The notes beneath the pieces are model-generated. The model made no database searches and was not told the DNA's origin. It was given only the letters and a program-made list of their open reading frames with translations. Source: Pocillopora damicornis (Eukaryota). Taken from it: DNA of 64,000 bases. This document shows, piece by piece, positions 1 through 64,000 of the stretch; positions within the stretch are counted from its first letter, which is position 1, and each line of letters starts with the position of its first letter. The position numbers and the translations under genes were made by a program. The DNA lies in NCBI RefSeq assembly GCF_003704095.1, contig NW_020846678.1, positions 1 to 64,000 on the forward strand, read 5' to 3'.

Positions 1-400
1 ATCTCGCTATAATCAACTCGCGCGACGTGATTATGGCAGGAGCGCTAAATTTCAAATGGCTCCCTCGCATTTTGACAATGTTACACAGAAAATGTTAAAC
101 GCGATAGAGGAAAATCCCACCGTGAAGGGCATAAAAGACGCTACTAAGTTTGGGTAACACTTCTCAGAATATGTAGTTTTGCTGATTGAATTGAATACAC
201 CTGTTAATTCTGGTGGAAACTGGCTGCGTATCTCGATACGTGTAATCAAAACAACTGTAACAGAACGGTTTCAAAAACAAAACGAATTTACAAAAGAGTT
301 CGAAATCAACTGAGCAATTGTGCTAAGACAACTAATCGCCTCAGGGTCGGTGAATATTGTTGAATAATCCCCGAGTCTGAGGCGAATAATTTTTTAATAT
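1..400 (+). mobile_element. degenerate Crypton-like (tyrosine recombinase-associated) non-autonomous element remnant
   Basis: Broken reading frame from ATG 56 (MAPSHFDNVTQKMLNAIEENPTVKGIKDATKFG, then VTLL after a 1-nt shift) resembles recalled N-termini of cnidarian Crypton/DUF3504-type proteins. Terminal hairpin cgcctcag...ctgaggcg at about 337-385. Family assignment is from memory. Confidence 0.4.
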
Positions 401-886
401 GTCAAACGTTCTGCATACTGTTAGGATCAGTAAAATCGAAAACGTTCTCTGTGAAGATAGATTAAGTATTTAGGAATCCTTTCAATCTGACNNNNNNNNN
501 NNNNNNNNNNNNNNNNNNNNNNNNNNNNNNNNNNNNNNNNNNNNNNNNNNNNNNNNNNNNNNNNNNNNNNNNNNNNNNNNNNNNNNNNNNNNNNNNNNNN
601 NNNNNNNNNNNNNNNNNNNNNNNNNNAATAAGTAGGTATACTAGGAATGAAACAGCAGCACTGATCATACATAATAAAACAAAAATTGTCTTCAGAGTTC
701 AAAACTAACAAACTAACAGTCATAGAACAGACACAAACTTAAGGTACCTCNNNNNNNNNNNNNNNNNNNNNNNNNNNNNNNNNNNNNNNNNNNNNNNNNN
801 NNNNNNNNNNNNNNNNNNNNNNNNNNNNNNNNNNNNNNNNNNNNNNNNNNNNNNNNNNNNNNNNNNAGAAGTCAAGACATGCTCCA

Positions 887-964
887 GCCTCGATCCCAGG
901 ATCTCTCGTCTTCCCGTGCCCCTGAAGGCATGGGTGGAAGTAGAAAAACCCTGGGAACGAGGTT
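887..964. repeat. short palindromic MITE
   Basis: Inverted ends cctcgatcccagg ... cctgggaacgagg. Confidence 0.55.
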
Positions 965-1218
965 GGATATGCTCCCGTTCACCCTCAAGATCTAAATTTA
1001 AACTTTCCACACTGTCTGCTTTCATTTCTTATAATTTCAGCTGCGAGAATTTAGTCTTAGGTCAAAGAATATATCCTTGTGGATATCCTTTTCATTGCAT
1101 TTCTGGTCGGAAATCTATCAATATAGAGAAGAGAAATTCGTTTTTGGTCACCTGTGTAAGTGAAAGGATTAGGTAACAGACTAACAGTTTTTTCTGTTTT
1201 TTGTTCTACGTGATTTAC

Positions 1219-4200
1219 CTGTTGTTCTGAGCCATATTCAACAAGCTTGCCGTCGGTTTTATTCTGGATCAGACGATGAACAAAGTTGTCTGTGGATAAA
1301 TCAAAATATTGGAGTTATGAATAATTCTTCAAAATTGACCGCAGTAGAACAAAAGAGGAGGAAATGTCCCTGCAAATCCTTGTGTCCTACCTCCTGTGTA
1401 GTCCCAAACTCGCTGTGTTCCAAGCTCTAAGGAATATGTATGATGTGTTTCCTGGAAATGTCTGTAAATTCAGAAAAACGACGACGTATACTAAGCAGAA
1501 ATAGTTTAAATTTCTCTATTTGTTCCAATTCGACTTCGATCTCATACATTAACAGCATAAAATCACATTTCGATTTAATGTCCTAAATCCAAAACATAGT
1601 GAAAAGGAATTGCAATAGTGGGCCGATCAGATCAAGGGAAAAAAGATTACAAAACGACCTTAACTTAGTTACAAAAAATTGCTTGTTACTTTTAGCTTTG
1701 CTTCTGCATCCTTTAGAGAGTGGCGTAAGTTTTCTGGTCCAATCATATAGAAGTAAGGCAACACTGATGCAATCCTGGATTACTTTCATCAAAAAAAGGA
1801 AATTTTCCCAGATGAAATTTGCAATTCTCCTTACTGTCAACCAGAAAATTCTCATAAAATGAGCTCAGAGAAATCAGTATTGGATCAACTAATTATTCCC
1901 AATTTTATATTATTCTTTATTCTCATCAATTATTTGGTTGATATTGTAAGGAGAAATTCTGTCTTGCTCACTCATGGGAGTTAACAATCTGTTGCTAACC
2001 TTTTCGCGTGAGATCTAAGATATCTACCACAACCAATGTGACCGCAAATGAGACAAATCCACAGGCTCTAAACGGGTAAAAGGAAATACAACACTCTCAT
2101 TCACGTCTTTATCCGCAGTTCAAATATACGACTTCCATATATTCTTAACCGTTTATTCATCACTTCACGGGTTTATTTGGAACCAACATCATGACCAGCT
2201 CCCAGTTGGCTTGTTAGCTTAGTTGGTAGAGCGCTGCACCGGTATCGCAGAGGTCATGGGTTCAAATCCCGTACAGGCCTGAATTTTTTTCAGGCCTCAT
2301 TTTCACACTTTCATTCACGTCTTTATCCGCAGTTCAAATATATGACTTCCATATATTCTTAACCGTTTACAACTGAACAGGCAACATAAAACATTTCGTA
2401 CAGAGCGTAATTCGACTGCGACTCGTACAACCAAAACCAAAGTAATCAACACTGCCAATCCGGATAAGGTACACAACACAAGGAAGAATAACAAGCAAAC
2501 TGCCCGAGGCGCTGGTAAAGGGGAAAGATGATGTCGATACTGGTTTTAGTCATGCGTGTGATTGGTTAACAGGATGGCACGACCTTCCTAAACAAATAGC
2601 AGAGTAAAAGATAGTAAAACGACCTAATNNNNNNNNNNNNNNNNNNNNNNNNNNNNNNNNNNNNNNNNNNNNNNNNNNNNNNNNNNNNNNNNNNNNNNNN
2701 NNNNNNNNNNNNNNNNNNNNNNNNNNNNCTTTCGCCCGATCCACCATTAAAATAACTGTAGAATAAAGCGTACCTCACTTGAATCGCACTCAAAACACTT
2801 GTTATCATCGACGGGCTGAGGAGTCTGGGAATATCTGCATACTGGACAACTACGAGACAAAAATATGATAACTGTCTTTCACAACTTCAGGATCACACAA
2901 GACACATGATTCAACGAGATTACAGAGATTACCATGAATCTCAACAGTAAAAAATCCAACCACATTATTGCAGTCGATGACAGATTTTTTTGAACACATC
3001 TTTTCGAAATCAGTTTTCTGGTCATTTCTTCAAGTCGGTTCAGGCTGACTTTGTATCTTAATTTTTAAATTTATAAGAGTCTTAAGCACAGTGGCAACCA
3101 AACAGAAATCGCCTAGTCAGGGTCCAGTGAGTGCGGTTAACCCTGTAACCACCAGGAGTGACTAACATATAGTTTCTCCTCACAATAGTACTAATGAATG
3201 AAACACTACGGTTATGAGAATAAAGGAAATGATCGCCAACTGAAGCTCTTGATTGTTAAACAAATTCTCCATGTTAGTACCATAGGAAATATATGAAGAA
3301 AAGTATGGAGAATATGCATACTGATTCAGGAGTGTGAGGAGTTCACGAACCGAGCACCCCACCATCCGTTTAGCGAACCAGGGAATGTGCAAAGCGATCG
3401 ACGAAACAAGCAACAAAACCGACCACCCAACAAAACAGGCAACTTACCGACCACACGACGACGCACATACAGAACCGACCATTTGCCGAACCAAATAAAT
3501 TAATGTCAGTCCAACAAAACAAGCAGCGTACCAAACGTTCGACCAACTAACCAACGTATCGACCGCCCGACGAATCGAAAACGTCCCGACCGTGCGACGA
3601 ACCAAGCGACGTCCCCACCGCCCGGCGACTGTACGACGAGACACGTATCAAACTGACCGCTGAACGAATCCAGCAGCGTGATTGACGTCCGGAAAGACGA
3701 AAAGCGTAGTTACAGCGTGAAGCAGCCGAACGTCCAACGAGCAAGCGCTCCAACCAACCGACGAACAGAGCAACGTGCTGACTGTCAAACGAACCATCTA
3801 AATGATTGTAATTTTAAATTTTTCTTTCGCGCTATATTCCATTTTGAGAAGAGTACTATCAAAATGTATAAAACTCACGTCGTATCAGTCCATTTAGACA
3901 GGCAGCTTCCGTGAAATGAGTGATTACATAAAATTGTTAGAACTCCCTCGACAGATTCATCCTGAAAGGCAAAGGAAAGCTAGAGTGCAAAGTCATTTTA
4001 AAATTCAATAATTTACTTGAGTGTGGACATCTGGAATATATCAGAAGTAAATGAAGATACTGAATCCGAATATGTATCAAAAATCTTAAAATTATTTCAA
4101 AAAGCTGTTGCTGTCGTTGTGCAAAGCCTTTGAGTTTGATTGTAAGTATAAATTCATAATAAAAGCTGATATTTGCCCGAACATTTAAAACACTTCATCT

Positions 4201-7200
4201 TTTGATGCAGGCTTAAGTTTTTAACACTCTGTGAATCTTGGTTCTACTTCCCAGGAAGCGACTATCAGTTTTTGAATTTTCAGCTGGCAACCTCTATATT
4301 CTGTGACATCAAGTACTTCGGTATATTTAGTGACGCACAGAAACCGAAAGGAAATAACAGAGAAACTTTACAGCTGTATTTTGATGTTATGATACCAAAA
4401 GTCTTATTCTATTCGATAGAATCATCTCTCTTCTCCACAGGACAGCACATTCTGTTATTTAAAAACAGACAAGAGAAACCGAACTTTTTGAAAATACACT
4501 GGATGTCGTATGTTCCAAGAAATGTAAATAAAACTATTGTCTCACGCAAAAGTTAATTTAATAAAAGCTTTTGAAGCCGAAGCCAACGTTTTTTTTTATC
4601 TCGCTCACAAAAGTGGTAACTGAAAAATTCAATAACAAAGATATCAACTGCAGCGGGAAGGACCATCATATTGATTCCTTGAATTTGGAATTGATAAAAC
4701 ACCACGTAATAAAGCAATCTGCAGGTAAAGCTCCGCAAGATGTTTCACAAAGGAACACGTCCTTGATATAACTCTGGAAACATTGCTGAGTTATTACTTC
4801 CAATATGTTTGTTCACAACGTGAAAATTTCAATTTTCAGTAGGTTACTCGGCGATCGAACCAACTAAATAAAATGGAGCATGCTTGAGTTCGAAATAACA
4901 TAAAAATACGTATTGCTACTAATTCGTAAAACTATCACTTTTCGTCTACTTCTCAAAATGCAGGTTGATAGCACTTACAGTGCGTAAAAAATTGAAATCC
5001 TTACCATACGTTCTAAGCACACTGGGCATTTCGGCAGTTCAGTCAGTCCTTCACATGGCAGACTTCCTCCCTTTATACAGGAAGAGAAAAGAAAACATTT
5101 GTTTCAGTATGAATTATTAACGACTTCATGTCTCGAACCGTCTAATGATTACAGCGACGGCCGAAAAATGTTTGCAATTTTAAACAAATTGCTTTATAAA
5201 CTCAGTACATGCCTTCTCCTGCAGCTCTCTATATACAATCTCTACATACAAATTGATGCCTACAAACACATGAAAGGACAGAAGCAACTCACTGGGGATT
5301 AACTGAATTATGAAAAACTGAAAGTCTGTTCCAGCAATAAACGATTATGTTAAAGTATTAGGCGATTGGCCAATGCGGACAATTGATAATTTCCATGAAA
5401 ATCTCTCATTTTGTGAGTGCTACTCTTTGAAACGAACTAGTAGCGAAGCTGCTGAATAAATACTGCTTACTAACCGAGTTCGAGGTCCATACTGTTTATT
5501 ACGGACCGATTTTTTTACGCTCGGATTTGTGGCCCAAGCGCGAGCGTATAAAAACGAGGTTCCGTAACTTACAGCACGGACAGACGAAACGAAACGATTA
5601 GTAAGATATCTTATATTTCTCATGGTTCAAATTGAGGAGGCAGATTTCAATTCAAACAAAATTTTGAATTTAGCGGGTCGCACAGTGAAATACGGCACTT
5701 TAAATTTAATTGACATATGAGTTAAATTTCGTTGCAGTTTAAACATACTTCAATCTGGCCTGCAGAGCAGGCGTAATTTTGGCACGCGAGTGCTCAGTTA
5801 TTTTATAACGAAAATTGTGACTGCCATAATTTAAATGGCAGCGAAAGGCTGGGAAGAGAAATAAATTTTTACCGGGGGGGGGGGGGCGGTCGAGGATATC
5901 ACCCATGTGATATTCCCCAATTTTCAAACTTTACATCCACTACGATAAGTCTTCATTAAAAATTTAATTGAAGATGAGAGAACATTTTGTGGGTTGTAAC
6001 GGCGTAAGGGAAATATTTGTATGTTCATTACGTCGTACCAGAGAATACACAACACGAAATATATTTTGCAGCAAACAGTGAGCTGTTCGTAAACACTGTT
6101 TCATGCGCGTTGCAAAATATTTGAAGGATAATTAACACAACAGCCTCTATTTTGCGAGAAAACATGCTCGTATATTTGTCCTTGGACATTATCTGTTCCT
6201 TGAAGCTCACAGTTTTCCTCGAGCTTCGCTCTCGGAGAACTGTCCACATTTTGGAACAGATAGTGTCTGCAGACAAATATCCGTGCATATTTTTGCGCCA
6301 AATAGAGGCTATTTCTTATTTATTCATGAGGTTTTCACAGCAACTTACTTCTGATAATTTCTTGGTCTCCACTTTAGCAACATACACTAAATGACAAACC
6401 TAAAATGGTATTTGATTCATTAAAAAACGCATCAAATGATAGAACCAATAAATTATACATTCTAGTTATCAACTGTCCTACAAAAAATATCAAGTGAAAC
6501 CATCCAATATTTTTTCTCCCTCTTTTTTAGATAAATCAAATGATTCCTTTATTCTTGTAGCAGTACCCAATTAGTATCTCCTTAACCCAGAGCTAAGCAC
6601 CCTTAAGATGCCTTCCCACCTTCCTAAAAAATGGCAAATACTAACTAACCCCTTAAATTCCCTAGATCTGATTGTTAATTCTCCCCTATTGCTGCTGAAC
6701 AATTTCATTGTTAATTAGTCACGAGAATTTGGATTTAGATCAAGACAAAAACTTCTGCATGATAAGTTTGAGTATTCTCATTACCTGTTGGCCAGATAAT
6801 GTATATATTTATTTAGGGAGAAGTTCCATGTTAATCACTACTGGGAGTTTAAGATTAAAATTACTTAATACACAACCCTTCTAAAGCATTGTGATAACTC
6901 CTCTTTTTAGAGGATTGTTCACCTACCTCATCCTCTAAGAGATTGTAATGATGGCCATTGTATGTATTGTAGAAATCATCTGCAATTTCCTTTAAGGAAA
7001 AAAAGATTTTTGAAAACATTCTGTGATTTTTATCATACACAAAAAAAGGGAAATACAAAACTTATAATTATGTCTATTTTGTCATGCTCTCAAATTTTGT
7101 CATAGTTTTGATTAATTGGTAACAGGACTTCTTGTTGTCCAATTCTGTCTGTAATCATACTCATGATTAACAAATCAGACTCTTGCTTCACTGTGGTCCG

Positions 7201-10122
7201 ATTTTGTTCATCACTCATATGATTACAGACTGAGTAGGACTCCACTCCCTCCTATTACCATTATGTACGTTATTAGTGATCTCACCTGATTCCTGAATTT
7301 GACAAGAACCATGTAATGATTTGGGTTGCTATCTCTGATGATCTTGACACATTCAATAAACTCCCTAAAGAAATATTTTGTTTAGATGATCAAACAATCT
7401 GTGTGAAACAAATGAATTACACTGCTTATCAATAAAGGGCAAAATTACTGAGCGCTGATTGGTTGAGAGAGAGGGCATTTTTTCTTAATCGAGGGCATTT
7501 TTAGTAATCAAGAGAGGGCATGATTACCTGTTAATGATTGGCTAATCCGTTGCATAGCAACCGTTCGTTATCTTGAAATTTGTTAAAAATAGACTGCGCG
7601 CGTGATTTTCCTTCGTATAAATTTTGCCCTTTATTGATAAACAAGTAATCCCATGAGACCTCGTACTAGTAAGGATTAATTGCACTTGAGTTTTTAAAAT
7701 TTTCCAAATTGCCCTCGTCGCTTCGCGACTCGGGCAATTTTGGAAAATTTTGAAAACTCTCGTGCAATTAATCCTTAATAGTACTTGGCCTCATGTGATT
7801 ACATATACAAAACAATTTATCTGCTCATGATGGTCCAGTTGACACCCTCCTTCCATTCAGCTGCTTATTTCTAATGTGCTCTTTTCCCCCACCAGTTATT
7901 GAATGGATCACCAGCAGGTGTTCCATTTTATAACAGTTCCACCCTTAAAAGAGAAAATAGAACCCAGGACAGCAAATTGAACTGAGTGCATATGTCCAAA
8001 AACATGGTTTAGAGCCCAGAAACCGGGAAAAGTGTCCAAAACACTGGATCATGTTAGTAGAAGCCCCAAAGCCTACCCCATCGCCAACCCAGCTACACCT
8101 GGTAAGCCTAGCTCAAGCCAAAGTCTCAGGATGCATATTTTCCATACTGTTTTCCAAGTATTTTCTATGGTACTCAGTGTTCTCCCTTATTTTACACATG
8201 ACAGGTAAAATAAATTTTCAAACCGGTAATAAGAGGTAGTACAGGCGGAAAATGTTACCGGTTAATGCCTGAAAGGAGAAAACTGGGTACTAACATGGTG
8301 ATTTTTGTAAATCATCATGAGCTTGAATGGTTGGTAAATTCATTTCCTTTATTCTCCCAACCTCCAAGTTTGATTCAGCTGTGATAATGAGATGAGAAAT
8401 TAGATACTTGACACTGTTGCAGGTAGAAGGGTTAAAAGCGATTTCCATTGAACACACAGTCAGCAATAACCAACATGTCAGTTAATGATATGAAACATAA
8501 TTAACTCACTCTGAAGGAGCTACAAACTCCATAAGATCCTTGCATGTCCTCTTAGCAGGGACAGCTAACATGCAGACCATTTCACTCCGCTGGACTCCGT
8601 CACTTAACAAAGTCATGTCACTAGAAAGATCAATAGCATCCTTAGTTCTGTCAACAGTACATCAACTGTCATGGATTCTCAGATTTCACTGAGGGATAAT
8701 GGGGATTTATCTTGGGATTTACAGTGAGAGGTAGGAAACCATGTACACAGAAAAATTCAGTGGCAAATCATATGATTGCGTTCCCAGGAACACAGGGAAC
8801 AAATGTGATTTCAGAAATGTGAAAAAAAAATTATCTAGAAGGGGATATTGTCTGTTTGAACACTAAATTCTCAGGGGTCAAATAATAAGAAGAGTATAAA
8901 AATCAGTCTTGAGAATTGATATTTAGATCTAGGGAGTGGGAGGGTTAAAGAGAGAGAGTTCATTTGTTGTTATTTACTTGTTCTTGTAGATGTGAATAAT
9001 TCCCTGGATGATCTCTACCATTGGATTTCCACAGAAGAAAGCTATCTTTCCCTGTCCTACACTTTTCTCCTCTTTTTCGTCTCCATGAGCAGAATCCAAG
9101 TTTGTATCTTTGTCTTCAAAATAAAATGAAGCAAGCTAAAACTTTTTGATTTGAATGGTGATGCAAGTTACCATTAGTTACAAGTATTAAGTTTCTCTAG
9201 GTTCTCTAAATTTGCTTCAAGATTTAACCCTTTTGATTCCTAAGAAAGAGCAGCATTCTTAGATTATCACCCCAGAATAAAAAGATAACAAAACTCACAA
9301 GGTCTATTATACTTTAAAACACCAATAATAGAGCAGATCTGCCTAACTTTATATCAGAGTGAAAAAGTACAATGGTATGATCTACAGCCTTGAGCTTACC
9401 ACTACTCCTTGCATGAGTTTCAATGTGAATGTCATGAACATATCTTTCACCCCGATGAACTTTCATTTTTTCCTCAGAGATAGCATCAGTAGACATGGGC
9501 TCTTTTTCTTCTCCACTTGTGAGTTTGCCCTCTTCTGATGCTGAAATTTCTTTACAAGCCATAAATCCAGGGGCTAAAACACATTGAAAGTAATATCCTT
9601 GTTACAAATTTAACCCTTTTTTCCTTAAGAGTGACTAGCATCTAATTTCTCCTCACAATATTATCACTAAATCGCACATTTAGGCCATTAGGATGGAGGG
9701 GATGATCACGCACTAAAGAGGCTCTTTATTGTTAAACAAATTCTCCTTGTCAGCACCTCAACAAATGTATTGAGAACAATGTGCAGGATAAGCATACTGA
9801 TGTGATAGCGTAATAAAAAGAGTGAAATTTCTAATGATGAAAGTGTAAGTATATAGGTTCTTCTCTGCTTCATTTTTGGCTCAGATGAGTATACAAGGAG
9901 CAAAGGAAGACATTAACAATTCAAATGAAATGTATCAAAAGTAATATTGAAACAGTTCATGCCGGTTAATGTATTAGATAAACCTGTATTATTAAATACA
10001 AAATAGATATTGATCAAAATTATAGCGAACATACCCTGGTACTCACCACAGTAATCTAAACCTTGGGGCCCTGGCAAATTATCTGCAACCTCAAATCTGA
10101 GAACTACCAAGGAAATGGACAT
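1219..10122 (-). CDS. BRAP: BRCA1-associated protein (BRAP/IMP; BRAP2-RRM, RING, ZnF-UBP), partial; C-terminal coiled-coil exons not found (gaps or left of window)
   Basis: In-phase GT-AG exons: 10122-10047, 9573-9400, 9113-8978, 8620-8510, 7364-7286, 6989-6927, 6399-6349, 5070-5005, 3961-3879, 2849-2774, 2067-2000, 1461-1391, 1289-1219. Translation MSISLVVLRFE...AFFCGNPMVEIIQGIIHIYK...KIIRDSNPNHYMVLVKF...[31 protein letters not shown]...CPVCRY...LWICLICGHIGCGRY...RVWDYTGDNFVHRL matches vertebrate BRAP as recalled. Confidence 0.95.
2097..2369 (+). mobile_element. tRNA-derived SINE-like element with intact cloverleaf (2208-2280) between 59-bp direct repeats
   Basis: A-box TAGCTTAGTTGG, B-box GGTTCAAATCC, acceptor stem GGCTTGT/ACAGGCC, then a T-run. 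Direct repeats 2097-2155 and 2311-2369 differ at one base. Confidence 0.75.
3340..3800. repeat. degenerate A/C-rich short-period simple repeat (acga/ccga/ccaa)
   Basis: Recurrent cgaccaacc/cgaacc/cgacga words with strong strand bias. Confidence 0.6.
6141..6312. repeat. long imperfect palindrome with apical GAGC-TTC-GCTC hairpin
   Basis: agcctctattttgcg ... cgccaaatagaggct arms; apex at 6221-6231. Confidence 0.7.
7426..7802. mobile_element. non-autonomous element: inverted-repeat module plus a palindrome of about 160 bp with GTCGC-TTC-GCGAC apex
   Basis: ttatcaataaagggcaaaatt (about 7426) pairs with aattttgccctttattgataa (about 7620-7640). Palindrome 7645-7802. Confidence 0.7.
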
Positions 10123-10740
10123 TTATTCTTCCTTTCTGTCCAACACCTCAGTTATTTGAGGGAATATGTGCCACAAATCCGGCCAAAATGTGTAAGACTA
10201 CACGTTTGTTTTTACGAATTCATCGTGATAAAGAAAATACGAGCCTTCACTCCGTGACCAATAGCCAAAACAGCAACATCGTCGTGTAAGATTTACAAAT
10301 TGTCAAGTATGCGTGTGACTGCTGTCAAAGTTTCGTATGATAGTTGAGAAACAGGTGCATTTTCCAATTTAAATGAAATTGTCTCCGTGCCAGGTAGTGC
10401 ATGGTACGGAGATTCAAAGAGCTGGAGTTTGTCTTAACTGCAGTTAGGGCTAGGTTTTAACTTTATTGAATGGAACGTGATGTGTTGCAAGGTGTAAACT
10501 GCTGACCAATTTTTCGCGGGAAAATCAAGGTCAGGTGCAGAAAAAAAAAGAAAATACCAGAGACCGTTGCAGGCGCAATCGAATCATGTCGAAGTGTTTT
10601 TGTGCTTATCTTCGTTAAATTACTATTGCAATTCCTCGATTACACGGCAGCATCATACATTAGATCCGTGGTAAAAAGGTACTCGTTGTCTGCGTGGATC
10701 GTACAACTTGTCACTGATTATTAGGTATTGTTCAACAATC

Positions 10741-12397
10741 ATGGCGCTGTTGAAGACTGTCATTGCCATCTTCCTTATTGTCGCGGCATTCAACGCCACA
10801 TCATTCTTTACGCACTTTAAAAATTTTCTCTCTCCAATTCTCAAAATGCTTCGAACGCGGATTCCTTCGGTTGTCAATCTATTAGAAGAAACTGTGGCCA
10901 CAATTTACAAGTATTGCGCTGAGAGCTTGCTTAAGGACATCAAGAGAGCCATCGTTGTTTTAACCGAACTGGTTGGAAGGGTGGCTGAGTTATTCCATCC
11001 AGCTGTTAGAAGTTTGCTTGAAGTTGTAACTGATGGCTTGGTTGCCCTTCACAACAATGGAATGGGTTATACTGACGAATTCCTACAGCAAGTTCTTGGC
11101 ATTGACGGTAATTAATTTCCTAACTTAATGATGATATAATATAATTTCTCTATGCTTAAACAGGCTTACAGATGCTATATTGTAAATGAAACCCTGATCA
11201 CACATGCAACATTATAACATATCATGAAAAAAAGGGAAGGACTTTTTTTTTTCACTATAAGCTGTTACTTTTATCAACATATTCACACCACTACCGTAAC
11301 AAAAGTATGACAGGCTCAAGTCATTTAGTATTCAGCAAACAGGTCATGAGAATATTCAAACTTATCAGGTCCAAAGTTGCTATCTCGAATCAGACACCAA
11401 ATTCTTGTAACCTATTTGCAATTATGTGTAGCAGCTATGGGGAAAATTAGCAATCAGTTCTTGGGAGTTCAATGGTTAAAGAACCTCAAAAAAAGGGGAT
11501 ACAATGCTGCAGCACAGTGAGGGAGGTAAAAATTTATTTTATTGAAAAAGTTTTAATCATCTTCCTTCATGGGTAATTTGTGTCACTCCCAGTGGTGGCT
11601 TCATAGCTCAGATGATATGAGCACCCAACCAGTATTGGGAAGGCACAGGTTAGAATCCCACTGAAGCCTGAATTTTTCTTGGCTTCTCTCCTGTAATTGC
11701 TAAAATTGTAGTCCACATACAAGAACAATTTTGTTGCTTGTTTTTCATTTGCAGGCTGAATGAAATTTATTAATTTATTCCATTAAAAAGGTTATAGTGA
11801 ACTACTGGTATATATAACATAAGAGTCATGTTTCATCTTGCATGTAAGAAAATAATTATCATCAGCATCGCTACTCAAAAACACTTGACTGTGATACCTA
11901 ACTAGTTATTTGATCATGAGTGCTAATTTTTTTTAAAACTTATTATAGGTGCTACTTTACCAGATCAAGTTGGAAGAGCAAGAAACAAACTCTTATCGGT
12001 GATTTTGTTGCTCTTTTGGATCATCATGGGTATCATTTGCATTTCCAGAATGTCTTATAACAAATTTTTCCTTTTGATGTCTGGTACATTCCTTGTCCAT
12101 GCTTTTTTTGGGCCCGTGTGGTGTATACGACGGTTAGCATTTTGCATTGGAATTTGCTTATGGATGGGTTCTTTAGTCTCCAGTAAGCCAATACCAGCGG
12201 CGATCACTGTTTTGCTTGCTTTCACATTGACAGGCTTTAGAAAATGGCAGAAGAAAGTTGCTATGACGTCGAACACAAGTCATCTCTTGAAGTTTAACCA
12301 AAGTATTGAGAAAAGACTTGATGGAATAGAAAGAAAACTAGACCTTTTGATGACGAGGCTAAATGACATAAACAACAATATGCACTCCAGCTATTAA
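10741..12397 (+). CDS. BRI3BP/TMEM109-family membrane protein (2 exons)
   Basis: Exon 10741-11107 (G|gtaatt) joins in frame to exon 11949-12397 (tatag|GT). Has a hydrophobic N-terminus, a QQVLGIDG motif, about 3 TM segments and a C-terminal coiled coil SIEKRLDGIERKLDLLMTRLN, resembling BRI3BP (VLGLD...SVEEKLEHLEKQVRLLNIRLN). Confidence 0.7.
11585..11760 (+). mobile_element. degenerate second copy of the tRNA-derived SINE-like family
   Basis: ctcccagtggtggcttcatagctcag...ggttagaatccc...agcctgaattttt parallels the 2200-2290 element. Confidence 0.6.
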
Positions 12398-13650
12398 AGA
12401 AGTTGGGCTATGAATTTATTTTTTGCCAATGTTGATTGGGGGAGAAGTTACAAAAGTCAAACCTGCTAATCATTGCAATTACAGGATGGACATGTCTTCT
12501 TTCAAATAAAGATTAGATTATGATTATTCATAATCAACTATAATGTTTAGGAATCAAGGACTAGTGATAAATGTTCCTTATGATAAATATACTAGTTGTT
12601 CAAACATGACAACAAGAAAAGCATGTCATTGAATAAGGATACTAATGGATCATACCTCACGCTGTTCACTTTAGTCACCATTTGTTGATATTGCTTGATG
12701 CAGAATCGATTTTCCTTGATGTCTAACCCTTAAACACTTAAGAGTGATTGGCATCTAATTTCTCCTTATAATGTCACCCCTGAATCAAACATTAAGGTAA
12801 TAAGAATAAAGGAAATTGTTGGAAACTAAAGAAGCTCTTGATTGTTAGACAAATTCTCCTTGTAAATACCTCAGGACATGTAAAAGGAACAGTATGGAGA
12901 ACTTGTATACTGATGTTGTGGTTTGGAAAAGTTTTAGCCTTGCCAATNNNNNNNNNNNNNNNNNNNNNNNNNNNNNNNNNNNNNNNNNNNNNNNNNNNNN
13001 NNNNNNNNNNNNNNNNNNNNNNNNNNNNNNNNNNNNNNNNNNNNNNNNNNNNNNNNNNNNNNNNNNNNNNNNNNNNNNNNNNNNNNNNNNNNNNNNNNNN
13101 NNNNNNNNNNNNNNNNNNNNNNNNNNNNNNNNNNNNNNNNNNNNNNNNNNNNNNNNNNNNNNNNNNNNNNNNNNNNNNNNNNAAAAACCCCTTTTAGCTC
13201 AAGGTCTGGATCCACCACTGATTAATATATGAAATTTTTGCATGAGTGCATGGATATGATATAAAAACATATTTGTTAACAGCTGCCAGATTCTTGCACA
13301 TTTCAGCTGTCATTTTTTTCCAATATGTAGGTGTCTTAATGTATAGAAGGATACAAGTGACTGGGATGCTTTGAGATTTAAAATGGATTGATGTAGATCA
13401 AGGCTTTCAACTTACCTGAAAAAAAAAGGAAAACAAAATTAATAATAAATTATTATTGTAGTGGACCATTGAATTTTTGAATTTTATTACTGATGACAGC
13501 CTTGCACACTCCTTCTCCTCTGTTTAAAACATCTGTCCACCCCAACCCCATCCCTGTCATTACCCCCGCACCACTCCCCACCCGAACGGAAGGACTGTCG
13601 GATCTGCCGCCACGGAAGTGAGTTTATTTTCACTTTCTGTCGAGTCTGTT

Positions 13651-27420: not shown

Positions 27421-27927
27421 TACAGTTAAATCCCGATAACTTGAACCTTCAAGGGAAATTGATAAAGGTTCGAGTCATCGGGAGTTGAAAAAAAAGGACT
27501 GGAAATAAAGGAAAATGGTGTGTACTGCTTTTCCTATTCATGCAGTATACATTTTAATCAGATTTAATTATAGAGAAGACGATTGAGAGTGAATGAAACA
27601 CTACTAATAAATTATTGCAGAAATCATGAGGTGACGAAAATGTTTTGGACTTCAGTACCCTGTTTGTCTTAACTTGTCACGTATTGACAGACGAACTGGT
27701 TCGACGTGGTTCGCGTTATCGAGGGTAGAAATTTGTAGAGAAAGACCTGAAGGGAAACGCGAATTGCTTCGATTTAGTGGAAGGTTCAAGTTATCGAGGG
27801 TTCGAGGCACCGAGGGTAAAACTGCCATAAATCTATGGCGCAAATCTACGGATTATCGATCGATTTTGGTTGGAGTTAGCACAAAGTACGAGTTAGTCAG
27901 GGTTCGAGTTATCAAGATTCGACTGTA
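27421..27927. mobile_element. Tc1/mariner-pogo-type MITE with TA target-site duplication
   Basis: TA-CAGTTAAATCCCGATAACTTGAACC ... GGTTCGAGTTATCAAGATTCGACTG-TA; internal ttcgagttatcga-like repeats. Confidence 0.75.
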
Positions 27928-27991
27928 CTGATTCTGCTCAGTTTCGAAAATTTCCGTCGTTGTAATAAAACAAATTTCTCTAATAAATTAT

Positions 27992-30900
27992 CTATGTTGA
28001 TTTTATTGGCTTATATTGCAGATCTTTAGCTGTATTCCAGCCGCTTTCCGTTTGAACTTTTATAAATTTGTCCAGTCCAATGGTCCTCAATTTTATCATA
28101 CGTTTTTGTCGGAGGTAATCCAAGAAAGCGTTTTCCTTCCTCACGAAATGTCCACACAAAACCTTCAAACGCGGCGTTAGGTCGTCTCTAACTAAATATC
28201 CCTTCACAAACTTTTCATGATACGCTCGTTCTTGTTGCATCTCATCCTTTAAACACAAACTCTTTATATTTTCTTTCTTTCGCCGAAATGCAGCCAGATC
28301 GTCATCAAAGCTTGGACCTTCCATTTTCACTTTTCTCCAAAAGGTTGCGTTGAAATGATCAAACAGCAAAACGTCTGCCATGTTCCATCGTTTGATGTTC
28401 TCTTGAACAGTTTTACTTAAATCTTTCGCTATCTCTTTATCTAGTCTTGCGTTGAGTTTTACATACAAAATGTCTTCTAGTTCCCAGCAGAGCAGTCGTT
28501 TCATCAGAACCAATGATTCATCAAAGTAGTCCATTATCATAACCAGGTCGAACTCTTTGTTCAAGAAGCGAATGTATTTTTTGACTGCGGTAAGATTCTG
28601 ATAAAACTTAGGACTAAGACCCAGATCAAACATCATCGGATTTCTCGATAAATGGGTCATCAAACCTTTATGGGTACTGTTATAGTCTATTCCTTTTGTT
28701 AAAAATTTTTCTAGAGCGTCCAAATTGTCTCCGAAACCAAGTTGTTTCCCAAGCTGTGCAAAATTGAACACTGACTCAAAGTTGTCTACTGGATTCCGTA
28801 AAATTGTCACGTATTTGCTGGTTTCTCTCGGAAAAAGCCAGTTCATTGGTTTCTTGTTAAATCTAGCGTGGCTACATAAGATGTTGGGTACTTTGCTAAA
28901 AAGACGAAGCGGGTGAGTTATATGGAATTTATGTGGCCATCCTAGAAGAGTGCCCGGTGATAAGACAAAAGTAAGGTTTCTCGAGTCTCCGTAACGAAAA
29001 AAAATATTAGCCATCGTACTCGAACCAGTCTTGTGCGTTTTTAGGAAAAGAATGTGATGAACAGGGAAACATTTTCCTTCTTTCTCTTGAGCCAGTCCTG
29101 ATGCATTTCCCTGCCTGTGAAATAGATAAATAGATACCGAGTATATGAATTGGTTTAATCACTTAGTTACCCTTAACCCTTTAAGTCCCACCAGTGACCA
29201 AGACGGAATATCTCCTTACACTATCAGTACAATATCAAGCAGACGAGTAATAAGAATAAAGAAAAATATCAATTAGGGGATTATTAGTTGATCCAATTCC
29301 AAATTCTCCAAACTAACATCACATGAATTGTATAGCAGACAGTAAGGAGAATTACTGACGAGATCCTGGGAGTTTAAGGGTTACGAACAGTTTTCAATTG
29401 AGAGTCGAGAGTGATCTGAGATTGCTCTGTTTTTGCTTTGCTTCGCTCTGTGATTATTCTGTAACTGATACTCGCACCACTCTCTCTCAACCAATCGGAT
29501 TCAAAATAAACAAATCACGACTTAGTCTCCTACGCTTTCCAGGGCTTTAGGCAGTTTTGTCGGTTTTACTTCGAGCTTGGTCTTAATGGCTCCTAAATGT
29601 ATTTTTCCTTTCTCCTAATTTGGCTGTTTTGATCACTTTGGTTTTAGTTTTTGCGACTCTCAATCGAAAAGAACTCTATCTCCTTGAAGCGATCAACTTC
29701 TCATTGCGTTTTCCTCCCAACAGTACATCAGAGAACAAACAAGGTAATCAGCTTGATCTAAGACCAAAATCTCCTTCAGGAGTCTGTAGCCAGAATTGCT
29801 AGTTCGAAGGTCAATAAGACCCCCTTAAGACCAGACAGAGTCTGTCTAATATGCAGTGTCCGGCAGTTTCGTGCTCTTAGTGAGAAGAATGAAGGGACAT
29901 TTTTCATCTCGCCCTTACAGCTTTTTGTGGCCATCTTTACGAGAAAGACTATTGATAAGAATCCTTTGAAGGACAAGTATGCCTCAAAAATCATCACTTT
30001 AATTTCTCCCAATAAAAACGCACTGATGAGATTCCAAAGAGTGACGTGACCTGTCTCCAACGTTTTCAAAAAAATTGTTCAAATGCGCTAACGATTCACA
30101 TCTGGAAATTACCATCTCGAATCTTGCCTCAAGAAGTGACTGACGTAACAAAGTCTCGTTTTTCTTTCTTCCACCTCTTGGAGAGAGAGAATCAACATTA
30201 TCTACGGTATTTCTTGTGATGGTTCTTGTAAAATTATTCTTTGTTTTGATGTCAAAGGTTAAGATCGGAAAAGAAAAAATGTACTGAAACCTTGCAACTA
30301 AAAATTTATCCTTTCACAAATATTTAAGTTTTGAGCTTTATGTTATTATTCGATCAAGGTTCTAGGGAAGATCCCTCTTCACGATTCAACTGAGGGCGAG
30401 TTATTTAAGCGAGGTCTAACTTAAACCATGGTTTTACGCGATCAGTGGGCCTTAGGCTTTTTCTGTAAGAGGGTTGATTTGATGAAATAAATATCCTTTC
30501 ACTCTTAACTTTCACCCTCTTGACACTGTTCACAATAAGTGTTTTGATAAACCGTTTAACTAAAATTGAGGATTGTTTGGCTAAACTTTGCTTAAATAAC
30601 CGGCTCTGACAGTTTGTGGAAAATCGACTAGTGTCTCATTTTCGACGTTGAGTCTTTGCATAGTTTAATCATCATTGTTCTGTGATATTTCAAGGTCGGG
30701 GTCTTAGACGGTATTACGAAAATTGATCGCTGACTGATGAAACGTAAGGGAGATTTCAGAGTCGCTTTGGTAAACATCGCCATTGTACTGATCTTTAATA
30801 TAGATTAGTGATATGTACTGCTACTTTACTTTTCCGTATCGCATCGAATCAGGCGAGGATTTGACGATACTGAACGAATTTTTTTCTACTTCCCGTAAAC

Positions 30901-31153
30901 TGAGGCTTACATAATCTATTTAAAAAGGGAGGGAAATTTAACAGTGAAATCAATACGGATTCTTCAGCACCAATTTACTTAGTATATACAAATGCAATGA
31001 TAAATACACTTACGTCAGACGCCGAATTACTTGTCGGACTGCGTTCACCTCCTGTTCATTTGACCGAGAGTATGTATACAATAAATAGATCACGGAAAGC
31101 AAGAGAAATATCCAAGGAAGGCGGTCGAGAAACCTGCGATGAAAGATTCTCAT
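27992..31153 (-). CDS. galactose-3-O-sulfotransferase family protein, paralog 3
   Basis: Exon 31153-31014 (MRIFHRRFLDRLPWIFLLLSVIYLLY, AC|gtaagt) plus exon 29114-27992 (HILFLKTHKTGSSTMANIFFRYG...). Convergent with paralog 2. Confidence 0.9.
29173..29383. mobile_element. piggyBac-type MITE, subfamily A
   Basis: TTAA-CCCTTTAAGTCCCA ... TGGGAGTTTAAGGG-TTA; internal sequence shared with the copies at 33222, 35219, 54394, 58183. Confidence 0.8.
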
Positions 31154-31443
31154 CCTAATTCAACATTCCTATAAGATAAACTACGGTGAGATCTCGCTGA
31201 AACTGCTGATCACAGCAGCTAAGGTCCTTATGGTCAAGCCGAGCTTTGCGACATATATCACGTTTCATACTCATGGCAGTAGTTTCCTTGGAGGCACGCA
31301 AATTTTCGTTTTTTTTTCAGGGGGAGGTGAGGGGAGATAGGGGCACCGCGTGACCTCCCGAGGAAGGGCTGTGAAGTATCAGCACTGGAGAAACGTGTTG
31401 AAAGCGAATTTATCCTTAAATTAATGGGGTAAGTTTCGAAAGG

Positions 31444-31533
31444 CTGACGCGCATGACGCTCGAAACATCAACTTCAGTAACTCTTTACGGTGGCCAATTT
31501 ACGTTATCAACTCAGCTGATTAAACCAAATTAA
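31444..31533 (+). repeat. degenerate Penelope-associated repeat with decayed hammerhead-like core
   Basis: ctgacg...acgctcgaaacatca...ctctttacggtggccaatttacgttatcaactcag resembles a recalled coral repeat with a CTGANGA...CGAAAC core. The core is damaged here. Confidence 0.45.
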
Positions 31534-32159
31534 TAATCCTATCCTTGATTAGTTTCCTTTTAAGAGTATCTACAATGCACATTTCGTCCACTGCAAGTCA
31601 CTTCTTACACAAGTCTTCCTGCTCTTAAGTTCGCCTGTCATAAGTTGATCGGGGCACTTGACAAGGAAAAGAATGTTATATTCTTTCTCTTTCACGAAAA
31701 CGAAAACTCGTCAATCCGGAAAATAGGTTTATGCGTGTCCCGGAAACGTCTGTCCATTATTCGTCAGATTACTGTAACGTCATCTTTCACCATCAGGGAC
31801 TTGCGCTAAGGAACTAACTTTCTTTATGATTATGTCATCATGGCTTGGTTGCAAAATGTGATATGGGCTTTTTTCCGGAAAGTTGTAAGTTGTAATTTCC
31901 TGAAGTTATTGGTAAAATTACATGATAATCACTTCTGTCCTCGGAAGTCACTTTCTCCAAACTTCGTGACCTTTAGAAGCCGCGCGCAGGATCGTTCTTG
32001 GCTAGTTCCCAGGCTCAGTTTACAAGTGAGTTCTTTCCTTGACCAGGAAACCTCTATACGCACGTTGTTGACTTACTCGTCTCCATAGCTCTAGTAAATT
32101 GTGCAGAATTTGTCCATTTACAGCCTAGACAGGCCAGTTCTAGAGGTGGAAATTACATA

Positions 32160-34581
32160 ATGGCGAAGCGAAAGATGATTATTGACTGTGATGCCGGCAT
32201 CGATGACGCCCAAGCTATCCTGATTGCTTTATCTGCTCCCGATGTTGAGGTGGTTGCGATCACATGTGTCGCTGGCAATGCAACTATTGAAAATGTATGT
32301 GTGAATGTGCTTAAAGTTCTGGAGTTGTGCGATCGAAGAGATATTCCCGTCTTTAAAGGAGCCACTGGTTCATTGCTAGGTGAGGAACTTTATGCAATTC
32401 ATTGACTAGGGGTTGAGTTACGGTACGTGACACTACCCTTCCAATCGCTTGATCCCATAAGTAAGTAAGGCCTGGTTCATACGCCGTGCTTCAGCCGCAC
32501 CGAATCGAATTCAACGATAGGCAGACCTAGATTAGTTAATCCTGGCTGGCTGAATTGATTCAAACGCCGAACTTTATTCGGCCGAAATTAATTAATCAAA
32601 GAAAATTAATATCTTACAGAGAGACAAGCCTTATCTGTGCTTTGTTCTATTGTATAGCACTTAGGAAGCGGCTAGGGCACGAAAGAAGTGTAGGGAGAAA
32701 CACGAGAGGTAGTCGAGTGTTTCTCCCCTCTTCTTGAGCAGCAGTTATGCACCTCCACTGTTCTTGAATAGCCTCAAAAGGTAAAAGTTATTGAGAGGAA
32801 TGCGTGGCAATCCAAATGTCACCAAAATAACTCCTTGTAGGTGAAATATCGTTGTAGGGATCCGTAGGGGTCACGTCTCAAATAATTCCTGAGACTTTGA
32901 CCTAGTAATATTGAGCAGTTAGGTCGATCAGTTTGTGAACTATGGCTTCCAATGTGCCTCATGTGCCGGCAATGAAAGAAGCTCTAGGACCTCAAGAAGC
33001 AATTGTGAATTATGTTGCATTTTTTATGAAGAGGGGAAAGGCAGCAAGAATTGAATGCGGTTTTTAGTTCTAATCAGACCCCAATACCCCAGTCATATAG
33101 GAGAGAAATACTCTGAGTGAGAGTGAGAAAGCCTTTGGAATGGGAATTTCTCTCTTAAATAAATGTATACCAGTATGTGCTGCCCATCTGGGTCTTGAGC
33201 AAGAAGGAACTACCATGTTTTTTAACCCTTTAACTCCCAGATGAAATTTGTAATTCTCCTTACTGTCAACCATACAATTCTTATGATGTTAGTTCAGAGG
33301 ATTTAGTACTGGATCAACCAATTATCCCCAAATTTATAATTTTCTTTATTCTCATCTTTTATCTGATTGATATTGTATTGACATTTTAAGTAGAAATTCT
33401 GTCTTGGTCACTCACGGGAGTTAAAGGGTTAAGTGATATTTTCCAGAACTTGTTGTAGTTCATGCATCTTGCAAATAGGTTAAGGATTATTTGTGACACG
33501 CCTTGATAGTGCACTGGCAATGACCTTCCCCTTACAAGAATATTTAAATTATAAAAGAATTTGTTAAAAAATGGTGGTAAAATAGAAGATGAGTTGATGG
33601 TTATTGGTGAATGGGGTACTGAAAATTGATCAATTTCTAGAATGAGTTTCTCTGACTTCAATTTCAGCCAAAAATATATTTGAGTATCCTCTCCCCAGCT
33701 CTTCTTGCTCTTTCCTGTAAGGGGGAGGGGGGGAGTTTAAATCCTGTTAAGGTCAGTGACACGATATTGCTGCTTATTGTTATATGGAAATCATGAAGCT
33801 TGGGAATTTTAACTTATGGATGATGACATGTTTCTTTTTTTTTTCTGTAGAGGATCGTGGGGATCTTCCTACCCATTTTCATGGCAAGGATGGCATGGGA
33901 GATGTTAGAGACATTCCTAACCCAGACATGTCATTACTAAAGACTGAACATGCTGTAAATGCCCTGATCAGAATTGTCAATGAGCATCCTGGAGAGATCA
34001 CCTTGGTTCCTCTGGGACCATTAACTAATATTGCTCTCGCATGTCAACTTGATCCAGGCATTTCTTCCAAGCTAAAAGATGTGGTGATCATGGGAGGGAA
34101 CTTTGAAGCCAAAGGAAACTCGCATGTGAGTGCTGAATTCAATTTTCATTTTGATGTAGAAGCTGCTTACATAGTGTTGAATAAGCTCACCTGTCCAATC
34201 TCCTTGGTGACATGGGAATTTTGCCTAAACCATGCATTACCTTGGGAATTTTATGACTCATATATTGGACAAGAGACAAAAAAATCTGTTTTCATGAAAA
34301 AGATTACTAATACTTCAGCCTCATTCTACAAGAAAAATAAGACAGGGTTTGGACAAGGTTACACAAGCTGTGATCCTCTGGCCATGTCAGTAGCTGTCAA
34401 GCCAGAGATTGTAACTGAGGCAACAAGTGTGTATGCCACAACGGAGCTACATGGACACTTGACTCGTGGTCAAATGGTTGTGGATTGGAGAGCTCATCTT
34501 GGAAAAGATCATAATATTAAGTTAATTCAAGAAGTTGATTTGGAAGCCTTTAAAGTCTTGATGATGGACTCCTTGAAATAA
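32160..34581 (+). CDS. nucleoside hydrolase (IU-NH superfamily), copy 1
   Basis: Exon 32160-32379 (IIDCDAGIDDA Ca2+/ribose motif) plus exon 33851-34581 (HGKDGMGD, LGPLTNIA, MGG, AEFNF, SCDP, TRGQMVVD). Confidence 0.93.
33222..33432. mobile_element. piggyBac-type MITE, subfamily A
   Basis: TTAA-CCCTTTAACTCCC ... GGGAGTTAAAGGG-TTAA: perfect 13-bp TIR and TTAA TSD. Confidence 0.85.
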
Positions 34582-34663
34582 TTACACATAAAAAAAGAGT
34601 AGTAAGAAACAAAGACATTTTTGTAATAAAATATTTGCCTATTGTTCATTGTGGTGTAAGAAT

Positions 34664-35123
34664 GGAGATGAACTATGTTCATTTGTCTCACAATAGAGTC
34701 ACTTTTGATGTAGATTGTGACATTTCGACTGCAACACTGCTAGTCTTCATCAGGTGATGAGATAGATTGTTTACATGTCACTATTTGTAGCATGTTGGTA
34801 TGCTGCTATTGGTGCATTTCGATTCTCACTAGTATTCCAGTTATTAGATGGTGTTCCCTCATAGAACCTCATAACGTTCTCTATACTTATAATTTGCTCC
34901 AAAATTCTACTTTCAAAATTTACTATGAGGGAACACCTCCTAACAACTGTAATAATAATGAGGATCGAAATGCACCAATAACAGCATACAAATGTGCCAC
35001 AAATAGCAATGCTTAAACAATTGACTTCATCGCCTGATGAAGGCTAGCAGTGTCGCAGCTGAAATGTTGTGATCTACATCAAAAGTGACTCTATCGTGAG
35101 ACAAACGAACAAATTTCATCTCC
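34664..35123. mobile_element. Penelope-like non-autonomous element with inverted arms of about 97 bp, each containing a minimal type I hammerhead ribozyme motif
   Basis: Arms 34664-34760 and 35027-35123 are reverse complements. Each reads ATCRC-CTGATGA-A-GRCT-loop-AGYY-GAAA-TGTY. The word aaagaca followed by a T-run occurs on both sides. Confidence 0.65.
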
Positions 35124-35218
35124 AAAGACAATTTTTTTAGCTAGCCTAACCTGGATTAACCCTTAGATCCCTTCGAAGGGGCTATTATCTTATTTCTCCT
35201 TTTAGTGCAAATAATGAA

Positions 35219-35427
35219 TTAACCCTTTAACTCCCAGATCACATTTGTAATTCTCCTTACTGTCAACCATACAATTCTTATGATGTTAGTTCAGAGAATT
35301 TAGTATTGGATAAACTGATTATCCCCAAATTGATATTTTTCTTTATTCTCATAACTTATCTGGTTGATATTGTATTGATATTGTAAGGAGAAATTCTCTC
35401 TTGGTCACATGGGAGCTAAAGGGTTAA
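35219..35427. mobile_element. piggyBac-type MITE, subfamily A, nested in an older subfamily C copy
   Basis: TTAA-CCCTTTAACTCCCA ... TGGGAGCTAAAGGG-TTAA; flanks 35157-35218 and 35428-35565 are two halves of a subfamily C element. Confidence 0.8.
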
Positions 35428-35701
35428 GAAATAATTAAGCTCATGAGAGTAAAGGAAATGATCACCATCTAAGGCTCTTGATTTTTTCAACAAATTCTTC
35501 TACTCAGTACAGTAGGAAATGTATAAGAACAGTTTTGAGAATATGCACTTTAATGTTACTGGTTTAGCATTTACATTTAAGTATTCTTGCTAGAAGTTTT
35601 GAAAGTAGAATTTTGGAGTAAACTATAAGTATAGTGCCACTAAGTATCATGTGAGAGATACTCCAAGATTTTTTATTATACCAGTATGCTTTTGGTATGA
35701 T

Positions 35702-35914
35702 TTAACCCTGTAACTCCCAAGATGTGATTGTCAATTCTCCCCTCTTGCTGCTACACATTTATTGTAAAATAGTTACCAGAATTTGGTGTTATAGATCAAG
35801 ATAACAACTTCTACTTGGTAAGTTTGAATATTCTCATTACCTGTTTGTTGGATAATGTAAGGATATTATAGGGAGAAGTTTCATGTTGATCACTTCTGGG
35901 AGTAAAAGGGTTAA
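35702..35914. mobile_element. piggyBac-type MITE, subfamily B
   Basis: TTAA-CCCTGTAACTCCCA ... TGGGAGTAAAAGGG-TTAA; related copies near 6648, 25975, 44361, 50073, 56454, 58736. Confidence 0.8.
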
Positions 35915-37142
35915 TAGCAAAATGGTTCAAAACCTGCATTGCTTCATTTAAGCATAATTTGAAAACATAGTTGTATTGGATTTGCTCCTGTATAGCTATT
36001 TGACAAAATAGGAAGATTTCATTATTGTTTTCTTAGTAGCCTAGATAGCTTTATATTTTCACCCAGTAAAACAATTGAAGGTTCATTACAATTTTATTAT
36101 TACCTTTCATTGCCTTAGACTATTTCAATATGCTCATTGAGTCTTGATTAAAATGATCTTGATTCAGTACTAATAAAGTCTTTGAACATAAAGAATTAAA
36201 TTATCATGATATTTTTAATGCCTTAGACTACTTCAGTTGTGCTTTTTCTCAGTAGATCTTGGAAGCAGGACTTCCAGAAGTAGTTGACTTGTGTACTCGT
36301 ATTTCTTCTCGCGTAAAAGACCCTTTTCTGTTTTTATGCAGTCATCATTTGTCACACTAGTTTTATCTTTATCCTGTTTCAAATGTTATGCTTCAGTTGT
36401 ATACTTTTTCATGATTTTGTCTTCTTTTAATTGAATTGCCAGTAGATCTAATAAAAATTGAAAAATCGATTTCTAGATGATCTGTTAAAGCACAGCTGTT
36501 TCCTTATGTGCTAGGTAGTGTATATTTAGTAAATTTGTCAAAAAAATTGTTGTTGTTTAATGTTTATAAATAATTCAAAATTTGGATGACTGTATCTGTT
36601 GTCCGAAAATTTTATCATATGCACAAAAATTGGAACTAGACAGATTTTTTTAATGTAAAGTACATTCTCCCTTTGTACTTTTCGTTCTCTACCCAAAACA
36701 TTCTGAACTCGCAGTAAATTGAGCATGTTCGTATCTGACACAATTGTAGGGAAGATGTTTCGATCAGCATATTTTTATGATTTGCTCTATGTTCTTAAAA
36801 AAAATATTATTTATAACTTATGATATTATTAAAAAAAGAGCAGTCTTGAAAAATTGAAAGTCATTTAAATTACTTGAAGGAGGGGTGGAAAAGAAATCAA
36901 TCTGTTGTGGAAATACACGAAGAATAAAACTTTCGGTTTGTTCGTCACGCAAAAAGGACGTGTACCGATTAAGACCAGTACGTCATCAACTCAGATCATT
37001 GCGTTCATTGGTCAGCTATTTTTATCTCTCCAGTTGTTTTAAGTCTGTTCACTATATAAGGCTGTACGGCGAAAAGTTCTGACAGTTAGGGAGGATCCTA
37101 CTTTCGCTGCTGTCTCTAGGACTGCGAGGAAGTCGCTGAAAT

Positions 37143-40100
37143 ATGCAGAATTTAAAACTTATGGCTATAGGAGATGGCGGAGTAGGAAAGTCGTCCTTTC
37201 TAATTTGCGCTACAACTAGTCATTTTCCAAGTGACTATGTTCCTACAGTTTTTGATAACTACAGCGTAGATCTCGTAGTAAACAGTTCTCCTTACTCGAT
37301 TTCTCTTTGGGATACAGCAGGGCAAGAAGACTACGATCGTCTGAGGTTTCTCGCTTATCCTGGAACTGACGTATTTGTTGTGTGTTTTGATGTTGTAAAT
37401 CGAAGTTCATTTGAAAACGTGAGCGAGAAATGGATTCACGAAGCGCGCTACTATGTACCCGAGACTCCAATCCTCCTGATGGCAACGAAGACGGATCTTC
37501 GAAACAGCAGGTGTGTTAAGCCTTTTCCTCAACAACGCACGATTTTAGTCTACCTTTCACAGGAACTCTTTATCAAAATAACACCTGGCGGNNNNNNNNN
37601 NNNNNNNNNNNNNNNNNNNNNNNNNNNNNNNNNNNNNNNNNNNNNNNNNNNNNNNNNNNNNNNNNNNNNNNNNNNNNNNNNNNNNNNNNNNNNNNNNNNN
37701 NNNNNNNNNCTCTTAACGAGGTGAAGCATGTTTCTCTGCCTGCTGGGAGAGGCAAGTTGGGTGAGGTTTTCTAGGGGTCTGGCACTTATAATTGATATTG
37801 CTTAACCCTTGAAGCCCCTCGTCAGCTTGTGATGTGTACGGTCTTATACTTTCCTGCAGGGAAAGAAAAACTTGTGCCAAAGGGCTAATATGAAAGTGAG
37901 GGTCTGCTTTCAGGCTATTGCTGAGTGAATCTGGAGAACTGAGAATTCACATATTTTGCAGATGAAAGAAAATCCTTTTCACTAATGTTCAATATCTTTC
38001 TTGTCAACAGTAATGCAGATGACAGGTCCACTGTGTCTACAAGAGAAGGAATGGCTCTTGCTGAAACTCTTGGTGTGTCATATGCAGAGTGTAGCTCCCT
38101 AACAAACACTGGAGTGCAGGAAGCTCTGAATAAAGCTGCAGAAATGGCTGTTAGTTTTCATACCCAGAGAAAAAGATCAACTGCAAGAGTTTTGGGCTTC
38201 TTTAAAAGGAAAAACAAAAATTCCATGTCAGCTCAGGATCAGGAAATTTTTCCCCCTCAACTGCCACCAGCAGGTATTAAAAGTTATATCCTCTGTAGTA
38301 GTTGGTGACACACTAAACAATTCTTTGATTTTGTATTTGAGTTGTAAAGTACATGCATCTATAGATAATATTGTTTGATCAACTGAGTTCACAATGTAAC
38401 TAGTTCCTATACTGACATTTCAAGAGTTAGCCCTAATAGTCTCTGCTGACTAGTGTTTCTTGCTGAGTTTCCACATAGAGCTCTACTTGCTGCTTGCATG
38501 TGGTTTCACAGTATTATAAATATTCATCTTTATTAATGCTACTTATTTTTCATGGTTAATGGCTGTTTTTAACAGTGAGAAGATTACTTGGTTGCTATTT
38601 TCTTTTTGCAGGTTTTGCTCCCCATGTGGAGGTACTCAGCTCAACATTTGCCAGTGAATGGGATTCTATGTTGTCTGACACAATGAGTGCAGATGTCAGA
38701 TTTGTATTCTCTGATGGTGAGTCCCTTGAAGCTCATAGAACTGTTCTTGTTGCAGCCTCCTCCATCTTCAAGAATGTTTTACTGGGAGAAATGTCTGCAA
38801 ACCATGAATCTTTCCAGTACATCTTTGAAGATGTTTCATGGATTTGTGATGGAGAAAGTAACTGCCCAAATCTTCCTCATATCGAAGGGAAATGCCAGGG
38901 CAAAGGTAGAACTGTAATAAGGTTGCATGAGAGCATTACTAAAGGCATTTTCGCTGAGGTATTGTCCTTCCTTTACACTGGATCGCCTAGTGTAACAGAT
39001 GATAAAGACAAAAATTTTATCACAGAAATTCAAGATGCTGCCAAGAAATTTCAGTTGACATGGTTGATAGATACCTGTACAAACATCCTGTCAGGAGATT
39101 CTTTCCTTAATCCAAGTATTGGCACATGGCTGAATGACAACACGGGACAAACAGCTAAAAATTTGTTTCTGAACAAGCCATTTTTAGCTGATGTCAAGTT
39201 CTGTGTTGAGGGCACCATTGTTTATGGACACAAGTTGATATTAAAATCAAGGTCAGAGGTCATGGCAGCCATGTTGGGTGGGGCCTTTAGAGAGAGTGAC
39301 TTGGATACAGAGGTAAGCATATGTTTAGTAGCTTGTTGGTTCCAGGTTTACAGTTATTTGAGCAGAAAAAAAGATGTTCCCTAACCTACAGTACAGACTG
39401 AGAAAACTAGGTTAACCCTATACACCCTAACATCAATATGTATATTCTCCATCCTGTTCTCTAAACATTTCCTAAGGTGGTGACAAGGATAATTTGTTTA
39501 AGAATTAAGAGCGTCTTTAGTTGGTGATCAGTTCCTTTATTCTCCTGACCTTAATGTTTGATTCTGGGGTGATATAGTAAGGAGAAATTAGATGCCAGTC
39601 ACTCTTAGGGGTTAAAGGGTCAAAGTAGTATATTATGTCTCTGGGTTCAAATGGTGGGGAGAAGATTTAAATGGAAGAAAAACTTTTCAGTTGAGTAAGT
39701 CAGACAGTGAAATACAGCCTACTAAAATGACAAATTATAGCACATATACTTAGGGAGAGATACAATAAGTAGGTTTATAACAGATTGTATTTCTCACAAC
39801 CTATATTTATTCCTCAAAGATTGAGATCAAAGACACAACCCTGCAAAGTTTTTTGGCACTGCTGGAGTACCTCTACACTGACCATGCCCCAATAGAGGAG
39901 GGAGATTCAGTAGAAATAATGGTTTTAGCAGACAGATTCTGTCTTCCAAGACTTGTGACAATGTGTGAGTTGTACACAACCAAGAAAGTTGATTCTTTGA
40001 TACAGAAAAGGGTGTCTGATGGCACTAAAGATGTCATAAACCTCCTTCTCACATCACAGGTATGACCCAAGTTTGTTCAGGAGAATACAATGGCAGAAAT

Positions 40101-40582
40101 TAATAGTTTTGTTGCCCCTATGGTTAATGAATTTTAACTTACTAGATGATTCAAGAAAAAGAAGTAGAATTTAGCTATGGCATATCTATGAGAGTGGTTC
40201 TTCATGCAGAGAATTTGGAATTATTATGACAATTTTTTTTGAGGATGGCAAGAACCAACAATTTACTTGACCCAGATATAATACAAAATTCTCATAACTT
40301 ATCTATGTAGAACATTGGTATTTACACATTAACTAACAGAAATTATTCATAATTATTTGCCAGGCATACAATGCTAAACAGTTGGCTGACTGGTGTCTTC
40401 ATTTCATTTCAACCAACTTCTCAGTCTTTGAATCCACTGAAGAGTTTGAGCTTCTTCAAGGGGAAAACAGGAAACATGTGATTCAACATAGATGGCCTCC
40501 TCTTGCCTATTTACAAGCACTAGAAGAATTTGAACAAAAAGCCCCGCAATCTAAGCTTACTTCCAAGTGTAAAATGATGTGA
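37143..40582 (+). CDS. RhoBTB/RacA-like protein: Rho GTPase, two BTB domains, C-terminal domain and CaaX
   Basis: In-phase exons 37143-37510, 38011-38273, 38612-39312, 39820-40059, 40364-40582. GDGGVGKS, YVPTVFDNY, WDTAGQEDYDRLR, TKTD; Pro-rich linker FPPQLPP; BTB motifs ADVRF..AHRTVL..FLYTG and ADVKF..GHKLIL..LEYLYTD; HRWPP; ends CKMM. Confidence 0.9.
39412..39623. mobile_element. piggyBac-type MITE, subfamily C
   Basis: TTAA-CCCTATACACCCTAA ... TTAGGGGTTAAAGGG; related copies near 3137, 9610, 12724, 53483. Confidence 0.75.
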
Positions 40583-40719
40583 AATATATGCTACCAGTAA
40601 ATCCAAGCAATATATTGGAAAATGATCTTGTAACTGGACTAAAAGAATTAGAAACTATGTGGATGAACCTTTAATTTATATAGTCTTTTACTAGTGTCTA
40701 TATTGTAAGGTAAAGGAAG

Positions 40720-41005
40720 CTATCAAGTCAAAAGGCTCATACTGCTAATGCTTATCCAGTTTTCAGTACAAACAATTCAAGGTATGGAAACTCCACCTTG
40801 CCCCCTCTCCCCCTCCCTCTTCCTTGGCTGGATGTCATTCCATTACAAAGTTTCTTTGGAATCAATGATTTTACAGTTATCTTTGACAGTTGAACACCTG
40901 GGTGGAGAGTGGCACTGTTAAATTATTAGAGTATCTTACTTAAAAACTCAAAACAATGGCATGGCTAGGGTTTGAACATGGCCTTTCTGATTCAGAGTCT
41001 AGTAC
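40720..41005 (-). mobile_element. degenerate SINE fragment
   Basis: cacctgggtggagagtggcactgt...agagtatctt...ctagggtttgaac is the reverse complement of a motif also seen at about 14400-14520 and 15090-15180 (caagacactt...cacagtgcctctc). Confidence 0.45.
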
Positions 41006-41468
41006 CTTTTAAAAGTAATTAGCCAGCAGGTCTCAAATGGATGGCTGCTTGAAATGAACCAAAAATTATGGTTAAAAAAAGAAAAGAAAATTGCAACCAT
41101 GGCTAACATGTTTGTTTCTAAAGATACCTTTAATTAAATATGACTATGGCTTGTATAAGTATGTTTATGATGCAAGTTCCTTCCCCTCTCTAAGATCAAG
41201 CATCTCTAGACACCATCCTGGAATACATGAATGATTATTTAAGTAAAATATTGAAAGAGTACAACAGTAAAGTGATTAAAAAAAATAATGTTATAATTGT
41301 TTTATATTGCAGAGAAGCAGAGCATGCTGCATTATCTTTAACAAAAGTATTGAAACTTGCTCTGATAAGAGCTCTTATGAATAACAGAAACCTAATCCCA
41401 TCTTTTTTATCATCAAAAATTATGACTGCATTGGTTTTCACAGTTTACACTGTGAATTCTTGGATCTG

Positions 41469-42968
41469 TTATTTAACAGAGTTCAGCATTATTTCCTTAA
41501 AGAGTTCTAAATCCATCTTTGTAATTAATCGTACATTAACAGGTTTTTGTAGCATTTGCCGCCAATCAATCACCATCTGTCCTCGTGTCAATCCCTCCTT
41601 GAGTTCCACTGTGGCATGAACTGAGGTTTCTTCTTGAACAAACTTTGGTTGTAGAGCTGCACACAATGCAAATGGATCACAAGATATAAATTCACCATTC
41701 ATTTTCTCTTCATATTCTTTAATCTTTGTTGAAATCTTCCTCATGAATTCTGCTCGTTTGGTACCAGCTCCCACATATTGCTCAAAAAACTCCCAATCCA
41801 AAGGGTGCTCTAAACAGGTCTCCCATGATACAAGGGAAATTGGACATTTAAACTGATTAAGGAGAATGTAGGCTGCTTCAGGGTCAGCACCAAAGTTGAA
41901 TTCTGCTGAAACCCAATGATTTCCTTTGCCATGAATGCATCCTCCTAGTATAAATACCTCTTTGACCTTTTTCGTAAATTCAGCATCAAAGTTAGAAGCC
42001 AAAGCAATGTTGGTCAAAGGGCCAAGAGCAATGATGACAATTTCGCCAGGGTTCTCATTCACAAGTTGGACTAAGGCCTGAGCAGCATGGGTTTGTTGAA
42101 GAAGACTTGTATCTGGGTCTTTAATATCAGTGGCATCTCCAAGGCCATCAAATCCATGGTATAATGGTTGCTCATAGGCGATTCCTAACGTTGAAACACA
42201 TAAGTCATGTTTAATTAATTGTTTGTAGACAATGAATCTGGATGAATTGGAACAAGCGAGTGATGTTGCATATTAACACAAAAGAGCCCCTCAATTCATT
42301 AATTACGTCAGCTGAAGTACTTATGCAAACTGTCCTTAAAACTTCCTTTACTGTTGCAATCTCGTAAAATTATGAGGCCCCACACTGTTGGGAAGGGCTT
42401 GCACTTTGAGATCCCAGGTTGGAATGGAGATTTGAATTTCTCCGTAAAAACTGTAAAGCTCAGAGTCTCATTATTCTACGAGTTTCAACGGATTTCCACG
42501 AAAATGCCTTAATATTTATCAAACTGAACATAGCTGATCGTATTATGCCATAGGGTTGATTTTTTCTTTAGGTTTAAGTGAAAAGTCGGAAAACCGTACC
42601 CATTGAGTTTGAGTGGCCTCTTCTCTAATTGCAGCTCCTCGTAGTTGCAGTGTCTGTCACGGTATTCTTTCTTTCCTTGAATTACACTGTTACCCTCGTT
42701 CGATGACATTCAAAATAAACCAGGGAATTTGGTAAGAATCGGAATTAACCATACCTAGTAAAGATCTGTACGCCCCTTTGTACACTGGTATGTCGGTTCG
42801 CTCGCAGGCCTCAAGGACCTTTAGCACGTTCTTGGTAACTTGATCAACATTCACGTTGCCACATGTACAAGTGATGGCTAAGACGTCAACCTCTTGAGAT
42901 AGCGCTATCATGATAGCTTGGGCATCATCAATACCAGCATCACAGTCAATTATAATCTTCATTTTCAT
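41469..42968 (-). CDS. nucleoside hydrolase (IU-NH superfamily), copy 2
   Basis: Exon 42968-42755 (IIDCDAGIDDA) plus exon 42184-41469 (YHGFDGLGD, LGPLTNIA, AEFNF, SCDP, TRGQMVID). Intron in the same position and phase as copy 1. Confidence 0.93.
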
Positions 42969-43272
42969 GTTTTCTTACCAAAGGGAACCTTTCTTTCCTC
43001 AGAAGAGGAGCTTAAGAGACTGGGGCAAGGGTAGCCGTATGTGTTGAGGCGTGGGGCGGGTGGGTATGTCCCGCGGAACGGCCTCTAGACCTTCTTGCAC
43101 TCTTCAGTCTTCATCGATTATTTAATGCTACAATTTCCTTAATTTTTAAAACTAAAAAAGAAGGAAGTGTGCATAATTTTTGGGAACACCGTTAAAACCA
43201 GTTTTTCGGTGTGGTCGTACTAAGATACGAGAGGCAAAGATTTTAAGGGGAGTAGGGTAAGTGAGAACCAGA

Positions 43273-43296
43273 CACGTGCGACACAAATATGGCGGC
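43273..43296 (+). promoter_or_regulatory. E-box (CACGTG) and YY1-like motif (AAATATGGCGGC) in the hydrolase-2/NB-ARC divergent interval
   Basis: Motif matches at 43273-43278 and 43285-43296. Confidence 0.35.
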
Positions 43297-43432
43297 TGCC
43301 TGTAAATCAAAATTGTTGTGTGGTTGTTTCTTCTATAGTTCCGGTTGAAGGAACTGTTTGGTTACAATCATAGAAAATTGTGAGAAAACTCCCCACGGGT
43401 AGCATTCAAGTCAATCGAATGATATTTTTAGG

Positions 43433-45473
43433 ATGTATTCACGTCCTTTGAGCTTGCAAATGACGCGCTGTTTGCGCGCAGTAACTGGTTACTCTGGGAC
43501 ACGAAGGACTCAGGTAAACCTGCAACGAGTTTTCTTAAGGAAACAACCACTTCGCCCGTCTACTACGTTATCTGAAGCAGAAAGAAAGGAAGATTCCAAA
43601 GAAAGCGACGAAGAACCAAAATCCTGGAGAGAAAATCCAACCCTGAAATACTGGGTTCTTGGCTCACTGGGAATCTCTGGCTCTGTTTATTACTACGTTT
43701 ACAGGAATCACGAAAAGAAACGATTGCAAGTAAAGCATTTGCCATCAACACCCAGTCATTTCGTACTTTCCCGTGAACGAGATCTCTCCGCGCTTTTTTC
43801 CCTTCATAGTCAGTTGAAGGGAAGGGAATCTTTAACTGTTCTCCATATTGTTGGCTGTCCCGGGTCTGGAAAAACAGAACTTGCTCGGGAATTTGCCGAG
43901 AAACTCTCCAGAGAGGAACAAGAAAGGTACACCTTTCTTCCAGGCAATCTCTTCTTTGGGACTTTAAATGGTGCATCGGTAGAAAGCCTCCTTTTTGACG
44001 TGAAAAGGTTTGCAATTTCTGTTGGTTGTTTTGAGAGTGATTGGACATCGAAAGCAGGTGAAGGGGTTAATTTCTCCAGTCTGTCCAAGGAAGCGCAGCT
44101 AGACTGCCTTGTTGATGCTGTTAGGGAAAAACTTAAAAACAGCCAAGGCTGGATTCTAATTTTGGAAAATGTTAAAGATAACGAAGCTATGTACCGCTGG
44201 TTTTCTGCAAATTCATCAAAAAATTGGGGTAATGGAACAGTTCTCCTCACAAGAGATGGCCATGTTGACAGTGATGCAATGATCAACAATACTTACAGTA
44301 TTGATGAAGGGTAAGAGCATTTGCATGACTTTTTGCATACCATGGGAAAAAAATCATTTTAACACTTAGACTCCCAAAGGTGATTAACATACAACTTATC
44401 TCCATGATATCTATACATGGTCCAGCAAACAGATAATGAGAATACCCATACTTATCAGGTAGAAGTTGTCATCTTGACCTAACTCCAAATTCTTATTACT
44501 ACTCTACAATAGAGGGGAGAATTATCAATCAGATCTTAGGGTCAATCTAGATGGTTTATTTTCACACACTTTTTAAAATATATTTTGGTAATGAGCATCT
44601 CTCTAAAGCAGTAGTACTTAAAATTTCCAAAACTAGGGGTTTTCGTAAAATTGTAAGTCTGCATGCTATTTTAGTCCCAAACAAATCTGACTCTACTTTT
44701 GTCAATGTTTGCTACTGAATCACAACTGGCATTATTTTGCTTGTGAGTACAGCAATGTGATCATTCTGTCTCAATCATTTTCTTTCTTTCTTTTAGATTG
44801 CCTATGGATGATGGGATAGAACTTCTTTCAAAGTTGAGTGGATTGGAAGGAAACAAGATGACTGCTGCAAAAGACATTGTAACAATTCTAAAGGGGATTC
44901 CTCTGGCTCTCACATGTGCTGGTCATCACATGCAATCAAAAGTGCTGAAAAATCCCAACTATTCCAGTTTAGACTTTTTAAGTGAGTTTAAATCAGAGCT
45001 TCAGAACTTCACAAAGGCTAATGGGGAGATGGCATTAAGCCCCACATATGTCATGGTTAGCATGGAAACAAAAAGCCTTGTGCAGGAAAACTTCCATCTT
45101 CTTCATGCTTTTGATTTTCTGGCAACCTGTACACCTAATTGGCCAATACCAGTGAGCCTCATTGCTCTACATCTGAGGTCACCAGATTTTAATCTACCCC
45201 CTGTGGAAGGCAGTGGACCTGCTCTGCCAAGCCAAAAACCCACTGAGGCTGAACAAGGGAATAGCTCAGAACAAGAGGTAGAAGAGATGTTCCTATCAAT
45301 CAAGAAACTGGCCAAGAACTTGGAGAACTTTATAACAGCAGTAAAAGATAACATTGATGCTATCAGAGCCATGCTTAACCCTGTACTGCCTGATATGCCA
45401 CAAATGTTGGACGGAAATGTGGAGATGTTAAAAGCTTGTCCATTAGTTTCTGTTAGAAGAATGGAGCCCATGG
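43433..45473 (+). CDS. NB-ARC-like STAND P-loop NTPase with N-terminal presequence-like region and TM helix; 3' end lost in gap
   Basis: Exons 43433-44310 (GG|gtaag) and 44797-45473 (G|gtaag). Walker A GCPGSGKT, Walker B-like WILILENV, RNBS-B-like GTVLLTR, GxP motif LKGIPLAL, winged-helix-like LATCTPNWPIPVSLI. Followed by gap 45493-45592. Confidence 0.8.
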
Positions 45474-45910
45474 GTAAGAAAACTGTTTTTTTNNNNNNNN
45501 NNNNNNNNNNNNNNNNNNNNNNNNNNNNNNNNNNNNNNNNNNNNNNNNNNNNNNNNNNNNNNNNNNNNNNNNNNNNNNNNNNNNNNNNNNNNAAACGAGA
45601 CGATCTTGAAGATTTGGTCCAAACCGTTAAAAAACTACGGAAGATCGAAAAGAGAACGTTTCACTCAGATAGGTTTGCTCATTTTGGACAAATGTTAAGA
45701 TAATGAATTTGCCACGGTTTAATAATGAGGACATGCTTTTGACAAACTTTGAACTGACTTGGACGAGTTATGAAGTTCCAAACTTTACCCATCATTACCT
45801 TAGCTCTGGTGACTGTCATAACTCTGGAATTACAGAGTTTACGATTTTAAATAACATTTTTGATCATAGTCAGTGTAACAAAGTTTTGCACTGCCCATTT
45901 TTTTGCTTTC

Positions 45911-46158
45911 TAGAATACGAGCAGTCGCTGCTTTTCGGCGAGATCCGTCCCGGAGTCAAAAAAAAAAGGAAGGAATTAATAATAAGAAGAAGAGGAAGGG
46001 CGCACGTGAGGCGCCTCACCCCTCACCCCTCACCCCTCACCCTAAGAGTTTCGCGTGGCGAGCTTACATTCACTTTTTTCACCGTTTTTTTTTGTTTTGT
46101 TTTTTTTTTTTACTAAAGCATAGGACTTCGCCGAAAAGGAGGGACTGCTCGTACTCTG
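45911..46158. mobile_element. MITE with tacgagcagtc terminal inverted repeats
   Basis: tagaatacgagcagtc...ttttcggcga / tcgccgaaaa...gactgctcgtactct; a related end at about 48250-48268. Confidence 0.65.
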
Positions 46159-46970
46159 CGTTTTTTCGCTTGGGTTGTGTTGGGACTTCATACCGTTGTG
46201 ATTGATTGTATCTGATTGGATAAGAGGGTTTTATAGAGTGTTGTAGACCAATCACGGAGCAAAGAAAAGTTAAACCTATGCAATCTCGAGCTCAGATTGC
46301 TTTCGTCGCAATTAAAAGTAGCTCTGTATAAGATGAGTAATTTCGTGGAGTCTAGAGACTCGCATATCAAGCTGAAATATCGAATTCCCTTTGAAGGCCT
46401 TTCTAATCTTTTGGAATCTTCCGATGGCGCATTTTAGCTTTAGGTAATGATGTTTTGGTAACAATGATGCCTGTATTTGGCGCAATTGTTTGTCACAAGA
46501 CGGTGCATGTATTTCGTGCGTATGTTTAAGTCTGGGGATTTTCGTAACTGGAATAGCCTAATAAGGAAGATACCCCACAGCTTTTTTTCTTGATCCTCTT
46601 TTAGCCCCTGAAATAAACCTGAACAAATCATCGAGTTTCCCTGAAAGAAAGTTTCAGAATTCATTTGCATTTTAGGCTGCGCAAGATCTTTCGTGTGAAG
46701 GCTACCCAAGATTTTCCATTTTACTTTTAAACGCATAACGTTTTGAATCGTATGTTTTGTACAATATTGAATACATAATAAAACCACCGCATTGGCAAAT
46801 TCATTAAGCGCTTTATTTGTCTTATGGTACAGTGAGTAACTAAGTGTCGAGAAACTGTGTTTTGAGTGTGTATTTTCCGGATGCGAGATCCGAATATTCT
46901 GCGCCTGTTTTTCGATTGCTTCCTAACTCTCGACCGCATGGCCCCAGAGCATTCAGTCTTTGTCATCTCC

Positions 46971-47876
46971 TTAGACTGGAGCGACTTTGTTACTTCTCCT
47001 TCGAAAAAACTTGCGAGATCTCCCGGTCGTGTGGTCATTTCTTTCTGTTGATGAAGTTTTGTGAGTGACAGAATCGGCAGAGGATGACCGCGGGCTCAAG
47101 CTTCCACGGCTGCTCGGATCGCTGTTGGAATCTTCGGTCGCATTTGGTCTCACCGTTTTCCTTATCTTCTCCATTAGCCGTCCACTTCTAGCGCCTGCCC
47201 TGTCTTCTCGATGCACATATTCCTTCCTCAGTTGCTTTATCTTTAAGCTTTCATTGGCAAGCTGCTCCCTTGGTTTGAGTATCTTGGAATACATCCATTG
47301 CCACTGCGAGGGGCGGGGAGCGGGAAATGAAATTTGACGAGCTCTTCTAGGTGCTGATGATGCCAGATACTCTCTTGCCATGAAACTGTATCCATCATTA
47401 GAATTTTTACCTTGCACTGAATATCTCTCATTTCTCCAGTTTGTGTGACTTTCAACCGGTGCGATTGTATAAGAATCCATATAATCGGTTTCTTGGCCCA
47501 ATCCAGTTATTTCCATGTGTCTGGGAAAACATTTCTTCCCGCGGACCTCCATGGTGCAGGATTCCTCTTGATGCTCGTGTGCATCACTTGTCGTATCACA
47601 ATCGTCTTCTGATTGACTTGATAATGAATCTGATGACCATTCATCATCGGTGCAGGAATAAGACTTAATTTCGATAGTTTCAACGCTGCATGACTCTACC
47701 GCCTCTGCGGTGTCAATGTCCTTCCTTAGCTCCCGCTGAGAATGGGATGAGCCCGTATTTGAAGGGCAGTTGAGATGGATCTCAACCACCGGTGTCTCTT
47801 CTATCTCCTCTTTGATTGTTTTCTCGACTCCAAGGTTCTTGCGATTTACGCAAATCATCGACTGTAAGTTTCCCAT
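46971..47876 (-). CDS. uncharacterised intronless 301-aa, largely disordered protein with N-myristoylation-like start
   Basis: Long uninterrupted ORF in AT-rich DNA. MGNLQS start, Ser/Glu-rich low complexity, ends FFRRRSNKVAPV. Confidence 0.65.
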   Translation of the reverse strand: MGNLQSMICVNRKNLGVEKTIKEEIEETPVVEIHLNCPSNTGSSHSQRELRKDIDTAEAVESCSVETIEIKSYSCTDDEWSSDSLSSQSEDDCDTTSDAHEHQEESCTMEVRGKKCFPRHMEITGLGQETDYMDSYTIAPVESHTNWRNERYSVQGKNSNDGYSFMAREYLASSAPRRARQISFPAPRPSQWQWMYSKILKPREQLANESLKIKQLRKEYVHREDRAGARSGRLMEKIRKTVRPNATEDSNSDPSSRGSLSPRSSSADSVTHKTSSTERNDHTTGRSRKFFRRRSNKVAPV

Positions 47877-48984
47877 CGTGGCGCGATTTGATTCTCACCA
47901 ATTGTGAAACTGTTTGCGTTTTTGCGTTCCTTTGTGACGCGAAGTCATGACGTGCTTTTGACTTTCCTGAGCGCGCACTCCCAGAAAAAATATGACGCAG
48001 CGGACAAATTTCCACCACGCGGATGGGCTCCTCTTTGGGAAAAACATGGTGGAGAGGTTGCTGACAGGTGTATGGAAATAACTTAGACCACCTTAGACCA
48101 CTAACAGTCACTCTGAAAAAAAAGAGTGATGTTAGCACGCCGCGCAGAACTCTAGGGGCTGAGGCACACGAAAAGTAGACTTCTGCGGAGTGCGCTAACA
48201 TCATTTTTTTCCACTGAGTTTTCGGGCACGACGGACGTAAGCGAAACGTAGGGACTGCTCGTAGTCTAATGGTACTTAGGTTGGGTATTTCAGCGACAAG
48301 GGACCCGCACAAACTAAATGAGCATTTTTATATATTGATTTAGTGGAGATTTACTCGAGTCCAGCTCTATATTGCTTTCATATGTTGTAATTGACACTTG
48401 GATAACACATTTTTTACTTTTTTATAAAATTTTACAAATTCTTAATTTTTCATAAAATGTTTAGAGAAGCAATAATACCCACTCCTTCCGAGCTCATTTC
48501 CGCTCCCCGGCGCTCATATCAACGAAGCGTGAGCAAAGTGAAAGAAGAACAAGGAAGGAGCTAGCTGCTGATAGATAAGGAGGTGTTTAGAAGTGGATTG
48601 CTCTGATTGCGAAACTGACGATATTTTCTTGGTTTCTGCCCTATTCATTGACCGTAACTCAGATGGGCAAGTGACTCTTAAAAAAAAAGTGACTCTTAAG
48701 TGGAGTCAACTACTGACATTTTGCGGTGGTTAAAATAAGTGTACACGTTTCGAACAATTAAAATCACGAATAATTATTAAGTAGCCATGCATGAAATACT
48801 TTTAATGAAATAAAAAATTCCGGTTTCCTCTTTATTTAGCAATCGACTTTTTAAAAAAAAAAATTGGGATTGACGTGCCTAAAGAGATTAGCTTCATCCT
48901 ACATCACTTTTTGTAGGGGTATACAATTTTTTCTCGATCATTTTGTAGTCCGATATTGCGAAACTTTACAAAGTAAATATCTTC

Positions 48985-49033
48985 CCGGAAGTTGTCGTTC
49001 TTGGCGCCGCAACGCGCCCATGCCCATATTTGG
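48985..49033 (+). promoter_or_regulatory. ETS site (CCGGAAGT) and CArG box (CCATATTTGG) upstream of NF1
   Basis: Exact consensus matches at 48985-48992 and 49024-49033, about 140-190 bp upstream of the NF1 ATG. Function is untested. Confidence 0.4.
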
Positions 49034-49175
49034 AAAGACTTAGCCAAACGTATTTCCGCTGCTTGGACCTCCTAGCTCAAGACAGCAGTTAACATACTCC
49101 GCAGTTCAGGACGATCGTAAACGATGTGGAAGATAATTGTGGTCACTGTTAAAATCCTTAACATAATTATAAACC

Positions 49176-52100
49176 ATGCAGCGGGAAAATAAGTCGGATG
49201 AGTGGGTCAAACTTGTGTTGCGCCGATTTAGAGCTCAGGTGAGATTAGGTGTCCGACTCGTAACGGTTGTTTGAAAGTTTATGTTCAAAGCAAGCTTGGA
49301 TCTCTGTTGTGTTAATATTACTTGGTCGAAATATAGATTTCTGAACTTTATTTCTTGACATGATCACCTTTAGAGCATGTAAATCTTGAAAATCGAAGTG
49401 TTTTCATTCATGAAGTGTCGTGTATTCCATTGATGCCAACAATACGTATAAGATTACTCATTATCCGCTCTGGAATTACACGCACCAGATATTGCTCACT
49501 TGATTGCATTATTTCCAGGGCGATGGAATTTTAACACACACTGAGGTTCAACTTGCCTTTTCTCCTATCGTTAAAATAATCTAGATAAAAGACGAGGGAA
49601 TACTGTTAACTTATCGGATAATTGTCTGTGAATGCTCGCTTGAATATTCTCTCTGCGTATAATTTATTTGGAACCAGTTCGTTATATCTCACCTTTGCAT
49701 GCTTGACTGATTCTCTTTCTTTACTTATAAATGATTCACGAAATAATTTATCGAGGAGAATGACTTACTATGCGGCATTGCGTCATGCGACATAGTTGAC
49801 AGCGAGATGGTATTTTGTGGTTTGCAGAAATTATATTGCAAATTGTCGTTTTGATGATAACATGATGTTACAACTACACGTAGTATGATTTCTTTTGTAA
49901 CAATAATAGCCAGGTTTATTTGTAATCAAAAGTAATACCACAGATACAATCTGTATGTTTTTACAGTTGATTCAGGAGCGTTTCTATTAAGTGGGCGTCT
50001 GTTTACCAATTCACCTGTCAATTTATGTACCCACGCATCATGATCAAATCAACCTCAGCTTTCTAAACTAAAACCTTTTCTCTCCTAAGATTGAGATATC
50101 GATTCTCTAAAATGTTTGCTATACATTTGTTATAATTTAAGATCAGAGAATTTGATATGAAATCAAAGATATTTGATGTAGTTGATATTTTCCTCACCTC
50201 TCCTTACCTATCAGCTTGAAAATGTATGGGCATTGTGAGGAGAAGTTTATTTTTGGTTACTCCTGGAAGTGTAAGAGTTAATCTCCGGTCAACTTACTTT
50301 TATTAACTTTTGCACAAACCATTCAGATGGAGATTTTATGGGCAAACTTTCCATGGCTGAACTTGGATACTTAAGCAAAAGAGTAGGGAAAGATTTCTGA
50401 ATAACCCCATACCTCTCTAAATATCTGTTTAATATAATTATAAAATTAATTATTTGGTAAAGGGAACAAAATTGGTGTTCTCAAGTTATTGTTAAATTTT
50501 GGTTTTAAGAGAGGTGCACTTACTTTGATTTTCTTACTGATACTGTAATCTTTTTATATTACAGCTTCCATTTGAATCAACACGTTCTCAGAAAAATCAT
50601 GAAAGTACAGAGCATATCAAGAACTGCATTATTAGCCTTAGTGAACACAACTTTAGTATGGTGGTGGCAGAACTTGCTGGCTTTATTAAAGAACCATCTA
50701 AGTTGGTGAGACTCAGTTTGCTCTCTTTGGTTGCAGTTACTTTAGAGCAGTTTTCAATTGATTGTTGCAAAACCAAAACCAAAGTAGTCAAAACTGTTAA
50801 CCCTTTAANNNNNNNNNNNNNNNNNNNNNNNNNNNNNNNNNNNNNNNNNNNNNNNNNNNNNNNNNNNNNNNNNNNNNNNNNNNNNNNNNNNNNNNNNNNN
50901 NNNNNNNNTAATAATAAAATTGTTGAAATATCTGTCGTGGTGTTAAGGGGCTAATCCCTCTAATTATTAGTGCAAATGAGGTTTCATTTGTAAAAATTGT
51001 TATTGTTTTTTCAGAATCCAGAAAGATGTGCTGCACTACCTGATGAAGTTTTGAATAAGCGTCTACTTCCAGCAATATGTGCGGTAAATTTGTTTCATAA
51101 TTAACTCTTTACACCCAGGCATCAATTTGTATGTTTTCCATACTGCTCCTTCCATATTCCCATCAGTCATGATATACTTTTTTAACTGTCAACATTCTGT
51201 ATTTTGTTTGTTTTTTTTTTGTTTTAGTTCATAACACAGTCTTATGGATTCCCTCTGGAAGCTGAACAGAAAATTCTAGCTGGTAAAGTACTCTCCCACA
51301 TCAGTGTGCACCACTTCTCTGCCCTCTTTAATCGCATTGCAATCAGGTAAAATTAATACAAATAAGTGAATCTAATGAAATTATTTCTTGTTACTTATAT
51401 GCTTGGTTATGCTTGAAGCTGTGTATATATGCTTCATAATTTAATGACAGCAAATTTTGTGTCACAGGAAAAAAAATGGTATACTGCCATTGTGGCAACA
51501 ACAGAGTCACAAAAATTTCTTTGATGTTCAAAACTAAGGAAATTATAGTGGAGTTTCATGAATCTATTTAACAGTATTGTGTCATCTTTTTGTAATCTTT
51601 TTGTTCAAAATAGCTTTTAGTTTTCCACAGATGTTGTCTTTGTCTCATTCTGTAAAAGTGCAATAAAATGACTTTTTGCATATCCTGCCATGTGATCCCA
51701 TGCCTGTTCAATAATGCACAGTGATCATTGCTTTGTATTGCATTCCTTAAACTGTACAATGCAGGACAGAGAGTTAGCTAAAAGTTGTAACTTTGTGCAT
51801 TGTAGTCTTATTGATATGTTATGATGCCTTTTGTGATCTGTCACTGTGGTGAAGACACAAAAGGCTTCATTTTATGTCAGAAAGAAACTGCTTTTTGATA
51901 ACTCATTGCCAAGAACGTGTCAGAATGTGCACACATCTTAGTATACTGTCTGATACATTTTCTGTACAATATTGGAATTTATCTTGTTGTAAATCCTTTC
52001 TTTGTTTTGAATTAAGTTGATGCTGAAGTACATGTATATGTTGTTTCTTATAGACTCCATGTGCTTGCCAACACTGAAGATAATTCTGATACTGGTGAAC

Positions 52101-55100
52101 TGGAATTGATTCGACATTTACATGTGAATGTGTCTTCTCTTAAAATTCTGTTGCAAGGTACAATTTTTGATATGAATGTACATGTATTTGAAAACATGAT
52201 CTTTAGAGAGTTTTGTCTGTGTCACTGTTGTAAATCTGCCAACTTGTTCTTGGTCTAATTTGCCTTTTCAGAAAGCAATCAGGTATTCAGATCCTTGAAG
52301 AAGATTGGTCAGCTAGCTTTAGTCTCTGGATTGGAAAAGGTAGGTGTATTTCTATTATGGAGGAAAGACATTAAAATGAGATTAGAATTTTTCTTAATGC
52401 CTTAATTGAGATGGTTACATTTCTTTTTCTAGGCAATATGGAATTGGGTTGAGAACAGTCCAGATGAATTTGCACAGCTACAGAGAGAACCATCACCAGA
52501 ACTTTCAGGTGAATTTAATTTCTGTTAGAAACCTCTTACTGAAAAAGGAATGTGAAAAGTGTTATTTATATTTGCCCATTTGAGGGCAATGATTGTACCT
52601 ATGATTTGTGTCTATGAATTCTCTTTCCCTTTTTTGGTTGCATTCAAACTTCTTGTTCATAATTCTATTCTTTTTTAACTACTACCTAAAGGTTTTGTAA
52701 CATCTTTTTATATTGCCTGCATGGGCAATCAAATTTTGCACTCTCAAACTTGAGGCAAATATTTGTAGTATCCAAAATGATACAAATTATCTGCACAAGG
52801 TGTGAATCAGGGTTACCATTTGCTGTGCTGCAAAATGTGGCATATGTGAATAAACAAAATAGTAGTGTGCACCACCAGTAATTGAAAGCTGTAGGTAAAT
52901 AATTGGTAAGAAGATTGACCAAAGAATTGAAAAATATATTTTTTTTAATTTGTTGCAGAGTATGCAGAGAAGCTGTTTGACATGGTAGATAATTTTGCAG
53001 AGAGTTCAAAGAGAAAAGCTGCGGTGTGGCCCCTCCAAATTATGCTGCTTATTTTATGCCCAGTAAGACTTTACAACCGTACTGTAAATATAATTGTTTC
53101 TTACTGTTAGTAACAGTTATTTTCAACAAATATCTGGTTTGTGCATCATCCTTGCCAGAGCCACACACACACAAAAAAAAAACTTGCAAAGGTTTTCCAT
53201 TTAATTTAAAATGCTCTACTTCCAAGCTGTAGATGCAGTATTTTCTTGAAAGTTATAGAAAAAATTCAATGAGTAGTAAAGCATGCTAAGACTTTTGCCA
53301 GTCATTGTAGTCGAAATACAGTCTTTTAAATGATAGCATTTGCCCTTCATGCAGATAATAATGGCAAAGTTTTCTTTTAACAGGACATGCTGGAACAAAT
53401 AGCCACAAGTGAAAAAGTATTTGATGTCAGCAAAGCTAATAAGGTAGGTTCCATTACTCTCTGATTCTCGAAAGACATACTTTAGCCCTTTGACCCGTAA
53501 GAGTAACAAGCATCAAATTTCTCTTTAGAATATCACCCCTGAATCGAAATTAAGGTCACAAGAATAAAGGAAATGATCATTACATTAAGAAAATCTTGGT
53601 TTTTTAGTAAATTCTCCTCGTTAGCACCATAGGAAATGTATAGAGAACAGTGTGGAGAATATCCATACTGATGTTAGGTGTGAAGGATCAAAAGACTTTA
53701 TATAGCCATGACTTGTTTAGCACCCTATTACAATTGTCACTTCTTGCAACTTCAGCTTCCTGCATACAAAATGTTAAGTTGGTGTTGTCGTTATATAAAT
53801 GTTGTTCACATGATTCCCTGACTGTGAAAAAAATTTATCATCTAGACCTGGCTTGGGTTATCACTTTGTTGCAACAGCAAGGCACTTGTATTAGTTACTT
53901 TGAAATTGCAGTACCTCTCTCCACCTAATGAACTAAAAAACTGGAAACCTAGAGAAATGCTGGGTATAAACAGTGGAGGGATAGCATCTCATCTTGAAAG
54001 GGTTTCAATATCCTTGCTGAATTTAATACAAAGCTTTTGCAGCCATGTTTCTCCTTCTTTTGTGTACAATTTTACCTGTCTAACACTCATACCAGCTGGA
54101 TCTCTTATCATCAGTTTGAATTAGCCACGACCATTTTGTTTTGTTTTGTTTTGTTTATTTTGTTGTGTCATTAGAAAGAGTTTCTTGATCATCTGAAGAA
54201 GGCCTTGAATAGTACCAAACACCTGACAGAAAGTGCAGCAGTGGTGTGCGTGAAACTTTGCAAGGTTGCAACGTACATGAAGCCTGAAGATAACTCTGTC
54301 TTGTGCTTCCTTGTTGTCTCCATGCTCAATGAGTTGAAGGTACAGTATGAACTGTTTTCTTGCTGGGATGGTGGTTTGACTAATGGTTGTGTATTAACCC
54401 TTCTGAACACCCAGATCAAACTTGTAATTCTCCTTACTGTCAACCATACAATTCTTACAATTTTAGTTCAGAGAATTTAGTATTGGATCAATTGATTATT
54501 CCAGAATAGATATTTTTCTTTATTTTCATCACTTGCCTGGTTGATATTTTATTGATATTGTAGGGAGAAATTCTGTCTTGGTCACTCATGTGAGTTAAAG
54601 GGTTAAGTCCAAATTAAATTTTTATTCTGTGTGGAAGATGTTCAAATGTAAATGTAATTTGTGAGGTATTGGAAGGAAGAAAAATCAGAGATACTGGTAA
54701 AGAATTGTTAACTGGAAGAATGGCAACAAACTCAAAGATAATGTTCAAGGGAAACTTGTGTAGTTCTAACTTATTGGAAAGGACCGTGTTTGAGCAACTG
54801 TGATTGTTTGCCTCAGGAACCACAGAGACATTGAATGGCAAGCTAGGCTACTGTGTAACTTAACACAAGTTGACTGAATGAAATGATTTATATGATCAGC
54901 ATCTCATCATAAATCAATTTATCTTAAAGTTTGTAATCCAATTAAATGGCATATAGTTGAAAAATATTTATTTCTTGAATTTTTTACATTTATTTCTCTG
55001 CAGGCATTACTTTTCAACGTGAGCAAGCCTTTTTCTGTAGGATCTGGTGGCTTTTTCACAACAGAGGAACTAATGGTTGATTGTTTTGTGTCAAGTTTCC

Positions 55101-58100
55101 GCATTAATTACAGAAACAACCAGCACTTTGATATCTGCCTACAGCCAAACTCTCCCATTATTTTCCATCTTGTCTATGTGAAAGGAACATATGCTATTGT
55201 TAAAGAGGTAAACAAATCCTTTCAAATAACCATGTCAAGAGTGCATTGGATAGTCAGCTATAAATACAGATATCAGTGGTGAAACTCGTCAAGCTATCAA
55301 ACAGTTAAACAGCCAATACAAAACTTCTTCAAACTTGGCCTGAGATTTTTTCTGACAGTTGACAGTTTCAATAACTGGTAGACATCTTTCTCAAACATGA
55401 TGGTGTTGTCATGAGGTGTTAATGAATACATGTAGCACTGATGTAGTTGAAAGTTATTTCCACTCTCAATTAATTGATGAGAGAAATGTTTTGACTTTGT
55501 GGTGAGGCTAGCAAGGCAACCCAGAGGAAGTGTCCCAAGGGTTTTGACCCTTCACTCCTGCTCCTTTTAGACCTGTGGGTTTTTTTAGTACTTGTCTGAC
55601 ATTAAAATTCTTGCAACATCAAGAACACATATTACTGGTCAACCAGCGGTTACTTTTTGTGTAACCTAGAATGGAGCAGAAAGGGGTGTGCTTGGGTTGG
55701 GTAAAAATAATTTTAAGACCCTTCAGCCAAAAATTCCTGGATCTGCCTCAGCTTTGGGCACACATTGTATCACAATGAAAATCTTTTGACCTCTTGATAA
55801 CATCTCACATTTACATTGTACATAACTGCGTCAAATTCTCTCAATCTCCCATTTGTTTAGGTGAGGATTTGAAAACAAAGAAAAAGTCTTCTATCGCTTG
55901 GAATGAATGATATTCTAATTACTAGTTTGTGGCATTTATATAGGCTCCTTTGAGATGGTGGCCAAAAGCTGAAGTGCTTCATCCAAAAGCTTCAGCGCTA
56001 AGACATATTTTCTTGGTATGTTAAGTTGTAATCCTGTCATTTGTTCGTCTTTCTGATTTTTCTTGATATCCAATGATACATAAAGATCTTTTGGCTAAAT
56101 CAGTTGTGATAAATAAGAGTTCCTCTGTCTAGTATGATCACAGAACAGCTGGAGTTTGGGCCACCTGTGGTATAATAGGAACATTCTCTGACTGTGTTCT
56201 ATAAAATGTGATTTTTAAAAATATTAAGGATCCATTACAAGGATTCATAATGAACAAGGGTTTGTGATACTTATCTTTATGCATGGAAGACAGAAGACTA
56301 CCTGTCTAAAAAAATCTGTGTGCATGAGAGCATATTTGCTTAACATTGGGTTCAATTCTGTGTTTTTTATCATTTCAGAATATTTGTAACAAGGTTCAAA
56401 ATGGTGAACAAGAGGGACAACAGTCAAGATTGAGTCAGGTGGATATGAAGAACTTAACCCTTTAACTCCAGAAGGGATTAACTAGTAACTTCTCCCAATG
56501 ATGTTTAAACATTATCCAGCAAACAGGTCTTGAGAATATTCAAACTTATCAGGTTGAAGTTGTTGTCTCAATCTGACACCAAACTCTGGTAACTTATTTA
56601 CAAGGAAATGCATAGCACCTAGAGGAGAGAATTAACAATCAGATCTTGGGTGTTAAAGGGTTGATTCATTAATCAGTCAGTCAATCAGACAGACAGAGAG
56701 ATAGACAGCTGGTAACCAGGGGTATAGGTGGAATTCTTTTGTAAAGGGTGGGGGCTGAACCAGTGCTACCATTTGGGTTATGAGCAGACATTTTATAATG
56801 GTACTCAGAAATTAGTATAAATTTTTTTTAAATAAAGAGAGGGGGCCACATGGATCCTAAACCCTGCTAAACCACATCCTTGGCCAGACTATTGGCAAAA
56901 CAGTTAATTGACAGAGTGACAAACAGTGTGACAAACATACAAACAGGTGCCATTTGTTTGAATGGTGGATAGCACTATCCACCAGATAAATCTTCAACTG
57001 GTGGATTGTGCAGTACACCTTCTCAACATTTATCTGAGGGATAGTGATTTATCTGTTGGATAGTGTTATCTGCCCTTTTAACAACTGGGCTTAGATGGGT
57101 AGACAAACAAACTGTAAAACAGACAGTTGGGCAAACAAATAGCATTCAGCACTTAACGTCTTGAAAAACATGAGGGTTTTGACAAAGTTAGTTTTGTGTT
57201 CTAGATCTATAAAGTAAAAGACAAGAAACACAAAGAAGATGAAGTGCATTCCAACAAGAAGCAAGACAAAGAGTTATTACTATGGCTGGTGAAAATTTTT
57301 CATGCAGATCCTGTGTTTGCTTTTAATGTAAGTTTAATGTTCTGAAGTTGCCTGTTCTGGTAAAGGTAAAAAGCAAAAATTGAACTCATTTAATATATTT
57401 GACTCCATGTGAACAGAATCCTGATCTTCATGGCTGGGAGATCCAAAAGAATTCAACTCAAGTTATAATGGGTGTGGTCAATTTGATGTTAACACCTTCT
57501 CTACCTGCAGAAATAAGAAATGAGGCAGCTGAGGTATTCTTTCATTAGTTTGAAGCTTTTCCATTTGCTGTCTGTGCTTATCTAGCTATCCATTACTGTG
57601 ACAAACTCCTTTTAATTGCCTCAATTTTGCACACTCAGATACTTAATGTTGAAATTTGCACTTTTTTTTTCTTTCAGACTCTTCTTTGTTTCTTTGAAGC
57701 TGATCACATAGAGATGTGGAATCCTGTAGCACCTATTGCTTCATTTTGGGAAATTAGGTTAGAAAAGACACAGAAAACTGCACAGGATACCTTCACTTGT
57801 GTGTACTAAACTAATTAAGGCACTTTTCCTGTTGCTCAAATTTTCATTAGATTATAGCAATAAATTTGTGCTGGTTTCTGCTTTTTTCAAAATATGATAT
57901 AAATTAATTTAGTATAATTTGAGGTTAATCACAAAGTCTTGACTGTGTTGTAACTTTTACTGCCCTTTCTGTTTCCTCTTGTAGTTCACAAGTAATGGTG
58001 TCCATTGCTGAGTTTCTCATTGGTCATGGCAGCCATGGCACTGTTTTACTGAGATACTTAAGGGATCTAACCATGTGTAAAATTGAGTTTTTAAGGAAAC

Positions 58101-61100
58101 ACCAGGTTGGTTGAGCTCTGATTATAATTCATCATGTAGTGATTTAGAAATAGAAGATAATTTTATTAAGTGTCATGAAGCCTTAACCCTTTAACTCCCA
58201 TGAGTGACTAGGACAGAATTTCTCCCTACAATATCAATACAATATCAACCAGATAAGTGATGAGAATGAAGAAAAATATCAATTTGGGGATAATTAGTTA
58301 ACCCAGTAGTAAATTCTCTGAACTGACATTATGTGAATTGTATGGTTGACAGTAAGGAGAATTACAAATTTAATCTGGGAGTTAAAGGGTTAACCAAAGT
58401 AATGCAAAGAGAAACAAAAGTAAATGGAGCAAGGAGGTAAAAAAATTGCGCATGTGTGTACTGTTCAAATTGAAATTACAAAATTTGTATTACTTTTAAT
58501 TTTACAGGAGCAAGCTTCCATAGGATGCCACTTGCCAATATGTACAGTTTCTCAAACTAAACTTGAGGTAGGTATTTCTCTTTTTCATATAAGGCTGAGG
58601 AAAAATGAGGTGGAAAGAGAGAGGCTCCTGATAAAGGCCTTGAGATATTTCAATTCCACAGGATTTATTTTGTGATCTGTTGAATAGAATTGGGTTGTCA
58701 CTGAATCTGTTTTCCTCTCTGATAACATTAACATATTAACCCTTCAACTCCCAAAAGTGTTAAACATGTAATTTCTCCCTATAATATCTATAGATTATCC
58801 AGCCAACAGGTAATGAGAATACTCAAACTAATCAGGAAGAATTTGTTATCTTGATCTAACACCAAATTCTCATAACTTATCTTGGAGGAATTGTTTGCCA
58901 AAGAGGAGAATTAGAGAGGAGAATTAACAATCAGATCTTGGGAGTTAAATGGAAATATTACTAATTTTTTTATAATTTCTTCTCATTTTTCAGGAAGTGT
59001 TCCTTAGTTATTTATGGAATCCAGATATGGAAACTGTGTTGATCTCCCTTTCTTGTTTTGGACAAATGTGCAATGAAGTGGACATTGTACAAAGTTCAGA
59101 GACCCTCAATGTTCTGCAGACTTCTCAAAACTTAAATGTGTACAATGAATTGTCACAGGAGGCTACCAAATTTAGAGCTGGTGAGTTATGCGTAAGACCA
59201 TAAATATAGGAAATCAGTGGTGCTTTAAATGGAAGAGTGTACAGAATAAAGCCTCAGGGTTGTCATTAGAAATCTAATATAAGGATGATCTGATCTGAGT
59301 TGGCAGGTAGATTGAATTGTGCTTGCATTGCAAATGTGGCATGTTGCTACATGCCATACTCAGCTACGCCCCTTCTTGAGGGTTCAGAAAAATTTGAAAA
59401 TTGAAACTCTCTGAGATGTGATTTTCAGCATTCTGGGACATATTTTTGTCACTTTTTCTAGTCAGACATTGAGGTTAGAATCAATTGAGTGAGAATACTT
59501 TTTTTTCTTTCTTCGATCATAATTTGCAAAGTAGCTGGCTCAAAATAGGCTGATGTTTGGCAACTTTCCACCTCCAACCTGCTTCTAATGACAACCTAAA
59601 ATGCAACTTAAACTTCTCCCTGTACAATGGACATTTCAAAGGGAAGTTCTTGGGGGTCAGAACCCTCCCCTAAGACAAGACCAATTTTTCTCCTCCACTG
59701 GTCTTACACAAAAACTCTTGCAACAAAAAGATGGTAGAATGCTACACAACACAGCTGGCTGAATTTTCCTTGTAATTTGGAGTTAAAGGGGAGAGGGGAG
59801 GTGTAGGTTGGTCAAAAAATAATGTGGGACCCCCTATCAAAAATTATAGGACAATAGGTGGAATTTTCATTTAAAATTTTGTTGAAAATTTGATGCAGTG
59901 GAAAAATGGCAAGTTGATGAAAGGTTAGGTGAGGCCATAACCTGTGATGGACTAATTAAAAGCAGTTTTTTTTGTTATTGCGTCTGACCTTAATCTGTTG
60001 TTTTTCAGGAAGAGCAGCACTGCAAAAACGGATCATGGCTTTATTACGGCAACTTGACAGCCAAACTGCAGGGAATTTTCAGGTACTGTCCAACTTGGTG
60101 AATTTTTATGCCTTTTGAATTCAGGCAAAAAACTGAATCACAATTCCCAGTTTAATGAGTAATTCGAATTTTGTTTCATTTCATTCACAGGCCTGGGAAA
60201 GTACTTACACAAAATGGCAAAAGCTAACCTTTGACCTTGTCAACTTTGGTAAAGATGATTCTCCATCAATAGATGTACAGAAATATCTTAGGCGGAGATC
60301 ACATGCCAAAATCACGACTGACAACTTGCAGGTATATTTGTATACTTTTAACTTTTTAGCTACCATTAGAGACCAAGACAGAATTTATCCTTTTAATATC
60401 AATACAATATCAAGCAGACTTTTGGTTGTAATTCTGAAAAATATAAAGGGATTGTTAATAGATCCAATACCAAATTCTGTGATATACATTATAAGGATTG
60501 TAAGGCAGACAGTAAGGAGAATTACTACTGAGATCTTGGGAGTGAGAGGGTCAACAGCAATTTATGAATTGTGTAGGTACATTAACGAGCATAGGTTTCA
60601 ATGACTTGAGTTGACTTCATGTTGTTGGTAGCAGCTGAGAATTGCGAAAGTTTGTCTGGTGCTACCGACATTTCAAAATTAATCCAAAAATTTCAGATGG
60701 TGATTTTCAAATGTTGTAGTTAGTGTTACAACAAGCATAACATGTGCTTCCCTTCCCTCATCCTGGATCTTTGTAAGCCCGTCTGCAACCATTAAGGTAG
60801 CAACAGATAAGCACAATAATCTCTATGGAAAACACAGCACAAAGTTATTGAGGGGAGTGGATACTTCTTAGAGAACACAAGATTTTAAAGAATTGTTTTG
60901 GTTTGTTGCAAATTGTTGTATTTTCTATTATCCTTGAACAGTTTAAGGAAAGAGAAAGAGAGTTTTGGCAAGGGCTTTTTAATGGTAATTTGTTACTTTA
61001 TGTGTATTTAATCTCTAGACATCATTCATTGAATGGACATTCATGACAGGATTTCTCTGTTCACTCGGGGGAGTGTGTTTGACTTCACTACAACCAATAA

Positions 61101-62900
61101 GGTATCGTATTGTTACCAGTAGTTTTAAGTTTGCAAGCAAGCCAAGTGGCCTGCAATGCTCCAGCTTTTTCTGGTCTTTGTAGCAGGAAGGGACTTTAAC
61201 AAATGGACAGTGGTTTAGCGTGGTTTGTACTCTTATCAATAATGATATCTGTCATCACAGTTGTTAAAATATTGTGGGTGCAGCCAAATGAGTCTGCAAC
61301 AAATTTTGACCACTGTGATGATGAATATTGTTGTTGATAAGAGTACTGACCATGCTAAACCACTGTTGATTTGTAGTTTTACCATAATATTGTTGTGAAT
61401 TAAATGATTCTTTCAGTGCATGACCAAGATAAAGGTATTGTGTCACATGTTGGTGCAAGCAGCATCATCTGTACTCTTATCTACAATGACAAATTGGTCA
61501 ATCAGATTGCAGTATTACTGCCAGTTGTAGTTAAAAAAAATGATCCCCCCAGGATAGCATGCTAGTCCATTGCAGCTTACCCCCCCCTTCCCTCTCCCCC
61601 CCCCCATATTAATTGTTGAATGGTAATTTTCCCATCTGCTTTACAGAAGATACAGCAGAAGTCTTCCTTCATCAGTTCACTCCAAGGCTGAATCAACTGA
61701 TACTGAATGTGCCACAGTAACTAAGTAAGTTATCATTTTATATGTCTTTTTGAGTTAAAGGAGATGAAATGATGCCTATTGATAAAGTGGATTCTTTTGA
61801 AAAGAAAGCATTCACTGACCTTTGTTCCACAAGTCTTTTTTTAAGTTTTAGAGGTGATAAAAAGGAGGTTTAACGATTCCAATTTTTATTATGTCCTTAG
61901 GTTTATGCAGGATGTGTTGAGTCTCCTGGTTTGCAGTAATGATAAAACTGGTTTACAGGTAGGTATGAAACTTGAGGTTATTGTATGAATTGGATACCAT
62001 TAGATACAATTAAGTTTTGTAAATTAGGGTAATGAGGAACAAAGAGTTTACAGATGGGAGCTTTATTCAGTTTTATTATTTGGGCTGTGAAATCTAGTTA
62101 AGTAGGTTGAAGTTTCCTTTGAGCATATAGATTCATATAAAGGTTTGTTGTACCAGCTTAGTTACAGACATGCAAGTAGTGTGATATGTTTGTGGCTCTG
62201 CTCAATTCTTTAAATTGAGGTTGGAATATTTAATGATATGTTGCAGTCAGTAAACTTTTTCACTTGTATATTCTCTAGTTGGTGTTCACATTGTGGAAAT
62301 GACTCTATTTTTAAAAGGGTCTCCATGAGGTTAATGGTTAGACGTAAAAATTAATAAATTTTTAACTGCTAGCTGTTAAAAAAAGTTAACCGTCAAAAAA
62401 TTCTCAGGTGACAGCAATGGAAAGCCAGTAACCCTTCAACTCCCAAGATCTCATTTGAAATTCTCCTTACCATCAGCCAAATGATTCTCAGTATGTTAGT
62501 TTGGAGAATACGGTATTGGATCACTGATTAGTAATCTTTCTCTACAGTCATAACTTGTCTGCATGATATTGTATAGATATAGTGAGGAGAAATTCTGTCT
62601 TCATCACTCATGGGAGTTTAAGGGTTAACTGTTAGCCCTAAATTGGCCAAAATTTTAACTATTAGTTGTAAAAGTCATCACCTTATGGAGACTCTCTTTT
62701 GACGTATCCTTTTAGTTAACTAATAGCATACAGTATCTAAAATCACACTATTTGGTATTGATTAGGTTTTTTTATGTTGACTTCAGATACGTAGTACAGT
62801 CAATGAGCTGGTTGGAGTGGAGCTTAGTCCAAAGCTTTATCCCATTTTACTGACGCAGATCATGACAGTAGTTAACAGCTTCTTCACACCATCTGGGCAG
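49176..62900 (+). CDS. NF1: neurofibromin (Ras-GAP), 5' portion; continues beyond the last exon identified
   Basis: Exons 49176-49238, 50565-50705, 51015-51083, 51228-51346, 52054-52157, 52272-52339, 52433-52508, 52959-53062, 53384-53443, 54175-54339, 55004-55207, 55944-56015, 56379-56438, 57205-57327, 57417-57533, 57678-57757, 57985-58105, 58508-58567, 58994-59180, 60009-60082, 60191-60331, 61019-61101, 61647-61724, 61901-61958, 62787-62900. Diagnostic peptides: EWVKLVLRRFRAQLP, AIWNWVENSPDEF, AEKLFDMVDNFAESSKRKAAVWPLQIMLLILCP, GRAALQKRIMALLR, EWTFMTGFLCSLGGVCL, LVGVELSPKLYP. Confidence 0.96.
54394..54606. mobile_element. piggyBac-type MITE, subfamily A
   Basis: TTAA-CCCTT ... GAGTTAAAGGG-TTAA with subfamily A interior. 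Confidence 0.8.
56454..56664. mobile_element. piggyBac-type MITE, subfamily B (reverse)
   Basis: TTAA-CCCTTTAACTCC ... GGGTGTTAAAGGG. Confidence 0.75.
58183..58393. mobile_element. piggyBac-type MITE, subfamily A (reverse)
   Basis: TTAA-CCCTTTAACTCCCA ... TGGGAGTTAAAGGG-TTAA. Confidence 0.85.
61205..61366. repeat. long imperfect palindrome
   Basis: cagtggtttagcgtggtttgtactcttatcaa ... ttgataagagtactgaccatgctaaaccactg. Confidence 0.7.
62317..62696. mobile_element. MITE (gggtctccat...atggagactc ends) interrupted by a piggyBac-type MITE at 62428-62628
   Basis: Outer inverted ends with aattttaact..tag repeats on both sides of the inner (G)TAA-CCCTTCAACTCCCA...TGGGAGTTTAAGGG-TTAA. Confidence 0.6.
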
Positions 62901-63567
62901 GTTAGTCCTTTGCTATCATTGTTGAAGGTGACTAGTGAAAGTTGATTAGTGCAGTAGAAAAAATATCCAGTATCCCAAGGTTTGTTTGTGACATGTATCC
63001 TGCACTGTGTGCTGTTAGCGTCAGTTATTTGGAAAGTGCAATGTGAGTTTAAGTTAGGAAAGATTGTCAGTTTTGAGCTTGGTAGTGGCATGAAGAAAGA
63101 TGTTATACTTGGGAACTTAACATCGAGCTTTCTGTAGTTCACTGACAATGTCAGAGGATGTAATTCGAAGATCTGAGATTTCAATTTCTCATGGGAACTC
63201 AATTATTTCTTTATTCCAAGCTGGTGACAGGTCAAATAACGTCCTTTCGTGGAAAATGTTACTACAACTAATATGAAAAGTAGCTCCACGATGTTCTTGA
63301 CCACAAGACTATCTTCTTTTGGCAAGCTACAAGTATTTGCCTTCAATCCCCATCCAAATGCACTCAGGGGTATTGCTCTGTACAAAAAAAATAGCGAATG
63401 ATCATGTCATAAATATTGTACATCTATTTATTTACTGGTTTCATATGAATTGTAATTATCTAATGATGCAAGCTTGTTTCCATGTCAGGTGGTGGTTCAA
63501 GAGAAACACACACTTTTTATAGCACAGGTATGTGCAACTGATTTGCATAACTTCCATTTTGGAATGT

Positions 63568-63890
63568 TTCACTTTGTTTAGAAGAATTGGTTTTTGTTTG
63601 TTGATCTGTCAGTCCAAAGCGATGGAGAACTTTTTGCAAGTGCTGTAATCGTGCAAATCATCATGCAAACTTAGTAGATTTCACTTTGTTTAGAAGAATT
63701 GGTTTTTGGGTGTTGATCTGTCTGTCCAAAGCTACGAAGAACTTTTTGCAAGTGCTGTAATCGTACAAATCATTATACATATCGAGAAGGTGTCACTTTG
63801 TCCTAAAAGAATTGGTTTTTGTTTGCTGATCTGTCTGTCCAAAGCTGAGAACTTTTTGCAAGTGCTGTAATCATGCCAATCATTATGCTC
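63568..63890 (+). repeat. tandem repeat, unit about 112 bp, 3 copies
   Basis: tcactttg...aagaattggtttttg...gatctgtc.gtccaaagc...gaactttttgcaagtgctgtaatc restarts at about 63568, 63680 and 63793. Confidence 0.9.
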
Positions 63891-64000
63891 ACTTAAAATG
63901 CATTTAGAGTTTTGAGTAGTTTAAAAGATGAACCAGTGATTTAACTGTCACTTTCTTTCCAACTCATTACTCTCGTTCTTCTTTGGAGCGGTTTACTCGA

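Follow-up and report, generated by a model that had tools for sequence, protein, structure and literature searches.

The window, by which the whole stretch of 64,000 nucleotides of coral DNA that was analyzed is meant, contains a gene that raises the question of whether an animal ATPase of the NB-ARC class is directed to mitochondria and held there by a membrane helix of its own, and on which side of the membrane the ATPase would then reside. The initial annotation had proposed a mitochondrial presequence and a stop-transfer anchor in place of a death-fold effector, with the C-terminus of the protein in the intermembrane space. The gene is single-copy, its architecture is conserved, and its domains are akin to those of NB-ARC and TPR proteins. 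With modest confidence, which applies jointly to all parts of this explanation, we infer that the window contains exons 1 and 2 of a three-exon gene for a cnidarian STAND switch of about 910 residues, whose leader would guide it to mitochondria and whose helix would tether the ATPase at a membrane, on the matrix or the cytosolic face.

The open reading frame at 43433-44314 of the forward strand has the translation quoted in the initial annotation and, as an in-frame stop is located upstream at 43400, position 43433 is the first possible start. The following parts of the locus were delineated:

42969-43432, no strand assigned: interval separating this gene from a head-to-head nucleoside hydrolase gene, a probable shared promoter and 5' UTR
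43433-44310, forward strand: exon 1, residues 1-292 and two bases of codon 293, with a GG/GT donor at 44310/44311
44311-44796, forward strand: intron 1 (phase 2), GT...AG, acceptor AG at 44795-44796
44797-45473, forward strand: exon 2, comprising NB-ARC helical subdomains (HD1, winged helix), an acidic low-complexity loop and a long helix
45493-45592, no strand: assembly gap of 100 N, concealing the complete exon 3 (TPR, about 389 aa) and the remaining part of intron 2
45626-45765, forward strand: stretch homologous to sequence immediately downstream of exon 3 in a related coral, probably 3' UTR or flank

The donor of exon 1 reads GG/GTAAGA, and the frames of the two exons join as ...IDEG-LPMDDG..., with a length equal to that of transcript-derived orthologues. 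Orthologous ORFs were found for exon 1 (33 ORFs, each of about 291-294 aa) and for exon 2 (24 ORFs). Exon 2 is followed by a G/GTAAGA donor at 45473/45474, and the similarity of 19 orthologous exon 2 ORFs ends exactly at ...EPMG, so that the exon boundary at 45473 is conserved and the protein continues past it. The 518 residues encoded by exons 1 and 2 are thus part of a longer protein.

The missing portion could be traced in a contig of a related coral (L016), which shows 80-85% nucleotide identity to the window locus and contains, in this order, a nucleoside hydrolase gene on the minus strand, exon 1 (293 aa), exon 2, a TPR exon and a minus-strand gene. The head-to-head pairing with the nucleoside hydrolase is therefore present in both corals; in the window, the first IU_nuc_hydro exon occupies 42693-42968 of the minus strand. 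Exon 3 of L016 is a single exon of 389 aa with TPR_12 and TPR_10 matches, located about 2.7 kb after exon 2, and the sequence 230-370 bp past its stop codon aligns to 45626-45765 of the window (blastn, 73% identity, 142 bp). Neither the window nor the 234-Mb assembly G000 contained a match to the C-termini of the orthologues (tblastn and genome search, with local BLAST databases that excluded window places 46010-46046), and only paralogous TPR arrays were recovered. As the region that follows the L016 stop codon aligns right after the gap while the C-terminus itself is unmatched, the gap is concluded to conceal the rest of intron 2 and exon 3.

The gene is present once in the same assembly, where its own locus is retrieved with an E value of 8e-117 and the next-best locus with 2e-21. 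In polyadenylated RNA sequencing runs from five studies, 53-67% of the words sampled from 43200-45490 were present, which is near the 68% of this interval that is made up by the two exons. These orthologues were collected:

Nematostella LOC5511079: full-length, 900 aa
Orbicella XP_020613898.1: full-length, 914 aa
Three transcript-derived coral proteins: full-length, 909-932 aa
Sanderia malayensis (scyphozoan) EP00794_P014142: full-length, 980 aa
Actinostola: partial

All full-length orthologues (900-980 aa) share an identical order of parts and are annotated as 'uncharacterized'. A different N-terminus in transcripts, named in the initial annotation as evidence that would speak against its reading, was not found in three related corals, whose spliced, transcript-derived ORFs start at the same methionine and include the leader and the helix. 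In some close orthologues, the called ORF begins at Met10, which counts against the preferred explanation.

The region ahead of the NTPase consists of four segments:

43433-43573, forward strand: presequence-like leader, residues 1-47, Ser/Thr/Leu-rich, with 9 K/R, 11 S/T and no D/E
43574-43648, forward strand: acidic linker and juxtamembrane motif KSW-E-N-P-x-x-KYW, residues 48-72
43649-43702, forward strand: hydrophobic Gly/Ser/Tyr-rich helix, a putative membrane anchor, residues 73-90
43703-43723, forward strand: basic cluster RNHEKKR, residues 91-97

The leader is basic and acid-free, as originally described, with the first acidic residue at E48. Its composition is that of a presequence, which has 20-60 residues, is Arg-rich and hydroxylated, and contains neither acidic residues nor a hydrophobic core. 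The first 40 residues have a net charge of +8 with zero acidic residues, and seven other members of the family, with identities down to 21-31%, have a corresponding charge of +4 to +9 and at most two acidic residues. Among 23 hexacoral orthologues the composition of the leader is kept and its sequence is not, while the helix region is nearly invariant. The maximum hydrophobic moment over 18 residues is 0.46, which is moderate; inspection by eye of the leader revealed no clear MPP cleavage motif, and a hydrophobic signal-peptide core was not found within residues 1-47. The juxtamembrane motif is invariant, with K63, S64, W65, E67, N68, K72, Y73 and W74 constant in alignment A1. Residues 44-72 have a net charge of -3, and the 12-residue flank on the C-terminal side of the helix has a net charge of +3 (+4 if R91 is counted).

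The linker, the helix and the basic cluster are all present as initially described, with YWVLGSLGISGSVYYYVY followed by RNHEKKR at residues 73-97; the description needs a qualification for the helix, which is only weakly hydrophobic in hexacorals. Its Kyte-Doolittle mean over 19 residues is 0.5-0.8 and a crude Hessa sum is about +7 kcal/mol, which speaks against a membrane span and, like the Kyte-Doolittle value, lies far from what usual transmembrane thresholds require, whereas the Wimley-White octanol sum of about -4 speaks for one. Several distant homologues have a plainly hydrophobic segment at the equivalent position (Kyte-Doolittle 1.7-2.4). The helix contains no proline and is located at a fixed position 68 residues ahead of the P-loop. 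In members of 21-31% identity, including the scyphozoan, this distance is 63-72 residues, and a basic leader and an N/G-P-x-x-K motif precede the hydrophobic stretch. The entire N-terminus including the helix was modeled by AlphaFold with pLDDT below 50, so that the model is uninformative for this region. Conservation of presequence and helix in anthozoan orthologues had been suggested as a test, and every orthologue examined retains both; these comprise more than 30 ORFs of hexacorals, the proteins of Nematostella, Actinostola and Orbicella, the clades at 21-31% identity and, outside the anthozoans, the scyphozoan Sanderia. No death-fold domain was found, in line with the proposal that leader and helix take its place.

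The identity of the NTPase was less obvious from domain databases. When exon 1 was scanned separately against Pfam, PF00931 (NB-ARC) reached 16.2 bits, below its cut-off of 23.5, and AAA_16 reached 26.6 bits, below its cut-off of 32.6, in both cases over the P-loop region only. Exon 2 scanned on its own gave no NB-ARC match, PF00931 was absent from the precomputed Pfam annotation of the full-length orthologues, and NCBIfam yielded sub-threshold kinase and ATPase matches only. Likewise, PDB searches with an exon 1 profile or the Nematostella protein returned P-loop-level matches or none. A family profile was built from seven full-length orthologues, and the window exons were searched and folded one at a time. 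Over about 240 positions (109-352), this profile matches Apaf-1 (1z6t_A, residues 128-349) with an E value of 4.1e-5, and it also matches wheat Sr35. In the AlphaFold model of exon 1, the NTPase part has a pLDDT of 70-88, and a Foldseek search with this model is led by Dark, NRC2, Apaf-1 and CED-4 (E values of 2e-6 to 1e-4), with ORC/Cdc6 close behind. The first 110 residues of the exon 2 model have a pLDDT of about 90 and best match Apaf-1 286-471 (Z 7.7) and NRC2 314-497 (Z 7.0), both middling Z values; these stretches correspond to HD1 and winged-helix parts, and in Foldseek the same model reached an E value of 0.19 only. The Atlas model of the Nematostella orthologue retrieved bacterial and eukaryotic NB-ARC-TPR clusters at TM scores of 0.45-0.55, with six of the ten rows below 0.5.

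The set of motifs expected of an NB-ARC domain is present and conserved:

43853-43876, forward strand: P-loop (Walker A) GCPGSGKT, residues 141-148, with G141, G144, G146, K147 and T148 invariant
44153-44170, forward strand: Walker B-like strand ILILEN, residues 241-246, with W240, L242 and L244 invariant, E245 nearly so, and a predicted strand at 240-245
44894-44911, forward strand: GxP (GLPL-type) motif GIPLAL, with P35, L36 and A37 invariant (alignment A2)

G146 and K147 are also invariant in a wide alignment. Exon 2 contains a conserved H-L-L-H-A-F-D stretch, a possible equivalent of the MHD/LHD motif, whose histidine contacts ADP in the winged helix of NB-ARC proteins. Judged from sequence profiles and predicted models, the NTPase is a divergent NB-ARC-type STAND domain despite its Pfam score; the NB-ARC-like domain of the initial annotation thus falls below the Pfam cut-off and is borne out by profile and fold comparisons.

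A TPR or WD40 sensor had been anticipated at the C-terminus, and the full-length orthologues end in a TPR array of the kinesin-light-chain type (TPR_12/TPR_10), which was seen in P0059, P0073 and exon 3 of L016. The C-terminus of the family profile accordingly matches kinesin light chains in the PDB. Kinship with the mitochondrial TPR protein TTC19 was considered and dropped, as no TTC19 chain was among the PDB profile matches. In the wider surroundings of the family, where the N-terminal sequence sufficed (131 nearest cluster representatives), a strongly hydrophobic 19-mer was present in 48, located upstream of the P-loop by a median of 72 residues. Two classes are conspicuous: bacterial relatives, for example a protein from a Rickettsiaceae metagenome-assembled genome, in which a GerE/LuxR HTH precedes one helix, NB-ARC and TPR, and animal relatives, in which a DZIP3-like HEPN domain takes the place of the HTH. 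The alignment of the coral profile to the bacterial LuxR-type relative P0167 (hhalign, probability 98%) starts at the helix. As the helix is shared with LuxR-type and HEPN-type relatives, the module of helix and NTPase looks older than this family, and as folded domains precede the equivalent helix in these relatives, the helix itself is not specific for mitochondria. What is distinctive in this family is the presequence-like tail at the place where its relatives carry a folded domain.

From its sequence, the protein is predicted to be targeted to mitochondria, and this is considered probable because the composition of the leader has been kept since the anthozoan-scyphozoan divergence while its sequence drifted, as is the case for targeting signals. 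The retention of such a composition without sequence conservation argues at the same time against a location outside of mitochondria, as do the lack of a signal-peptide core in residues 1-47 and a helix too weak for SRP/Sec61. It is regarded as doubtful that the N-terminal tail and helix anchor the protein in the ER, Golgi, plasma membrane or peroxisome, or that the stretch is not a membrane helix at all and serves, for example, in oligomerization or as an element that came with the NTPase and has a latent capacity for membrane insertion. These possibilities do account for the poor quality of the helix as a transmembrane segment and for the occurrence of its equivalent after a bacterial LuxR HTH and an animal HEPN domain, which indicates that it predates any mitochondrial leader and is independent of it. 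If the leader does direct the protein to mitochondria, the helix would keep the ATPase within about 20 residues of the mitochondrial membrane, and the acidic flank before and the basic flank after the helix, read by the positive-inside rule, would place the NTPase on the matrix or the cytosolic side. The matrix side is tentatively the first choice among the orientations: presequence import and subsequent export of the acidic N-terminal tail, a step reportedly described by Rojo et al. in 1999, would leave the ATPase and TPR parts facing the matrix.

A cytosolic NTPase-TPR part is considered unlikely. It would make the protein an outer-membrane or import-arrest sensor resembling PINK1 or NLRX1, in which the leader engages TOM/TIM23 while the helix and its basic C-flank hold the NB-ARC-TPR part in the cytosol, either always or on import failure; stress on mitochondrial import or potential would then be reported by oligomerization on the surface. 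The flank charges of the helix (net -3 before, +3 after) suit this arrangement, and the signal anchors of Tom20 and Tom70 reportedly combine a moderately hydrophobic segment and a basic flank on its C-terminal side (Kanaji et al. 2000). All characterized NB-ARC proteins are known to act in the cytosol. NLRX1 reportedly signals import stress through cytosolic retention (PMC10837482). Against it stands the fact that known outer-membrane signal anchors are located at the extreme N-terminus and lack a leader of 70 residues. The topology of the initial annotation, a TIM23 stop-transfer protein that spans the inner membrane once with its N-terminus in the matrix and its NB-ARC-TPR part in the intermembrane space beside cytochrome c, is the least favored orientation and judged to be quite improbable. 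A bipartite leader and helix are familiar from textbook cases such as OPA1/Mgm1, AIF, Smac and cytochrome b2, the helix lacks proline, the helices of distant homologues are hydrophobic enough for arrest (Kyte-Doolittle 1.7-2.4), and Yme2 is cited as a STAND-like NTPase of the inner membrane (PMC8195603). The proposal is disfavored by the very weak hydrophobicity of the helix in hexacorals and by the flanking charges: as a rule of thumb, membrane potential and the positive-inside rule favor the opposite of an acidic flank before and a basic flank after the helix for a protein with its N-terminus inside and its C-terminus outside.

In the preferred reading of a mitochondrial, membrane-tethered switch facing the matrix or the cytosol, the protein would comprise a basic presequence, an acidic tail, a Gly/Ser/Tyr-rich membrane helix, a basic cluster, NB-ARC (NBD, HD1 and winged helix), a helical linker and TPR. 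Binding of a ligand to the TPR would lift autoinhibition, permit the exchange of ADP for ATP and drive oligomerization, as in other NB-ARC proteins. As the NTPase begins about 20 residues after the helix, formation of a ring would bundle the helices, and oligomerization may in this way gather helices rich in small residues (Gly/Ser) within the membrane. An extension of this mechanism, in which the helix is itself the effector and the ligand-triggered NB-ARC ring bundles Gly/Ser-rich helices into a pore or lesion in the mitochondrial membrane, is speculative and held to be very improbable. Such a protein would be a resistosome-like sensor that permeabilizes mitochondria itself, and would represent an early-animal route from sensing to mitochondrial death without upstream Bcl-2 proteins or cytochrome c release.

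The initial annotation knew of no described example, which is too strong a statement. NLRX1, a STAND protein resident in the matrix, has a mitochondrial targeting sequence that is functional and has been proposed to sense import stress (PMC10837482), and Yme2/RNA12 is cited, with reference to Hanekamp and Thorsness 1996, as a STAND NTPase that is associated with mitochondria and integral to the inner membrane (PMC8195603). Literature searches yielded no publication about LOC5511079, nor about any animal NB-ARC or NB-ARC-TPR protein that is mitochondrial or membrane-anchored. Gene surveys of NLR-like proteins in corals and other cnidarians select candidates by the Pfam/InterPro domains NACHT and NB-ARC (PMC10236652, PMC8260672); scoring below these thresholds and labeled only 'uncharacterized', the present family has escaped them.

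Comparison with known systems places the coral protein between several groups. With Apaf-1, Dark and CED-4, its best fold and profile matches, it shares the NBD-HD1-winged-helix fold and the P-loop, Walker B and GxP motifs; it differs from them by the absence of a CARD, TPR instead of WD40 repeats, the leader and membrane helix, and an NB-ARC score below the Pfam cut-off. The succession of NB-ARC and kinesin-light-chain-type TPR_12/TPR_10 is common to cnidarian and bacterial NB-ARC-TPR proteins, and NB-ARC with TPR is the usual combination in corals (PMC10236652). Those proteins, however, have folded N-terminal domains (HTH, HEPN or death-fold) and many belong to expanded families, whereas the coral protein is single-copy, slowly evolving and carries a presequence-like tail only. 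Most coral NB-ARC-TPR genes are members of families that expand fast; a single-copy gene retained between corals and a scyphozoan jellyfish speaks for a core function in the cell over variable immune recognition. Like NLRX1, it is a STAND NTPase whose N-terminus carries, instead of a CARD or PYD, a mitochondrial targeting sequence, in the coral case a predicted one; NLRX1, in turn, is a vertebrate-only NACHT-LRR protein without a membrane helix and without homology beyond the P-loop class. PINK1, OPA1/Mgm1, AIF and Smac are textbook examples of the same succession of a basic presequence, a spacer, one hydrophobic helix and a large functional domain, with unrelated domains, more hydrophobic helices and other flank charges. 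Yme2/RNA12 belongs to another NTPase clade, has an RRM domain and no TPR, and no similarity to it was detected here. Among plant NB-ARC proteins, flax L6 and M have N-terminal signal anchors. Should the coral protein prove to be mitochondrial, mitochondria would have recruited a STAND switch independently for a second time, vertebrate NLRX1 being the earlier case, and this switch would be the first such case from the NB-ARC class that is membrane-anchored; apoptosome-type machinery would be physically tied to the organelle in animals whose stress death (bleaching) is ecologically important. The module of helix and NTPase that it has in common with bacterial LuxR-TM-NB-ARC-TPR proteins also matters for tracing animal NB-ARC proteins back to bacterial ancestors.

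The NTPase gene, which encodes a divergent NB-ARC-TPR STAND protein, is accompanied in the window by the following features:

41469-42968, minus strand: inosine-uridine nucleoside hydrolase gene, placed head to head relative to the NTPase gene
43419-43451: short upstream ORF consisting of an ATG plus 10 codons and ending in TGA
46971-47876, minus strand: ORF of 301 aa, converging on the NTPase gene at its 3' end

The start codons of the nucleoside hydrolase and NTPase genes lie 465 bp apart, and the same head-to-head pair was likewise found in a related coral (contig L016, 1212-7096). The 301-aa ORF is rich in serine and acidic residues, and its N-terminus, MGNLQS, is of the N-myristoylation type. 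Pfam returned no match for this ORF.

The short upstream ORF overlaps the main start codon of the NTPase gene (43433) in a different frame, and it may be located in the 5' UTR, depending on where transcription starts. In the closest relatives (P0002-P0005, 93-97% identity), the called ORF comprises 284 aa, and its initial methionine corresponds in the alignment to Met10 of the protein encoded in the window; these sequences may lack the first ATG.

A distant member of the family was detected on a 1.08-Mb eukaryotic contig (L018, 6001-8836), where it is called as two adjoining ORFs of 348 aa and 593 aa that are separated by just 7 bp, the second of which contains the TPR region. Its neighbours are a LIS1-like gene and a pair of ORFs with Macro domains.

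Hydrophobic helices ahead of NB-ARC-TPR modules were also observed in other related proteins. Three eukaryotic relatives (P0093, P0104 and P0184) have a DZIP3-like HEPN domain, after which come a single helix of very high hydrophobicity (Kyte-Doolittle values of up to 3.0), an LPxxPxH motif and NB-ARC-TPR, in that order. If this helix is membrane-spanning, the HEPN and NB-ARC domains would be found on opposite sides of the membrane. Seven bacterial proteins (P0129, P0135, P0144, P0152, P0167, P0180 and P0203), one of them from a Rickettsiaceae MAG, contain a LuxR/GerE HTH domain followed by approximately 170 residues, one strongly hydrophobic helix, NB-ARC and TPR. The charges flanking the helix predict a cytoplasmic HTH domain and therefore an ATPase on the outside, which would be an odd location for an ATPase.
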